Source: a virus. From it: a stretch of 49,240 nucleotides of DNA. The notes below the pieces were generated by a model. That model did not search any database, was not told where the DNA came from, and saw only the letters and a program-made list of their open reading frames with translations. Of the stretch, positions 1-49,240 are shown in pieces. Positions within the stretch are counted from its first letter, which is position 1; every line of letters begins with the position of its first letter. The stretch is from positions 1 to 49,240 of the IMG/VR virus record IMGVR_UViG_3300030613_000002. One strand, written 5' to 3'. A program made the position numbers and the translations under genes.

Positions 1-127
1 AGCGAGGAGTCCGGCTGGATGTTTTGGTGAGGACGCGCGAGCCGAAGGTTCAGACACTTGAGGGGAGGCGTTCTCAGGGTGATCTCGACCGGTTCCTGCG
101 GATACTGGAGAGGGTAGAGCAGGGGAT
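1..127. repeat. Terminal direct repeat, copy A (identical to 49114..49240)
   Basis: By-eye base-for-base match of the first 127 nt to the last 127 nt. Consistent with a circular or terminally redundant genome, or an assembler k-mer overlap. Confidence 0.9.
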
Positions 128-206
128 CGGGCATGAGATATTCTACCCGAGCGAGACGGCCTTTTGTTCCGCATGTGGATACAGAGAGAGGTGTTCAGAA
201 TGGTAG
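1..206 (+). CDS. 3' part of Cas4-like PD-(D/E)XK exonuclease (continues from 48573..49240 through the terminal overlap)
   Basis: Position 24 corresponds to 49137, which is in frame with the ATG at 48573. The C-terminus has the CSACGYRERC cluster (C-x2-C-x5-C) typical of Cas4/AddB-type Fe-S nucleases. Stop at 204..206. Confidence 0.85.
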   Translation, partial: RGVRLDVLVRTREPKVQTLEGRRSQGDLDRFLRILERVEQGIGHEIFYPSETAFCSACGYRERCSEW

Positions 207-300
207 GCTGGTTGATATTCGGATTGTTGATCGGCGCGGGCCTGGTATGTCTGGGGGTCTGGCTGCGGGCACGGTATGGCGAATGGATGAGGTGGTGAGA

Positions 301-765
301 ATGACAGTGCTCGGCATTGACCCCAGCAGCACCTTCATCGGCCTGGCGCTCCTGACCCCTGGTCAGAATCCATATGCCCGTATTCACACCATTAACGTGT
401 CCAAACCGAGGGTGCCCCTCCCCAGACTGTCCGCAAGGGCGCTCGAGGAGGTTGTTGCCTGGGTAGGGTTCGTGCCTGACCTGGTGGCAATCGAGGAGCC
501 GTTCAGCCGATGGGCGACGGCGACCCTTCGGATAGCCTACGTTGCGGGGGGGCTGGGGACTTACTTTGCGACAGTAACAGAGGTAGTGCTTGTGCCCCAT
601 AAATCCTGGAAGCGTGCCCTGACCGGCAGCGGCAATGCCTCCCCGGAACAAGTCATGCGGATGGCGCAGGCGCAGGGATACGACTGTCCAGACGAACATA
701 CCGCCAGCGCGCTCGGATGTGCTCTTTGGGCCGTGAACCATCATCGGCCTGAGAGTGGTAGTTGA
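301..765 (+). CDS. RuvC-like Holliday junction resolvase
   Basis: Motifs VLGIDPSS (N-terminal catalytic Asp), VAIEEPF and DEHTASALGCA are the RuvC-fold acidic motifs. Purine-rich GGTGGTGAGA precedes the ATG at 301. Alternative in-frame starts at 283 and 133. Confidence 0.8.
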   Translation: MTVLGIDPSSTFIGLALLTPGQNPYARIHTINVSKPRVPLPRLSARALEEVVAWVGFVPDLVAIEEPFSRWATATLRIAYVAGGLGTYFATVTEVVLVPHKSWKRALTGSGNASPEQVMRMAQAQGYDCPDEHTASALGCALWAVNHHRPESGS

Positions 766-786
766 ATGAGCAAGGAGGGATAGCAA

Positions 787-1005
787 ATGAGTCTCCAAGA
801 TGAACGGTTCGCAGTTATCCACAAGGACTATGATGAACAGGGTTTCCTACCCGACCACGACGATCATCGTTGGCTGATTGAGAAACTGACGGTTGCATGG
901 GCCGAGGTGAAGCGGTTACGGGAGGAGAACACGGTGTTGAGGGAGCGCTCTTGCGGAACTGTTACTGCGGATTTTGCTCAGAACCCCTACGACAATATCC
1001 GATGA
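787..1005 (+). CDS. hypothetical protein
   Basis: AAGGAGGG Shine-Dalgarno 8 nt upstream. 72 aa with a coiled-coil-like C-terminal half. Confidence 0.55.
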   Translation: MSLQDERFAVIHKDYDEQGFLPDHDDHRWLIEKLTVAWAEVKRLREENTVLRERSCGTVTADFAQNPYDNIR

Positions 1006-1202
1006 TGACGGCGGAAAGGTTGGCGGAGTTGAAAGACCTACTCAAACATTCTGGGTTCGGAGAAGAACTCATCGCCGAGGTGGAGCGGTTGCGGAGCCAG
1101 AGAGATGAGATGGCCCTAAACCTGCTAACCCTTATTGCGCGGGAAGACGTCTCCGGTGTTAGCGTTGCCCAGCAGTTGAAGGCAGCGATGAAGCGACAAT
1201 GA
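1002..1202 (+). CDS. hypothetical protein
   Basis: The ATG at 1002 overlaps the upstream stop (ATGA). 66 aa, helical/charged composition. The longer 897 start lies inside the previous gene. Confidence 0.5.
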   Translation: MMTAERLAELKDLLKHSGFGEELIAEVERLRSQRDEMALNLLTLIAREDVSGVSVAQQLKAAMKRQ

Positions 1203-1450
1203 GCGGCAGGCGCTTCCTCCAGGAAGCCTAATTGGTGCAACCCATGCCTGGATTCAACTTGACCTGGTCAGCGGGACCCTTGGGAACGGTTGCCGCGCAC
1301 CGATCTACTGCCTCCCCACCTGTGGCACGGGCGAGGAGCAACGGTTGGTTGGCTCTGTTCAAGACCGAATCCAGCCTGGAGGCTGGCCTTCCACCCGCAT
1401 TCACACCGAGTTTGGTGGATCCTAGTTTTTGTTTGAACGACTCCCCCGAT

Positions 1451-1549
1451 TGTGGGGCCGCAGGAAAAGCAGATGATGAGTTGATCCCAAGATTAGACTC
1501 GTCGTGTGCTGACCAGTTCTTGGGTTCGGAGCAGCCCTGCGGCCCCACA
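1451..1549 (+). promoter_or_regulatory. 99-nt nested hairpin directly 5' of the RBS of the 1566 gene
   Basis: TGTGGGGCCGCAGG (1451..1464) is perfectly complementary to CCTGCGGCCCCACA (1536..1549). An inner stem pairs CCCAAGA (1486..1492) with TCTTGGG (1518..1524). GAAAGGAGAAGG follows immediately. Confidence 0.6.
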
Positions 1550-1565
1550 TGAAAGGAGAAGGAAG

Positions 1566-1841
1566 ATGGACATTGAAGAAGCACGGACGCATTGCAAGCA
1601 AGAGATTGAGAGTGTAGAGGCAATTCTACAGTCGGCTCGCATCTTGACATTCAGCGAGATGGCGCGGTTGGGAATTGAGTACACAGTGGCGGCCCTCGGA
1701 TTGGTTTGGCTGGACAGGCTGGAGGCGGGGGATAGGGCTGCGATGACCGCAAACATCCGTGTCAGTCCAGGGTATCCCCCAACCGTGTCAGCAGACAACC
1801 CCCAGAACTGGCAGGCCGAGCCGGGGGAACAGACAGGATGA
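1566..1841 (+). CDS. hypothetical protein
   Basis: ATG preceded by GAAAGGAGAAGGAAG. 91 aa. Confidence 0.55.
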   Translation: MDIEEARTHCKQEIESVEAILQSARILTFSEMARLGIEYTVAALGLVWLDRLEAGDRAAMTANIRVSPGYPPTVSADNPQNWQAEPGEQTG

Positions 1842-1891
1842 CCGCCTCACCTGGCCCGAGTGGGGCGTCTTCTTAAAGCAAGGAGAACATC

Positions 1892-2116
1892 ATGACAAAA
1901 GCAGCAGAGGATTATACGTACGCGAGGGATTTCATAGACGCGGAGTTCAAGGATTGGTTTGAGGAAGTGGAACTTGCGCTGCGCTACAGCGAACGGGAGC
2001 GCATAGAGCGCGGTTTCAATGCTGGTTTTTTTAGAGGCTTGACCTGGGCAAGGGTTGAGGCTGAAAGGGCGTCTGCCAAGCCAAAGAAAGTCAAGATACA
2101 GCCGTGCGAAGATTAA
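1892..2116 (+). CDS. hypothetical protein
   Basis: AAGGAGAACATC precedes the ATG. 74 aa. Confidence 0.55.
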   Translation: MTKAAEDYTYARDFIDAEFKDWFEEVELALRYSERERIERGFNAGFFRGLTWARVEAERASAKPKKVKIQPCED

Positions 2117-2865
2117 CCACCCCCCAGCGCCTCACCCTGCTCACCTTCCTCATCATCGCGGCGGTGGGGATAGCGAAAGGACAGAAGGTCGAAGACCCTG
2201 AGCAGGGTCGAAGGGAGGAGAAGATGACAGACACTGATATGGACAAGAGCCAGGGCAGACCGGCAGGTTACGGAGATGTCGAAGACCCTGAGCAGGGTCG
2301 AAGGGTGGTGTGCGATAGGCCATACCTTGAACTCCAGCGCGACGCCGCCCTGTGGCGGGAGCAGGGGTGGCGGGCGGAGGCACACCTGGTTAGGCTCTAT
2401 ATTGAGTCCAAGACGAGTAGGTGCAATGGGTTCAACTTCACGGATGGGAAGAGTCCGGAGTTGCCCTACACCGAATACCTGGCCCGCGCCTTCGTGCGGG
2501 CTGCCCGGGAATTCAAACTGCGCCTGTGGATTGCGGTGGCGATTGCGCAGAAGGAAAGCAACTTCGACAACTCGGCGGTAGGCAAGCAGGGTGAGCGGAC
2601 GCTGATGCAGATATTTCCCTTGCCTGGACAGGAGCAGGTCATCAAGGACGGCCTGGCCGACCCCGCAAAGGCGATAAAGTGGGCGGGTCAATACTTGGCC
2701 GATGGTTTGCGGCTGCACGGCAACCTAGAGGAAGCCCTGGGCAGATACAACGGGGGGCCTGGTGCGAGGAACACCAAACCAGCGAAACGGTACGCTGCCG
2801 ATGTCATGGCCCTGGGCGCAGCGATGGTGGAGGCAAATGCCCTCTGGGGACTGGTGCCGGAATGA
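2104..2865 (+). CDS. membrane-anchored lytic transglycosylase (SLT domain)
   Basis: AIAQKESNFDNSAVGKQGERTLMQI matches the SLT catalytic ES...GLMQ motif. N-terminal hydrophobic segment LTLLTFLIIAAVGIA. GTG start at 2104, so the start is uncertain. Confidence 0.8.
   Translation: MRRLTTPQRLTLLTFLIIAAVGIAKGQKVEDPEQGRREEKMTDTDMDKSQGRPAGYGDVEDPEQGRRVVCDRPYLELQRDAALWREQGWRAEAHLVRLYIESKTSRCNGFNFTDGKSPELPYTEYLARAFVRAAREFKLRLWIAVAIAQKESNFDNSAVGKQGERTLMQIFPLPGQEQVIKDGLADPAKAIKWAGQYLADGLRLHGNLEEALGRYNGGPGARNTKPAKRYAADVMALGAAMVEANALWGLVPE
2188..2305 (+). repeat. Two exact 28-bp direct repeats (2188..2215 and 2278..2305), in frame, 90 bp apart
   Basis: GTCGAAGACCCTGAGCAGGGTCGAAGGG occurs twice. Each copy holds a GACCCT-GAGC-AGGGTC hairpin and encodes VEDPEQGRR. 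Confidence 0.9.
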
Positions 2866-3272
2866 ACCCTATAAGCCTAAAAGATACTGTGGAGCGGCCT
2901 CAGTTAGCTTGGCATGTCCACCACGATGTGCTCGTGGAACTGCTCACAGAGGACGCTGAGACGAGACGGCAATACATCCGAGACTATAAACCCATCGAGG
3001 AACAACCGCTTCGCCTACGGTTGTTCAAAATAGTCGTCGGTCACTTGCCGCGCGAAGTTGTGCAGACACGGCAAGCCTACGACCAGGCATGGCAAGCCCA
3101 CGTCCAGGCACTGCAAGCCTACGACCAGGCACTGCAAGCCTGCAACGAGGCATGGCAAGCCTACGACCAGGCATTCACCGACCACAAGGAAGAAGTCGAG
3201 GCGCTCCACCGAATCGAGTGTCCCGATTGTCCCTGGAACGGCAGGAGTATCTTTGAGGAGATGCCGGAATGA
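2862..3272 (+). CDS. hypothetical coiled-coil protein with heptad repeats and a C-terminal CPDCP motif
   Basis: ATGA overlap with the upstream stop. Five 7-aa units: QAYDQAW, QAHVQAL, QAYDQAL, QACNEAW, QAYDQAF. Confidence 0.6.
   Translation: MNPISLKDTVERPQLAWHVHHDVLVELLTEDAETRRQYIRDYKPIEEQPLRLRLFKIVVGHLPREVVQTRQAYDQAWQAHVQALQAYDQALQACNEAWQAYDQAFTDHKEEVEALHRIECPDCPWNGRSIFEEMPE
3072..3176 (+). repeat. 5 x 21-bp imperfect tandem repeat (heptad coding)
   Basis: CAAGCCTACGACCAGGCATGG-like unit repeated five times head to tail. Confidence 0.85.
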
Positions 3273-3475
3273 CAGTCAAAGAGATAGTGCGGGATTACCT
3301 GACGGCGAACGGGTACGATGGTCTATGGAGTGATAGCGGACGATGTGGGTGCGAAGTGGACGACCTTTTTCCATGCCTAGACAGCTGGGGTAACTGCCAG
3401 CCTGGATACAAGCAGCCCTGCGACTGCGGGGAAGGATGCCGCTTTCATATTGGGCCGAGGGAGGTGCCGGTGTGA
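3269..3475 (+). CDS. Cys-rich small protein
   Basis: ATGA overlap with the upstream gene. 68 aa with 8 Cys (CGCE, CLD, CQPG, CDCGEGC). Confidence 0.55.
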   Translation: MTVKEIVRDYLTANGYDGLWSDSGRCGCEVDDLFPCLDSWGNCQPGYKQPCDCGEGCRFHIGPREVPV

Positions 3476-4275
3476 ATCCTTTGCCACGGGACGGGGCGAT
3501 TGGGTGGGCTGACTTCTCGTGGGGCATAGCGTCAGGATGTAGGACGGGGTGTGGTTACTGTTACGCCAGGGTCATCGCCAACAGGTTTAAGCCAAAGGGC
3601 ACGGTGCTGTGGTCGTCGCAGGAGGCAGGGAACGGCAAGTGCTACACGGCGGGGAAGGGTGATGTCTTCCCCTACGGCTTTGCCCCGACCTTCTACCCTC
3701 ATCGCTTGGACGAACCCCTCAAGGTCAAGAAGCCCAGCATGATTTTCGTTTGCAGCATGGGGGAGTTGTTCGGCCCGTGGGTGCCGCTAGACTGGGTAAA
3801 GGCCATTTATGATGTGATGACTGCGTGTGTGGACCATACCTTCATCGTGCTGACGAAATGGCCGGGAGGAATAAGAGACAAACTTCATGGGTTCGAGCCA
3901 GATAAACGGTGGCCTCTTTTCAACTCAAGAGAATCCTACCCGAACATCTGGCACCTGACCAGCGTGGAGGATCAGGCCACCTGGGACAAGCGGGTGCCCG
4001 AGATCCTGAAACTACGGGAACACGGCTGGCCGGTGCTGGGGGTCAGCGTGGAGCCGATGCTGGGGCCGATAGAGCCCCATAGGATAGAGGAACTCGACTG
4101 GGTGATTGTGGGCGGGCAGAGTCCAGCGAGCGCACGGCAACCTGAACATGAATGGGTAATGCCAATCATAGAACAGTGCGGGGTTGAGGGAATACCCTTG
4201 TTTCTCAAGAACAATCTCAAGCCGACGATCAACGGGTCATTGATACAGCAATGGCCGAAAGGGGCACCGGAATGA
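3472..4275 (+). CDS. DUF5131 / phage Gp37-Gp68 family protein
   Basis: N-terminal IGWADFSWGIASGCRTGCGYCYA resembles the family signature (W..W....GC...C..CYA). The GTG at 3472 overlaps the upstream stop (GTGA). Confidence 0.7.
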   Translation: MNPLPRDGAIGWADFSWGIASGCRTGCGYCYARVIANRFKPKGTVLWSSQEAGNGKCYTAGKGDVFPYGFAPTFYPHRLDEPLKVKKPSMIFVCSMGELFGPWVPLDWVKAIYDVMTACVDHTFIVLTKWPGGIRDKLHGFEPDKRWPLFNSRESYPNIWHLTSVEDQATWDKRVPEILKLREHGWPVLGVSVEPMLGPIEPHRIEELDWVIVGGQSPASARQPEHEWVMPIIEQCGVEGIPLFLKNNLKPTINGSLIQQWPKGAPE

Positions 4276-4589
4276 ACAAAATAGATGAACTGATTGACGA
4301 ACTCCGATGCGAGCGCGACCGCCTCAAGGCAGAGGTCAAGACGCTGACGGACGGGGGTGGGATGACCCTCCTAGCAATGGTGAAGGGGATGAAGCGGGGG
4401 CATGAGTGGAAAGAGGTAAGTTATAATAGGCACAAGGATAGACTTCCTGGGAGGGAATGGATAATCTTTTGGCTGTATCGAGAGACGAAATCGTCCTGGC
4501 GATGGAACCACCGGAGGAGCGGCGTAATACAGGAAGGCACTGCCGAGCAAGCCGCGGCAGCCCTTGAGAAGTTCCTGGAGAGGAGGTGA
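4272..4589 (+). CDS. hypothetical protein
   Basis: ATGA overlap with the upstream stop. 105 aa. Confidence 0.5.
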   Translation: MNKIDELIDELRCERDRLKAEVKTLTDGGGMTLLAMVKGMKRGHEWKEVSYNRHKDRLPGREWIIFWLYRETKSSWRWNHRRSGVIQEGTAEQAAAALEKFLERR

Positions 4590-4595
4590 TGGCAT

Positions 4596-4790
4596 ATGGC
4601 TCGAAGCACTTTGGAAAGCGTCGAGACTCGTCTGCGCGAGATCGCAACCCATATTGAGGCAGACACGAAGGACATCGAGGAGGGGTCTGGACTATCTCTC
4701 GACGACTCCATTTATTATGTCAGAGAGATTAGGTGGGTGGCGGACGAACTTTGCACCGTGCGAGGCCGCCTTGCGGACAACACAGGTTAG
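4596..4790 (+). CDS. hypothetical protein
   Basis: AGAGGAGGTGATGGCAT precedes the ATG. 64 aa. Confidence 0.55.
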   Translation: MARSTLESVETRLREIATHIEADTKDIEEGSGLSLDDSIYYVREIRWVADELCTVRGRLADNTG

Positions 4791-4803
4791 GAGGTGATGC
4801 CCG

Positions 4804-4887
4804 ATGAATCCGAAGCATAATCCGCATGATGCGTTATACTGCAACTGCCGTGAATGCAAGGAGAGCCGCATAACACCAAGCACCTGA
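4804..4887 (+). CDS. possible 27-aa Cys-containing micro-ORF
   Basis: The ATG is preceded by AGGAGGTGATGCCC, the same 14-bp block that precedes the next gene. Encodes MNPKHNPHDALYCNCRECKESRITPST. Below the ORF-track size cutoff. Confidence 0.3.
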   Translation: MNPKHNPHDALYCNCRECKESRITPST

Positions 4888-4904
4888 AAGGAGGTGATGC
4901 CCAA

Positions 4905-5258
4905 ATGCCGAAGCATGGAGCCAACTGCACCTGTTGGGCCTGTGTCAACGCGCACGCGATAACACCGTCGGGAGGGCTGCCCGGAGAGAAGATTGAGGGA
5001 GGGCAGGGGGCGCCTGGAATCTGGGAACGTGAGCGGTGCGCAAAGTGTGAGAAACTAGCACTCTGTTTCCTCGGCGTCTGTCCTAAGTGCTGGCCCAAAG
5101 AAACAAGTAAGGGAGGGCAGGAGGTAGTCTTTCGGAGCACGGAACAGTTGAACGAGACATACTGCCCCAAAGCGGCCAACCAAGAGAGGGAGCAACGGAG
5201 GCAAAGATTGTTGCGGGAGAGGCTGGAAAAGATACCTAGGAAGTGGGAGGGGCGATGA
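4905..5258 (+). CDS. Cys-rich (zinc-ribbon-like) hypothetical protein
   Basis: AAAGGAGGTGATGCCCAA precedes the ATG. Motifs CTCWAC and CAKC...CPKC. Confidence 0.55.
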   Translation: MPKHGANCTCWACVNAHAITPSGGLPGEKIEGGQGAPGIWERERCAKCEKLALCFLGVCPKCWPKETSKGGQEVVFRSTEQLNETYCPKAANQEREQRRQRLLRERLEKIPRKWEGR

Positions 5259-7450
5259 GCCAGGTAATCCAGGGCGACGCACTGGCGGTGCTCAAGGGAC
5301 TTCCCACTGAGTCGGTGAATCTGTGCGCCACGAGCCCGCCATACTTCGCCAAGCGAAAATACGGCTGCCCGATGACCTTTGAGGATGGCTGGGTGGGAGA
5401 GTTCGGCCTTGAACCCACCATCGAATCCTACCTGTCGCACCTGTGGGCGGTGTTCGATGAGGTTTGGAGGGTGCTGAGGAAGGATGGGGTGATTTTCTGT
5501 AATTTGGGAGATTCCTATAACTCACATGCTAGCACGGGCAATAACTCACATGCTAGCACGGGCAACAAGTTCGACCACAGTTGGCGTTCGGAAGGTAGAA
5601 GTGCTGCGGATGCTGCTCAAATGAGTCGGCAACCCAACTTGATGCCAGTGCCTGACAAGTCCCTCCTCCTCATCCCGGAACGGTTCATCCTGGGCATGAC
5701 CGACCCTAGCCTGCGGCCCGCCTTGTCGAAGGGGCTTGCCCTTGCCGTTGAGCATGCGTGGATTGCGAGGAACTTTATCGTCTGGCACAAGCCGAACCCG
5801 ATGCCAGAGAGTGTCAGGGATAGGTTTTCCTGTACCTGGGAGCCGGTCTTCTACTTCGCCAAGAGCCAGAAGGTCTGGTTTGACCTCGACGCGGTGCGGA
5901 GGCCATTCTCTGGAGGCACAGCAACGCCCTCACGGAAGTATGCCGACGCCACAATATTCAGCGAACAAAACAGCCAAACCGCAATGGGACAAAGGCGAGA
6001 ATATCCTAGCCCCGCCCGCGCCAAGACCGCCGATGAGGGGCTGTTCAAGCCAACCACCAAGATACCGGCGGAGATATCTGAAAGCATGGGGAGTCCCCGA
6101 GCAAGGGAGCATCGGGATAAGACCCGCTATGAAGACAAGTTCAAGCCACCTGGTGCCGGCCGCAACCCACCTGAACCCGGGGTGGAAGGCCCCTTCCTCC
6201 CCCTCGGAGCGAACCCAGGAGACTTCTTCATTGACGGCGATGACGACTGGTGGGAGATTGCTACCCAGGCTAGGAGTGAAACGGCAAGATTCCGAGGCCG
6301 ACCCGACTATGTGCAAGTGAGTGGCACGACCTACAAAGTGTCAAGAGATTGTCCAGTGCATGGGCATCTTTCTTTGACTGGCACTCCGAATACGGTTTCA
6401 GGTGATGGACAACCAGAGGCTTCCGAGCATGACAGCGCCAGCAATGCCAACGATCGCGATCAAGCGCTTGGATGCGAATCCCCTTCCATTCATTCCCACG
6501 CCCCACAGAAAGAAGCCCCTGGTAGTGCTCGCGGTTCCAATCCTGATGGCACTGACGGGAACAAAACTTCTGCGACTTTGCCAGATACACCCACCGAGGT
6601 TCAAAGGCATCATGGCACTGAAGGCACTCCAAAAGAGGGCGTTCCTTATGGATTGGATTCGCTTCCCCAACAATATGCTCATGTTGCCATAGACCATAGC
6701 AGCGAAACGAGCAAAACGGCCCCCTCTCTTGCGACCATTCCTTCATGTAAGCCTTCCGCCGAAACTGCTTATGGCATTGAACACAGACAAGACTTACGAG
6801 CGTCCGTTGAGCCTCATGCGAGCAAGCCCTTGAGCAATAGCGAGGCTGATAAGTCCGCTTCCAGTGGCGAGTCTGAAAGTCCTTCCCGCATTTCTGACAC
6901 ACAAAGTCTCGAAGCCGCTGAATCCCCATGCCGTCAGGATAACACACCTAAATGCACTTGTCAAGTGGCTACAACTGAACACTTTGCCACCTTCCCCGAT
7001 GAACTTGCCAGGCGGATGATCCTGGTGGGCTGCCCGGAGTGGGTGTGCCGGAAGTGCGGGATGGCAAGGGTGAGGATAAGCCGTCAACAGAAGGATTACC
7101 ACTACTTGAGGACTGATACAGGGAAGCCAAGAAATGTTGCCTTATTAGAAAAGGGTGGTAAGTCGGCATTGCCATCAGGGCAAGAGCACGGCAGACAATA
7201 CAAAGAAGGATATGTAAATGTGCATGAGACCACTGGCTGGACGACCTGCTCCTGCGTGGACGAGGAGGGGAAACATCCGGGATTCAGGCCAGGGGTGGTG
7301 CTCGATCCGTTCGCGGGCCGTGGCACGGTTGGTATCATCGCCAAACGCTATGGCAGGGAGAGCATCCTTGTGGAGATTAAGGAGGAGTATTGTCAGATGA
7401 TAGAGGCGAACCTTGCCGCGGAGCCGGAGCCGCTGAGGATGGAGGAATGA
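5255..7450 (+). CDS. beta-class N4/N6 DNA methyltransferase (SPPY motif IV, probably m4C) with a roughly 230-codon insertion
   Basis: Motifs CATSPPYF (IV), WHKPNPMPESVRDRF, WEPVFYFAK, HFATFPDELARRMI and VLDPFAGRGTVG (motif I). The ATG at 5255 overlaps the upstream stop (ATGA). The segment at about 6270..6966 is low-complexity in this frame and carries a real gene on the other strand. Confidence 0.8.
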   Translation: MSQVIQGDALAVLKGLPTESVNLCATSPPYFAKRKYGCPMTFEDGWVGEFGLEPTIESYLSHLWAVFDEVWRVLRKDGVIFCNLGDSYNSHASTGNNSHASTGNKFDHSWRSEGRSAADAAQMSRQPNLMPVPDKSLLLIPERFILGMTDPSLRPALSKGLALAVEHAWIARNFIVWHKPNPMPESVRDRFSCTWEPVFYFAKSQKVWFDLDAVRRPFSGGTATPSRKYADATIFSEQNSQTAMGQRREYPSPARAKTADEGLFKPTTKIPAEISESMGSPRAREHRDKTRYEDKFKPPGAGRNPPEPGVEGPFLPLGANPGDFFIDGDDDWWEIATQARSETARFRGRPDYVQVSGTTYKVSRDCPVHGHLSLTGTPNTVSGDGQPEASEHDSASNANDRDQALGCESPSIHSHAPQKEAPGSARGSNPDGTDGNKTSATLPDTPTEVQRHHGTEGTPKEGVPYGLDSLPQQYAHVAIDHSSETSKTAPSLATIPSCKPSAETAYGIEHRQDLRASVEPHASKPLSNSEADKSASSGESESPSRISDTQSLEAAESPCRQDNTPKCTCQVATTEHFATFPDELARRMILVGCPEWVCRKCGMARVRISRQQKDYHYLRTDTGKPRNVALLEKGGKSALPSGQEHGRQYKEGYVNVHETTGWTTCSCVDEEGKHPGFRPGVVLDPFAGRGTVGIIAKRYGRESILVEIKEEYCQMIEANLAAEPEPLRMEE
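5517..5564 (+). repeat. Perfect 24-bp tandem duplication inside the methyltransferase
   Basis: ATAACTCACATGCTAGCACGGGCA x2, encoding NSHASTGN twice. Confidence 0.9.
6270..6929 (-). CDS. HNH endonuclease with zinc-ribbon repeats, antisense inside the methyltransferase gene
   Basis: Repeated CxxC...(F/Y)CSxxC units (CQKCGK...YCSRAC, CVQCHK...FCSFRC, CLQCHD...FCSRQC). C-terminal HNH motif: CWRCH...VVHHLKP...NLLTLCRSCHSLAH. ATG at 6929; the track start at 6947 is a GTG that lies upstream of the predicted -10. Confidence 0.8.
   Translation of the reverse strand: MGIQRLRDFVCQKCGKDFQTRHWKRTYQPRYCSRACSHEAQRTLVSLVCVQCHKQFRRKAYMKEWSQERGPFCSFRCYGLWQHEHIVGEANPIHKERPLLECLQCHDAFEPRWVYLAKSQKFCSRQCHQDWNREHYQGLLSVGRGNEWKGIRIQALDRDRWHCWRCHARKPLVVHHLKPYSECQSKKDAHALDNLLTLCRSCHSLAHSRVGLGILPFHS
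6936..6964 (-). promoter_or_regulatory. sigma70-like promoter for the nested HNH gene (near-leaderless)
   Basis: Minus strand reads TTGACA (6964..6959), a 17-nt spacer, TATCCT (6941..6936), then 6 nt to the ATG at 6929. Confidence 0.5.
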
Positions 7451-7451
7451 C

Positions 7452-7679
7452 ATGAAGAAGGAGCAACCGAAACTCACAATTACCATCACCATGAAGGACG
7501 GCGGCCCCGTGCCAGCGAAGTTGCTCTGCAAGGTTGTCAAGAACGCGGTGAAGGCGCTTGAGGCCATCGAGGAGTCCAAGACGGGCAAGAAGGCGGAGCT
7601 CGAATGGGTTCTCACCAGCGTCAAGGAGACACGCGAGGACAAGGACGAAGGCCATGCCGCGCCGCCAGAGAGAGAGTAA
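7452..7679 (+). CDS. hypothetical protein
   Basis: GGAGGAATGAC precedes the ATG. 75 aa, Lys/Glu rich. Confidence 0.55.
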   Translation: MKKEQPKLTITITMKDGGPVPAKLLCKVVKNAVKALEAIEESKTGKKAELEWVLTSVKETREDKDEGHAAPPERE

Positions 7680-7774
7680 CGTGGTCACCTATCTCCCAAA
7701 CGCCCGAACCAGTAGCGGGCCAGGTGTGCGGCGTCAAAGGGCTGCCAGGACTGCTTTGCGGGCCGGAATAAGGC

Positions 7775-7791
7775 AGCCCCAGGCATGGCCT
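7775..7791. repeat. 17-bp direct repeat, copy 1 (flanks the C5-methyltransferase gene)
   Basis: AGCCCCAGGCATGGCCT is also found at 8745..8761. Confidence 0.85.
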
Positions 7792-7805
7792 TGGGGTAGA
7801 ATAAC

Positions 7806-8774
7806 ATGCGGATATTCAGCCTGTTCGCTGGTATAGGAGGTTTTGAATTTGGACTGCAAGGATGGGGAGAGTGCGTTGGCTACTCCGAAATCGACAAGTG
7901 GGCGACCGGCATCCACGACTACCACTGGCCTGGAGTCCCAAACTTCAGCGACGCCACTACAATCAACCCAGATGATCTTCCAGAGTTTGATCTGCTCTGC
8001 GCTGGATTCCCATGCCAATCATTTAGCATTGCGGGCCGGCGTGAAGGATTTCGGGATGTTAGGGGAACTCTTTTCTTTGAGATCGCCCGAATCGCTGGGG
8101 CTGCGAGACCCGATTATCTTCTCCTTGAAAACGTCAAAGGGCTTCTCGGCCATGATGGAGGAGACACGTTTGCCCAAATCCTTGAGACGCTTTCAAACGT
8201 GGGGTATGACCTGCAATGGCAATGTCTTAACAGCAAGGACTTCGGCGTCCCGCAAAATAGGGAGCGGGTCTTCATTATCGGACATTCTCGAACCGTCGCC
8301 CGCCCCCAAGTATTTCCTCTCGGAAGCGATGGTGCAGTTGCTCCTCAAAAGAGCAAAGAAGTACGGGTGGGATGCCTTAGTGATAGACAAGGAAGAATGC
8401 GGAACAGAGAGTTGATACTCCACACGAACAAGGCCAACATGGTGACTCCTCACGAAGAAGCGCAGGCCCTACGAAGTGGAGCAAGCCACAATTATCAGAC
8501 GGTGGCTAATTGCATTCGCCCCGTCGCCAACAGAAGCGCCATGAATTACGGTTTGCGGCAGGGCGATTCCATCCGCCGTTTGACGCCGTTGGAGTGCGAA
8601 CGGCTTCAAGGGTTCCCTGACGGTTGGACTCGGTGGGCTTTGATTGACGGCAAGAAGGTTGAGGTGTCTGACACGCAGCGTTACAAGTGTCTGGGGAATG
8701 CAGTTACGGTGAACGTGGTGGCGGCGATATGCCTGCCCCTCAGTAGCCCCAGGCATGGCCTAGAAAGGAGATGA
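7806..8774 (+). CDS. dcm: DNA (cytosine-5) methyltransferase
   Basis: Motifs FSLFAGIGGF (I), GFPCQSFS (IV, catalytic Cys), ENVKGL (VI), QNRERVFIIG (VIII), RLTPLECERLQGFPDGWT and GNAVTVNV (X). Confidence 0.93.
   Translation: MRIFSLFAGIGGFEFGLQGWGECVGYSEIDKWATGIHDYHWPGVPNFSDATTINPDDLPEFDLLCAGFPCQSFSIAGRREGFRDVRGTLFFEIARIAGAARPDYLLLENVKGLLGHDGGDTFAQILETLSNVGYDLQWQCLNSKDFGVPQNRERVFIIGHSRTVARPQVFPLGSDGAVAPQKSKEVRVGCLSDRQGRMRNRELILHTNKANMVTPHEEAQALRSGASHNYQTVANCIRPVANRSAMNYGLRQGDSIRRLTPLECERLQGFPDGWTRWALIDGKKVEVSDTQRYKCLGNAVTVNVVAAICLPLSSPRHGLERR
8745..8761. repeat. 17-bp direct repeat, copy 2
   Basis: Identical to 7775..7791. Lies in the last codons of dcm, just before the RBS of the next gene. 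Confidence 0.85.
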
Positions 8775-8778
8775 CGGG

Positions 8779-8979
8779 ATGAAGTGGCCCGAACACTGCG
8801 GAGTTCCGATGGTCTATCTGGGCGACCAGGATGCGTTCCTGGAGCACAAGCCCAAGACCCCGCGACCAACCCCAGAGACGGAGGCCCACTATTACTGCGA
8901 GGATTGTCGTGGGCACTTCCGGCAGGAGTTCTCAATTCGCAACCCAGATGAGCGCACAAAATCGTCTGAGAGCCGCTAA
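8779..8979 (+). CDS. hypothetical protein
   Basis: AAAGGAGATGACGGG precedes the ATG. 66 aa. Confidence 0.5.
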   Translation: MKWPEHCGVPMVYLGDQDAFLEHKPKTPRPTPETEAHYYCEDCRGHFRQEFSIRNPDERTKSSESR

Positions 8980-9485
8980 GCGCGGTGTAGATTCATATGG
9001 CAAGTAGCGCATACAGTAATAACGTCACGCAGAGAACCAAGGCTAGACTGCCCACCATGCTTTAGATGATGAACTTGCAGATTCACAGTCTCATGACACA
9101 GAACGCATCTCTGTGCATCCCGTTCTCGCGCCTGAACGGTAAGTTGCGTCCATTCCGTCACAGGATATTCTCTGTTAGACCACCGACCCCTATTGGAGTC
9201 CTTGTTTGCTGCCAGGTGGCAGAGCCGGGAGCAATGTTTCCGATAGGTGACCTGACTCGGCGATACCATAAACAGGAGACCACAATACTTACATATAATC
9301 TCGGCACGTTCAACGAACCTATGTCGGTAGCGATTTCCACAAGTGCGCGAGCAACACTCTTGTTTGTGCTGGCCATGTGAGGCAGGATAGAAGGCCTTAC
9401 CACATTGAAGACAGGACTGGGGTGGATGTTCATGAGGTGGCCTGCCTAAGCGCAAAACTATATCTTGATGGCATGATGCTGTCAT
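8976..9485 (-). CDS. HNH endonuclease with zinc-ribbon repeats
   Basis: CLQCGK...CCSRTC and CKYCG...HCSRLC repeats, followed by CVLCH...VHHLKH...ITVCATCHMNLH. Confidence 0.8.
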   Translation of the reverse strand: MTASCHQDIVLRLGRPPHEHPPQSCLQCGKAFYPASHGQHKQECCSRTCGNRYRHRFVERAEIICKYCGLLFMVSPSQVTYRKHCSRLCHLAANKDSNRGRWSNREYPVTEWTQLTVQARERDAQRCVLCHETVNLQVHHLKHGGQSSLGSLRDVITVCATCHMNLHRA

Positions 9486-9493
9486 AATGAAAG

Positions 9494-9522
9494 ATGATAT
9501 ACCAACACCAATGCCATGTCAA
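9494..9522 (-). promoter_or_regulatory. sigma70-like promoter for the 9485 HNH gene (near-leaderless)
   Basis: Minus strand reads TTGACA (9522..9517), a 17-nt spacer, TATCAT (9499..9494), then 8 nt to the ATG. No Shine-Dalgarno is possible in that space. Confidence 0.6.
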
Positions 9523-9616
9523 GTCGCGATATAAGCCCCAGGAGCGAAAGTTAGGGCGTTTGCGGTCAATCATGTCAAAAGGCCGAATCGGACGCCCTAC
9601 GGGGCTAGAATCGCTT

Positions 9617-9645
9617 CTTGACAGATGCAGGGGGAAGTAGTAAGG
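9617..9645 (+). promoter_or_regulatory. candidate sigma70-like promoter of the replication block
   Basis: TTGACA (9617..9622), a 17-nt spacer, TAAGGT (9640..9645). About 100 nt upstream of the 9753 gene. Confidence 0.4.
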
Positions 9646-9752
9646 TGAAGGTGGCCGTCCAGGGAGTCGAGAGACCACCCGGTGCGCCTGCATGGCTCGG
9701 AGTGCCAACCCATTCCGGCGGCGGCCACAAACTATCTGGTTGGAGGTAGAAG

Positions 9753-10673
9753 ATGGGACACGAAGACTCACCAATGAACGCCGCCAGGTTGGATGGGGAT
9801 AAGGCGGCAGTGCCAGCAAAGAGCCTGCGGGATGAGGAGTGGCATCGGCAGGTTCTTTTCGCAGCGATTCCGCTCCCCGTGCTTCTAGACCCCGGATTAT
9901 CACCAGGGGCAGTCCGTCTATATGGGTATCTGCGAGTGCGGCGTGGTGGGAACTCTGAAACCTGGGTTGGTCAGGAGCGGATTCAGGCAGATTTGGGTAT
10001 TGGTAGCAACCGGACGATTCAAGGACAGTTGAGGGAACTGAAAGGGGCGGGTTATCTCGAAAGCAAGCGGCGGGGCATTGGTGATACCAATCTATACCGG
10101 CTGCCCCGGATAGAAGATGCCATGAAGGTAATGCCAGATGAATACAAGGCTGCCCTCGTGGAGAAACTCAGTGCCTATGGAATATCAGAGGAGGATATTC
10201 GCTTGCTCGATGGTGCAGAAAGCGCACTGGCGGATAGTGCACAAAAGGGACATTCAAGAAAGTGCAGAAACAGCACTACTAATAAGAGACAAGAAGAAGT
10301 AGATACAAGACATAACAAGACCCCCCCCTCCCCCCCGTCGGGGGGAGATGAGATTCCTGAACCTACAAACATCGCGGAGGAAAAGCCAACGGAGTGGGCT
10401 AACCGCAAACTCCAGGAGTTCTGCACGGCAGCCCTTAACCGGTATGGCACACCGCTCCGCCTGAGTTTCGCCCGCTCCAACAAGGCATTATGCCAACGGG
10501 TGAAGTCTGGAGCGACACGACTTGAGGTCGGGACGGTCCTGGCCGAGGTGCTCTACGAGACGGATGATGCTTTTGTGGCTGCGCTGCGGGGAGACATTCC
10601 GAGGGCCATGAGTGACTACTGGTTCAATCGGTTATTGACGCGGGCAATGGAACGAGAGCGGAATGGAGCCTAG
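9753..10673 (+). CDS. wHTH DNA-binding protein, probable replication initiator / helicase-loading partner
   Basis: GGAGGTAGAAG precedes the ATG. The segment WVGQERIQADLGIGSNRTIQGQLRELKGAGYLE looks like a winged helix. Sits immediately upstream of dnaB. Confidence 0.55.
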   Translation: MGHEDSPMNAARLDGDKAAVPAKSLRDEEWHRQVLFAAIPLPVLLDPGLSPGAVRLYGYLRVRRGGNSETWVGQERIQADLGIGSNRTIQGQLRELKGAGYLESKRRGIGDTNLYRLPRIEDAMKVMPDEYKAALVEKLSAYGISEEDIRLLDGAESALADSAQKGHSRKCRNSTTNKRQEEVDTRHNKTPPSPPSGGDEIPEPTNIAEEKPTEWANRKLQEFCTAALNRYGTPLRLSFARSNKALCQRVKSGATRLEVGTVLAEVLYETDDAFVAALRGDIPRAMSDYWFNRLLTRAMERERNGA

Positions 10674-10675
10674 TT

Positions 10676-12058
10676 GTGCGTAAAGCCGCGCCACCCTCCT
10701 CCGACCTTCTCCCCCCCCACGATGATGAAGCCGAGCAGTGCACCCTCGGTTCAATGCTGCTGGACGTGGAGGCCGCGGATGTGGCGATTGATCTACTGAC
10801 CGCGCCCGACTTCTACCGGGAAGCGAATCAAACCATCTTTACCGCCATCTCCGACCTTCGGGCAAAGGCGGAGGTGCCTGATCTAGTTACGGCCACCTTC
10901 GCCCTTCGAGACGCCAAACAGGAGGATAGGGTTGGCGGGTCCGCCTATCTCTCCGCACTTATCTCACGGGTTCCCTCGGCGAAGAACATCAATCGCTACG
11001 CCCAGGAACTGAAACGACGCAGCCTGGAGCGTCAATTGCTTCTCGCGGGCAACAATATCATGGCGTTGGCCCACGAGCCAGAGGGCGTGTTCGGCGCCAA
11101 ATACAGCAAGGCCCTGGGTATGCTCTACAACCTAGAGGCCGGGGCTGACCAGGGGTTCCGGCCTCTCCAACCTGCGATGAGGGAGCATTGGGAGGCGCTC
11201 TGTCAGGTCCGTGAGGGGCAGGCCGAACTTGTAGGGCTGCCGACCCCGTTTCCCAAACTCAACGAATTGTCTGGCGGGCTACGACCTGGGACCATGACGG
11301 TGCTTGGTGGAGACCCTGGGGAGGGTAAGACCCAGTTCGCCATTCAGATCATCGAGCATCTCGTAAAACAGATGCCGGAGATCGGCGTTGCGGTTTTCAC
11401 GCTGGAGATGCTTGACCGCCAGTATGCCGCCCGTCTCCTGACGTCACTGACCAAACTCGACCTCCGTACACTAGAGCGGCGGCGGGATGATCCGAAGGCC
11501 GTGAGCGATGAGGAATGGAAGTGGGCGTTTGAGAGGAGCGAGGAGTTGGGGCGGAAGCGCGTGTGGATTGACGACTCATTCCCCCGGTTCGAGCAGTGCC
11601 GCGCCAGGTTATTCAGGTTGATACGGCGGGAGCGGATTGATCTTGTGGTGGCAGACTACGTTCAGCTGATTCGTAGCGAGGCTCAATTTGACCGTGAGGA
11701 TCAAGAGATTGCGATGATTTCGGTTCAATTCGCGGAATTGGCGAAAACGCTCCCCTGCCATGTGATCCTGATTAGCCAACTCCGCCGCCCGATGGCGATG
11801 GGGAAACGGCCCAAGCCGACGCTACGTGATTTCAAGGGGAGTTCGGGCCTTGAACAGGCGGCGAGTCTAGGTTTGTTGCTGTGGCGGCCAGACGGCGGCG
11901 AGCGGGCCGACCTCATCCTCACCAAGAATCGCTACGGCCCTGCCGGGGAGATTGAATTGTCGTGGGAGGCCGACCGGGGTTTGTTCAGCGGGGGTTTGGA
12001 GTTTTGGAAAGGGGAGAAAGACAAGGAGGAGCAACCAGATGTATTCAGTCCGGCCTAG
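10676..12058 (+). CDS. dnaB: replicative DNA helicase DnaB
   Basis: N-terminal PPHDDEAEQCTLGSMLLD, Walker A GGDPGEGKTQFAIQ, Walker B LVVADYVQL, and ISQLRR. GTG start. Confidence 0.9.
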   Translation: MRKAAPPSSDLLPPHDDEAEQCTLGSMLLDVEAADVAIDLLTAPDFYREANQTIFTAISDLRAKAEVPDLVTATFALRDAKQEDRVGGSAYLSALISRVPSAKNINRYAQELKRRSLERQLLLAGNNIMALAHEPEGVFGAKYSKALGMLYNLEAGADQGFRPLQPAMREHWEALCQVREGQAELVGLPTPFPKLNELSGGLRPGTMTVLGGDPGEGKTQFAIQIIEHLVKQMPEIGVAVFTLEMLDRQYAARLLTSLTKLDLRTLERRRDDPKAVSDEEWKWAFERSEELGRKRVWIDDSFPRFEQCRARLFRLIRRERIDLVVADYVQLIRSEAQFDREDQEIAMISVQFAELAKTLPCHVILISQLRRPMAMGKRPKPTLRDFKGSSGLEQAASLGLLLWRPDGGERADLILTKNRYGPAGEIELSWEADRGLFSGGLEFWKGEKDKEEQPDVFSPA

Positions 12059-12635
12059 CGAGGAGCGCCGGGTATGCGCCCTCCCTGGTTGTAGCAAGCT
12101 CCTCAAATATGGGCAAGAGAGATACTGTGGCAGAGGACATCAAGGTATGGGCAGACGCCGCGGCCGTTGGCTTGAATGTGCCCGTAACGGCTGCCAGATC
12201 AAGTTCTACTTATCCTCAAGCGCCGAGAAGAAAGGTGGTCTGCATTACTGCTCGCAGCGCTGTAAAGGCATCGGTCAAAGGGTGCCTCAGGTCCAGTTCC
12301 AGTGTCCTGTCTGCAGGGGGCTAGTCATGCGGCCAAGACACAAAGCGCGTCAGTTGAGGTTGACTGGTTCACATCCTTGTTGTTCAAGGGCTTGTGTTGG
12401 AGTTTACGCTGTGCTCCGACAGGAGTTCAAACAGCATGGAACCGAGGGAATCCGGGACAGTTTCGCGCAGGCTGTGTCGCTCTGGATCGCGGGGAACCCC
12501 ATTGACAGCAAAGCGGCGGGCGGAGCTTATGCTTTCGCCCGCCACCTTGCAGATCGCGCCGTTCAGTTGGCGACTTTGCCAGTAGCCATCGTTGATGACC
12601 AGGTTCAGGTTGTGGTCCGCCGCGAACCAGGTTAG
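12039..12635 (+). CDS. multi-zinc-ribbon protein, paralog of the HNH family without a recognisable HNH motif
   Basis: AAGGAGGAGCAACCAG precedes the ATG, inside the dnaB 3' end. Repeats CALPGC...YCGRGH, CARNGC...YCSQRC and CPVC...CCSRAC. Confidence 0.6.
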   Translation: MYSVRPSEERRVCALPGCSKLLKYGQERYCGRGHQGMGRRRGRWLECARNGCQIKFYLSSSAEKKGGLHYCSQRCKGIGQRVPQVQFQCPVCRGLVMRPRHKARQLRLTGSHPCCSRACVGVYAVLRQEFKQHGTEGIRDSFAQAVSLWIAGNPIDSKAAGGAYAFARHLADRAVQLATLPVAIVDDQVQVVVRREPG

Positions 12636-12934
12636 TTCTGGGTGCTTCGCAGGAACGCCTCCACGTCCTCCAAGCGGTAGCGCCTATCTCCCCGGACTCC
12701 TGGCCGGATGAACGGCGGCCCCTGCTTCCACTTTGCCCACCAGTCGAGCAAGGTTTGGCGGGTGATGCCCAGCATGGTGGCGGTCTGGGTGCTGGTTAGC
12801 CAAAGGGTTCCGTCCCTGCCCACGTTAGCCGTGCCCGCCCTCCCTGGGGAACAGTCCGGGCACAGTCCATTCTCCAGATTGGGCCTCGGTTGCCCGCAAA
12901 GGCGGCAGGTTGGGGTCAGCTCATCCTTCCTCAT
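12632..12934 (-). CDS. xis: excisionase-like HTH protein with an N-terminal zinc ribbon
   Basis: CRLCG...CPDC followed by WLTSTQTATMLGITRQTLLDWW...RRYRLEDVEAFL (MerR/excisionase-type HTH). GGAGG precedes the ATG at 12934. Overlaps the integrase 3' end. Confidence 0.65.
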   Translation of the reverse strand: MRKDELTPTCRLCGQPRPNLENGLCPDCSPGRAGTANVGRDGTLWLTSTQTATMLGITRQTLLDWWAKWKQGPPFIRPGVRGDRRYRLEDVEAFLRSTQN

Positions 12935-13856
12935 CGGTTCGCCTCCGTAGTTTGATGTAGGTTGTCGCCGCATCCTTCAACTCATCGAAGGCCCGATAGT
13001 AACGGACAGTCGTGGAGAGATCCGCGTGCCCTAAATCGTGGCTTGTCCTGTGGACTGGTGAACCCCCTTCAATTGCAAGCGTGGTGAACGTGGCCCGCAA
13101 GCAATGGGGGCTGATCCGTTTACCGTTGAGTCCCGCCTGGTTAGCGTACTGCTTGACCAACTGCCAAATTGCGGTTCCACTCAAGGCACGTGGGGGTTGG
13201 GAAAGCCGTCCCCTGCCCTTCCCATCCCAGGCGGGGAATATCGGATCGGCGGCAGTTAGCCCTGCGATCTGCGCCCAGCGCAGGACCGGGTCTAGGGCGT
13301 CCGGCATTATCCTGATCCGCCGTTCCTTGCCGCCTTTGCCCTTGACCGCCAAGACTGCCATTCCGTTGTCCTCCGAGAGGTCGCCGCACAGCAGGCTTGC
13401 CGCTTCCCGCCGCCGGAGTCCCGTCCTCACAAGTAGGCTCAGGAGGGCATAGTCGCGCCAGCCCTTTGACGTTTCGAGATTCGGTTGGGCGAGAAGCGCT
13501 TCTGCCTCGGTTTGGGTGAGGGCAGGGGTTTTCCCCTCCTGCGACACAGGTTGACTCCGAACATCCTCTGCCGGCGATTGCCCGATGATCCCCTGCCGGT
13601 TGCGCCATCCGAAGAAACGGCGGGCGACAGACAACCGGCGGGCGATGGTGGAGGGCGCGAGGCCCTCCCCCATCATCTTGTCGCGCCACGCGATCACGTC
13701 CGCCCGGGTTGGGAACCGTTGCCCCGTGAACGCCAGCAGGTTGGAGAAGTCCTGCCAATAGGCGCGGCGAGTCTCCTCGCTCACGTACGCGAGGACAAAC
13801 TCGTGGGCCAGTTCCGCGATCTGGTTGCCTGGTATTGCCAGGTTGGTTTCAGGCAT
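12921..13856 (-). CDS. int: tyrosine recombinase / integrase
   Basis: VRTGLRRREA (Arg I), HCLRATFTT (H-x-x-R), LGHADLSTTVRYY (His and the Tyr nucleophile). GGGAGG precedes the ATG at 13856. Confidence 0.9.
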   Translation of the reverse strand: MPETNLAIPGNQIAELAHEFVLAYVSEETRRAYWQDFSNLLAFTGQRFPTRADVIAWRDKMMGEGLAPSTIARRLSVARRFFGWRNRQGIIGQSPAEDVRSQPVSQEGKTPALTQTEAEALLAQPNLETSKGWRDYALLSLLVRTGLRRREAASLLCGDLSEDNGMAVLAVKGKGGKERRIRIMPDALDPVLRWAQIAGLTAADPIFPAWDGKGRGRLSQPPRALSGTAIWQLVKQYANQAGLNGKRISPHCLRATFTTLAIEGGSPVHRTSHDLGHADLSTTVRYYRAFDELKDAATTYIKLRRRTDEEG

Positions 13857-14097
13857 GGTGTCCAACCTCCCAGTCCTTGAAGAATTCGCCGCTTGCGGGC
13901 CAGCGAAACAGGATATAGGGCCAGACCCACCCGCCATTCCACAACCAGCGCAGACACACGGGGCTAATTCCGCGAAGGATTTCAACGTCCAGCCCGCCAT
14001 CATCCGCAATTCCCACGCTCAATTCGAGGTGAATCCGACCGAGCGGCCTGTTACGTTTCCTCCACCAACCGAGAAGTGATTGTTTCAATAGGTTCAT
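13849..14097 (-). CDS. hypothetical protein (Trp-rich)
   Basis: GAGGAGCAGGGAAACC precedes the ATG at 14097. 82 aa. Confidence 0.5.
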   Translation of the reverse strand: MNLLKQSLLGWWRKRNRPLGRIHLELSVGIADDGGLDVEILRGISPVCLRWLWNGGWVWPYILFRWPASGEFFKDWEVGHHA

Positions 14098-14114
14098 GGT
14101 TTCCCTGCTCCTCA

Positions 14115-14273
14115 TTAACCGCAGCAGCCTATCAGGGCCGCGCAGCCCATAATCAGGAATGGCAAGGCCGCCAGGATCAGGATAAGTCCGAAGCAGCCGG
14201 TTATCCCCGCTGAGGCTTGCGCTTGCCGCGCCAGCATGATGCGCTTCAGTTCCTCGTCAAGGTTGTTGGACAT
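14115..14273 (-). CDS. 52-aa membrane protein (below the ORF-track cutoff)
   Basis: GGGGAGGGGGTGAACC precedes the ATG. Encodes MSNNLDEELKRIMLARQAQASAGITGCFGLILILAALPFLIMGCAALIGCCG, with one clear TM helix. Confidence 0.5.
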   Translation of the reverse strand: MSNNLDEELKRIMLARQAQASAGITGCFGLILILAALPFLIMGCAALIGCCG

Positions 14274-14478
14274 GGTTCACCCCCTCCCCGTTGTTACTAC
14301 GCCCCAACACAAAGGGCCGTCCGGCCTCGGTTTTCTGCCCCAGCAGGCCGCGCACTTGCTCAATGCTGGGGCCTCCCTGCCACCTCACGTTGATATAGGT
14401 TCCCACGTCTTCAATCTCAAACGTCCAGCGGATCAGGTCGAGCCGCCGCTGGATTATGCGTTTCTCTCCTTTGCTCAT
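14257..14478 (-). CDS. hypothetical protein
   Basis: GGAAGGATAGACG precedes the ATG. 73 aa. Confidence 0.5.
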   Translation of the reverse strand: MSKGEKRIIQRRLDLIRWTFEIEDVGTYINVRWQGGPSIEQVRGLLGQKTEAGRPFVLGRSNNGEGVNHVQQP

Positions 14479-14481
14479 CGT

Positions 14482-14634
14482 CTATCCTTCCCTTTTCCTT
14501 GCCAGGTGTCGCGCCGCCAGTTCTCCGGCCAGACAGTAAAGTTGTATCCGCGCCATCCGCACATTCGGATAGCGGCGGCAAAGCCGTTTCCACCAGATTG
14601 CCTGCCAGAACTCCCAGGTTCGTCTATCGCCCAT
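14482..14634 (-). CDS. possible 50-aa basic protein
   Basis: Encodes MGDRRTWEFWQAIWWKRLCRRYPNVRMARIQLYCLAGELAARHLARKREG. Its TAG stop lies 3 nt before the next ATG. Competes with the Gly-rich 14475..14714 ORF, which looks less protein-like. Confidence 0.3.
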   Translation of the reverse strand: MGDRRTWEFWQAIWWKRLCRRYPNVRMARIQLYCLAGELAARHLARKREG

Positions 14635-14818
14635 TCGCCATCACCGCCTGTTGGTAACGCTTCACCCAGTAACGCCGTAGGCGCTTGAGCCCCTTCCGGG
14701 TTGTGCCGTAGCATCCGGGGTAACTTCGGCCTTGCCTACAAGCCCGGATTATCGCATCCCATCCAATAATCCCCTCCAGGCAAGTGCGCTTGTGAACTTT
14801 CGGGTCAACTTGATACAT
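14624..14818 (-). CDS. hypothetical basic protein
   Basis: AAGAGGTGAACC precedes the ATG. 64 aa. Confidence 0.5.
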   Translation of the reverse strand: MYQVDPKVHKRTCLEGIIGWDAIIRACRQGRSYPGCYGTTRKGLKRLRRYWVKRYQQAVMANGR

Positions 14819-14839
14819 GGTTCACCTCTTTGTCCTCCT

Positions 14840-15052
14840 CTACCATTGCCGCTGAGTTGAGCGAACCCCCACCAAGACCTCTTCCCACACGAGCATCACC
14901 CAGGGCGGATTGCTGGGATTGAAAAGGTTGCTCATCGTCATGCTGATTCTCCAGTAACCATTCCCCACCGGAGACGTTGGACTGTGAACTTCTACCTCGC
15001 ATCCCAACTCACTCAGGACTTGTGCGCCTAGCCTTGCTTCTGCTCTGGTCAT
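14840..15052 (-). CDS. hypothetical protein
   Basis: GGGATAGGAGGATACG precedes the ATG. 70 aa. Confidence 0.5.
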   Translation of the reverse strand: MTRAEARLGAQVLSELGCEVEVHSPTSPVGNGYWRISMTMSNLFNPSNPPWVMLVWEEVLVGVRSTQRQW

Positions 15053-15061
15053 CGTATCCTC

Positions 15062-15910
15062 CTATCCCTCAAAGTGCTTTCTTGCCTCACGGATGAGGTT
15101 GGTTAGGTTTTCCCGCGCCAACTCCATTTTCCGAATAGTGATCCCGACCTCCCCTTGCCACAGTTCCTCGTGAAACGACTGCTGGTTGTTATCCCAGACG
15201 GTTGCCGCGATCTCCTCCAGGTGTTTGATGACCTTATCCAGTTTCTGCCCGTTGCCCTTGCTCACGCCATTCTTGGGCGTTGGCAGTTGCCCTTCCCCGA
15301 AAAGCGGGTTGGCCGCCGCTAGGTTCCTCAAAGGTTGGGCGGTTGCTTCTACCGTCTCGAGGCGGCGGGTTCTGGCGTAGATGTCGGCCAGTTTGAAGTG
15401 GTGGACAGGCGCGACTCCCCGGAGACAGTTCACAAAGCCGACCGGTAGGGCCCCCTTGTCTATGCCTTGTTGAAGGTTAGGGTGAAGGTTCAAGATCGCC
15501 AGACGCAGTTGAACGTAGGGCAGCGACTTCCCGATCTTGTTGGCAATAGATTCCTCAGTCGCGCCCCGCCGCCGGAACTCAAGAAAGCCATTCGCTTCCT
15601 CGAGGGGCGTCAGATCCGCGCGTTGAAGGTTCTCAATGACGGTCAGTAGGTGGGCCTGCCCCTCGTCCATTGTCTCCACCAGGGCCGGAACCTTCGCCCA
15701 GTTGAGTCGCTTGACGGCCCTCAGCCGCCGTTCGCCTGCCACCAACTCATACCGCCCGTTTACCTGCCGGACGGTCAATGGTTGGAGCAGGCCGTTTTGC
15801 CCTATGGACTGCGCGAGTTCAGTTAGGGCCTCCTCCCCGAAGTATTGCCGGGGTTGATGGGGGGAGGGGTCTATCCTCCCCACCTCGATCTCAAGAAGTT
15901 GTGGTGTCAT
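15062..15910 (-). CDS. parB: ParB-like nuclease/DNA-binding domain protein
   Basis: IDPSPHQPRQYF, GLLQPLTV, YELVAGERRLRA and ENLQRADLTPLEEA are ParB/Spo0J N-terminal domain motifs. Confidence 0.85.
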   Translation of the reverse strand: MTPQLLEIEVGRIDPSPHQPRQYFGEEALTELAQSIGQNGLLQPLTVRQVNGRYELVAGERRLRAVKRLNWAKVPALVETMDEGQAHLLTVIENLQRADLTPLEEANGFLEFRRRGATEESIANKIGKSLPYVQLRLAILNLHPNLQQGIDKGALPVGFVNCLRGVAPVHHFKLADIYARTRRLETVEATAQPLRNLAAANPLFGEGQLPTPKNGVSKGNGQKLDKVIKHLEEIAATVWDNNQQSFHEELWQGEVGITIRKMELARENLTNLIREARKHFEG

Positions 15911-15935
15911 GCTTTCACTCTCCCTTTGCCGCCGG
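15911..15935 (-). repeat. Type-1 intercistronic element (short copy)
   Basis: Sense strand reads GGCGGCAAAGGGAGAGTGAAAGC-ATG. The 19-nt core TCACTCTCCCTTTGCCGCC is shared with 16443..16461 and 16774..16792. Confidence 0.8.
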
Positions 15936-16172
15936 TTAGTGCCAAACCTGTCGCAGCCAACAATCGTGTGCTATGATGATGTGGTTGTCTCCATCACGGT
16001 TAACCAGTGGTAGCCACTGACATGGTTCCTCCAGGATACGATACATGCGATCTCCCAGTTGCTGTAGGATGGTTCCGTTCCTGCGGCAGGCTATCCTGAC
16101 GCGTTCACCTATGATACATTCGCGGCCCGTCTCCGGATCGCCTCCGAACAAGTCAAAGTCTTTTGCTGCCAT
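15936..16172 (-). CDS. hypothetical protein
   Basis: ATG at 16172, directly after the 49-bp repeat plus SD. 78 aa. The longer track ORF merely translates the repeat. Confidence 0.55.
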   Translation of the reverse strand: MAAKDFDLFGGDPETGRECIIGERVRIACRRNGTILQQLGDRMYRILEEPCQWLPLVNRDGDNHIIIAHDCWLRQVWH

Positions 16173-16175
16173 GTT

Positions 16176-16224
16176 ACTCTCCCTTTGCCGCCCGCTTGCG
16201 CCCCCGGCCCCGCCCGTAGGTTGG
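16176..16224 (-). repeat. Type-1 intercistronic element, 49-bp perfect repeat, copy A
   Basis: Identical to 16776..16824. Runs from the stop of the upstream gene to within a few nt of the next ATG. Sense strand: CCAACCTACGGGCGGGGCCGGGGGCGCAAGCGGGCGGCAAAGGGAGAGT. Confidence 0.9.
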
Positions 16225-16437
16225 CTAATAATCTGGCCAAATGGTGAGTATAAGTTCACGCGCGCTTTCAATCGAATGGCCCCAGCATATCAACTGTCCC
16301 TTGATCTGGGTGTGGTCGGTAACGCCTAAATCTAGGGCAACTTGGCGTACGAGCCGTTTCTGGATTTCACGGTCGGGGCGGTCGCGCCCCGAAACGATCA
16401 ATCGAGCAACTTTCTTGATGTTGGCATTATATGCCAT
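16225..16437 (-). CDS. hypothetical protein
   Basis: ATG at 16437, preceded by AAAGGGAGAGTGAAGAGA. 70 aa. Confidence 0.55.
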   Translation of the reverse strand: MAYNANIKKVARLIVSGRDRPDREIQKRLVRQVALDLGVTDHTQIKGQLICWGHSIESARELILTIWPDY

Positions 16438-16442
16438 TCTCT

Positions 16443-16769
16443 TCACTCTCCCTTTGCCGCCCGCCTTACCTCGGCCACTTCACCGTAAAGAGGGTCGTTG
16501 GGATAGAAACATGCGTGGCTTGCTTGCCACCGTTCCGCCAGGTTGTGGTTGTTGATCAGTTCCGCTCGCACCAGTGCAGGGAGTTCTAGGACCATAGCCT
16601 CGCAGTCTCGCCTGACCACCATGCCCGCGTCCCACAGTTCCAGCAGAGAATCGAAGGCGGCTTTGTTGTTATAGAAGAGATGGTGATTCAATGGGATGGA
16701 GCCGGAATAGATTGGGCCGCTTTGGATGTACTGGTTAACGAAGAACTGGTAGATTTCCTCTTTGGTCAT
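16443..16769 (-). CDS. hypothetical protein
   Basis: ATG at 16769 after 49-bp repeat copy B. 108 aa. Its last codons (AAKGE) are themselves a type-1 core that supplies the next gene's SD. Confidence 0.55.
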   Translation of the reverse strand: MTKEEIYQFFVNQYIQSGPIYSGSIPLNHHLFYNNKAAFDSLLELWDAGMVVRRDCEAMVLELPALVRAELINNHNLAERWQASHACFYPNDPLYGEVAEVRRAAKGE

Positions 16770-16775
16770 GTTTTC

Positions 16776-16824
16776 ACTCTCCCTTTGCCGCCCGCTTGCG
16801 CCCCCGGCCCCGCCCGTAGGTTGG
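16776..16824 (-). repeat. Type-1 intercistronic element, 49-bp perfect repeat, copy B
   Basis: Identical to 16176..16224, exactly 600 bp away. Confidence 0.9.
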
Positions 16825-17025
16825 TTATATCTCAATTTGTTCGCCCAATATCCGTATCGCCAACATCAAGGCGCCATCCTCCTCAAGGAACTCTCTCCGA
16901 ATTGCGAGATCAGTGTCGGTGGGAGGATTGGATTGACGGGCGAAACGGACCCGTTCATGCATGGCTTGTCGTTTCCGCCGCCGCGCCAATGTGGCGATAG
17001 CCTGTTCATACCGTTCGTTAGTCAT
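16825..17025 (-). CDS. hypothetical protein
   Basis: ATG at 17025, preceded by AAGGAGAGTGAACGGG. 66 aa. A GTG alternative exists at 17034. Confidence 0.5.
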   Translation of the reverse strand: MTNERYEQAIATLARRRKRQAMHERVRFARQSNPPTDTDLAIRREFLEEDGALMLAIRILGEQIEI

Positions 17026-17141
17026 CCCGTTCACTCTCCTTGTTTCCGATTGCCGGGTCTAGGCCCGGGGGCTGCCCTCCGGGTAGAGGGCAGGGACCCG
17101 GGGCTAGGCTAGGCCGATGAATGCCCAGGTATCAGCCTACG
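17026..17141 (-). repeat. Type-2 intercistronic element (double hairpin)
   Basis: CCGGG (17053..17057) pairs with CCCGG (17064..17068). CTGCCCT (17072..17078) pairs with AGGGCAG (17087..17093), flanked by CCCGGG palindromes at 17064 and 17097. Confidence 0.75.
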
Positions 17142-17363
17142 TCAGTATCCGAGAAATCGCCGATATGCGCCGCGGCCGCCGCGAGCCGCGCGAATTTCGG
17201 CCTGCATGTCCTCCACATCTGGGCCTACGTCTGCCTCCTCATACCCAATGTTCGGGCCGTCCGCTGCTGGGCCAGTATCTGGGCCAGTATCTGGGCACTC
17301 CTGCCGTCGCCGAATGCCCTCCTGTAGCTCTCGCGCCGTGTCTCGTCCAAAGTTTATCCGCAT
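17142..17363 (-). CDS. hypothetical acidic protein with a PDTGPDTGP duplication
   Basis: AGGAGATGGTAACGA precedes the ATG. Contains a 12-bp tandem repeat, GGGCCAGTATCT x2, at 17269..17292. Confidence 0.5.
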   Translation of the reverse strand: MRINFGRDTARELQEGIRRRQECPDTGPDTGPAADGPNIGYEEADVGPDVEDMQAEIRAARGGRGAYRRFLGY

Positions 17364-17398
17364 TCGTTACCATCTCCTGCGATTCGATTGCCGGGGTT
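17364..17398 (-). repeat. Type-2 intercistronic element (single hairpin)
   Basis: CCGGG (17391..17395) pairs with CCCGG (17404..17408). The upstream gene's TAG stop lies in the loop. Confidence 0.7.
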
Positions 17399-17578
17399 CT
17401 AGGCCCGGGGTTTCGAGAGAACGCCGAGATACGTGAAAATCTGCTGCCGAATTGCCCGGAGCTGGTTCAAACCCAGGTCGTTCAATGCCTCTGGGCAGTC
17501 AAACCGTACGCGCGGGTCACGCCGGGCTAGTTTACGCAACTGCCGCCGAATAGCGATTCGTTTCAAGGTTGCCGCCAT
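17399..17578 (-). CDS. hypothetical basic protein
   Basis: ATG at 17578 after AAGGGAGACGAAAAGACA. 59 aa (MAATLKRIAIRRQLRKLARRD...). The 235-aa track ORF is an upstream read-through of non-coding sequence. Confidence 0.5.
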   Translation of the reverse strand: MAATLKRIAIRRQLRKLARRDPRVRFDCPEALNDLGLNQLRAIRQQIFTYLGVLSKPRA

Positions 17579-17660
17579 TGTCTTTTCGTCTCCCTTGTTA
17601 GTTTGCCGGGGGTCTAATCCCGGGGGCTGGGCAGCCTTGCAACTGCCCAGGGACCCGAGG
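17579..17660 (-). repeat. Type-2 intercistronic element (double hairpin)
   Basis: CCGGG (17606..17610) pairs with CCCGG (17619..17623). CTGGGCAG (17627..17634) pairs with CTGCCCAG (17643..17650). Flanks are conserved with the 17026..17141 copy while the stem interior differs but stays complementary. Confidence 0.75.
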
Positions 17661-17810
17661 CTAGTAGATACATACGACCTCGACGGCGAACATCCGTTCG
17701 ACCTTGCGCTGGGCATGCAACTTGCTCGTGGCGTCAACCCAGAACTGGCCGTAGTGCCAGAGGCGTTCGATAGTCCATACCCGCCAGCAAACTGTATATC
17801 GGTGCACCAT
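17661..17810 (-). CDS. 49-aa Trp-rich protein (below the ORF-track cutoff)
   Basis: AGGAG lies 10 nt upstream of the ATG at 17810. Encodes MVHRYTVCWRVWTIERLWHYGQFWVDATSKLHAQRKVERMFAVEVVCIY. Confidence 0.45.
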   Translation of the reverse strand: MVHRYTVCWRVWTIERLWHYGQFWVDATSKLHAQRKVERMFAVEVVCIY

Positions 17811-17866
17811 TTCTTCTCATCTCCTGTTTCGTGTCTGCCGGGGCTAGGCCCCGTATGGTAACCAGT
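17811..17866 (-). repeat. Type-2-like 5' UTR hairpin
   Basis: CGGGGC (17839..17844) and GCCCCG (17848..17853) with a TAG loop, between the promoter and the first SD. Confidence 0.6.
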
Positions 17867-17895
17867 ACTATACCGCCAGTCGCAATGCCTGTCAA
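17867..17895 (-). promoter_or_regulatory. near-consensus sigma70-like promoter of the leftward early block
   Basis: Minus strand reads cgcTTGACA (17895..17890), a 17-nt spacer, TATAGT (17872..17867). Confidence 0.7.
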
Positions 17896-17967
17896 GCGCC
17901 AGTTTCTTGACATAACAATCTGCCACCAAACCCACGAAACCCGCTGGCAGTGCGACCCCGTGCCCTC

Positions 17968-17990
17968 CCCAACTTGACATAATAGTTGGG
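17968..17990. promoter_or_regulatory. inverted repeat CCCAACT-N9-AGTTGGG overlapping a TTGACA hexamer (possible operator)
   Basis: CCCAACT (17968..17974) and AGTTGGG (17984..17990). CTTGACATAA also occurs at 17906..17915. Confidence 0.35.
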
Positions 17991-18112
17991 CAACTCCAAA
18001 ACCCGTTTGATACACGTTTGCAGAAACCGACCCCTCCAGCGCATCCCGAAATACCACTGATCCCTACAATCCCCTTCCGCCGCACGCCACGATCGCCGCC
18101 GGCCACGCTCTA

Positions 18113-18136
18113 CCCCTAGGGGAGGGTAGGGAGGGG
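18113..18136 (+). other. 10-bp palindrome fused to a canonical G-quadruplex motif
   Basis: CCCCTAGGGG (18113..18122), then GGGG-A-GGG-TA-GGG-A-GGGG (18119..18136). Confidence 0.6.
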
Positions 18137-18671
18137 TAACGGGTCCCTCCAGTCATGTACCTAACGTCAGTGCATATACCGAGAGAAGCCTGGGTTCATT
18201 CCCCCCCTAACCAAGAGAAGTACTCGGGGGGTATATGAAGAGCCTTGTAGTGGTACACATTAAGGGTATGGGAAGTAAGGGTGAAGAGGGGATAGAGGGG
18301 TGTAGTACCGCGTGCCATTGAACATGCGCACTAGGGCACTACAACTGCGTCTGGTGGAACCCTAGGGGTGGATGTGAAGGGATGGAACTATGGACTGTAA
18401 CGTGCCACCATCGGCGGACTGGAGGGAGTCCTAGGTTGGGCAGGATGCACAGAATCTTGTCAGCAAAGTGCACAGGTGGGGAGATCGGGGCGTGGAGGGG
18501 GAGCCACCAGGGGGGTATGGATGGCTTGCGGTATATCGGGTTTACGTAACCTGTCGCGCAGCCGGGGGAAGGCAGGGCAGGCCTCCACCCCCCTTGCGGC
18601 AAACGGTTGTTCGCTAGAGTAAGACGAGGTGGTCAGATGCTGCGTTCGCGTGCGGGAGCCGTATGAATGGG

Positions 18672-19577
18672 TCAGATAACCCGAGAAGTAAATTGAGGTG
18701 CCACAGTGAAGTGCCAGACCCACCGACCTCTTTCCGTTGTGGTCTTACCATGACACTGCACACAAAGGGTAACGAGATTTTCAGGGCGATTATCCTTCTT
18801 GTGATAGTTGATGTGGTGGACGGAATGCGCCCTGCCGTTCTGCGTAAATCCACATATCTGGCAAGTATAGTTATCCCGACGCCGAATCTGTTCCCTCAAA
18901 CTATCATCGAACTCCAGGCCATAAGGCTCAAAGGAGATACCGCCCATCCAGGTCGGATTATTGCCTCCACGAGAACCTTTGGACTGGCACTGCTTCGAGC
19001 AAAACCGTTGTGGGCGTTTAGGGCGGGTTCTGAAGCCGGTTCCACAAAAATCACAGTTCACCAAGACCCGTGTGTCTCGATGGGCGCCGCAGCAAGCCGC
19101 AGAACAAAACCGACCGTGTCCACGCTTCAGAAAGGATGGTTCGACCCTGAATCTTCTGCCACAATGTTCACATGTTGTCTCGACTTGTCCGTCCTGTCTG
19201 GGACGTTTCGGCGGCGAATAGGAGGTGCGACAGTAATCCGAACAGAACCGTTGGCTACTAGGCGTCGAGGTCTTGAACGTGATTCCGCAGGCGAGGCAGG
19301 TTTGCTCCTTTACGGGGCGTGTCCACCCAAACATCCAAGCGCAATCGTGTGAGCAGAACCGCCCACCTCCCCTTTTCACTTCAAACGGTCTGGTCTCGAA
19401 CTCCTTGCCGCAGGATTCGCAGATTCGTTTAGAGCGGTGTCTGGGGGGCCTGGGAGATTGACGCCCCCAGTGCCTGCCGGAACAGATCAGGGAACAGAAC
19501 CAACCTCCTCCTCGCCGATTAGCCCTGGGGGAAGGAGTAAAGGACTCGGCGCACTCCTGGCAGATTTCTTCTGGCAT
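18672..19577 (-). CDS. HNH endonuclease with five zinc-ribbon repeats
   Basis: Five CxxC...FCSxxC units followed by CQICG...VHHINY...NLVTLCVQCH. AGGAGAATGAG precedes the ATG. Confidence 0.85.
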   Translation of the reverse strand: MPEEICQECAESFTPSPRANRRGGGWFCSLICSGRHWGRQSPRPPRHRSKRICESCGKEFETRPFEVKRGGGRFCSHDCAWMFGWTRPVKEQTCLACGITFKTSTPSSQRFCSDYCRTSYSPPKRPRQDGQVETTCEHCGRRFRVEPSFLKRGHGRFCSAACCGAHRDTRVLVNCDFCGTGFRTRPKRPQRFCSKQCQSKGSRGGNNPTWMGGISFEPYGLEFDDSLREQIRRRDNYTCQICGFTQNGRAHSVHHINYHKKDNRPENLVTLCVQCHGKTTTERGRWVWHFTVAPQFTSRVI

Positions 19578-19696
19578 CTCATTCTCCTGGATAGAATGTG
19601 GGGCTAGGGTTGGACGATCCAGGCATCCTTCCCATTGCCCGAAGTCATTCTAGGTTACTCGCGAGGGATTGTCAAGTCTTGTATGAGGCGACGGCA

Positions 19697-19705
19697 TGAT
19701 ATACT
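19697..19705 (+). promoter_or_regulatory. candidate extended -10 promoter (TGATATACT) ahead of the terminase genes
   Basis: TG at 19697..19698 and TATACT at 19700..19705. No good -35 at standard spacing. Confidence 0.3.
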
Positions 19706-19712
19706 GGGGGGG

Positions 19713-20219
19713 ATGAGAGGAACGAGGTCAAAGACGGTAGAAGAGCAGCGGTTGGTGGCGCGGCATCCGAGGAGGCCCTACGAGGAGGGGATGGAGCGGA
19801 AGTTGACGGCTGTGCAACTGATTCTGACTGGCAGTTCGCTTGTGCAGACGGCGAAGGCGATAGGGATCAGCGAAACAGCGATACACAAATGGTTAAAGGA
19901 CGAGCGGTTCCAGGGATTACTGAAGGACGGATGGGAGAGGTTAGCGCAGGAGATATTCGGGTCGGTATTTCGGGAGGCGAAGAAGATATTAGATGACCCG
20001 GAGGCAGAGCCGAAGGTAAAGGCGATGGTGGTGAATGAGGGGCTGAGGCAGTGGGGGAACCTCGAGAGGGTGAGGATGCAGCGGATCAAGGCGCCGAGGC
20101 AGCAGATAACAGTGGGGTTTGAGGCGGCGGATGGGCGGCGGGTAGCGGTACAGGTAGGCGGGGAGACGAGGGCATTACCGGTGGGCGAGGATGACAGCGG
20201 CACCGACACTGACGATTAG
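19713..20219 (+). CDS. terS: terminase small subunit (HTH type), start uncertain
   Basis: HTH-like LVQTAKAIGISETAIHKWLKD. Immediately upstream of and overlapping terL. In-frame alternative starts at 19683 and 19791. Confidence 0.6.
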   Translation: MRGTRSKTVEEQRLVARHPRRPYEEGMERKLTAVQLILTGSSLVQTAKAIGISETAIHKWLKDERFQGLLKDGWERLAQEIFGSVFREAKKILDDPEAEPKVKAMVVNEGLRQWGNLERVRMQRIKAPRQQITVGFEAADGRRVAVQVGGETRALPVGEDDSGTDTDD

Positions 20220-21441
20220 GCACCAGGATCACCCTGGGCAGGCATTGGTAACTGCGAGTGGGGCGCGGACGCGGGTGATTGCGGCTGGGCGGCGTTGGGG
20301 GAAGACGCGGCTGGCGGTTTGCGAATTGATGCGGGAGCATGGGCGGCGGATGGCCATAAGGAGTGAGCCGCCCTTTCGGGCATGGTGTGTAGCGCCGACC
20401 TTCAGTCTGTCCTACGAGACCTGGAACCAGTTTCACGAGTTGATCCCTCCGGAGATCATGGCCTCGATCAGTAAAGAGCATCACCGAGTCGAGTTTGTGG
20501 ACGGGAGCATGGTCGAGTGGAAGAGCGCGGATGACGAGAAGCAGTTGCGGGGCGCGGGGCTTGACTTTCTGGTAGTGGACGAGGCGGCGCGGGTATCGAG
20601 GGATGCTTGGGTGGCGATGAGGCCGGCGGTGATGGACAGGGAGGGGCGGATACTCCTGATCTCCACGCCGAAGGGGATGAACTGGTTCTACGACCAATGG
20701 GTGAAGGGAAACGACAGGGCGAATGTCCGGATGCAGACTCACGAGAGTTGGCAATCGGCTTCGAGCATCAATCCTTATCTGAACCGAATTGAGTTGGATG
20801 AGGTGGTCAAGGAACTCGATGACAAATCCACACAGCAGGAGATCGCGGCGATGTTCATGGAGGACATGGGGCAGGTGTTCAGGGGTATAATGGCATGTGC
20901 GGATGGGAAACTGATGCCGCCGGCGATGGGGCAATGCGTGCTGGGGCTGGACATAGCCAAGAGCAACGACTTCACGGTGTGCTGCGTGGTGGACATTCCG
21001 AAACGAAGTGTGGTGGCCTTCGACCGATTCGGGCGTGTGCCCTGGCCGAGCATGGTGACCAGGGTGGCGAACCTGGCGCGGAAGTATAATGCCCTCATCG
21101 AAGCCGACGCTACTGGGTTGGGGGAGCCGATAGTCGAGCAGATTCGGGCGCAGTGGCCGAGGATACGAGGGCATGTATTCACCAACCAAAACAAGGCGGA
21201 ATATGTCACCAACCTATCTCTTTTGATGGAGCAGGAGCAGATTCACTTCCCCCCGATAGCGGAGCTTCTGACGGAACTCAAGGATTACGGGAGCGAGACC
21301 TTGCCGGGGGGAGGCATCGCATACCATGCGCCGGAGGGGAAAACGGACGACTGTGTGGTGGCCCTGATGCTGGCGGCTGGGGCGATCCGAAAGCCCGGCA
21401 GAAGGGCGATCACGATGAGCAAAACACGGAGGCTGGCATGA
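20191..21441 (+). CDS. terL: terminase large subunit
   Basis: Walker A AAGRRWGKT, Walker B FLVVDEAARV, LISTPKGMNWFY, and nuclease-domain acidic motifs (LGLDIAKSNDFTV, TDDCVVAL). Confidence 0.88.
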   Translation: MTAAPTLTIRHQDHPGQALVTASGARTRVIAAGRRWGKTRLAVCELMREHGRRMAIRSEPPFRAWCVAPTFSLSYETWNQFHELIPPEIMASISKEHHRVEFVDGSMVEWKSADDEKQLRGAGLDFLVVDEAARVSRDAWVAMRPAVMDREGRILLISTPKGMNWFYDQWVKGNDRANVRMQTHESWQSASSINPYLNRIELDEVVKELDDKSTQQEIAAMFMEDMGQVFRGIMACADGKLMPPAMGQCVLGLDIAKSNDFTVCCVVDIPKRSVVAFDRFGRVPWPSMVTRVANLARKYNALIEADATGLGEPIVEQIRAQWPRIRGHVFTNQNKAEYVTNLSLLMEQEQIHFPPIAELLTELKDYGSETLPGGGIAYHAPEGKTDDCVVALMLAAGAIRKPGRRAITMSKTRRLA

Positions 21442-22838
21442 AACTGAAGTTTTGGCGGAAGAAGCAGGCAGAAACACTTTCGCCTGCGGCACAGCGGACG
21501 AGGCACATCTGGGAGACACCCGGCCAACTCACGACCTTGTCCAGCATTGCCCAGGCGCCACGAGTTGATTTTGCCCTGTACGACGCCCTACGGGAAGGCA
21601 TACCGTTGATAGACGCCGCGATCAGCCATCTGGTCAGGCTGGTGGGGACCCCGAAGATCGTGGGCGACAAGAAGGTGGTGGATCACCTCAACCAGTTCTT
21701 CTCCTCGCTTCGGGTGCTCGGTTACAACCAGGTGGGACTAGACAACTTCATGCGGCTTCACTTGGACACCCTATTGATGTATGGGAAGTCGGCGGCGGAG
21801 ATCGTGCTGACAAATGCGAGGACTGGAGTTTATGGCCTGAAGCCAATACCAGTTGAAACGGTGCTCCTGAAGCCGGCCGCTGATGGGAAGGTGGAAATCC
21901 GGCAACGTCAGGCGGATAACATGGAGGGTGTGCTGGTGCCCTCCGAACTCCTCTTCTACTCCGTCAATCGGCCCAGGGTGAAGTATCCGCATGGGAGTAG
22001 CCTGTTGGCGAGCCTGCCATTTGTGGCGGATATTTGGCTCAACATGGCGTGGAGTTTGGGGCAGACCTGGCAACGCTTCGGGATACCCCGGTACAATGTG
22101 AACATCGAAGAGCCGGAGGACTTCTCGTTGGGCGAGCCCGAACGTTTGGCAAGGCTGGAGGAGACTGCCGCCCAATTCACGGCGACAGCCGAAGCGCGAA
22201 GGGATATGGAGAGCATCAACGACTTTTTCTCGATGGGGAAAACAACGGTGAGCATCATCGGGGCGGAAGGCCAGAACCTCCAGTTTCAGGTTCCCCACCG
22301 GGCCTTGATGGAGCAGATGGTGATGGTGACGGGATTGCCCCCCGCCTGGTTGGGGCTGTCCTGGTCGGCGAGCGAACGATTGGGGAGCGAGCAGGCGATA
22401 CATGCCACCGACCTGATCATGGGCTGGCGAACGGAACTGGACCCCGACATGACCAATCTGGGCAACATGGAGCTGGCATTGGCGGGCATAGGTGGAACGT
22501 GGGGCCTGGAATGGGATAAGGTCAATCTGACCGACCGGACGGTCAGCGCCCAGGCGGACATGATGGAGGCGCAAGCGCAGGCCATCACCCAGAAGACCGA
22601 GATCGAGGCGTGGAGACAGGGATGGAAGACCCAGATTGAGGCAGCGCAGGCGGTCTATCACGACCTTCAGACGGTTGCGGTAGTGAAACCCATACCTGAA
22701 AGTGCATCGGCCCTGCCGTTTGGCGGAGGTGATGGAGACAATGGAAAGGCAATGCTCGAGGACTTTGCGGACGATGGTGGTGGTATAATCAAGGTGCGAT
22801 ATGGAAGACAAACTGGTCAAGACATTCGACGTTCCTGA
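21438..22838 (+). CDS. portal protein
   Basis: ATGA overlap with terL. 466 aa. Called from position and size; no specific motif was verified. Confidence 0.7.
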   Translation: MKLKFWRKKQAETLSPAAQRTRHIWETPGQLTTLSSIAQAPRVDFALYDALREGIPLIDAAISHLVRLVGTPKIVGDKKVVDHLNQFFSSLRVLGYNQVGLDNFMRLHLDTLLMYGKSAAEIVLTNARTGVYGLKPIPVETVLLKPAADGKVEIRQRQADNMEGVLVPSELLFYSVNRPRVKYPHGSSLLASLPFVADIWLNMAWSLGQTWQRFGIPRYNVNIEEPEDFSLGEPERLARLEETAAQFTATAEARRDMESINDFFSMGKTTVSIIGAEGQNLQFQVPHRALMEQMVMVTGLPPAWLGLSWSASERLGSEQAIHATDLIMGWRTELDPDMTNLGNMELALAGIGGTWGLEWDKVNLTDRTVSAQADMMEAQAQAITQKTEIEAWRQGWKTQIEAAQAVYHDLQTVAVVKPIPESASALPFGGGDGDNGKAMLEDFADDGGGIIKVRYGRQTGQDIRRS

Positions 22839-24222
22839 GTGGAAGGGCGTCTCCATAGATGACGAGGTTCTGGCCGAGGTCAACAAGTTCGCATTGAAGT
22901 CTCTATCCTCCGAAGAGATTTGGGCGCGAAGGATGGTACTGGCAGGAGACGCACTGGATCGGGATTACGAGCGATTTTCCCCTGGGGTGTTGCGTCAATT
23001 CGCGGAGACATTGCCTGGGAAATCCTTTCTGGTAGGCCACGCGCATGATACCGCTGGCATTGCCCGTTACTTCAAAGCGGCAGTCAAGGGTAACAAGGCG
23101 GGCGAGAGGCGCCTAGAAGCCTATATTTACGGACTGCGCGGTGGCAATGGCATCGAGGCGAATATAGATGCTGGCATTTACCACTCCGTCAGCATCGGCT
23201 TTAAGGCCGAAAAGTTGCTATGCGACATCTGCGGCGCGAACATGCGCGAGACAATCTGCGAGCACTACCCTGGCAAAGAATACGATGGCAAGGTGGCGAC
23301 TGGCACTTGGGAGGGGAAGGCAGAAGCCCTTGAAGGCAGTCTTGTTTTCCTCGGTTCGCAGACCGGAGCGCAGTTCGTCAAGGTCGCCTACCGCGAGACT
23401 GAACAGGGGGTCAACGACTACGGCGAGAAAATCTGGGAAGAGACTGATGACTGGGTGCACCACCAGTTGAAGCCACCGGATTCTTTTGTGCGGCTCCGCT
23501 CTATGTGGTTATCTGCGAAAGACCGCATCCAGGCCAGGGTCGGTCCAGTCAAGAGCGATCCGGATGGCGGCACGAAGGTTCAGTCGCTGTTGTTCGAGAA
23601 GCCAAAATGGACGATAGAGAAGGCGAAAGCATGGATGCGCGAGCATCCTGAGGTTGGGAAGGCATTTAGGGACTCTATGCGAGTGGCGATGGCGGGGGTA
23701 TTGGGGGCCCGGAGTGGAGTTCGGGGGCCACAGTCAGTGTATGACGAGTTGGCCGCTCAATATCGTGAGTTCGGCGAGACACCGCCAGAGTGGGGAGTCT
23801 ATACTCAAAATACGCTGCGTAAGCGCTTTGATGACGTATGGGCGACCGTGAAATCGGTGTGCGATAATAAGGACGGTGAGGATGTGGAAAAGATTGAGGA
23901 ACTAGAGGGCAAGGTCGGCGAGTTGGAGGCCCAACTGAAAACTGCCACTGAGGAAGTGGGCAAGTTCAAGAGTGCCGCTGCGGAAGCGGAAGTGCTACGG
24001 GGCAGACTGATCGCCGAGATTATTGGCAAACTGACGGTTCTCGGATTGGAGAGCCTCTATGACGCAGCGACCTTGAATGGTCTGCCCGCCGAACGCCTGC
24101 TGAAAATATCCGAGGACATGAGCAAGAAGGTGGATGAGAGGTTCCCCCCGCCTGGCATAGTTCCGACGGCGGATCCGAAGAAGCAGCCCGCAAAAGACCT
24201 GCGGGCTTATCAACTGAGTTGA
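22801..24222 (+). CDS. prohead protease fused to a scaffold-like coiled coil
   Basis: N-terminal DRDYERFSPGVLRQFAETLPGKSFLVGHAHD resembles HK97-type prohead protease. C-terminal EKIEELEGKVGELEAQLKTATEEVGKFKSAAAEAE is a coiled coil. Confidence 0.65.
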   Translation: MEDKLVKTFDVPEWKGVSIDDEVLAEVNKFALKSLSSEEIWARRMVLAGDALDRDYERFSPGVLRQFAETLPGKSFLVGHAHDTAGIARYFKAAVKGNKAGERRLEAYIYGLRGGNGIEANIDAGIYHSVSIGFKAEKLLCDICGANMRETICEHYPGKEYDGKVATGTWEGKAEALEGSLVFLGSQTGAQFVKVAYRETEQGVNDYGEKIWEETDDWVHHQLKPPDSFVRLRSMWLSAKDRIQARVGPVKSDPDGGTKVQSLLFEKPKWTIEKAKAWMREHPEVGKAFRDSMRVAMAGVLGARSGVRGPQSVYDELAAQYREFGETPPEWGVYTQNTLRKRFDDVWATVKSVCDNKDGEDVEKIEELEGKVGELEAQLKTATEEVGKFKSAAAEAEVLRGRLIAEIIGKLTVLGLESLYDAATLNGLPAERLLKISEDMSKKVDERFPPPGIVPTADPKKQPAKDLRAYQLS

Positions 24223-24233
24223 GGTGATGTGAG

Positions 24234-24611
24234 ATGGCAAGCAGAGTTTTGAGTGGCGGGCCAGTATCCGGCCCGACGATGAGTGTGAGCGCAAAGTCCA
24301 CCTGGACGGATGCGGCAGTAGGCGACCTGGTGATTTTTGATACCGCCGCGAATTACAACGTGGACGAGTGCGCGGATGGGGAATTGCCCAACGGCAAAGT
24401 GACAGCCGTAGGCAAAGATGGCATGACCCTAACCATTGAACGGTTTGTGCCAGGCTCCATTGCGCGCCTCCTGCACGATACGGTGGCGCTTGGCGACGCG
24501 GTGAGCGCCGACAGGACAGCTGGGGCCGGCAAGGTGGACACCGATGCCGGTGGAATCGGAACCGTTGTGGCGATCAACATCGTGTCGGGTTACGCCGACA
24601 TCGCGTGGTAG
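24234..24611 (+). CDS. virion protein, possibly head decoration (by position)
   Basis: 125 aa, between the protease/scaffold and the capsid gene. Confidence 0.45.
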   Translation: MASRVLSGGPVSGPTMSVSAKSTWTDAAVGDLVIFDTAANYNVDECADGELPNGKVTAVGKDGMTLTIERFVPGSIARLLHDTVALGDAVSADRTAGAGKVDTDAGGIGTVVAINIVSGYADIAW

Positions 24612-24622
24612 TGGGGTGTGAG

Positions 24623-25657
24623 ATGAACATCAAAAAACTGAAACTCGAAAAGGAAATGTACCAGGAGGCCTGCAACAAGGGTCAGACCTTCGGGCAACTT
24701 CTGGAGGGAATGGACCCAAGCGAAGAATATGGGGATGGGCCACTGAGCAAATTGACTGCCGTTGAGCGACAGTTGGCGGCCCACGACATCCAGGTGAAGG
24801 GGCCAAGTGCGGATATCCTGCAGAAGTTCTTCGCCACAACCTCCTCGACGGTGCTCTTCCCTGACTACGTTGCGGCCCAAGTCCATGCAGGCATGATGGC
24901 TGCCAGTATTCTGCCAAGCCTTGTCGCCACGACCACCAACATAGACTCCCATACCTACAAGAAACTCAAGATGGCCGAGTCGGAAGCGCAGCGGCAGATG
25001 CACATCATGGGAGAGGGCGCAGTCATACCGACTACGAGCCTCACTCCTGCCGACCATGCAGTGAATCTCGTCAAGTTCGGGCGGATGCTTGAGGCTTCCT
25101 ACGAGGCCCTCCGCCTGCAACGCATCAACGTGGTCTCGGTTTTCTTGCAGCGGCTAGGGGCACAGATCGGCCTTGACGAGTCCGATTGGGCGATTGCCAC
25201 CATCATCAACGGCGACGGCAACAGCAACGCGCTGGTGGACATCGACTCCGAGGTTTCGGGCACTCTCGATTACGACGAGTTGGTGCGCCTCTGGATCGCG
25301 TTCGCCAACGGCTACAAACTTAACACCATCGTTGTCGGCGATGCTCTTCTGCGGATGCTACTGAACATGAACGAGTTCAAGGACCCGGATGCAGGATTCT
25401 CCTTCCAGCGCACGGGCGAATTGGTATCGCCGCTGGGGGCGAGCCTTGTTCAGTGGAGTTCCACCGCAGTCCTGCCAACCGATTACGTGCTCGGGGTGGA
25501 CAGACGCTTCGGGCTCGAGCAGATCACCGAGCAGGAAGTGACGACCGAGGTTGACCGTCTCATTGACCGGCAGTTGGAGCGGACGGCAGTTACAAAGTGG
25601 ACCGGCTTCGCCAAGCTCCACGACGCCGCGTTCCAGGCGATTGATGTAACGCATTAA
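24623..25657 (+). CDS. major capsid protein
   Basis: 344 aa, in the canonical position after protease/scaffold. Composition and length are typical of HK97-fold capsid proteins. Confidence 0.7.
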   Translation: MNIKKLKLEKEMYQEACNKGQTFGQLLEGMDPSEEYGDGPLSKLTAVERQLAAHDIQVKGPSADILQKFFATTSSTVLFPDYVAAQVHAGMMAASILPSLVATTTNIDSHTYKKLKMAESEAQRQMHIMGEGAVIPTTSLTPADHAVNLVKFGRMLEASYEALRLQRINVVSVFLQRLGAQIGLDESDWAIATIINGDGNSNALVDIDSEVSGTLDYDELVRLWIAFANGYKLNTIVVGDALLRMLLNMNEFKDPDAGFSFQRTGELVSPLGASLVQWSSTAVLPTDYVLGVDRRFGLEQITEQEVTTEVDRLIDRQLERTAVTKWTGFAKLHDAAFQAIDVTH

Positions 25658-25661
25658 GGCA

Positions 25662-25889
25662 GTGGGCCAGATACGGATCAGAGCAATTCGATCCACTCTG
25701 TCTGAACCTGGAGGGGCGCAGGTTGATGAGACGCCCCAACAGGTGGCAGACAGCGCGTTCTGGCGCGACATGATACGGCAGGGGCTCGCCGAAGAGATTC
25801 CGGTCGGCGAGTTCCTGACCGAACAGCGGAAAAAGGCGAAAGACGGGAACGACAAAATGGCAAAAGTGGCCGAGGATAAAGGCGGGTGA
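25662..25889 (+). CDS. hypothetical protein
   Basis: GTG start with a weak RBS. 75 aa. Confidence 0.4.
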   Translation: MGQIRIRAIRSTLSEPGGAQVDETPQQVADSAFWRDMIRQGLAEEIPVGEFLTEQRKKAKDGNDKMAKVAEDKGG

Positions 25890-25894
25890 GATAG

Positions 25895-27595
25895 ATGGGC
25901 GTCTATACATTTCTGACTCAAATCGTGCAGGCGATTGGCGATGCTACGATCCCTGGGGCGAAGCTGGCAAACGGCGCAATCAAGACGAAACTAACCGCGG
26001 AGGCTGACGGGAACAAACTCACGACTGCGGAGATGGCTGCGGCGGCGGCCATAACGAACGCACAGTTGGCAGGCAGCATCGCGGCAACAAAATTGGCAGG
26101 CAGTATCCCGGACAGCAAACTGACCCAGATAGTAACCGCAAGCAAGGTTTCGGGGGCAGCCCTGACGGAATTGGCCAGCGTCCCTGCTGGGGCGGGCATC
26201 CTACCGGTGGCCAATTTGGGAACCACCCCTGGGGCTGGGAAGTTCTTGGACGGCACCGGTGCGTTCAGCACTCCGGCGACTGATTTCGACACGGAGAAAG
26301 GTCTGCGGGGGTTTGTTGCTGACCAGATTCTATTACACGGGCGGACGGCATTAGGCGGGCAGTTGACCACATGGATCGGTTTCGCAAGCGCGTCGCGGTC
26401 GAAAATCTACGGCACTGCCGATTGCTCCGGCGGGAAAGACCTGGGTGGCGGGGCTGACACGATTATCGCCAATGCCGACGCCTTCGGTAACGAGACAGTC
26501 ACCTTCGGCGCTGGGGCGGCGGGCACGGCGACGAGCGGAGCCGCATTGAACACGGGGCGGTTCCTGATCGTTCTCGGCGACAATGACACATTGCCACTCG
26601 TCGAGGATACTGCCGGGCCAGTTGACGTTGTGGTGCTAGCGGGATTCTATGCGACAGGGAATGCCCTTGCTGCCGCGATCGCCACCGCGCTCACAAACAA
26701 TGCCACCTTGAACGGGATTTATGGGTGCGACTATGTAGAGGCAACGAACAAGTTCACCATTACTGCGGACATGACCTTCGCGATCCCCTGGACAACGGCG
26801 GATGGAGACGAGATAAGCGCTACGCTCGGGTTCACGGCGGATGACGCGGCGGCGGCGACTTATACGGCAGACGTGGCCGTTGTGTCCAACACCATCACGG
26901 GCGCCAATGATACTTTCACGATTGCCAAGAACGGCGGGGCAGGGACACTATGCACAGTTGCGGCGGGGAACCATGTTTCGCTTGCGGCAGTTGATACGGC
27001 AATCGAAACAGCGCTGACCGGCGCAGGCTTCACCGGCGTTGGGATTACCGTTGCGGGGAACAAGATCATCTTCACTTCGACGCAACTCGGCAGCGGTTCC
27101 GCTGTGCTACTGACCGCTGGGGCGACAGATTTCCTGCGGATGATTGATTGCCAGGCAGGGTCGGTGGCATATGTCGCCGGCACTGGCTGGGCAGCCAACG
27201 TAGCGGCAGCGAGTCTGGCGGAGATCATCGCCGAGATCAACCTTCAGCAAGTGGCTGGCCATTGGGATGCCGAGGCGGATGGAAACTATGTGCGGTTGGC
27301 ATCAAAAACGACTGGCGCGACTTCGACTCTTGTAATGGGGAACGGCGCGGCAAACGCCGACCTCGGTTTCACCAACACCGAAGGGGCGATTGGCAGAGCA
27401 TCTGCCGGCCTCGAGGCGATGGGTGATGCAAACTACCATGTCTTCCTGACGAGTCTGCATACCAGGGGCGGAACTTCGCCCGGGGCGATGCAGGTGTCCC
27501 AACAGGGCTTGCTCAATTCCGGCTTCGGGATACGGGTAACGACCGCGGCCAGTATTGAGAACGTGGACTGGATTGTCGTGGGGGCAGGCGCGTAG
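25895..27595 (+). CDS. Ala/Gly/Thr-rich structural protein (fiber-like)
   Basis: 566 aa. N-terminal reiterated xKLAGSIx segments. No functional motif recognised. Confidence 0.55.
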   Translation: MGVYTFLTQIVQAIGDATIPGAKLANGAIKTKLTAEADGNKLTTAEMAAAAAITNAQLAGSIAATKLAGSIPDSKLTQIVTASKVSGAALTELASVPAGAGILPVANLGTTPGAGKFLDGTGAFSTPATDFDTEKGLRGFVADQILLHGRTALGGQLTTWIGFASASRSKIYGTADCSGGKDLGGGADTIIANADAFGNETVTFGAGAAGTATSGAALNTGRFLIVLGDNDTLPLVEDTAGPVDVVVLAGFYATGNALAAAIATALTNNATLNGIYGCDYVEATNKFTITADMTFAIPWTTADGDEISATLGFTADDAAAATYTADVAVVSNTITGANDTFTIAKNGGAGTLCTVAAGNHVSLAAVDTAIETALTGAGFTGVGITVAGNKIIFTSTQLGSGSAVLLTAGATDFLRMIDCQAGSVAYVAGTGWAANVAAASLAEIIAEINLQQVAGHWDAEADGNYVRLASKTTGATSTLVMGNGAANADLGFTNTEGAIGRASAGLEAMGDANYHVFLTSLHTRGGTSPGAMQVSQQGLLNSGFGIRVTTAASIENVDWIVVGAGA

Positions 27596-28041
27596 TGGCA
27601 CTGACAACGGCAGCCGTAGTGATTTCGGAAGCCGCCCTGTGCAAAGAGCAGTTCCCTCTCACCCAGGCATTGGCGCGGACACAGGGGGAGTTCGAGGCGC
27701 TTGTGGCGGCACGAGTTGTCGAGGCTGCCGGCGAATTGAAACGCAGGGTTGGGGACACCAACTATGGGACGACCGACGCTGAGGACCTGATTGTGCTGAC
27801 GACTGCCGAGACATGTCTGGCAACGGGCAAACTGTTCAACACGATGACGAATATCATCGCTGCCTGGGATGCGGAAGTGCTCCCAAGCGAGTTGGTTGAC
27901 GGCGACCGGATCGCTGCGCAGCGGGATTGGTATTTTCAACGCTACAACGAATTGTCCGCTGACTTTGCGGTGGCTGATTCCGGCAGGGGCAACATGCCGA
28001 TTCTGATTGCGCGGGGGGCGCTGGTGGAGGTGGGGGCGTAA
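27595..28041 (+). CDS. head-tail connector candidate
   Basis: GTG overlaps the upstream TAG (TAGTG). 148 aa. Called from position. Confidence 0.5.
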   Translation: MALTTAAVVISEAALCKEQFPLTQALARTQGEFEALVAARVVEAAGELKRRVGDTNYGTTDAEDLIVLTTAETCLATGKLFNTMTNIIAAWDAEVLPSELVDGDRIAAQRDWYFQRYNELSADFAVADSGRGNMPILIARGALVEVGA

Positions 28042-28553
28042 TGAATATCGGGCCGCATGGCGCTGGTTACCTTCGCAGACATGGCAGTCGTTCTGAGCGG
28101 ATGGGCGGGGCTGGTGCCCTGACTGAGAAGTTTCAGAAGCGGGCGGCGAGGATACCAGCGGCAGCGAAGAAGGCATTGGATGAGGCGGCGGCGAAGTATT
28201 ACGGCTTCTGTCTGGCCGCCCTAGAGATGGGCGGTGTCGGCGGGGCTGTCTATGCCAATCCAGTGCCTCTGAGTAAGTCTGGCAGACCATTGTGGGACAG
28301 GACGGGCAAACTTCTAGAGAAGGAAATGCCGCCGGAAGAGGAATCGCCCTATGTGCGGAAGATCGTCAATGACGCAAGGCATGGGATTGTGCGCCATCGG
28401 ATGCCAGAATCCCTCCATGAGCAGGGAAAGAAGTGGAAGCATGGCGACCGCACCGACCATTGGCGATTGATTGCCGAAGAGAAGTTCAAGAAGGCTGGTG
28501 GACTTGTGGGGCCAGTGCAGATTCAGATACGACATCTTTTTCAGACAACTTAG
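28041..28553 (+). CDS. head-tail connector candidate
   Basis: TAATG overlap with the upstream gene. 170 aa. Confidence 0.5.
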   Translation: MNIGPHGAGYLRRHGSRSERMGGAGALTEKFQKRAARIPAAAKKALDEAAAKYYGFCLAALEMGGVGGAVYANPVPLSKSGRPLWDRTGKLLEKEMPPEEESPYVRKIVNDARHGIVRHRMPESLHEQGKKWKHGDRTDHWRLIAEEKFKKAGGLVGPVQIQIRHLFQTT

Positions 28554-28566
28554 GTGGTGGTGAAGA

Positions 28567-28956
28567 ATGAGATGGACCGGGAAACATGGAGTTGTTAATA
28601 TCGGCGGATACACTTTCGGTGATCTTCAGGATTGGGAATTGACGCTCACTGAACGCCAGGCAGACGTCACAGCACTTGAGGATTTCTATACACACCGAGC
28701 AGGTCTCGATAGAGATTGTAAGGTTACGGTGCGCAAGTTTGTCTCCAACAACTTCGCGATATTGCAGGGCGTCTTGGCATACGCTTATGGGCCTTTCCTG
28801 GTTCAACTGAGCTTTGGTCTCGGCACACCTATCTTCTTTGAAGCCAACATGTTTTTCGATAACTCGACATTCTCCAATCCTGACGGTGCAACCAACGAGA
28901 ATGTCAGTTTTGTCTTGGCGGAAGACCCAACGATTATACCTGCGCCAAACATCTAA
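28567..28956 (+). CDS. tail-associated protein
   Basis: 129 aa. Called from position. Confidence 0.5.
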   Translation: MRWTGKHGVVNIGGYTFGDLQDWELTLTERQADVTALEDFYTHRAGLDRDCKVTVRKFVSNNFAILQGVLAYAYGPFLVQLSFGLGTPIFFEANMFFDNSTFSNPDGATNENVSFVLAEDPTIIPAPNI

Positions 28957-28971
28957 GGGAGGTGACGACAA

Positions 28972-30327
28972 ATGCCAATCATAAGCGATTACAGACAGAT
29001 GGGGATTGCCGACCGCTTGGCGAAACTGATTGACGACCGGGATGCTCCTGGCGGAACCGACTTTGAGACCCGGGCCAGTCTATCAAACGACAACCAGGTG
29101 GAGAAATACTTCATCGGGTTGTCTGCTGGCAACGTCGCGAAACTTTTGGATGATGACATAACGGCTGGCGCTATGCCGACGAGTATGGGGACGCTGCTGA
29201 CTAGGCTCCAACAGCATTACTCCGAGATCGGTGGGACAGGATATGCGAGTCTGGCGGCTGCGCTGGCAACACGAGGGACGCGCTGGCATCGCAAGTTGGC
29301 AGCGGTGGCCTCCTCGTATGCGCTACCTGCAAAGTGGCAGTTTGATGATGAGGTGTCCCTGGGAACCTTTGCTTTTGGCGGGTCATTCGCGGCGGGCAGC
29401 AATCTTGATGCGGCAGTCGAAGCGGCGCGGGTGGTCTGTGAGGTCGGGCCTGGCGGGATAGGTGGCGGCGCCCCCTGGGTTCTCACCGTAACGGGGGTGT
29501 TGGGCGAACCTGCGAGCACACTGTCCGCGGCCATCACAGATGTCATCACCAGCATTGCGTTGAGCAGCGCGACCAGTTTCCCGTCCAGCGGGTGCATCCA
29601 GATCGAGTCGGAGCAGATTGACTACACCGGCAAGACAGGGGACACGCTGACGGGTTGCACGCGGGGAGCGAACGGCACGGCTAACGTGGCGCACTCTTCG
29701 GGGGTTGCGGTCTATGGGGTCGAGGATGTGGCAGTGAGTATGACGAACGGCTTGCTCGAAGGTGACCAGGTTGCTGTCAGCGGTCTTGGAGTAACGGGTC
29801 GTAGTCTGGAGGGGCAGGCGGTTGTGTTGATGAGTTCCACGACCGGATATGCCGCTGGGCAGGAAGTTTTGATCGTGGACAACGAATATGGGGTCAAGGT
29901 AGCGGCAGAGGCGGCCTCGGCGCAGGCGGACATCACCGTTGCGGAAGCGGATGCCTACATTCCTGGGGACACGATCACGATTCGGGATTCTGCCGCAACC
30001 GAAAACCTGACCATCCTGCGGATCAACTACGAGACGGACGTAATCACCTGCACAACGAATCTGGTCAACACTTACACGCTCGCGCAGGGGGCGATGATCT
30101 ACCGACAGACGGGCGCGGGCGTGGGATGGACGGAGAAGGGCACGATCCTCAGCGTGTCGGCGGGGGTGAGCATCACGCTGACCGCTGCCTTGAAGCACAG
30201 TTACTACGACAACGCAGACGTCTATCGGCTGTACCGTGATGTGACGGCAGTGGCAACGGCTTCGGGCGGAACCGCTGGGGATGACGTAATCGTCTATGCC
30301 GAACCGGATAGGGTGATAGCCTTATGA
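28972..30327 (+). CDS. major tail protein candidate (tube-like or sheath-like not determinable)
   Basis: Strong RBS TAAGGGAGGTGACGACAA. 451 aa. Two genes upstream of the chaperone pair. Confidence 0.55.
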   Translation: MPIISDYRQMGIADRLAKLIDDRDAPGGTDFETRASLSNDNQVEKYFIGLSAGNVAKLLDDDITAGAMPTSMGTLLTRLQQHYSEIGGTGYASLAAALATRGTRWHRKLAAVASSYALPAKWQFDDEVSLGTFAFGGSFAAGSNLDAAVEAARVVCEVGPGGIGGGAPWVLTVTGVLGEPASTLSAAITDVITSIALSSATSFPSSGCIQIESEQIDYTGKTGDTLTGCTRGANGTANVAHSSGVAVYGVEDVAVSMTNGLLEGDQVAVSGLGVTGRSLEGQAVVLMSSTTGYAAGQEVLIVDNEYGVKVAAEAASAQADITVAEADAYIPGDTITIRDSAATENLTILRINYETDVITCTTNLVNTYTLAQGAMIYRQTGAGVGWTEKGTILSVSAGVSITLTAALKHSYYDNADVYRLYRDVTAVATASGGTAGDDVIVYAEPDRVIAL

Positions 30328-30740
30328 GACAAGGACCAATATCGGGAGTGAGAGGATCTACCTACAAAGGGAGCGTGGACTCGCCTTCGGTCAACCCTTA
30401 TGGTGCCAAGATTGCAGCCAGTGGGGGATATGGCGCTGGAATGGCCGTGCAGACAGTTGCTGCGCGTGTGGCCCCGCCATTGCGTCCATCTGACATAGTG
30501 AAACCGGGTTGGATTAAGAACACGGGCCACAAGACGGTGAACGTGGAAGGTGTTGTCATCAAACCTGGTGAGGTTGCAGAACTTCCCACGACCAGGACTT
30601 TCGATGCCGCATTGAAACACCAAGACATAGAGCAGGCGACACCCGAGGAGTTACAGGGACAAGAGGCAGTTCGCAAAAACAAAGAGAAGGCCATCGAGAA
30701 ACCTGCGCCCATGTTGGAGGAACCGATTGAGATAGCCTGA
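30324..30740 (+). CDS. tail protein candidate
   Basis: ATGA overlap with the upstream gene. 138 aa. Confidence 0.5.
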   Translation: MRQGPISGVRGSTYKGSVDSPSVNPYGAKIAASGGYGAGMAVQTVAARVAPPLRPSDIVKPGWIKNTGHKTVNVEGVVIKPGEVAELPTTRTFDAALKHQDIEQATPEELQGQEAVRKNKEKAIEKPAPMLEEPIEIA

Positions 30741-30828
30741 AGAGCAGTTCGGGGCGATGGCTCTGGGGGGCGGGGGCTGGGGTGGCAAATCCGGGCTTTC
30801 GCCCTTTTGATTATAGGAGGAAAATCAA

Positions 30829-31278
30829 ATGACCGAGGGAACAGAAAACATGGAGGAGATCAAGGAAGTGGCTGAGGAGCCCAAGTGGGAGATATTCACC
30901 CGGGAGGATATTAAAGCGGTGAAAGTTCAATCGGTGCTGGTGCCCTTGTGGAATGGGAAATATGCCTGGGCACATGAGCCGACCATGAAACAGAAGGCCG
31001 ATTGGACGATGGCGGCGGCCCGCGGTGATGGCCGGTTGGATTTTGGCAAGTTCAACCTCGAAGCCTTTGTGGATATCATCAGGGATGGCCCAGGCGTGGA
31101 GGCGGAGCCGATATTCGACCGGCTGAAGGATTGGGGCTGGTTGGAGAAACAGAGCGCGGCTGTCATTGAGAACGCAGTTCAGGCGGCGCATGCGCTCGGA
31201 GTTCCCAACGAGAAGGCGCTTGAGGCGATGCGGGATTTTTTCGGCGAGACCCTCAAGGAGTTGAAGAGCGAGTCCTGA
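30829..31278 (+). CDS. tail assembly chaperone (G-like)
   Basis: TAGGAGGAAAATCAA precedes the ATG. 149 aa, acidic. Sits just upstream of the tape measure gene and contains a slippery site near its 3' end. Confidence 0.7.
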   Translation: MTEGTENMEEIKEVAEEPKWEIFTREDIKAVKVQSVLVPLWNGKYAWAHEPTMKQKADWTMAAARGDGRLDFGKFNLEAFVDIIRDGPGVEAEPIFDRLKDWGWLEKQSAAVIENAVQAAHALGVPNEKALEAMRDFFGETLKELKSES

Positions 31279-31409
31279 ACGAGTTCTGCCTGGAGCGGCT
31301 TCATCGTCTGCCCTGTGAGGTGAACGTGGCGAGTTCGCAGGTGTTCCGGGCAATCATAGCGAGCAGCGTGCATTCAGAAGAGGCGGAGAAGGCTAGAGAG
31401 ACACACTGA
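31236..31409 (+). other. -1 programmed frameshift extension (GT-like product)
   Basis: Slippery heptamer T_TTT_TTC at 31236..31242 in the zero frame (ga-T TTT TTC). I translated the -1 frame codon by codon: it is open for 57 codons and stops at the TGA at 31407..31409, which overlaps the tape measure ATG (TGATG). Confidence 0.7.
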
Positions 31410-33508
31410 TGGCTGCGGGGAAGACATACACAGAAAGACTGACGACCTGGCTATCCCTTGAGGGTGTACCTGCCTATGTCTCTGGGATGGGTAGCGCTGC
31501 GGCTGCTACGAAGGGCATGGCCTACCAACAGATGATGCTCTACATGGCGCAGCAGCGGTATGCCCAGCAGATGGTAATGACTGGCGCGGCGATTTTGGGT
31601 GTCGGCGTGCTGGCACTCAAGGCAGCCTCTGATTTCGAGCAGTACCGTGCCATGATCTACGCAGTTACGCGGGACCAGGGAGAGGCTAATCGGGTCTTCG
31701 AGGATGCCATAGACATCGGTATGCGGATGCCTGGGAGCACCAAAGAGGTCATCCGGGCGGGGGCGGAATTCGCCAACTACGCCGAGATCACAGGCATGGC
31801 TACCCTTGCGCAAAAGTCGTTCATGCAGGGGGCGGTTGACCTGGCGACCGTGTTTCGCGGGGCGGAGATGAACATTGACCCGCACCGGATGTCAATGGCG
31901 ATCATCTCGTTTCTGGGTGGTCGAGTGGAGATGCTCCGCAGATTGGGACTGTCGTTGTCCGTGCTCCAGCAGTTCGGCTACAAGACCGACATGGGGCCAG
32001 CGGAGAGGCTGAATGTCATCCTGCGGGTGATGGAGAAGTATAGCGGGGCTGCCGGGTTGCAGATGAAGACGCTGGCGGGGGCCATGTCGAACTTCTGGGA
32101 TGTAACGCAGCAAGTGGCCGCGAGTTTGATGTCTCCGTTGTTGCCCGCCTTCACGACTGCTGTGCGGGTGGCGGAATCATTCGGGAAAGCCATCATGTGG
32201 CTACCTGGGCCGGTGAAGGCGTTGATTGGGGCGACCGGGTTGCTGGCTGGGAGCACGGCGGTTCTGACTGGCACGATCATCGCGCTGCGGGCTGCCTATC
32301 ATATCGCGCTCCAAGAGATGACGTTATGGACGGCGGCGACGGGGGCGGCCACGGGGGCGCAGGCGGGCCTTGCGGGGGCGACGGGGATCGGAGGCATAGC
32401 GGCGGCGGGTGCAGCAACCTCACGGAACATCGGTCTTGGGGCCGGACTGATGAGGGTGACGGGATTGGATTGGTTGCTGACAAGGGCTAAGGCGGCAGGC
32501 AAATTCGCGGCGCATGAGCCACTGCATTTATTCAGTAGGCGCGGACTTCCAGGTGTTGCCTCGGGGCAAGCCGGGTGGCTTGCCCAAGAAGCCGCGATTG
32601 CGGCTCGTGCATCACAATTGAGTGGGTTCCCACTGGCCGGGAGGATCAGTGGGTTTGAACGCGCAATCGGAGGTGGACCTGGGCGAACAAGTTTGGCAAT
32701 GAGCCAGATGGGGATGATTCTACCGGGTATGCAGGCAGCGCCAGCGGCAGGGAAAGCGACTGTTGGCATCCTTTCGAGTATCTATGGTTTCCTCGGCCCC
32801 TATGGTCTGCTGGCAATCGGAGTAGGGGCGGTTGGGATTGGTTTCTTGAAGTGGCGCGAGAATATAGAGAAGGCCCGCCTGAAGATCGAAGAAACGGCAC
32901 AGGCCGCTTTCAAGATGGCTCGTGAGGCAGGGGCTGCCTTCCGCCAGGTCATGCAAGGGACGATTGGAGCCGGGGAATACGGCGCACAGTTAAAGAAATT
33001 GGCCGACCGCGGTGAGGCTTTACGGGTGGCTCGCGAGCAGGAGGCCACATTCGCAGAAATAGGGATACGTACAGCGGCAGGCAACGCGGCAGTAAGGGCC
33101 TGGGCCAAGGAGCAGGGCGAGATCTACTTAGGAGGTGCGACGATTAAGACAGCCGAGGCCGGTTATCGGCAGGCTCTGCATTGGCGAACGATGGCAGCCC
33201 AGGAGAACGTCCGTGCCGAAGAGATTCGGACCGAGGAGATGCGCCAAAAGTATCTGAAAGGAGGGGCGACAGGTGGTGGCGATGATCTGTTTTCCAAACT
33301 GGCCCGCAAGGTCATCGGGGGCGGGAGCGAGTTTGAGCGGGCGATAAGTCCGCTGGCGGCGTTCAAAGCGACAGGGGTTCTACCCTGGGCACAACCGAAG
33401 AAGGCTGTGGTGATCAAGATTGAGTTGAGTCCCGAACTGGTGGGGAAAACGATAGATGATGCTGGCCAGTTCGCAATTCAGTTTGTGCAGCAGGCGGTGC
33501 AGGGTTAG
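31409..33508 (+). CDS. tail tape measure protein
   Basis: 699 aa, Ala/Gly-rich with hydrophobic stretches. Directly follows the frameshifted chaperone pair. Confidence 0.85.
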   Translation: MAAGKTYTERLTTWLSLEGVPAYVSGMGSAAAATKGMAYQQMMLYMAQQRYAQQMVMTGAAILGVGVLALKAASDFEQYRAMIYAVTRDQGEANRVFEDAIDIGMRMPGSTKEVIRAGAEFANYAEITGMATLAQKSFMQGAVDLATVFRGAEMNIDPHRMSMAIISFLGGRVEMLRRLGLSLSVLQQFGYKTDMGPAERLNVILRVMEKYSGAAGLQMKTLAGAMSNFWDVTQQVAASLMSPLLPAFTTAVRVAESFGKAIMWLPGPVKALIGATGLLAGSTAVLTGTIIALRAAYHIALQEMTLWTAATGAATGAQAGLAGATGIGGIAAAGAATSRNIGLGAGLMRVTGLDWLLTRAKAAGKFAAHEPLHLFSRRGLPGVASGQAGWLAQEAAIAARASQLSGFPLAGRISGFERAIGGGPGRTSLAMSQMGMILPGMQAAPAAGKATVGILSSIYGFLGPYGLLAIGVGAVGIGFLKWRENIEKARLKIEETAQAAFKMAREAGAAFRQVMQGTIGAGEYGAQLKKLADRGEALRVAREQEATFAEIGIRTAAGNAAVRAWAKEQGEIYLGGATIKTAEAGYRQALHWRTMAAQENVRAEEIRTEEMRQKYLKGGATGGGDDLFSKLARKVIGGGSEFERAISPLAAFKATGVLPWAQPKKAVVIKIELSPELVGKTIDDAGQFAIQFVQQAVQG

Positions 33509-33527
33509 TATCCGGAGCGGATGAAAT

Positions 33528-34250
33528 ATGGGAAAGATAGGTTGGCATCCAACTGAGGAAATGCGGAGTAAGATGCGAGAAACACATAGGGGCAAACCTC
33601 GTCCTCTGGAAGTGAGGGAGAAAATCCGGGCAACCCTGAAAGGCAATATGCCCTGGAACAAGGGCAAGACTGGCCTACCGCCACTTTCTGAGGAGCATAA
33701 ACGGAAGATAGGGAGGGCGCTCCTGGGGGAACGGAATCCGAATTTCGGCAAGCCAATCAATCTTGGCAAACGCCTTTCCGAGGAAACCAAGACAAAGATA
33801 AGCGAAAGTCATAAGGGCGCAGGGAACCCCAACTTTGGGAAGTTTGCCTCTGAAGAAACCAACAGGAGGAGAAGCACTGCCCTGCGGGGCCAAACTCGGT
33901 CGGAAGAGACCAAACGGAAAATGAGTGAAATCGCCAAGGTGAGATATAGAGATAAGTCGAACCATCCCAGGTGGAAGGGAGGGCGGTCTTTTATCTATTA
34001 TCCGCCTGAGTTCGACGAGACCATGAGGCGAGCGGTCAGAAAACGCGATAATTCTATTTGCCAATGTTGCGGGGCAGTGCCCGCCAAGATCGTTCATCAT
34101 ATTGATTATGATAGGCAGAATAACACGGCTGGGAATCTGGTCACGCTTTGTGCATCTTGCCATTCCAGAACGAATGCAAGGCGGGCTTTTTGGACTGGTT
34201 TCTTCATCGGCCTCATGGCCGCGCGTGTGCAATCGGCGGTGAGCGGATGA
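33528..34250 (+). CDS. HNH homing endonuclease with NUMOD3 repeats
   Basis: Reiterated G(K/R)xxSEETKxKxS units (NUMOD3-like), followed by CQCCG...VHHIDYD...NLVTLCASCH. Confidence 0.85.
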   Translation: MGKIGWHPTEEMRSKMRETHRGKPRPLEVREKIRATLKGNMPWNKGKTGLPPLSEEHKRKIGRALLGERNPNFGKPINLGKRLSEETKTKISESHKGAGNPNFGKFASEETNRRRSTALRGQTRSEETKRKMSEIAKVRYRDKSNHPRWKGGRSFIYYPPEFDETMRRAVRKRDNSICQCCGAVPAKIVHHIDYDRQNNTAGNLVTLCASCHSRTNARRAFWTGFFIGLMAARVQSAVSG

Positions 34251-36433
34251 GCGTGCCGGTCATCGGATTGGACGTGGCGGAAGTTCAGTTGGCGTTGCCC
34301 GGGCAATCGGCCTGGCACGGAATGAAGGGGTCATGGGGGAGTCTGACCAAGACAGGGGTCTATCTGGAGCCGAACACCGGGCTGGCGATGCTGGAACCAG
34401 GAATCATGGGATGGCGCGGTTTGGCTGGGGATTGGGAGGCGGGGGAAACACTCTTCGAGATTGCACCTTGGGAAGCTGGTTCGTATCTAGGTGGATATGG
34501 TGCGGGATCATCGATCCCGGATGATGACACGCCTGGGTGGGATACATCTTGGAGTTGGGCAAACCAGTTATTTTGGTTTCAGTACCGCGCTAGGTCTGCC
34601 ACCCCACTGGTCGGAATTGGCACAAAACGCGATCCAGTGGATGGGGGTGCAACATCACGCTTCTCTCTAGGCGAGGGAGAAGGATTTGCTCTGCGATTGT
34701 TTTGCTGGCCAGGCCAGACGATGAGCCAAACCGTCTCCTACATTCTGGTGAAGTTTGGTGGAAGATATGGCCTTCTTTTGCAGCCGCCAGCGCATGATGT
34801 CGGACACACTTCGGGCCGCCTCATTCGGTATTCGGGACCCACATGGGCTAATGGTTTGAATGATTATTCTGGCGGAGGTGTCTATGTTGCCAGCAGCGAT
34901 AGAATAATGCCAGGGGGGGCCAGTCGGGATCTGTGTGTGGATATTATGGTGCTTCCGTTTCCTGGTAGTTTGGTGATAATGACGCCATCGGGTTCCTTGA
35001 TTTACCATGAGACAGACCTAGACCCCGAGACGGGCCAAGCGGTGCTCCCGGCAAGGGTTGTTCTGGACAGTGAAGGTTCGGTGATTTATTGGGCTTTCAG
35101 TCAGGTCGGTTTTGTCTCTGGCACGATAACAAGCCCAGTGTATGCGCTGGGAGACTCCTACACATTTGCGCCAACACTGGAAGGGATTACGCCGGTTCTT
35201 TCGCCTGACGTAGGGATTGCGGTGGCTGGCACAAAGGGGGATGGGACGCCGTTCGCGGATGGCGATATTCGGGATTACAAGTATGAACTGACGTTGACCC
35301 CCTCGCCGGATGGCAAGCGGACGCCATACGTGTGGGGGGTGCAGGTGGACTTCGCGCCAACACACCAGATCATTCCCGGGTCGGCGTATAACTTCGCCTC
35401 GATGACGCGGCGGATGACACTGACCGAGCGGAAGGACAATCCCCTGCGCGAACTGACCATCAACCTCCACAACAAAGAGGCGAATCTGGACACCTACCGC
35501 GACCAGGTCAACCTGCCGGTGCAGGTGTGGGTAGATGGGCAGAGCGTGTTTGTTGGGCAGACGGAGATGCCCAGCACGGAGATGGGGAAGGCGGAGTTTG
35601 TGGAATTGCGAGTGCCTGACCGGTGGAGGAGATTGCAGAGGGCGATTCTGCACAGCGGGACGGTCTATGACGGATTGAAGCATGGGGATGCGGTGAAGGA
35701 TGTGCTGCACCGGGCCGGCTTTTCGGATGAATATCTGAATATCGCCGAGGACCCGTATGTGCTACCGAGCAGCCTGGATACGACCGGCGACCCATTGTTT
35801 CGACCCGATGACGGCCAGAGCGCGGCGGACTTCCTGGAATACATCCGCGATGCCTTTTCGGGTTGGGAGATGGGGTTCAGTAAGGGAGGGATTTTCTACT
35901 ACTGGCCGACCGCCCTGACCGCAAGCGCGGGCTACTTCTTCTCCACCACACAGGCTGCGAACGATGCGGGAGGGGCGGCTGGGCATTGCTACCCATACTT
36001 CAAGCTCACGAAGAGCGTTGACGATAGCCTATTCAGGAACGAGATATGGGTGTTTGGGATTGACCCAGTGAAGTGGGAACAAGCGGCAGCGGGGCAGATA
36101 GCAGAGGAAGAGGCCGTGCTGGGGTGCTCCTGGATAGACTACGACAGTTTCGACAATCCCTCAACGCCATACTATGTTTATGGCGAACGGCGGCTGTTGA
36201 TATGGCTTGACGGAAGCCTTTCGACACAAGCGGCGGTGAACTGGGTGTGTCGCACCTTGGGCGAGAAGTTTGACAGGTTCATCGTCAAGCGGACATGGGA
36301 GGGGCCGTATTACCCAGGTGTGTCTCCGGGGGCATTGGTGGAAGTGGATGGAATTGTCCACCGGCTGACAGGAATGACGACCAACTGGGAGAGCGCCGTG
36401 CCCAGGGCCACTTATGAGGGGGAGGTAGCGTAG
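34247..36433 (+). CDS. distal/minor tail protein
   Basis: ATGA overlap with the HNH stop. 728 aa. First structural gene after the tape measure. Confidence 0.6.
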   Translation: MSVPVIGLDVAEVQLALPGQSAWHGMKGSWGSLTKTGVYLEPNTGLAMLEPGIMGWRGLAGDWEAGETLFEIAPWEAGSYLGGYGAGSSIPDDDTPGWDTSWSWANQLFWFQYRARSATPLVGIGTKRDPVDGGATSRFSLGEGEGFALRLFCWPGQTMSQTVSYILVKFGGRYGLLLQPPAHDVGHTSGRLIRYSGPTWANGLNDYSGGGVYVASSDRIMPGGASRDLCVDIMVLPFPGSLVIMTPSGSLIYHETDLDPETGQAVLPARVVLDSEGSVIYWAFSQVGFVSGTITSPVYALGDSYTFAPTLEGITPVLSPDVGIAVAGTKGDGTPFADGDIRDYKYELTLTPSPDGKRTPYVWGVQVDFAPTHQIIPGSAYNFASMTRRMTLTERKDNPLRELTINLHNKEANLDTYRDQVNLPVQVWVDGQSVFVGQTEMPSTEMGKAEFVELRVPDRWRRLQRAILHSGTVYDGLKHGDAVKDVLHRAGFSDEYLNIAEDPYVLPSSLDTTGDPLFRPDDGQSAADFLEYIRDAFSGWEMGFSKGGIFYYWPTALTASAGYFFSTTQAANDAGGAAGHCYPYFKLTKSVDDSLFRNEIWVFGIDPVKWEQAAAGQIAEEEAVLGCSWIDYDSFDNPSTPYYVYGERRLLIWLDGSLSTQAAVNWVCRTLGEKFDRFIVKRTWEGPYYPGVSPGALVEVDGIVHRLTGMTTNWESAVPRATYEGEVA

Positions 36434-36478
36434 GATGGGGGTCAGAATACAGGACACAGGATACAGGGGGGAGAGAGC

Positions 36479-36736
36479 GTGAGATTGGAGCGGATAGGGC
36501 CAGAAGTGCGGTTGAGGGAAAGCCTGCGGCAGTTGATACGCCGGACGACGGGGATGGCGGTGTATGAGCCGAAGATAATGGGGGCGCAGCGGAAGCACAT
36601 CGGGGACATGAAGCGGATCATCGAACATCCGACTGCAGGGACGGTGATGATGGTGGACCCGATTACGCGTCATCATGCCTTCATGGTAGGGAAGGATGCA
36701 GTAGGCGACCCACAAGCAACTTTAGGGGGTATCTGA
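36479..36736 (+). CDS. hypothetical protein
   Basis: GTG start; alternative ATG at 36554. 85 aa. Confidence 0.4.
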   Translation: MRLERIGPEVRLRESLRQLIRRTTGMAVYEPKIMGAQRKHIGDMKRIIEHPTAGTVMMVDPITRHHAFMVGKDAVGDPQATLGGI

Positions 36737-39732
36737 TGCCCACAAAAGACATTCCGTCCTACAATCATTGGGTGGACGGTTTCACTCCGCATGGGGCGGA
36801 TTTCAACGAGGATTTCGACCAGACAGAGACGCAGTTACAGGGCATTGAGGACAGGCTGGAGGAGAGCCTGACCGCGCTCCATATTGATGGGGTGATATGG
36901 AAGCGGCCAGGGGACGTAGTTGACCTGCTTGTGAGCGCTGGGGCTGGGTTATCGGTGAACGTGTCGGCTGGCGAGGCGCTGGTGGGATATCGTCTTGAGG
37001 TAACGGCCAAGACGAATGACGGGGGAACTGGCGGGACAATTGCCGATGCCTCCACAAACTACTGCTATCTGATGCAGGACATGACGCTGTTCTTCAACGT
37101 AACGGGAGTAGCGCCGACGACACAGCGGAATATCCTGCTGGCAACCGTAACGACTGCCGGCGGGGTGGTAACGGCGGTCAACAACTACGCGGTCGGGGTA
37201 GTGAGGGGAGTGGGGCAGCCGAGTCTCAGGTCATTTACCTGTACCGCAACCGAGGCGGTTCGGGATGCGGTTTACATCTCGGCTGCCAATACAGTGAGTC
37301 AGGCGGAGTCGGATGATGCCAACCCAGCGAAGGCGAGAGTGGTGGGGATCATACTGGCGAAGGAGAGCGCGACCAGTTGTGTGGTGGGGGTAGATGGGGC
37401 AATCGTGGGTGGCTACACGGGGTTAAGTTCCGGCTCCGCCTATTATCTTCAGACGGTTGCGGGGACGTTAGGAACTGGCAAGCCCACTGCGCCCGACCCG
37501 ATAGTGCCGGTAGGAATAGCGGTATCCACGACGGCGATGCTGGTGAAGGTATTCGTGGACGAGGCGGCATTGGGTGGGCCGGGGGACTCGCTTCCCGATC
37601 TGACGGACGTGGACGATGCTTTGGCATACACGGCGGGCCATGTGCTGCGGGCGGACGGAGCGCAATACACGGATGCAGCGCTTGCTCATGCCGACCTTGC
37701 GGACGACAACGAACTGGTTCACACCAGCGGAAACGAGACGATTGCGGGGCTGAAGACCTTCTCCACGCTGCCGCAATCGAGCGTGGTTCCAGCCACTGGC
37801 GACGACCTGGTGAACAAAACCTATGCAGACGCATTTGCACAGGGATTGACGCCGAAGGAAGCCTGCCGGGTGGCAAGCACAGCCAACCTGACCTTATCGG
37901 GTGAGCAGACGATAGATGGGATTGCGGCTGTGTCCGGAGATCGCGTGCTGGCAAAAGACCAGACGACAGGGACCGAGAACGGCATCTATGTGTGCGCGGC
38001 CGGGGCATGGTCGCGGGCGACAGACTATGACGCCAGCGCCGAGGTGCAGGAGGGAACCTTCTGCTACGTTGCCGAGGGGACAGCCAACGGTGGGAAGGAG
38101 TTCGTGCAGATCACAGTTGATCCGGTGTTGGATACCGACCCGCTGGTGTTCGTGTGGTTGAGCAACCCGAACCTCTACAGTGGGTCGAACGGCGTCAAAC
38201 TGGTGGCGCAGGATTTTCAGATTGACCTTTCGGACACCAACCCATCCCTCGAAGTGGCGGATGGGGGAGTGCGGGCAAAGGTTGACGCCCTCACGATTGA
38301 CCGGTCGGCAAGCGGGCTAGAGGTCATTGGTGTGAGCGGGGATTTGTTGAGCGACCTGCCCTCGGTTGCAGCGGGGGCGAACAAATTGCCGACGGCAAAC
38401 CTGGGAAGCGGGGTGGCGGATGCGACAACGTTCCTCCGGGGAGACCAGGCATGGGCGACCCCGGTTGGGGTGGGTGCCGGGGTGATCGCACTCAACTACA
38501 CGAAGGCGATGGAAACGGATGTTACCCAGACCACCATTGTTAACGATGCCACTGAGCAGACACTCTACAGTTATACCGTCCCTGGTGGGACTCTCGGAAT
38601 GGACAAGATACTGCGGCTGATGATCGCTGGCAGGTATCTACATAATTCCGGCGGCAACAAGACGCTCAGGGTGAAGATGAAGTATGGAGGTTCCGAGGTA
38701 ACGGCCAAGACCTCCGGTGCTATTACGACCAACGCGGCATATGGCAACTTCCACTTCGAGTTGATCCTGGCGGCGAAGGGCCTGACGGATGCACAACAGG
38801 GTTACATGCTTTGCAGTTGCGAGTCCGGCGCGAACATCTCGGTGAACTGGGACGACAGGGGATTTGTGGCGGTGGACAGCACTGTTGACCAGGCCCTCCT
38901 CATCACGGTTCAGCACAGTGCGGCAGACCCGAACCTGAGCATCAGCACCAGGATACAGCACATCGAACTCCTGAACGCGGAGGACACGATTGGAGCGCCT
39001 ACGGACGCGGCCTACGTTACCCTGCTCAGCAATGGAAATCTGACTGCCGAACGGATCCTGACGGGAACAGAGAACCAGATCATCATAACCGACAACGGGC
39101 CTGGGGCGGCAGTGGTGGTTTCCACTCCGCAAGACATCCACACTGAGGCGGCGCCGATATTCGCTGGACTGACCGTTGCCGCATTGGAGGGCGTTCTGTT
39201 AGGGACTGCTGGGGTTGTATCCGCCGAGGCCGAAGCGAACTTTGAGCGGACTGCCAACAAGGATGCCGCGAGCGGTTATGCCGGCCTGGATGGGGCCTCT
39301 AAGGTTGACACGAGCGAACTCACGCTGCCCTACATCCGCAACGAGATAATCGTGGTAGTGGCGGGGGAATTGACGGCGGACGCTGCCGTGCCAAAGGTCG
39401 GATACATGAAGGCTCCTGCTGCCCTCACGATAGAGGAGATAGTCTGTGAGGTGGACACTGCGCCAACTGGGGCTGCTCTCATCGTGGACATCCACAAGAT
39501 ACCGGTGGCTGACATAGAAACGGACTTCACGGGAACCACGATTTACACAACGCAGGGGAACCGTCCCACCCTTGCGATCAGCGACAGGCACGTGGTGGCG
39601 ACCTTGCCGGACGTGACGGCGATAGCGCAGGGGGACGTGTTGAGGGTCTATGTGGACCAGGTGGGTAGCACGGTGGCAGGAAGCGACTTAACCGTGGCAA
39701 TACGGGTGAAGCAGCAGGCGGCGTGGAGTTGA
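36736..39732 (+). CDS. tail fiber / receptor-binding protein
   Basis: 998 aa. The segment IDGIAAVSGDRVLAKDQTTGTENGIYVCAAGAWSRATDYD resembles a motif recurrent in phage tail fiber proteins. Confidence 0.7.
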   Translation: MPTKDIPSYNHWVDGFTPHGADFNEDFDQTETQLQGIEDRLEESLTALHIDGVIWKRPGDVVDLLVSAGAGLSVNVSAGEALVGYRLEVTAKTNDGGTGGTIADASTNYCYLMQDMTLFFNVTGVAPTTQRNILLATVTTAGGVVTAVNNYAVGVVRGVGQPSLRSFTCTATEAVRDAVYISAANTVSQAESDDANPAKARVVGIILAKESATSCVVGVDGAIVGGYTGLSSGSAYYLQTVAGTLGTGKPTAPDPIVPVGIAVSTTAMLVKVFVDEAALGGPGDSLPDLTDVDDALAYTAGHVLRADGAQYTDAALAHADLADDNELVHTSGNETIAGLKTFSTLPQSSVVPATGDDLVNKTYADAFAQGLTPKEACRVASTANLTLSGEQTIDGIAAVSGDRVLAKDQTTGTENGIYVCAAGAWSRATDYDASAEVQEGTFCYVAEGTANGGKEFVQITVDPVLDTDPLVFVWLSNPNLYSGSNGVKLVAQDFQIDLSDTNPSLEVADGGVRAKVDALTIDRSASGLEVIGVSGDLLSDLPSVAAGANKLPTANLGSGVADATTFLRGDQAWATPVGVGAGVIALNYTKAMETDVTQTTIVNDATEQTLYSYTVPGGTLGMDKILRLMIAGRYLHNSGGNKTLRVKMKYGGSEVTAKTSGAITTNAAYGNFHFELILAAKGLTDAQQGYMLCSCESGANISVNWDDRGFVAVDSTVDQALLITVQHSAADPNLSISTRIQHIELLNAEDTIGAPTDAAYVTLLSNGNLTAERILTGTENQIIITDNGPGAAVVVSTPQDIHTEAAPIFAGLTVAALEGVLLGTAGVVSAEAEANFERTANKDAASGYAGLDGASKVDTSELTLPYIRNEIIVVVAGELTADAAVPKVGYMKAPAALTIEEIVCEVDTAPTGAALIVDIHKIPVADIETDFTGTTIYTTQGNRPTLAISDRHVVATLPDVTAIAQGDVLRVYVDQVGSTVAGSDLTVAIRVKQQAAWS

Positions 39733-39736
39733 TGAC

Positions 39737-40003
39737 ATGAAAATCACCCTCCTCCTCCGGCCTGGCGGTCCTGGGTGCGACCACGCGCTCATCAAGGACA
39801 GTGCGGGCAAGCAGATATTGGAGGTGTCCACCATCAAGGAGTTGAAGACTGCCGACCCTGCGACCCTCTCTGGTCTGGCATTGCAGGCGCGGGTGCTCCT
39901 GATGAACGTGTCCGCCACGACCGTTGATTCTGATGCCAAACTGAAGGCATACCTGGAGGCACGGGAGTTCGGGGCGGTTGCGGTTGGGGAGGTGAGTCCG
40001 TAA
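39737..40003 (+). CDS. hypothetical protein
   Basis: 88 aa. TAATG coupling to the next gene. Confidence 0.5.
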   Translation: MKITLLLRPGGPGCDHALIKDSAGKQILEVSTIKELKTADPATLSGLALQARVLLMNVSATTVDSDAKLKAYLEAREFGAVAVGEVSP

Positions 40004-41094
40004 TGGCGCTGACCTCGCTCGGGATGCTGCTGGAGATGCCGCCGATACCACTCATTTCAGAGAGTGCCTCTGGCACGATGGTCATAGACGCTGCTGGTGA
40101 ACTGGCGGCGGGCGTATTCCAGATTCCGCAGGCAGGCGACGTAACTGGTGTTTTCCTTCGCACGGGACCGGTTACGACTTCAACGCCCCTTAGTGTCGGA
40201 CTGCAAACTGTAAGCGCGGTTACCGGCGACCCTGATGGTGGTGCCTACAAGGGGAGTGCGGTTGGCACGATCGCTGCTCCAGCATCGAATACAAACTATG
40301 AGGTTACCCTGGGGACACAAGCGACGGCTGCGGTGCAGGGGGATGTGGTTGCCCTTGTTGTTGGATTTACAGCGGCTGTAGGAAACCTTGCGATTTTCAG
40401 GCAAGCCAACGTATTCTTTGTGAACGGGTTTGACTTTCCTTATACCGATGGGTATGTCGGTGTGGGTCCAGCCTGGTCACAAAGCGGACGTGTGCCTAGT
40501 TTTGCCTTGAAATACTCCGATGGTTCCTATGTGCCTATCCCTGGCCTTTTTCCACAGCCCAGTACATCCTCCATGGCCTTCGCTAGTGGTTCGACCCCTG
40601 ATGAGCGAGGCAACAAGTTCCAATTACCGTTCGGCTGTCGTGTCGTAGGTTACTGGGTCAATCTCGGCGCAGCCATACCTGCGACTGGTCTTTCGGTTGT
40701 CCTCTACGACAGCGATGGTTCCACCCCTCTCTTCACGAGCACACCCGACCCGGAGCAGGAGAGGGGCGGAGCTGGTCTCTTTACCCTGATGTTGGCTTCT
40801 CCCGTTACCCTCCTCGCTTCCACCTGGTATCGGCTGACGGTTCTCCCTGGCGCCTCCAACGTTACCATCTACGACTGGACATGGCCGTCCGCTGCGATGC
40901 TGGGGGCGTTACCCCTGGGTGCGAACTGCCAGCAGTGCCAGCGGACGAACGCTGGGGCCTGGACGGATACCAACACGGCCAGCAGGGTGCTGATGGGGCT
41001 GCTGATTGACCAGATAGATGTTTCGGCGGGCGGTGGTGGGGGAGTAATGCTGGGGATGCCTAACTTGATGCCGACGGGGGCTGATATACGATGA
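40003..41094 (+). CDS. tail/baseplate-associated protein
   Basis: 363 aa. Translationally coupled on both sides. Confidence 0.5.
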   Translation: MALTSLGMLLEMPPIPLISESASGTMVIDAAGELAAGVFQIPQAGDVTGVFLRTGPVTTSTPLSVGLQTVSAVTGDPDGGAYKGSAVGTIAAPASNTNYEVTLGTQATAAVQGDVVALVVGFTAAVGNLAIFRQANVFFVNGFDFPYTDGYVGVGPAWSQSGRVPSFALKYSDGSYVPIPGLFPQPSTSSMAFASGSTPDERGNKFQLPFGCRVVGYWVNLGAAIPATGLSVVLYDSDGSTPLFTSTPDPEQERGGAGLFTLMLASPVTLLASTWYRLTVLPGASNVTIYDWTWPSAAMLGALPLGANCQQCQRTNAGAWTDTNTASRVLMGLLIDQIDVSAGGGGGVMLGMPNLMPTGADIR

Positions 41095-42485
41095 GATTCG
41101 GGATTGCCGAGACGGACCAGTACCTCATAGTTGGATTCTACGATGACAGCACCCCGCCAGATAGGGTGGGCGGATTGTCCCCGACCTGCCAGATGAAGCG
41201 GCTGACGGACGATTGGTTCTGGAACCCTGCTGCGGGGCCTCCGGCGGCATGGCAGGCGGCAACCTATGCGATTGCGATGACTGCCGTTGATGCTGTGAAC
41301 ATGATCGGTTTGTACAAGGTAGCGAAACCGGTCGTGGCTGTCCATACGCAGATTGTTGTAGATGTTGACGCTGGCACGGATACGGTCGCGTTCCGTCAAC
41401 CGTTCACCGTTTTTGAGATTGACCCGAAGGTGGACAACCTGGACGCGGCGATAACGGCGGTGCAGACGGACATCGGGAACCTGAATGACCTATCGGGGGC
41501 GGACGTGAACGCTCAAGCGGACTTGGCATTGAGCGATTATGATCCACCAACAAAAACGGAACTGGACGCCGGGTTCGCGGCTCTCAATGATCTCTCGGCG
41601 GCGGCAGTCAACACCGAGGTTGACACCGCCCTGTCTGACTATGATCCTCCGACAAAAACGGAGATGGATAATGCATTTGCGGCGCTCAACGACCTGTCAG
41701 CGGCAGAAGTGAATACAGAGGTGGACTCCGCCCTGAATACCGCCATACCAGGGAGCCCTACGGCCAACAGCATCAACGAGCGCGTGGCGGCCATAGACGA
41801 CAAACTTCCCACTGGGACGATCAGCGATGTTACCACCGCCCAAGTCAACACCGAGGCGGACACGGCTTTGGCGGACTATGATGGGCCGACGAAAGCGGAG
41901 ATGGATGTGAACCTGGACGCGAAGGTGAGCACGCGAGCGGCGGCGTCCACCGCGCTCACGAACGCAACTTGGACTGATGGGAAGGCAGCGTTCCTGGACG
42001 CATCCATCGCTGGAGTTGCCGCAGGCGTGTGGGCAGTGGGGACGCGGACGCTCAGTTCATTCGGGACGCTCGTGGCAGACGTGGCAACGGCTGTCTGGGG
42101 GGCCGTAGCGCGAACATTGACATCAGGCCTGGCTAACCTGGACGTGGCCGTGAGCAGCCGCGCACCCGAGGCGGCGGGGAACGTGGCAGCGATCAAGGCA
42201 AAGACGGACAACCTGCCGGGTGATCCCGCATCCGAGGCGACCCTGACGGCTCTCAGCGCAGTTGCGGCACGGGCATTGGGATTGAGTTTCGAGAACTCTG
42301 GAGAGCGAGAAGTGGTGTGGGACGCAGACCACCGCCTGACCAGTTCCAAGACCTACCTATATGACTCGGCGGCACATGCCAGCGTGAATGATGGGATTAC
42401 GGGTGTGATTGCGGCATATCAGATGACCATTTCCTACGGTGTTGGGGGATTTCGGGATGGTTGGAAGGTTGTGAAAATCACATGA
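41091..42485 (+). CDS. fiber-like protein with about 40-aa tandem repeats
   Basis: ALSDYDPPTKTE(L/M)D..FAALNDLSAA.VNTEVD is repeated, with a third degenerate copy (ALADYDGPTKAEMD). Confidence 0.6.
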   Translation: MRFGIAETDQYLIVGFYDDSTPPDRVGGLSPTCQMKRLTDDWFWNPAAGPPAAWQAATYAIAMTAVDAVNMIGLYKVAKPVVAVHTQIVVDVDAGTDTVAFRQPFTVFEIDPKVDNLDAAITAVQTDIGNLNDLSGADVNAQADLALSDYDPPTKTELDAGFAALNDLSAAAVNTEVDTALSDYDPPTKTEMDNAFAALNDLSAAEVNTEVDSALNTAIPGSPTANSINERVAAIDDKLPTGTISDVTTAQVNTEADTALADYDGPTKAEMDVNLDAKVSTRAAASTALTNATWTDGKAAFLDASIAGVAAGVWAVGTRTLSSFGTLVADVATAVWGAVARTLTSGLANLDVAVSSRAPEAAGNVAAIKAKTDNLPGDPASEATLTALSAVAARALGLSFENSGEREVVWDADHRLTSSKTYLYDSAAHASVNDGITGVIAAYQMTISYGVGGFRDGWKVVKIT

Positions 42486-42691
42486 TCTGGCAGGGGGAGG
42501 CAATAGGCATCAAGGGGCGGGGTGAAGGACAAGAAAGCATCCTATCCCTGAAGGGGCGGATAGACGTGTCGCCGACTCCAGGGGAAGCGCATGGGCCGGA
42601 GATACCGCAATCCTATCTGGATTGGAACCGGAAGAAGTGGGGGCAGACAACGGACGGATTGGTTCGTCGAGGCAGTCTGGGGGACTGGTAG
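42482..42691 (+). CDS. hypothetical protein
   Basis: ATGA overlap with the upstream gene. 69 aa. Confidence 0.4.
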   Translation: MIWQGEAIGIKGRGEGQESILSLKGRIDVSPTPGEAHGPEIPQSYLDWNRKKWGQTTDGLVRRGSLGDW

Positions 42692-42692
42692 A

Positions 42693-43382
42693 ATGGCATT
42701 TCCACAGGTTGAGAGTAGCGCGACGACCTTTGGGGTTCTGGACGTGAGCAGCAATGTGAACTATCCGGCGACAGTGAGCGCGGGGGCGCTGCTGGTGTGT
42801 GTGATGCGGTGCGGCGTTGACGGGGTGATAGGGTGGCCTGCCGGATGGAACGAACTGGTTGAGAGCACAGTAGATGCCTCAGACGACTACATGGCTATCG
42901 CCTGGCGGGAGGCGGTGGGGAACGAGGATGGAACAACGTTTGCCGTAACTCATGGAAACGGGAAATCCTGTTACATCGTCTATTCAATCACGGGGGCGGA
43001 AGACCCAGATACACAACCGCCCGAACTCTCGACTGTTGCCTTTGGCATTTCCACGACACCTGATCCAAGTTCCCTCACTCCCACAGGTGGGGCGAAAGAC
43101 TACCTCTGGCTGTGGCTGGGGGGCTGGCAGGGCACACAAACATCGCCGCCGACTGGCAACCCTACTAACTATAACAACCCCCTAGGGGCGGATACGCTGG
43201 CTGGTAGCACGATCATGAGCAACTGTCGGGTGGCTGCGGCGCGGCGTGAACTCAATGCGGCATCGGAAGACCCTGGGTCCTGGACAATCTCGGTATCCGA
43301 TAACTGGATGGTGTGGGTAATGGCGGTTCATCCCGCTGGGGCACCTCCGCCAGCCGGAGGGCACTTTGCGGTGATGGTGTGA
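42693..43382 (+). CDS. hypothetical virion-associated protein
   Basis: ATG at 42693, 2 nt after the upstream stop. 229 aa. Confidence 0.5.
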   Translation: MAFPQVESSATTFGVLDVSSNVNYPATVSAGALLVCVMRCGVDGVIGWPAGWNELVESTVDASDDYMAIAWREAVGNEDGTTFAVTHGNGKSCYIVYSITGAEDPDTQPPELSTVAFGISTTPDPSSLTPTGGAKDYLWLWLGGWQGTQTSPPTGNPTNYNNPLGADTLAGSTIMSNCRVAAARRELNAASEDPGSWTISVSDNWMVWVMAVHPAGAPPPAGGHFAVMV

Positions 43383-43383
43383 G

Positions 43384-43548
43384 ATGGGGAAGCCGACGGC
43401 TTTTCAGTGGGCGACCATGTGCTTCGCGCTGTTCGCATTGGGCTTGGCATTGGGCTACATGATCGGGGAGATATGGGGGCTCAAACCGACCATCAACATC
43501 TATCAACTCGGGGGCCCTAGCAAAGGGGTAATCCCCTGGGGATTGTGA
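43384..43548 (+). CDS. 54-aa membrane protein (below the ORF-track cutoff)
   Basis: ATG 2 nt after the upstream stop. TM helix WATMCFALFALGLALGYMIG. Confidence 0.45.
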   Translation: MGKPTAFQWATMCFALFALGLALGYMIGEIWGLKPTINIYQLGGPSKGVIPWGL

Positions 43549-43558
43549 GGCGAGAGGA

Positions 43559-43744
43559 ATGGACACGTTAATTGACAGGATAGCCGACTACGGGGTACTC
43601 GGAGCGATCTGTGCTTTTCTACTTTGGATTGGGTATAGCAAAGTGCTCCCTTTGTGGAAGGACACCGTCATCGCGCTGCAGAAGGCTCTGGAGTTACTGG
43701 GGGAACACCTAGAATGGGCAAGGAAGCGGAACGGAAAAGACTGA
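43559..43744 (+). CDS. 61-aa membrane protein (holin/spanin-like candidate)
   Basis: GAGGCGAGAGGA precedes the ATG. TM helix YGVLGAICAFLLWIGY followed by a charged tail. Confidence 0.5.
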   Translation: MDTLIDRIADYGVLGAICAFLLWIGYSKVLPLWKDTVIALQKALELLGEHLEWARKRNGKD

Positions 43745-43752
43745 GCGAGCCG

Positions 43753-43911
43753 ATGGCTGAGTGCCCGGCGTGCAGGGCGCGCTTTGCCATATCCGAGAGT
43801 GGGGCAGAGGACGGCGAGGACGAGTGCCCAAAGTGCGGCGAGAAGGCGCTGATTTACGACCTGGGGGACGATGAGAGGCCGGATAGGGTAAAGACACCAG
43901 GGGAGGGCTAA
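43753..43911 (+). CDS. small zinc-ribbon protein
   Basis: CPAC...CPKC. Alternative in-frame start at 43714. Confidence 0.4.
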   Translation: MAECPACRARFAISESGAEDGEDECPKCGEKALIYDLGDDERPDRVKTPGEG

Positions 43912-43968
43912 CTTTCGCACCACGGGCTTGTACGGGCTTCTGGTGAAGGATTGTGAGGGACTTGCCAA

Positions 43969-44787
43969 ATGCCGATAGATGAGGGGCCACGGAGTAAGCC
44001 GTTGGTGGTGGTGGAGTGCGGGGCGGAGGACATCTGGTTCACCGGTTTTGGCGACCAACACTGGGGACATTCCGGCTGCTGGAAGGCGGGAGTGCGGGAG
44101 GCGATAGAGGAGATACGAGAGAGTGGGGCCTGGTGGGTGGGCATGGGGAACATGCTGAACTGCGGCTGGGCGATGGCGAAAAAGGAGGCGGCGATGGAAG
44201 AGGAAATGCTGGTTGATGAGCAGTTTATCCAATTCAGGGAATTGCTGCGGCCGATCGCGCCGACCTGCGTGGGGCTGATAGGCAGCCAGTGCCATGAGGG
44301 GTGGATGGAAAGCGCGGCGGGGTTCCGGTTGCTCAAACTCCTGGCAGACAACCTGGGCGTCAGATGGCTGGGACTCAATGCCCGCTTTGTGCTCAAGGTG
44401 GCCGGGCAACGCTACCGCGTTCACGCCTGGCACGGGAAGGGCGCGGCGGCGACACTGATGGGAAAGTTTAATCCGCTACTCCGAATGAAGGAAAAGAGCG
44501 ACTCCGATCTCTATCTCATGGCGCACATACACCAATGTTTGGATTATCCGACCTATTTCACGGAAGCGCGGGGCGACAGGGAGCGGCAGATGAAGCGGTT
44601 GTTTGTAGTTACCGGTCATTTTCAGGCGGAGTCAAACTACGCAGAGGGGCGCGACCTAGCATTGGGGCGGATGGGACTGATGTGGATACGGTTGTCGGCG
44701 GACAAATGGAGCGCACATGCAGGGACGATGGGGCCGCGTGCCATAGCCAGCATGATGGGAAGCCACAAGGATGTTGAAGAAGGGTAA
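43969..44787 (+). CDS. calcineurin-like metallophosphoesterase (tentative)
   Basis: GDQHWG (motif I-like), GSQCHEGW (GNHE-like), AWHGKG and MAHIHQ. Several motifs are degenerate. Confidence 0.45.
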   Translation: MPIDEGPRSKPLVVVECGAEDIWFTGFGDQHWGHSGCWKAGVREAIEEIRESGAWWVGMGNMLNCGWAMAKKEAAMEEEMLVDEQFIQFRELLRPIAPTCVGLIGSQCHEGWMESAAGFRLLKLLADNLGVRWLGLNARFVLKVAGQRYRVHAWHGKGAAATLMGKFNPLLRMKEKSDSDLYLMAHIHQCLDYPTYFTEARGDRERQMKRLFVVTGHFQAESNYAEGRDLALGRMGLMWIRLSADKWSAHAGTMGPRAIASMMGSHKDVEEG

Positions 44788-44995
44788 GAAACTGTGTGTC
44801 GCGCTGCGCCGTGCCTCAGAGGAATACGGGATTCCTCCTGGGACGTTGGCGAAATGGTGCCGGGTAGGGAAGGTTGTTGCGTATCTGGCCTATGTGCCTG
44901 GTCAGGCACGGCCCACGTACATTGTGGAGAGAGGATCGCTGGAGAAGTTCTTGAAGGCGAGACGAGTAGCAGACCTGGAGGAAGTTGACACATGA
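44771..44995 (+). CDS. HTH DNA-binding protein
   Basis: ASEEYGIPPGTLAKWCRVGKV looks like a helix-turn-helix. 74 aa. Confidence 0.5.
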   Translation: MLKKGKKLCVALRRASEEYGIPPGTLAKWCRVGKVVAYLAYVPGQARPTYIVERGSLEKFLKARRVADLEEVDT

Positions 44996-45429
44996 AACAA
45001 CCGAGCGTGGAAGTGCTTTTCGAGTCTTTGCAGCCGTTTATGGTGGGGACATTTGGGGGGAAGACAGACGAAGAGCGGGCATTGCTGGACGAGGCGAACA
45101 AGAGGTTGCTGGGGGAACCGGCAATACCGATCGCTGTGGCTCATCCCGTAGGAGGCGTCTTGGTGCAACACACGACTGGGCAATTGACTGAACCGACCGG
45201 CCTTCACAAATACGGGGGCAACCACCTCACGCCGGAGTTCGACCTCATCAAAGAGGCGCGGGAGGAGGCGCTTGACCTCATCGTGATAGCGGGGCCGATC
45301 GCCAACCAGCGGCGCGCGCTAGGCAAGGAAAAGTGGGGGCCGACGAAAACCCGCTGTATGGACACAGCGGTGAGGTTGTTCAAGAAAGGACTGGAGGCTT
45401 TGGACATGGCGGAGAAGGTGAAGGAATGA
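44992..45429 (+). CDS. hypothetical protein
   Basis: ATGA overlap with the upstream gene. 145 aa. Confidence 0.5.
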   Translation: MKQPSVEVLFESLQPFMVGTFGGKTDEERALLDEANKRLLGEPAIPIAVAHPVGGVLVQHTTGQLTEPTGLHKYGGNHLTPEFDLIKEAREEALDLIVIAGPIANQRRALGKEKWGPTKTRCMDTAVRLFKKGLEALDMAEKVKE

Positions 45430-46088
45430 TGGCGACCGAGATAACGAACCTGGCGGAATACCTGGCGGCAGGGGGCAGGGCGCAGGGGGCGGAGGGGGTT
45501 TGTCTCCACCACAGCGCGAGTCCAATGGCGGCCCAGTATAATGGCGCGGCAACGATTGATGGCATCCGCAGATACCACATGCAGACGAATGGGTGGAGGG
45601 ACATTGGGTATCATTTGCTCCTGGGGCCGGATCTGCGGTTATGGGCCGGCAGGCCCTTGGCATGGACTGGAGCGCATGCGTTAGTCAGCAATGCGGCGAT
45701 GCTGAAAAAGGTGGGCAACATCAACTGGGCGAACCAGAGGCTCATCGGCTTCTGCGTCATCGGGAATTATGATAGTGAGCCGGTCCCCAATCCTTTGCGG
45801 TTGAAGGTCATTGATGTGTTGGCAGAGGTGTTGGCTTTCTACGGCAGGACGGCGGACGATCTCTGGTTCCACCGCGACCTCTACAGCACGGCTTGCCCGG
45901 GGAAGAACTGGGATCGGGCGGACTTGCGGGCCGCACTGGATACCCCAGTGATACCGGCATGGGCTCAAGATGGTTGGGTCTGGGCGGAGGCGCACGGGAT
46001 CATCCTGGGGAACCCAGAGGAGACGGTGAACAGGATGAGCCTTGCGACAATTCTTCAAAGATATGACAAGATGAAGGGAGGTGGATAG
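45426..46088 (+). CDS. N-acetylmuramoyl-L-alanine amidase (Amidase_2/PGRP-type endolysin)
   Basis: CLHHSAS, WRDIGYHLLLG, TGAHA, IGFCVIGNY and FHRDLYSTACPG are the zinc-amidase signature. Confidence 0.85.
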   Translation: MMATEITNLAEYLAAGGRAQGAEGVCLHHSASPMAAQYNGAATIDGIRRYHMQTNGWRDIGYHLLLGPDLRLWAGRPLAWTGAHALVSNAAMLKKVGNINWANQRLIGFCVIGNYDSEPVPNPLRLKVIDVLAEVLAFYGRTADDLWFHRDLYSTACPGKNWDRADLRAALDTPVIPAWAQDGWVWAEAHGIILGNPEETVNRMSLATILQRYDKMKGGG

Positions 46089-46089
46089 G

Positions 46090-46389
46090 ATGCAGGAGAT
46101 AACGAACAAGTTCTTGGGCGAGATTCTGACTGGACTCGCGGCGGTAGTGAGTGCCTACGCGGTAAATGCTTTACGCAGGTGGATGCGCCGGACGGATAAG
46201 AGCGACCTGGAGGCGGCGGCAAAGGTCGGGGTGAAGTGGGCGGCGCAGACGATGCAGGATGCGCTCGGGAAGGAAAGATTTGTCGAAGTATCTCAATCAT
46301 TGGCAGGCAAGTTTCAGTGGGCTGACTACGATGACATCGAGAAGGCAATCGAGGCCGCGGTGCACGATTTGAACGCGGCGATACAGTAA
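46090..46389 (+). CDS. holin (LL-H-like family)
   Basis: GGGAGGTGGATAGG precedes the ATG. N-terminal TM helix ILTGLAAVVSAYAV and a C-terminal IEKAIEAAV motif typical of LL-H holins. Adjacent to the amidase. Confidence 0.65.
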   Translation: MQEITNKFLGEILTGLAAVVSAYAVNALRRWMRRTDKSDLEAAAKVGVKWAAQTMQDALGKERFVEVSQSLAGKFQWADYDDIEKAIEAAVHDLNAAIQ

Positions 46390-46498
46390 GGCCGGGGTTT
46401 ACTCCTTTTCCCCGGCTGGGGCCTGTGCTCGCTCCTCCCTCCGAGCCGGCGGCAAACCGCAGGAGGCATCCTGGCAGGCCCCCATATCTCATAGAAAG

Positions 46499-46514
46499 TT
46501 GACATGCGTGTCAA
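46499..46514. promoter_or_regulatory. perfect palindrome TTGACA-TGCG-TGTCAA (back-to-back -35-like hexamers or operator)
   Basis: Read directly. The minus-strand reading gives cgcTTGACA, a 17-nt spacer and TGAGAT. Confidence 0.4.
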
Positions 46515-46585
46515 GCGATTGTCCCCGACTCCCCATGAACCCGCACCGGTATCGCATAAACCCGTTTCCAAGTGCCTTCAATGCG

Positions 46586-46636
46586 ATAACCGTGCGGGTT
46601 TTGTATTTTTCGAGTGCATAACCGTGCGGGTTTTGT
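46586..46636. repeat. two 19-bp direct repeats with a 32-bp period (candidate operators)
   Basis: ATAACCGTGCGGGTTTTGT at 46586..46604 and 46618..46636. Each is internally quasi-palindromic (AACCgtgcGGgTT). Confidence 0.8.
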
Positions 46637-46650
46637 GGCATCCCGAAAAC

Positions 46651-46679
46651 TTGACATGACTTTGAACCTTCTCTAGACT
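46651..46679 (+). promoter_or_regulatory. sigma70-like promoter of the rightward early block
   Basis: TTGACA (46651..46656), a 17-nt spacer, TAGACT (46674..46679). GGAGAGG SD and the ATG at 46705 follow. Confidence 0.55.
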
Positions 46680-46704
46680 GGGGGCGTTATGGTCGGAGAG
46701 GTCA

Positions 46705-46917
46705 ATGAAATCCTGGTCTAACATTCAACGGCTGCGTGATTTATGCGTCCTGGCAGCCTACGAAGCGACACATGCGCCAGCGGTATATCTGGGTAAGGTG
46801 TTCGGGTTGAGCGGGCGGCATATCACGCGGATACTTGCGCGGACGGAGACGAGGGTTCATCAAGGGAGACCAAAGGGGGAGACGTCATGTTCGGATATAT
46901 CACCTGGGAAGCGGTGA
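46705..46917 (+). CDS. small HTH regulator (Cro-like by position)
   Basis: VYLGKVFGLSGRHITRILAR is HTH-like. First gene after the promoter/operator cluster. Confidence 0.55.
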   Translation: MKSWSNIQRLRDLCVLAAYEATHAPAVYLGKVFGLSGRHITRILARTETRVHQGRPKGETSCSDISPGKR

Positions 46918-46985
46918 GGGAGGCGGTAGCGCTGGGGGTGGGGGTGGGGCTAGCGACCATATTTTGGGGATGGTGGAGGCGATGA
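46887..46985 (+). CDS. possible 32-aa hydrophobic peptide
   Basis: AAAGGGGGAGACGTC precedes the ATG. Encodes MFGYITWEAVREAVALGVGVGLATIFWGWWRR. Its stop overlaps the next ATG (ATGA). Confidence 0.3.
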   Translation: MFGYITWEAVREAVALGVGVGLATIFWGWWRR

Positions 46986-47311
46986 AAGGCGGGGCGGTTC
47001 GACTGAGTGCCTTGGCACGGAATCTGATTCGCATCGTTCGGGAGGTAGGCGTGTCTATGGACAACGTGGCAGTGGCCTTCAATGATCTGAGGCGGGGACT
47101 TCTGGCCGCGGCGATCTGTATGGCACTCCCCGGAAGTGTAGAGGAGATACAGGGGAGACTGAGGCGCAACCCGTTCCACGTGAAGGTTGACCGCCTTGAC
47201 CTGGGGGCGATGCTGACACAAATGGCATGGGCGGGGTTGGTGGAGTGGAGAGACGGAGAATGGCGGGCGAAGGCAAGGAGGAGTACCAATGAAGGAGTTC
47301 AGGATTGTTGA
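46982..47311 (+). CDS. hypothetical protein
   Basis: The ATG at 46982 is coupled to the upstream micro-ORF. 109 aa. The upstream part of the track ORF is Gly/Arg low complexity. Confidence 0.45.
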   Translation: MKGGAVRLSALARNLIRIVREVGVSMDNVAVAFNDLRRGLLAAAICMALPGSVEEIQGRLRRNPFHVKVDRLDLGAMLTQMAWAGLVEWRDGEWRAKARRSTNEGVQDC

Positions 47312-47480
47312 TAGGAGGACGTTTGACGTGCTGGCGGAGACAGAGGAGGATGCGAAAGCGATATTGGAGAACGCACTGAAGGCGGACCTGCCGGAGACCG
47401 AACGGGGAGATCGGCCGGGGATTCGATTCCTGGCGTGTGAGTTCACCAGTCTCGGGGAGATTAAGGGCAGCGATGAGTAA
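47289..47480 (+). CDS. hypothetical protein
   Basis: AAGGAGGAGTACCA precedes the ATG. 63 aa. Confidence 0.55.
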   Translation: MKEFRIVDRRTFDVLAETEEDAKAILENALKADLPETERGDRPGIRFLACEFTSLGEIKGSDE

Positions 47481-47721
47481 CCTACCGCCCGGCGCCCTGC
47501 ACGACAACGGACTGACGGATGAGCAGCATGAACTCGAACGGCTGGTGGTGAACCCGCAGGTGATACGCATGGCGCGGAATCGGTTGGTCGAGGGGTTGGT
47601 CAATCAGTTCGAGAAAGACATGGAGATATTGATCCATAACTACCCGGAGATTTTGGCGGAGAAGGTCGAGCAGATCGCCAGGGACATCCTGGCGGGAGAG
47701 GAGAGGATAGCAGATGAATGA
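47473..47721 (+). CDS. hypothetical protein
   Basis: The ATG at 47473 overlaps the upstream 3' end. 82 aa. Confidence 0.5.
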   Translation: MSNLPPGALHDNGLTDEQHELERLVVNPQVIRMARNRLVEGLVNQFEKDMEILIHNYPEILAEKVEQIARDILAGEERIADE

Positions 47722-48586
47722 GGAGCAAGGACTCGTGAAACGGTCCACAGACGCGGAATTGGGCATGGAGGAGTTCAGTCCAGAGGCGGCGCTGGAGAGA
47801 GTTGGGAAGGCGCGGCAGTTTGCGGAGGGGCTATTCGGGAGACTGAAGGACGGAGTGGACTATGGGATGATTCCGGGCGTTCCCAAACCGGTACTGTTCA
47901 AGCCGGGGGCAGAGAACATCGCCTTTGGGTTCAATGTCTCGCCCATAGTGAGAGATGGGAACAAGGGAGAGGTCTGGGATGCCAGCACAGGTCTCCGAGA
48001 GTACTCCGTCATCCTGGCATTGGTACACCGGCGGTCAGGGGTAACGTTGGCTGAGGGCGTGGGATCCGCCAGGGCGAAACGTTCCAACCTGAAGGACAAA
48101 AAAGGCACGATTGACATTGAGCGGGTGGACAATGCAAACAACACGGCGCTCAAGATGGCCTACAAGCGGGCCTATGTGTCCGCTGCCCTGAGTCTGGGAG
48201 CACTGTCGGCGCTACTCACTCAGGACGCCGACGAGGACGAACATGGCCGCGGACAGGCCGGCCCAACCGGAAAGCCAACTGAACCTGGGAAGGATGAACC
48301 TACCGCGAAACATACCCTCAGCGAGATGTTCAAGCAGGTTGCGTTGGGCCCTAACGAGGCGTGGTCGGTAGTGAAACAGGTGGCCGCCTTCACTGATGAG
48401 GAAGGGAAAAGCCATACCCCAGCGTCCTTTGCTGCAATGAGCGACAAGTGGGCTGGCCGGGTGATAGGGGAACTCCGAAACGTATTCCCGAAGGGCATCC
48501 CAGCGGATGTGACACCGGCGCAACTCTGGGAGATCGTGCAGCATTATCGTGAGGAACAAGGCGGCGACACGGATGGCGCAGCCTGA
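47714..48586 (+). CDS. putative single-strand annealing protein (recombinase), family unresolved
   Basis: Sits immediately upstream of the Cas4-like exonuclease. Segments GMIPGVPKPVLFKPGAENIAFGF and NTALKMAYKRAYVSAAL resemble phage SSAPs, and the C-terminal tail is acidic. The family cannot be assigned without a search. Confidence 0.5.
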   Translation: MNEEQGLVKRSTDAELGMEEFSPEAALERVGKARQFAEGLFGRLKDGVDYGMIPGVPKPVLFKPGAENIAFGFNVSPIVRDGNKGEVWDASTGLREYSVILALVHRRSGVTLAEGVGSARAKRSNLKDKKGTIDIERVDNANNTALKMAYKRAYVSAALSLGALSALLTQDADEDEHGRGQAGPTGKPTEPGKDEPTAKHTLSEMFKQVALGPNEAWSVVKQVAAFTDEEGKSHTPASFAAMSDKWAGRVIGELRNVFPKGIPADVTPAQLWEIVQHYREEQGGDTDGAA

Positions 48587-49240
48587 CCACCTGTCGATCA
48601 GTCAGGCGCGGATGTATATGCGGTGTCCGCTTCAGTACTACTTCCGCTACTGTCTTGGACTCAAGATACCGCCCACCGGCGCGATGACATTGGGGCGGAC
48701 TGTGCACGAGACCTTGGAGACGAACTTCGTTCAGAAGGTGGACACGCGGACCGACCTGGGGTTGGACGAAATGGTTGACACATTTTCGGACCGTTGGAGT
48801 CTGAATATACCTGATACGCAATGGCAGGAAATGGACTCGCCTGGGCAACTCAAGGATGACGGTGTGGGACTGGTGGAAACCTACCACGTGGACGTGTCCC
48901 CCATGATCCAACCGGCGGAAGTCGAACTAGAGTTCCTGGTAGAGACATCCGCCTCGAGGCCCCTCATGGGCCGGATTGACCTGGTGGATGAACATACCAC
49001 CATTATTGACCACAAGATCACCAGACGGTCGTTACCCGTAGAAGCCGTGCAGACGGACATTCAGTTGACCGGGTATTCATATGCCTGGAGGGCCCTCCAT
49101 CCCTTTGAGGAAGAGCGAGGAGTCCGGCTGGATGTTTTGGTGAGGACGCGCGAGCCGAAGGTTCAGACACTTGAGGGGAGGCGTTCTCAGGGTGATCTCG
49201 ACCGGTTCCTGCGGATACTGGAGAGGGTAGAGCAGGGGAT
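48573..49240 (+). CDS. Cas4-like PD-(D/E)XK exonuclease, 5' part (runs off the window and continues at 1..206)
   Basis: N-terminal Cys (YMRCPLQYYF), GRIDLVD...IDHK (D..D/ExK core), QLTGYSY (QxxxY). The C-terminal Cys cluster is found in the 1..206 segment. Confidence 0.85.
   Translation, partial: MAQPDHLSISQARMYMRCPLQYYFRYCLGLKIPPTGAMTLGRTVHETLETNFVQKVDTRTDLGLDEMVDTFSDRWSLNIPDTQWQEMDSPGQLKDDGVGLVETYHVDVSPMIQPAEVELEFLVETSASRPLMGRIDLVDEHTTIIDHKITRRSLPVEAVQTDIQLTGYSYAWRALHPFEEERGVRLDVLVRTREPKVQTLEGRRSQGDLDRFLRILERVEQG
49114..49240. repeat. Terminal direct repeat, copy B
   Basis: Identical to 1..127. Confidence 0.9.

What the first reader, a model, noticed from the sequence alone, without database searches (positions are those of the whole stretch)
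5255..7450. Promoter-bearing HNH cassette inserted antisense inside a DNA methyltransferase, with the host reading frame kept open
The SPPY-type methyltransferase has all its conserved blocks. However, the short linker between WWEIATQ and the H-x-A-x-FP block (here TEHFATFPDEL) is expanded by roughly 230 codons of low-complexity sequence (about 6270..6966).

Exactly that interval carries a convincing HNH endonuclease on the opposite strand (6270..6929, zinc-ribbon repeats plus an HH...N...CH core). It has its own TTGACA-17-TATCCT promoter at 6964..6936 and only 6 nt between the -10 and the ATG.

Homing endonuclease genes normally sit between genes, in introns, or in inteins (sense strand). Here the cassette is antisense, I recognise no intron features, and the methyltransferase frame runs through without a stop and rejoins the conserved C-terminal half in frame.

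Three explanations are possible: (a) the methyltransferase tolerates a large disordered insertion, giving two genes coded on opposite strands of the same DNA; (b) the insert is spliced out; (c) the enzyme works as split halves.

One caveat applies. This GC-rich genome has many long spurious antisense ORFs, so openness alone is weak evidence. The in-frame rejoining at both flanks is the stronger point.
Basis: partly seen in the sequence, partly recalled or inferred. Interest (0 to 1): 0.85.

Follow-up and report, generated by a model that had tools for sequence, protein, structure and literature searches.

The report
Antisense HNH gene nested in methyltransferase
A phage DNA methyltransferase gene carries a complete, self-promoted HNH endonuclease gene on its opposite strand, and in 46 related loci that DNA has no stop codons in the methyltransferase frame, so both proteins can apparently be made; this is an antisense variant of the recently described "ShiLan" hidden-HNH insertions.

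Summary
The + ORF (ATG 5255..7450) is a PF01555 N4/N6 DNA methyltransferase. Its 5-residue linker between W.I.TQ and HFATFP is expanded to 237 residues. That interval encodes a genuine Zn-ribbon HNH endonuclease on the − strand (6929..6270), with its own TTGACA-17-TATCCT promoter.

I found 46 unique loci with the same arrangement: same site, same frame relation, and 0 host-frame stops in 7,820 HNH codons (336 expected). All 68 free-standing relatives have stops in that frame. Phe-[IMTNK] dipeptides, which would force a host-frame stop, are absent (0/291 Phe vs 21%).

dN/dS shows purifying selection on both methyltransferase halves and on the HNH frame. The host-frame reading of the insert is neutral and is predicted to be disordered. 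No intron or intein features were found. The insert is patchily distributed among methyltransferases and its divergence is uncoupled from theirs, which fits a homing element.

The concept is published: the ShiLan domain (Genes 2023, 2025). Both published cases are same-strand, with the expression route unknown. The antisense, promoter-bearing family appears undescribed. Verdict: new variant of a known kind. No transcription, translation or cleavage data exist.

The parts
5255..7450 (+). Full-length host gene: beta-class N4/N6 DNA methyltransferase (PF01555), read through the insert as one 731-codon ORF. The ORF is open from GTG 5243; the probable start is ATG 5255.
   Evidence: ORF list. Pfam and PHROG hits. 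GGAGG then ATG, with ATGA overlap on the upstream ORF's stop. AF2 folds both halves into a confident core.
5255..6268 (+). N-terminal methyltransferase part: motif IV SPPY (about 5333-5344) through the conserved W-W-E-I-A-T-Q motif (Q342 = 6266-6268).
   Evidence: Alignments with insert-free homologues. Sequence read. In related filled alleles omega = 0.30-0.42.
6269..6979 (+). Host-frame read-through of the linker plus insert (237 codons; S/T/P/G/D/E-rich, stop-free). 83 of 96 parsed homologues have only 5 residues here.
   Evidence: Boundaries. pLDDT about 30 with no secondary structure for residues 370-580. Host-frame omega 0.9-1.6 in related loci. Acidic composition, depleted in R, C, F and W relative to the same frame of free-standing relatives.
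6270..6929 (-). HNH endonuclease gene (219 aa). Start ATG 6929-6927; stop TAG 6272-6270, formed on the antisense of host linker codons GCT-AGG. Three N-terminal CxxC...CxxxC zinc-ribbon repeats plus a C-terminal CxxC-HH-N-CxxCH catalytic core.
   Evidence: PF01844 E 7e-7 and phrog_1271 E 4e-28. Catalytic and zinc ligands invariant in the alignments. AF2 mean pLDDT 84.9. PDB profile hits 5H0M HNH and IscB HNH. HNH-frame omega 0.17-0.22 in related loci.
6936..6964 (-). Sigma-70-type promoter for the HNH gene: -35 TTGACA (6964-6959), 17-nt spacer with TG, -10 TATCCT (6941-6936), then 6 nt to the ATG. This suggests a leaderless or near-leaderless mRNA. The host-frame 'KCTCQ' motif is the reverse complement of this -35 region.
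   Evidence: Promoter scan: the only hit in 5000..7700, 10/12 matches. Sequence read. The same layout occurs in L001, L035 and L036/37, and a position-conserved TTGnnn-17-TAnnnT occurs in at least 26 of 39 nested loci against 5% of shuffles.
6980..7450 (+). C-terminal methyltransferase part: HFATFP (6980-6997), the CxxC zinc cluster, and DPFAGRGT (the FxGxG AdoMet motif), rejoining in frame.
   Evidence: Alignments. PHROG MTase hits at aa 684-724. pLDDT 90-97. omega 0.32-0.36 in related filled alleles.

Best explanation
This is a selfish, probably homing, HNH endonuclease cassette. It carries its own promoter and either a Shine-Dalgarno site or a leaderless start, followed by a Zn-ribbon HNH ORF. 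It sits antisense at one fixed point of beta-class N4/N6 DNA methyltransferase genes: between the 5-residue linker after W.I.TQ and the His of HFATFP, at the junction of the variable region and the AdoMet-binding half.

The element is not removed by splicing. Instead its DNA is dual-coding. The strand opposite the HNH gene has been purged of stop codons in the host frame. Ribosomes translating the methyltransferase mRNA therefore read straight through, producing one polypeptide with a roughly 170-235-residue acidic, disordered loop, and the two catalytic halves can still fold together. The HNH itself is expressed from the opposite strand by its own promoter.

Shown here: recurrence of the arrangement, the fixed site, the fixed frame relation, complete stop exclusion, reciprocal constraint on the HNH protein, purifying selection on the HNH and on both methyltransferase halves, a position-conserved promoter, absence of intron and intein signatures, and a patchy distribution.

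Inferred: that both proteins are actually made, that the methyltransferase stays active, and that the HNH cleaves insert-free alleles, whose conserved ...TQ-linker-CACTTCGCCACCTTCCC site is split by the insert, so as to spread by repair-mediated copying.
For: Identity of both genes.

Same architecture in 46 unique loci from metagenomes and IMG/VR phage contigs, always in frame relation rel0.

Stop exclusion:
- 0 stops in 7,820 codons against 336 expected from 68 free-standing relatives, which have 492 stops in 11,450 codons and none of which is stop-free.
- Synonymous-shuffle P = 0.003-0.008 per locus.
- The other two antisense frames carry 425 and 151 stops.

Reciprocal constraint: F-[IMTNK] occurs at 0/291 Phe in nested genes against 82/390 in free-standing ones, and F-Arg always uses CGN (39/39).

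Selection: omega is 0.30-0.42 for the MTase N-part, 0.32-0.36 for the C-part, 0.17-0.22 for the insert in the HNH frame, and 0.9-1.6 for the insert in the host frame.

Structure: the MTase core has pLDDT above 90 on both sides and the insert about 30; the HNH frame has pLDDT 84.9.

Promoter.

Precise junction: the HNH stop lies 1-4 nt after the TQ codon and is supplied by host linker codons F-[STKN]. The filled-versus-empty comparison places the insert just before the His codon.

Mobility signature:
- 18 of 24 insert-bearing MTases have an insert-free nearest neighbour; at least 20 state changes are needed; the largest all-nested clade has 4 members.
- HNH versus MTase distance R2 = 0.12.
- Filled and empty alleles occur in the same sample.
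- No free-standing close relative of the HNH was found.

No intron or other RNA family.

Published same-strand precedent with the same evolutionary pattern: PMC11855218 and PMC9957025.
Against: There are no expression, proteomic, methylation or cleavage data for any member. Everything rests on sequence evolution and prediction.

The stop-free frame could be maintained to avoid transcriptional polarity on downstream genes rather than to keep the methyltransferase active. The purifying selection on the C-terminal half argues against that but does not exclude it.

A 230-residue insertion directly before the AdoMet-binding motif might impair catalysis. Low pLDDT is only a proxy for disorder.

The filled and empty allele pairs I recovered are only about 46-62% identical in flanking DNA, so no recent homing event was caught.

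The NJ tree and p-distances are crude. The insert-free comparison set was chosen by similarity to the window protein, so patchiness could partly reflect repeated loss.

The composition difference of the read-through peptide is confounded by HNH subfamily.

The strict promoter pattern is seen in about two thirds of loci, not all.
Confidence: 0.74

Rival explanations
1. A domesticated, vertically inherited nested gene pair. The HNH is no longer, or never was, a homing enzyme. It serves the phage, for example in terminase-associated cos cleavage or host DNA degradation. The patchy distribution reflects repeated loss and recombination of methyltransferase genes.
For: The best PDB sequence match is the phage GVE2 HNH 5H0M, which the ShiLan authors cite for HNH enzymes that aid terminases in DNA packaging (PMC11855218). 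In L002 the host methyltransferase lies between the small and large terminase genes. One PHROG hit is annotated as terminase small subunit. Filled and empty alleles are old relative to each other. The HNH is under clear purifying selection.
Against: In the window the locus sits in the replication module, about 13 kb from the terminase. All 46 close relatives occupy the identical site in very different methyltransferases, including fusions of 850-1126 aa. HNH and host distances are uncorrelated (R2 0.12). Most homologous methyltransferases lack the insert (83 of 96). A useful phage gene would not need to live inside another gene at a conserved motif, whereas that is typical homing-endonuclease behaviour.
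Confidence: 0.14
2. A nested restriction-modification or addiction module. The HNH is the restriction partner of the methyltransferase that contains it, and antisense nesting couples their expression.
For: HNH-type restriction enzymes exist; PacI is cited as one in PMC11855218. Some sources name relatives 'McrA'. Convergent antisense transcription could set the relative timing of the two genes. The pair is physically inseparable, which would suit an addiction module.
Against: Matched specificity predicts co-divergence of the HNH with the methyltransferase, yet distances are uncorrelated and nearest methyltransferase relatives lack the HNH. Insert-free orphan methyltransferases are the norm in this family. 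The HNH has tandem zinc-ribbon DNA-binding modules, and zinc-finger domains flanking an HNH core are also what the published homing-type ShiLan element has. The insertion site is a conserved catalytic motif, not a regulatory junction.
Confidence: 0.06
3. The insert is removed before the protein functions: an unrecognised intron, an atypical intein, or translational bypassing.
For: Insertion at a highly conserved motif is also typical of introns and inteins. The ShiLan authors could not fully exclude splicing experimentally.
Against: No Rfam family, including group I and II introns, at E<=1 on either strand. No Hint/intein domain at E<=0.1. The +1 residue is His, whereas the ShiLan authors state that known intein splicing mechanisms require Thr, Ser or Cys there (PMC11855218). 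The host-frame amino-acid sequence is unconstrained (omega about 1) and predicted unfolded, so it cannot encode a conserved splicing domain. RNA splicing or bypassing would remove the need for 7,820 stop-free codons.
Confidence: 0.03
4. The methyltransferase is dead or works as two separate polypeptides, and the open frame is incidental.
For: Gene callers sometimes split such genes (L094). The database copy of the window protein was called from an internal Met (P0001). I recall from general knowledge, not checked here, that phage genes split by free-standing endonuclease genes can stay functional.
Against: Zero stops in 46 of 46 loci against 0 of 68 controls cannot be incidental. Both halves show omega of about 0.3-0.4 and keep all catalytic motifs. 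AF2 assembles the two halves into one confident fold.
Confidence: 0.02

Closest known systems
ShiLan domain: hidden HNH insertion in mycobacteriophage DNA methylase gp65 (Gosselin et al. 2023, PMC9957025; Arsenault, Gosselin & Gogarten 2025, PMC11855218)
   Same: An insertion of about 200 codons at a conserved site of a phage DNA methylase. It has no stop codons in the host frame and no intron or intein signatures. It hides a Zn-finger HNH endonuclease in another reading frame, the host-frame peptide is predicted unstructured, and the distribution is patchy with element and host distances uncorrelated (R2 0.001-0.12 there, 0.12 here).
   Different: The ShiLan HNH is on the same strand (+3 frame, GTG 18 bp into the insert, TAA in the last 4 nt), and its expression route is an open question; leaderless internal initiation was proposed. 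Here the HNH is on the opposite strand with its own promoter. The two HNH proteins are not detectably similar: tblastn of the window HNH finds no mycobacteriophage hit at E<=1e-3. The domain order also differs (central HNH there, C-terminal HNH after three Zn ribbons here). I could not retrieve ShiLan gp65 to compare methylase families and sites.
Pacc40 gp60 hidden ORF (same 2025 paper)
   Same: An in-frame-open insertion in a gene annotated 'DNA methylase N-4' that hides a 159-aa nuclease-like ORF.
   Different: I checked the record. The hidden ORF (L181 5866..6345) is on the same strand as gp60 and lies in the helicase part of a 1341-aa helicase-methylase fusion that also contains an intein. 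The site, orientation and ORF family all differ.
Inteins and group I intron-encoded homing endonucleases (for example I-HmuI and I-PfoP3I, PMC3428280)
   Same: A selfish endonuclease gene lodged at a conserved motif of a conserved gene, with the host function preserved. It is expected to spread by cleavage of empty alleles.
   Different: Those elements restore the host product by protein or RNA splicing and are read on the sense strand. Here nothing is spliced. The host protein keeps the insert, and the element pays instead by keeping its antisense strand stop-free.
Free-standing homing endonuclease genes that split phage genes into pieces (recalled from general knowledge, for example mobE in Aeromonas phage Aeh1 nrdA; not checked here)
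   Same: A stand-alone endonuclease gene with its own expression signals inserted inside a coding gene that remains functional.
   Different: Those create two separate ORFs with a stop and a restart. Here the host ORF is continuous in 46 of 46 loci.
Zn-ribbon HNH endonucleases of phages, including terminase-associated ones (Xu et al. 2012, PMC3592412; PDB 5H0M)
   Same: The same catalytic fold with [CxxC]2 zinc site and additional zinc-ribbon modules. 5H0M is the best PDB sequence match.
   Different: Those are ordinary stand-alone genes next to cos and terminase genes. Free-standing relatives of this HNH carry a stop about every 23 codons in the frame that is open here.
Long antisense overlapping genes proposed in bacteria (for example E. 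coli O157:H7, PMC9927249)
   Same: Two proteins encoded on opposite strands of the same DNA over hundreds of nucleotides.
   Different: Those candidates arose by overprinting and rest on expression data with weak conservation. Here a pre-existing gene was inserted, and the evidence is comparative (46 loci) with no expression data.

Membership tests
ShiLan-type hidden-HNH insertion element (PMC11855218) | Insertion at a conserved site inside a phage DNA methylase gene | tested here: met
   The insert lies between the W.I.TQ-linker and HFATFP of a PF01555 methylase. 83 of 96 parsed homologues have 5 residues there. The window is a phage genome.
ShiLan-type hidden-HNH insertion element (PMC11855218) | No stop codons when the insertion is read in the host frame | tested here: met
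   0 stops in 46 of 46 loci (7,820 codons), against 336 expected.
ShiLan-type hidden-HNH insertion element (PMC11855218) | HNH ORF in an alternative frame of the same strand (+3; GTG 18 bp in; TAA within the last 4 nt) | tested here: not met
   The HNH is on the opposite strand in every locus. Both published examples are same-strand.
ShiLan-type hidden-HNH insertion element (PMC11855218) | Patchy distribution, with element history uncoupled from methylase history | tested here: met
   18 of 24 nearest neighbours are insert-free and at least 20 state changes are needed. R2 = 0.12.
ShiLan-type hidden-HNH insertion element (PMC11855218) | Sequence homology of the HNH or the host methylase to ShiLan gp65 | tested here: inconclusive
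   tblastn of the window HNH against 50,697 phage records gives no mycobacteriophage hit at E<=1e-3. The window MTase does hit 92 mycobacteriophage records over its N-terminal third. ShiLan itself was not retrieved; one accession guess was wrong.
HNH endonuclease (PF01844, beta-beta-alpha-Me) | HH...N...H catalytic motif with a CxxC/CxxC zinc site, and a significant profile match | tested here: met
   PF01844 E 7e-7 and phrog_1271 E 4e-28. C163, C166, H175, H176, N194, C199 and H203 are invariant and H207 is conserved in at least 90% of 38 sequences. AF2 pLDDT 84.9 with local Foldseek HNH matches.
Beta-class N4/N6 DNA methyltransferase (PF01555) | Motif IV (S/D)PPY at the N-terminus, FxGxG AdoMet motif at the C-terminus, and a profile match above the gathering score | tested here: met
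   113.8 bits against a cut-off of 26.7. SPPY at residues 31-34 and DPFAGRGT at 688-695.
Homing endonuclease (functional definition) | Cleaves the insert-free allele at or near the insertion site and is copied in by repair | not testable with these tools
   Only indirect evidence: a fixed site in divergent hosts, patchiness, co-occurring filled and empty alleles in one sample, and a conserved target DNA that the insert splits.
Intein | Hint splicing blocks in the host frame; Cys/Ser/Thr at +1; conserved sense-frame protein | tested here: not met
   No Hint-family Pfam hit at E<=0.1. The +1 residue is His580. Host-frame omega is 0.9-1.6 and pLDDT about 30.
Group I / group II intron | Recognisable ribozyme core | tested here: not met
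   cmscan of 5000..7700 on both strands against all of Rfam 15 gives no match at E<=1. A universal open frame would be unnecessary for an intron.
Type II restriction-modification pair | Endonuclease and methyltransferase with matched specificity, inherited together | tested here: not met
   Co-inheritance fails: distances are uncorrelated and the closest methyltransferases lack the HNH. Specificity itself cannot be tested here.

The most novel reading that the evidence does not exclude
This family represents a distinct, widespread way for a selfish endonuclease gene to live inside a protein-coding gene, alongside introns, inteins and gene-splitting free-standing elements. The insertion is antisense and dual-coding. 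The element brings its own promoter, borrows its stop codon from the host linker, and has evolved, down to forbidden dipeptides in its own protein, so that the host ribosome reads through it as a harmless acidic loop. Convergent transcription from the embedded promoter may additionally make HNH and methyltransferase expression mutually antagonistic. That would make it one of the best comparatively supported long (about 200-codon) antisense gene overlaps in prokaryotic viruses.
Probability: 0.6. Interest if true: 0.8.

Novelty: new variant of a known kind. Interest (0 to 1): 0.7.

Why it matters
Homing endonuclease genes are normally thought to survive inside genes only by hitch-hiking on a splicing element. 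The ShiLan papers raised a third possibility, tolerated read-through, from about ten mycobacteriophages. They left open whether the open frame is selected and how the hidden enzyme is expressed.

This family bears on both questions.
- **Selection on the open frame.** It gives statistically decisive evidence (0 versus 336 expected stops, and forbidden dipeptides).
- **Expression.** It suggests a simple route: an own promoter on the opposite strand.

It also supplies a clean natural example of a fully overlapped antisense gene pair whose two-way constraint can be measured. That is useful for the contested field of antisense overlapping genes, and as a warning for gene callers, which annotate only one of the two genes. 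Finally, it marks a permissive loop in beta-class methyltransferases that tolerates more than 200 residues, which could be used for engineering.

Tried and rejected
- **Insert-peptide profile search.** Searching the 5.8-billion-protein index with the three sense-frame insert peptides returned nothing, not even the known carriers. This was probably low-complexity masking. I treated it as uninformative and replaced it with DNA-level scans and an exhaustive phmmer run.
- **First IMG/VR scan.** With a 3-sequence HNH alignment it found only distant free-standing relatives. These became controls. A second scan with 38 sequences found six nested loci.
- **Genome collection.** It yielded only two distant, non-nested hits, so no cultured host is known.
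- **Deposited phages.** Neither blastn nor tblastn found a nested example.
- **Foldseek on the whole HNH model.** It gave no significant global match, because the model is beads on a string (pTM 0.45). Only local HNH hits appeared.
- **Failed scripts.** My first promoter-anchoring regex was wrong and was redone.
- **ShiLan accession.** My guess returned phage WIVsmall. ShiLan itself was not compared.
- **Trivial antisense-frame explanation.** Rejected: the host uses rel0, not rel2.
- **Assembly artefact.** Rejected: an identical protein occurs on an independent JGI contig.
- **L064 as a free-standing, stop-free exception.** Rejected: it is nested in a 698-aa methyltransferase ORF.

Full report
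**What is in the window.** The + strand carries one ORF from 5243 to 7450. Its probable start is ATG 5255, which follows GGAGG and overlaps the stop of the upstream ORF as ATGA. The protein matches PF01555 (N6_N4_Mtase, 113.8 bits) in two separated stretches and several PHROG DNA methyltransferase families. On the − strand, ORF 6270..6947 (probable ATG 6929) matches PF01844 HNH (E 7e-7) and phrog_1271 HNH endonuclease (E 4e-28). It has three CxxC…CxxxC zinc-ribbon repeats and a CxxC-HH-N-CxxCH core. The window is a phage genome. The locus lies in the replication module (C5 methyltransferase, O-like initiator, DnaB helicase), about 13 kb upstream of the large terminase and portal genes.

**Boundaries of the insert.** Insert-free homologues read W-x-I-x-T-Q, five residues, then H-F-A-T-F-P; 83 of 96 parsed homologues have exactly five residues there. 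The window has 237 residues between Q342 (6266-6268) and H580 (6980). Comparing filled alleles with their closest empty alleles (L001 vs L092; L002 vs L093) shows that the native linker is retained on the 5' side (TQ-PFSGA-[insert]-HFATFP against TK-PYSGA-HFATFP). The insertion point is therefore immediately before the His codon. The HNH stop codon lies 1-4 nt after the TQ codon in nearly all parsed loci. It is formed on the antisense of the host's own linker codons, usually Phe-[Ser/Thr/Lys/Asn] (TTT-Axx gives TAA); in the window GCT-AGG gives TAG.

**Is the open frame chance?** No. HNH codon position 1 pairs with host codon position 1 (rel0). This is not the codon-opposed frame (rel2) that is often spuriously open. 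Synonymous shuffling of the HNH predicts 3.5-4 host-frame stops and gives P(open) of 0.008, 0.003 and 0.005 for the window and two distant homologues.

Using HNH alignments, I scanned metagenome, genome and IMG/VR collections and followed called HNH proteins back to their contigs. Every close relative (31-54% identity) is nested antisense in a PF01555-type ORF, at the same site and in rel0. After removing duplicates there are 46 nested loci with 0 host-frame stops in 7,820 HNH codons. In contrast, 68 free-standing, more distant relatives have 492 stops in 11,450 codons of the same frame, and none is stop-free. At that rate 336 stops would be expected in the nested set. In the nested genes the two other antisense frames carry 425 and 151 stops.

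The constraint also reaches the HNH protein. In rel0 a Phe codon followed by any A-starting codon makes a host stop. Phe-[Ile/Met/Thr/Asn/Lys] dipeptides occur at 0 of 291 Phe in nested genes and at 82 of 390 in free-standing ones. Phe-Arg always uses CGN in nested genes (39/39).

**Which frame is selected?** Between loci the HNH protein is more conserved (47/33/32% identity) than the host-frame peptide (32/24/23%). Nei-Gojobori estimates on three related filled alleles gave the following:

| Region | ω |
|---|---|
| Methyltransferase N-part | 0.30-0.42 |
| Methyltransferase C-part | 0.32-0.36 |
| Insert, HNH frame | 0.17-0.22 |
| Insert, host frame | 0.9-1.6 |

So both enzymes are under purifying selection, including the methyltransferase half downstream of the insert. 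The read-through peptide is free to vary as long as it contains no stop.

AlphaFold2 agrees. The methyltransferase core is confident on both sides (pLDDT 90-97), while residues 370-580 have pLDDT of about 30 and no secondary structure. The same DNA read in the HNH frame gives mean pLDDT 84.9. The read-through peptide is acidic (D+E 13.1% vs K+R 9.2%) and depleted in Arg, Cys, Phe and Trp relative to the same frame of GC-matched free-standing relatives, which would be strongly basic. This suggests extra tuning, but it is confounded by HNH subfamily.

**Expression signals.** Directly after the antisense of the host His codon (…GGCGAAGTG), most loci carry TTGACT/TTGTCT-N17-(TG)nTATAAT/TAGAAT. The −35 typically starts 2 nt after the His codon, followed by AGGAG(G) and the ATG. 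Counting cases visible that my anchor missed, at least 26 of 39 loci fit TTGnnn-16..18-TAnnnT, against 5% of shuffles. The window, L001 and L036/37 instead have the start codon 6 nt after the −10, a leaderless-like layout. The host-frame motif 'KCTCQ' shared by the window and L001 is simply the reverse complement of this −35 region.

**Splicing alternatives.** Rfam (4,227 families, both strands, E≤1) finds nothing in 5000..7700. No Hint/intein domain is detected. The residue after the insert is His, whereas the ShiLan authors state that known intein splicing mechanisms need Thr, Ser or Cys at that position. The host-frame peptide is neither conserved nor folded. Splicing or split-gene models also give no reason for a universally open frame.

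**Mobility.** On a 268-column core alignment of 24 complete insert-bearing and 109 insert-free methyltransferases, 18 of 24 carriers have an insert-free nearest neighbour. At least 20 gains or losses are required, and the largest all-carrier clade has 4 members. HNH and host distances are nearly uncorrelated (R² 0.12; r 0.13 without near-identical pairs). A filled allele (L001) and its closest empty allele (L092) come from the same metagenome sample. Hosts range from 494 to 1126 aa, including N-terminal fusions. No close free-standing copy of this HNH was found. This is the pattern expected of a homing element whose target, the conserved DNA encoding TQ-linker-HFATFP, is split by its own insertion. 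However, the allele pairs I recovered are old (46-62% flank identity), and cleavage is untested.

**Comparison with what is known.** Full-text search found two papers from the Gogarten laboratory. Gosselin et al. 2023 (PMC9957025) described the 'ShiLan domain', a 202-aa stop-free insertion with a patchy distribution in mycobacteriophage methylases. Arsenault et al. 2025 (PMC11855218) showed that it hides a 195-aa HNH endonuclease in the +3 frame of the same strand. They found no intron or intein features, predicted a looped-out structure, and left open how the HNH is translated. The paper does not mention an antisense case. I checked its second example, Pacc40 gp60, and its hidden ORF is also same-strand. 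The window's HNH has no detectable similarity to any mycobacteriophage sequence. The present family therefore shares the principle (tolerated read-through of a selfish HNH insert in a phage methylase) but differs in strand, in having its own promoter, and in HNH lineage and architecture. It is also supported by a much larger comparative set. An exhaustive phmmer search with the poorly conserved sense peptide still finds 21 cluster representatives at E≤1e-3, mostly 515-868 aa.

**Verdict.** Novelty: a new variant of a known kind. Interest is fairly high. The antisense solution is unexpected. The evidence for selection on both strands is unusually clean. It also suggests an answer to the expression problem raised for ShiLan-type elements. 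All functional steps (transcription of both strands, full-length translation, retained methylation, site-specific cleavage) remain inferences.

Noticed in passing
L094 2459-5083 (= L095); ENA ERZ28616731 scaffold_1630: One PF01555 methyltransferase carries two HNH insertions. One is the antisense nested HNH (3001-3507). The other is a second, same-strand, out-of-frame HNH (3808-4557, PF01844 + HNH_5) further upstream, which looks ShiLan-like. The host frame is stop-free across both inserts (683 aa), except for a single in-frame stop at 4508-4510 that separates the N-terminal fragment.
   Followed up: partly
window 7806-8774 (+) and 7452-7679 (+): A second DNA methyltransferase of the C5-cytosine type (phrog_116, E 8e-93) lies just downstream of the N4/N6 enzyme, after a small 75-aa ORF. 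The phage therefore carries two adjacent orphan methyltransferases.
   Followed up: partly
window 4854-5258 (+): The upstream 134-aa ORF is Cys-rich (CTCWAC...CAKCEK...CPKC) and ends in an ATGA overlap with the methyltransferase start codon, which suggests translational coupling.
   Followed up: no
window 5915-6240 (+), MTase residues about 225-333: A second low-confidence, variable stretch (pLDDT about 40) precedes W.I.TQ. It contains motifs (AKTADE..FKP..PEPG..GANPGD) shared with only some homologues (P0004, P0027; P0004 has GANPGD twice). It is probably the variable target-recognition region.
   Followed up: no
P0027 (761 aa) and P0057 (547 aa, 241 residues between the motifs): Other homologues have large insertions at or near the same linker. 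P0027's roughly 300-residue insert looks unrelated in the host frame and lies just upstream of the W.I motif. Their opposite strands were not examined for hidden genes.
   Followed up: no
Phage records H36 (Synechococcus phage S-EIVl, 54972-55538) and H39-H41 (Haloarcula HVTV-1, 61739-62308): Distant relatives of this HNH lie under, or overlap, features annotated as terminase large subunit. This hints at further endonuclease insertions (intein, intron or hidden ORF) in other phage genes.
   Followed up: no
L001 802-1488 and L092 1383-2027: In the sample that holds both filled and empty alleles, each methyltransferase is adjacent to a second, shorter PF01555 gene (228 and 214 aa), but on opposite sides: upstream in L001 and downstream in L092.
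   Followed up: no
P0001: Gene callers annotate only one partner of the pair. On long contigs it is the methyltransferase (the window's copy was called from an internal Met, 609 aa). On short or broken contigs it is the HNH, sometimes named 'McrA'. The nested arrangement is therefore invisible in protein databases.
   Followed up: yes

Follow-up and report, generated by a model that had tools for sequence, protein, structure and literature searches.

The DNA that we analyzed (IMG/VR record IMGVR_UViG_3300030613_000002, positions 1 to 49,240; this whole 49 kb stretch is called the window here) belongs to an uncultivated temperate phage of 49 kb with 57-58% GC. A sigma-70-type promoter on the minus strand (TTGACA-17-TATAGT, 17867..17895, 11/12 matches) heads a leftward operon in which seven ORFans are followed by parB, six small genes, int, and xis, in that order, and the transcript probably begins near position 17860. 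A scan of 12800-19800 gave just two promoter-like sites, at 17895 (the head of the array) and at 19675 (ahead of an HNH gene), and detected none inside the intergenic modules of the array. Operator-like repeats (TTATGTCAAG) lie at the promoter and are unlike the type 1 and type 2 modules described below. Genome comparison showed that the promoter region is kept in the relative L032.

Eight consecutive minus-strand genes follow the promoter, each starting with ATG at the higher of its two coordinates: gene 1 (17661..17810, 49 aa), gene 2 (17399..17578, 59 aa), gene 3 (17142..17363, 73 aa, with a low-complexity middle), gene 4 (16825..17025, 66 aa), gene 5 (16443..16769, 108 aa), gene 6 (16225..16437, 70 aa), gene 7 (15936..16172, 78 aa), and parB (15062..15910, 282 aa). 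The first seven are ORFans; gene 5, when compared with 5.8 billion proteins, matched only itself. A public gene caller independently found the same eight genes, and the annotated frame had the best codon log-odds in all seven small ORFs. Together with sequence counts and the promoter match, these gene calls confirmed the eight-gene array, the promoter, and the placement of two element types that an earlier note on this DNA had described. The parB product, with ParB_N and HTH_ParB domains, is encoded by the first conserved gene past the variable array; neither a ParA partner nor a canonical parS was found. The operon also encodes a Xer-like tyrosine recombinase of 362 residues, and no antiterminator was recognized among the products by Pfam or PHROGs. 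The array may be the hyperplastic section nearest the promoter of an early leftward operon of the lambda pL kind, with intergenic spaces that would draw on a limited set of reusable "punctuation" modules acting at the RNA level.

Type 1 and type 2 modules

Type 1 modules have the layout GGCGGCAAAGGGAGAGTGAA-N3-5-ATG and precede the genes starting at 16769, 16437, 16172, and 15910. The 20-mer GGCGGCAAAGGGAGAGTGAA occurs four times in the 49 kb (three exact copies and one with two mismatches) versus 0.02 expected, and all four copies lie on the minus strand just ahead of array starts; three end 3-5 nt before the ATG, and the copy before 16172 abuts it. The modules before gene 5 (16770..16827, minus strand, core 16773-16792) and gene 7 (16173..16227, minus strand, core 16173-16192 with the two mismatches) are long, and their 20-mers form the 3' ends of two G-rich 52-nt repeats (16776-16827 and 16176-16227) that are 98% identical and occupy the whole intergenic space, the former module reaching from the gene 4 stop codon to the gene 5 start. 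Short modules precede gene 6 (16438..16464, minus strand) and parB (15911..15935, minus strand, recognized by its 20-mer match). The one before gene 6 lies inside the 3' end of gene 5, encodes its last codons (RAAKGE*), and supplies its TGA stop. Type 1 modules fold no better than shuffled sequences (z about 0) and are purine-rich Shine-Dalgarno (SD) blocks. The exact 20-nt identity among the copies exceeds what an SD requires and may result from recent copying rather than from function.

Type 2 modules, with the layout CCCGGG-CCTAGA-CCCGGCAA...GGAG...ATG, lie ahead of the starts at 17810, 17578, 17363, and 17025. Their core is a near-palindrome, CCGGG-N-CTAG-N-CCCGG, and is degenerate (three mismatches) before 17810. 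The string CGGCAA-N(1-16)-GGAG occurs 11 times versus 3.1 expected, with seven of these being leaders of array genes. The type 2 stem-loop is GC-rich, is positioned 25-45 nt upstream of the start, and takes the form of a minimal 5-6 bp hairpin or, after genes 1 and 3, of an approximately 20-bp composite hairpin. In the gene 1 leader (module 17811-17856), the short hairpin CGGGGC-CUA-GCCCCG (17839..17853, minus strand; -11.9 kcal/mol, z -1.95) would form about 7 nt from the predicted 5' end of the transcript. The leader of gene 2 (17579..17623, minus strand) can form an alternative short hairpin (17606-17623) in which the 3' arm of the long hairpin LH-1, described below, pairs with a downstream CCCGG; CAA, a purine-rich spacer, and GGGAG come next, the last of these 11 nt ahead of the ATG. 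Gene 3 is preceded by a short module (17364..17410, minus strand) with a hairpin at 17391-17408 and with the TAG stop of gene 2 inside the CCUAG of its core. The leader of gene 4 (17026..17068, minus strand) is a chimera that combines a type 2 core and short hairpin (17053-17068) on its 5' side with a type 1-like GGAGAGTGAA on its 3' side. The short type 2 hairpins are weak and individually non-significant when compared with shuffles (z -0.3 to -1.95). We also observed that CCGG and CCCGGG are self-complementary, so part of the short-hairpin pairing comes free.

A window-wide search located the modules only in 15911-17856, i.e., within 2 kb of one operon. The start codon is ATG in 8/8 genes, each with (A/G)GGAG in its leader at a uniform spacing (GGAG 9-11 nt before the ATG, and 6 nt for gene 7). 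The SD was unpaired in every predicted fold of the leaders, which lends no support to the suggestion that the elements act as translational operators. Each module ends in such an unstructured purine-rich SD block, and the assignment of this block as a separate ribosome entry site for each ORFan is well supported.

Long composite hairpins

Long composite hairpins (LH) are present at two of the seven internal junctions of the window's array and are among the most stable 50-nt hairpins in the entire 49 kb. LH-1 (17614..17664, minus strand; -30.6 kcal/mol, z -4.18, 0/200 shuffles; covariance model score of 52.2 bits) has a lower stem (CUAG.CUCGGG / CCCGGG.UUAG) and a 10-bp upper stem separated by a 3x2 internal loop, is capped by a GCAA loop, and holds the TAG stop of gene 1 (17663-17661) within its 5' arm. 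LH-2 (17059..17107, minus strand; -33.5 kcal/mol, z -4.11; 53.7 bits) shares this architecture, but its 9-bp upper stem is unrelated and its loop is ACCC; among the 50-nt hairpins of the window it ranks first in stability on the plus strand and second on the minus strand. Folding of 17023-17145 revealed an additional 9-bp hairpin (17110..17139, minus strand) between the gene 3 stop and LH-2. The long hairpins are single structures of 49-51 nt in which the left half of the type 2 core (CCCGGG.CUAG) serves as the 3' arm, and what had been described as a separate "extra upstream hairpin" is part of one composite hairpin. For the long copies delimited earlier as 17026..17141 and 17579..17660, the shared flanks were found again, but the structured cores cover only 17059-17107 and 17614-17664. 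Likewise, the proposal of a structured element before each of the eight genes holds for the two LH, which stand out significantly when the intergenic regions are folded, but not for the weak short type 2 hairpins or the unfolded type 1 modules.

Five LH versions were available, two from the window and three from relatives whose ParB proteins are 77-89% identical, and this is a small sample drawn from three closely related lineages. All five cores share one architecture (4-5 bp, 1x1 mismatch, 5-6 bp, 3x2 internal loop, 9-10 bp, tetraloop), while the sequences of the upper stems are entirely different. The structures contain 18-20 pairs, with the 1x1 mismatch and the 3x2 loop at the same positions in 4/5 versions, and the z values were -4.1 to -5.2 in 4/5 (0/200 shuffles each) and -2.27 in the L032 version. 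Overall, 96.3% of the cells were paired, a level that none of 500 shuffles reached (79.9%); both partners change in six pairs, and controls in which the partner was slid by 1-3 columns gave at most 63% pairing. RNAalifold returned the same structure with 9/19 pairs compensatory. The covariance check in relatives thus found the pairing kept, and the covariation that the earlier note had read from the differing but complementary interiors of the window's hairpins extends to five independent versions in three lineages. G.U pairs (11/96) were present in the sense orientation only, and the covariance model assigned 52-59 bits to sense copies versus 13-30 bits to antisense copies; the antisense strand folds slightly better in two of the five versions. 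The restriction of G.U pairs to the sense strand, together with the compensatory changes, points to selection on the LH as a sense RNA structure. That the positions of the loop and mismatch are fixed while the upper stems differ argues for a reader that measures geometry. In the W-G2, L032, and L031 versions, the 5' arm contains the TAG stop of the upstream gene. Assignment to any Rfam family was rejected, as no match reached gathering scores across the window and the one match in 15700-18700 was at chance level (E 2.3).

Exchange of gene cassettes at the modules

No homologues of genes 1-7 were found in the relatives with ParB proteins 77-89% identical. Between the promoter and parB these relatives share modules only, and no genes, the whole gene set having been replaced; in related phages the spacer modules persist while every small gene that they separate is swapped. 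Homology with the relatives' parB starts at 15911, 1 nt before the ATG. Among close relatives, gene C, which lies to the right of a type 1 module, is 100% identical and the genes to the left are unrelated, with the module variants going with the left gene. The best-resolved exchange joint is a type 1 module beside an ATG, not a hairpin. In the window and in L032 alike, the first gene is followed by a long hairpin. In L031, parB is joined to the preceding gene by an ATGA overlap with no module, so a given gene can do without one, and parB also lacks a module in L034. Unrelated genes are separated by recurring copies of the same 20-50 nt modules, and on this basis the sequence comparisons show the modules to be joints for the exchange of gene cassettes between related phages. 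The suggested role as recombination joints for small-gene cassettes, to be checked by looking for gene gain or loss at element boundaries, is borne out both by the sharing of modules alone and by the homology break at the type 1 module.

The closest analogues are the T4-type PeSLs and the SAS/ESAS elements of cluster K mycobacteriophages, and by sequence the array is a member of neither. PeSLs resemble the array in their repeated cassettes, in which an upstream stop is followed by a GC stem-loop and the SD and start of an ORFan, in their concentration in a hyperplastic region, and in the insertions and replacements that occur at cassettes between relatives (Arbiol et al. 2010, PMC2839356; Comeau et al. 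2014, PMC4122927). The array likewise has stem-loops between stop and SD/start in an ORFan-rich hyperplastic region with replacements at cassettes. However, PeSLs are defined by a sigma-70 promoter in each cassette, whereas the array has none inside; it also lacks their AT-rich upstream region, terminator activity is not part of the likeness, and the phage belongs to another group, being temperate with 49 kb and 57-58% GC. The analogy to PeSLs drawn previously thus applies to the evolutionary role but not to the promoters.

SAS are short asymmetric AGGAG-containing repeats located a few nucleotides before gene starts in one orientation and strongly associated with ATG codons; they are confined to the non-structural part of the genome beside unrelated gene families, sometimes include the upstream stop codon, and in about half of the copies (ESAS) follow an inverted repeat whose spacer varies (Pope et al. 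2011, PMC3203893). The array shares the properties of SAS, including an SD-containing asymmetric repeat 3-7 nt before the start in one orientation (the copy before 16172 abuts its ATG). In contrast, the leaders (GGCGGCAAAGGGAGAGTGAA or ...CGGCAA-N-GGAGA...) do not fit the SAS consensus 5'-GGGATAGGAGCCC within two deviations; comparing GGCGGCAAAGGGAGAGTGAA or CCCGGGCCTAGACCCGGCAA here with GGGATAGGAGCCC in SAS, only GGAG is common. The array repeats serve eight consecutive genes of one operon, whereas SAS are spread as 11-19 sites over half a genome. Inverted repeats with a variable center precede two of the eight leaders and have 10-11 nt arms with RNA-like pairing, while those of ESAS are 17 bp, imperfect, and different in sequence.

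Possible roles of the modules

Our preferred reading, to which we assign somewhat less than an even chance, is by analogy that the modules act as intercistronic RNA punctuation, combining a translation-start block with a processing/stability hairpin while also providing recombination joints. On the sense transcript, the LH would direct endonucleolytic processing and stability in the manner of the T7 or SP82 RNase III sites. A cut at or close to the internal loop would keep the upper stem on the upstream message as a protective 3' hairpin and would release the 3' arm, letting it fold into the short hairpin at the 5' end newly created on the downstream message, adjoining the ribosome-loaded polypurine SD, such that the polycistronic early RNA might be cut into separately stable units. 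RNase III processing of the LH is plausible on the basis of the predicted geometry (a helix of about 20 bp that keeps a 1x1 mismatch and a 3x2 internal loop). With LH at only two of the seven junctions, not every module can have processing as its role.

The early polycistronic RNA of T7 contains five RNase III signals, and single-strand cleavage at their internal loops leaves stabilizing 3' hairpins (PMC3867540); a ribosome-binding site of phage SP82 mRNA is an mRNA stabilizer, according to the citation of Hue et al. 1995 in PMC7509114. The T7 sites and the SP82 early-RNA RNase III site, which has a polypurine 5' stabilizer, resemble the LH in being intercistronic elements of an early polycistronic transcript, with about two helical turns, a loop between lower and upper stems, no U-tract, and a strong purine-rich ribosome-binding site following. 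In its modeled fold the LH has the geometry of a T7 R site (intercistronic, about 20 bp, internal loop between stems). Unlike those sites, the LH have no sequence similarity to them and no Rfam family, are present at some junctions only, and have a 3' arm that can pair downstream instead.

Less likely, the LH could be transcriptional attenuators or terminators like lambda tL1/tR1, with antitermination controlling the timing of parB, int, and xis. The operon resembles lambda pL in its promoter, small accessory genes, and distal int and xis, the LH are GC-rich and of high stability, in the window as in L032 the first gene is followed by one, and PeSL stem-loops of T4-type hyperplastic regions act as terminators (PMC2839356). 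No U-tract, however, follows the LH in any of the five versions; their tails (ACCCCCGGCAAAC, ACCCGGCAAUCGG, ACCCCGGCAAUC, AACCGGAAAGG, and UCACCGAGAAAC) are A/C-rich, and a scan for intrinsic terminators was negative at the LH positions. We therefore rejected intrinsic (Rho-independent) termination, as the earlier note had done for classical terminators. Furthermore, the first gene, which is the obvious N-like candidate, is not conserved between relatives, Pfam and PHROGs recognized no antiterminator, and a terminator has no need for the conserved internal loop and mismatch.

It is improbable that the modules are instead double-stranded DNA sites through which a phage protein (a repressor, the orphan ParB in a KorB-like role, or another regulator) silences or organizes the operon, following the models of cluster A stoperators and cluster K ESAS. 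The asymmetric, singly oriented 20-nt type 1 element with three exact copies, the near-palindromic type 2 core, and the presence of a ParB without ParA or canonical parS would suit such sites, and the arms of ESAS, which do not support RNA pairing, were judged more likely to bind protein as DNA (PMC3203893). The pairing in the array, in contrast, covaries with sense G.U pairs in upper stems that have no common sequence, a pattern that a DNA-binding protein would not select. The modules also are fixed relative to start codons and include the SD, and their variants travel with adjacent genes. Stoperators, in the portion of PMC3203893 that concerns them, resemble type 1 modules as many asymmetric sites (13 bp versus 20 nt) in short intergenic spaces and one orientation; we rejected this assignment since stoperators occur genome-wide and share the sequence of the promoter-operator, whereas the modules occupy only 2 kb (15911-17856) and differ from the promoter repeats (TTATGTCAAG).

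Comparably doubtful is that the modules have no function beyond that of an ordinary SD, being recent intergenic duplicates that hitch-hike with illegitimately recombined cassettes. The 98% identity of the two 52-nt copies suggests recent copying, type 1 modules do not fold, and parB dispenses with a module in L031 and L034. Against this, the modules persist in three lineages despite replacement of all genes between the promoter and parB, the LH architecture is kept through upper-stem replacement and lower-stem covariation, and ATG starts and SD spacing are uniform.

Very improbable is that the LH are folded-strand recombination sites like integron attC, at which the operon's Xer-like recombinase moves ORFan cassettes: the small ORFs are promoterless and singly oriented behind one promoter, cassettes differ between relatives, and the LH start at the stop of the upstream ORF with conserved outer stems, unpaired internal bases, and a variable apex, but the integron-integrase model TIGR02249 scored 43.8 bits (cutoff 265) over only the C-terminal catalytic stretch (residues 279-338 of 362), the best models were XerD/XerC-like and also below their cutoffs, GTTRRRY / RYYYAAC core sites are absent (outer arms CUAGCC(Y)CGG / CCGGG(N)CUAG), the hairpins are at just 2/7 junctions, the best-resolved joint is a type 1 module, and the G.U pattern suits RNA better than single-stranded DNA. 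An integron cassette array was rejected on the integrase score and the missing attC boxes. Within the array, the last 67 nt of gene 2 (17399-17465) gave a weak LH-like match to the covariance model (16.9 bits).

The leftward operon and its surroundings

The phage-like metagenome contig (~49 kb) is identical to JGI 3300027811 Ga0256868_10000739 and Logan SRR8538899_58157, and the window had no nucleotide match among the deposited phages in INPHARED. A minus-strand promoter, TTGACA-17-TATAGT (17895..17867), heads a ~5.3-kb operon in which seven small minus-strand ORFs (49, 59, 73, 66, 108, 70, and 78 aa; g1 to g7) are followed on the same strand by parB (282 aa, with ParB_N and HTH_ParB domains). 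Farther downstream are six more small genes, then an Xer-like integrase gene and an HTH_17 excisionase-like gene, a layout similar to that of the lambda pL operon. None of the seven small ORFs matched a family in Pfam or PHROGs, and the largest, g5, had no homologues among 5.8 billion proteins. Codon log-odds were best in the annotated frame for all seven, and each of the eight array genes starts with ATG and has (A/G)GGAG ahead of it. Canonical parS is absent.

An operator-like direct repeat, TTATGTCAAG, lies on the minus strand at 17906-17915 and 17973-17982, just upstream of and adjoining the promoter -35 element. It is unrelated to the type 1 and type 2 spacer modules that precede the array genes, and both copies are kept with 1-2 changes (541-550 and 606-615) in L032, a short metagenome contig from a relative carrying a related ParB. 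The best-conserved noncoding block upstream of the operon promoter (18110-18168) shares 93% identity with L032:423-480. Its minus strand is C-rich, it holds a CCCCTAGGGG palindrome, and its plus strand includes a canonical G-quadruplex (G4) motif (18119-18143). In L032, the noncoding region ahead of the promoter carries short tandem-like repeats (catccatacatc..., 230-300) that the window does not have. TTGACA-17-TAGAAT (19647-19675, minus strand) is a second strong promoter-like site; it precedes the HNH endonuclease gene (18672-19577) and falls inside the first 30 nt ahead of the called start of a plus-strand 178-aa gene at 19683, which directly precedes the large terminase gene. A hairpin that is very stable on both strands (12502-12557; -34 and -30 kcal/mol), at the junction of the leftward operon and the rightward replication genes, is likely a bidirectional terminator; a second strong hairpin elsewhere (30760-30809, plus strand) is followed by TTTTG.

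Spacer modules and the long composite hairpin

The earlier note had described a repeated element before each of eight consecutive genes of the array, and this pattern was recovered as four type 1 and four type 2 leaders. A scan of the 49 kb found four copies of the type 1 20-mer, GGCGGCAAAGGGAGAGTGAA, against 0.02 expected, all of them directly ahead of one of the starts 16769, 16437, 16172, and 15910. Two copies each form the 3' end of a longer, 52-nt repeat; the two repeats are 98% identical, and each occupies the entire gap between the stop codon of the preceding gene and the following start. The remaining four starts have the type 2 core, CCCGGG-CCTAGA-(C)CCCGGCAA, ahead of them; the core's copy in the gene 1 5' leader is degenerate, and the gene 4 leader is a chimera that is type 2 on its 5' side and type 1 on its 3' side. 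The modules are start-proximal Shine-Dalgarno (SD) blocks, and no module-like sequence was found elsewhere in the window.

The description of these elements as structured held only in part: the two long type 2 copies fold strongly, the short type 2 hairpins are weak when taken alone (-8 to -12 kcal/mol, z -0.3 to -1.95), and the type 1 modules, which fold no better than shuffles, are unstructured G/A-rich SD blocks. In the "short" type 2 copies, which precede genes 1 and 3, a 5-bp hairpin is the only structure, and its apparent pairing is inflated because CCGG and CCCGGG are self-complementary; the hairpin at 17839-17853 already lies ~7 nt from where the primary transcript is inferred to begin. 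The sense (minus) strand has only four loci with a canonical G4 motif, and the long type 1 copies (16181-16215 and 16781-16815) account for two of them. A G-quadruplex role was given no weight because about a dozen other loci in the whole G-skewed genome match the motif.

The long type 2 copies had been read as a core plus an extra upstream hairpin. Each is instead one composite hairpin of 49-51 nt, and the left half of the type 2 core is its 3' arm. On the minus strand, the cores of LH-1 (17614-17664) and LH-2 (17059-17107) have energies of -30.6 kcal/mol (z -4.2) and -33.5 kcal/mol (z -4.1), respectively, each matched by 0 of 200 shuffles. The lower stem, CUAG.C(C/U)CGGG / CCCGGG.N(C/U)UAG, includes a 1x1 mismatch and is surmounted by a 3x2 internal loop and a 9-10 bp upper stem topped by a tetraloop. 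A 50-nt sliding scan of the whole window ranked LH-2 first in stability on the plus strand; on the minus strand, LH-2 came second and LH-1 fifth. The gene 1 TAG stop codon lies inside the 5' arm of LH-1, and ACC(C)CGG, located 3' of the long hairpin, can pair with the 3' arm to yield the short 5-bp hairpin. As noted earlier, the long hairpins are without a U-tract. This feature argues against their being attenuators that await antitermination, as does the lack of conservation of the first gene of the array, and we consider that explanation unlikely.

The hairpin model matched the final 67 nt of gene 2 (17399-17465, minus strand) only weakly, at 16.9 bits, with the 5' arm CCAGCUCCGGG within the coding sequence and 32 nt inserted at the apex. 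This stretch, which also holds CCGGGCAATTCGG, similar to the type 2 tail, may be a decayed module absorbed into gene 2. On the plus strand, a repeated intergenic piece, CCAGGCATGGCCT(T/A)G (~7776-7805 and ~8749-8778), precedes the genes at 7806 (a DNA methylase) and 8779, and the leader of the latter (CCTAGAaaGGAGATGAcgggATG) is similar to the type 2 module tail.

Hairpin conservation and gene replacement in relatives

The protein collection contained only two close ParB clusters (87-89% and 77-78% identity); hits beyond these were chromosomal ParBs with at most 48% identity. The relatives' short metagenome contigs (L004, L030-L036, and L057-L060) provided three more versions of the long hairpin (L032/L004, L031, and L033; z -2.3 to -5.2) with the same architecture and wholly different upper stems. 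The covariation proposed earlier was thereby supported, with pairing kept in all five versions available, which come from only three lineages, closely related to one another. Formal counting of pairs was restricted to the 16 in register because MAFFT cannot align the nonhomologous apical stems by column; 96.3% of these cells were paired versus 79.9% in shuffles (0/500), six of the 16 pairs had changed on both sides, and slid-partner controls gave pairing of at most 63%. RNAalifold independently returned the same fold, with compensatory changes at 9 of 19 pairs. G.U pairs in the sense orientation accounted for 11 of 96 hairpin pairs, and the covariance model scored sense copies at 52-59 bits versus 13-30 bits for antisense copies. 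The strand comparison used MFE values and G.U counts only; mirrored-structure antisense energies lower than the MFE were a non-canonical-pair artefact and so were left out. The sense G.U pairs and model scores indicate that the selected object is the sense RNA (or that DNA strand) rather than a double-stranded palindrome. Judged by these comparisons, the long hairpin is a selected, conserved sense-strand structure. Such sequence-free, G.U-containing pairing conflicts with the proposal that the modules are stoperator- or ESAS-like DNA sites for ParB or a repressor, which we regard as quite improbable. The short alternative hairpin was preserved in L033 via changed bases (CGGUG/CACCG versus CCGGG/CCCGG).

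No homologues of g1 to g7 were found upstream of parB in the relatives' contigs, and from the conserved promoter region to parB the modules are the sole nucleotide similarity with the relatives. One shared module is a 19-nt identical SD-to-ATG block (GGAGATGAGAAGAAATGG) that precedes unrelated genes. Homology in parB begins 1 nt ahead of the ATG, and in some relatives parB has an ATGA overlap and no module. Within the 88% lineage, L032/L004 and L030/L057 share a 100% identical gene on the right side of a type 1 module and have unrelated genes on its left; the in-module variants follow the left gene, which places the joint within ~2 nt of the ATG. The module also encodes the C-terminus (RAAKGE* or RAAQGE*) and TGA stop of three unrelated proteins. 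An earlier suggestion that the elements are cassette joints withstood this check, with genes replaced, modules kept, and an exchange joint at the type 1 module; by contig comparison, the modules coincide with cassette exchange joints. That they are hitch-hiking duplicates is just as improbable as the DNA-site proposal and conflicts with both module persistence and covariation.

A type 1 copy at L030:24-56 has a weakened SD (AAGAAGAG) and ATA in place of ATG; the ATA is in frame with a 70-aa ORF, which points to a rare start codon or else to a cassette in decay.

Possible roles, known systems, and host

We infer by analogy that the long hairpin would serve as an RNA processing/stability signal of the RNase III type because it comprises approximately two helical turns with a mismatch and an internal loop that hold position while the stems are replaced, sits between cistrons of an early polycistronic RNA without a U-tract, and is followed by a purine-rich ribosome-binding block. 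Speculatively, cleavage would also release the 3' arm, so that the short hairpin could form at the 5' end thus created. The processing signals of T7 and of SP82, whose early RNA has an RNase III site, are by analogy the closest in likely biochemistry. T7 early RNA has five RNase III signals, in which single-strand cleavage in the internal loop creates stabilizing 3' hairpins (PMC3867540), and SP82 early RNA is stabilized by its ribosome-binding site (PMC7509114, citing Hue et al. 1995).

It is very improbable that the composite and short hairpins constitute a translation-coupled RNA switch, in which a ribosome terminating at the 5'-arm TAG would open the lower stem and the 3' arm would re-pair downstream, or an attC-like folded-strand recombination site for the operon's Xer-like integrase. 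The latter, if true, would signify a phage-borne integron-like system that captures and expresses ORFan (possibly anti-defense) cassettes. Long hairpins as attC-like sites are hardly credible, given an operon recombinase far under the integron-integrase threshold, no core sites, and a hairpin at few junctions only.

The acquisition, expression, and shuffling of fast-evolving phage early ORFans, many of them expected to be host-takeover or anti-defense genes, are understood only in part, and conserved intergenic cassettes are known from a few well-studied groups. The start-associated sequences (SAS) and extended SAS (ESAS) of cluster K mycobacteriophages, the function of which is still unknown, are the closest analogue in form (PMC3203893), and the promoter-early stem-loop (PeSL) cassettes of T4-type phages are closest in evolutionary role (PMC2839356). 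The modules, however, depart from the sequence that defines SAS and lack the promoter required of PeSL, and no Rfam family was matched, so the locus is not a member of any named family. It exhibits the same principle in unusually clean form in an unrelated uncultivated temperate phage lineage: one promoter, eight consecutive genes, two module families, and gene content wholly replaced while the modules persist. Compensatory changes in the RNA hairpin make a structural role open to direct test. A processing/stability signal, if real, would tie the punctuation of mRNA to the modular exchange of genes and suggest a possible role for ESAS-like elements elsewhere; the practical value is modest and lies in a small, portable spacer for expression from polycistronic constructs.

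IMG/VR yielded no type 1 copy; one type 2 match was attributed to chance, as it sits inside a 2855-aa ORF, and three outer-stem-pattern matches were set aside because the inner stem was missing. The contig of a relative with 62% large-terminase identity stops short of the array, and those at 43% are organized differently and gave no match to the hairpin. A GTDB scan returned chromosomal ParBs only (35-44% identity), and the tRNA/tmRNA search found none. The best ParB hit outside the family, P0005, is a chromosomal ParB adjoining rnpA-yidC-jag-mnmE-gidAB-noc-parA, a neighborhood that weakly hints at a Bacillota affinity. One relative's contig, L060 (Ga0210049_1072814), opens at positions 1-31 with tcatcGTCCCCACGCGCGTGGGGGTGAACCG, fused straight to phage sequence. 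This 31-mer matches multicopy unannotated repeats in Thermus thermophilus and Streptomyces plasmids (10-29 places per record) and thus looks like a type I-E CRISPR repeat. The phage protospacer, L032:1358-1390, has AAG (the I-E PAM) directly ahead; the start of L060 is probably a chimeric assembly through a spacer, and its CRISPR-like repeat is a clue to the host.
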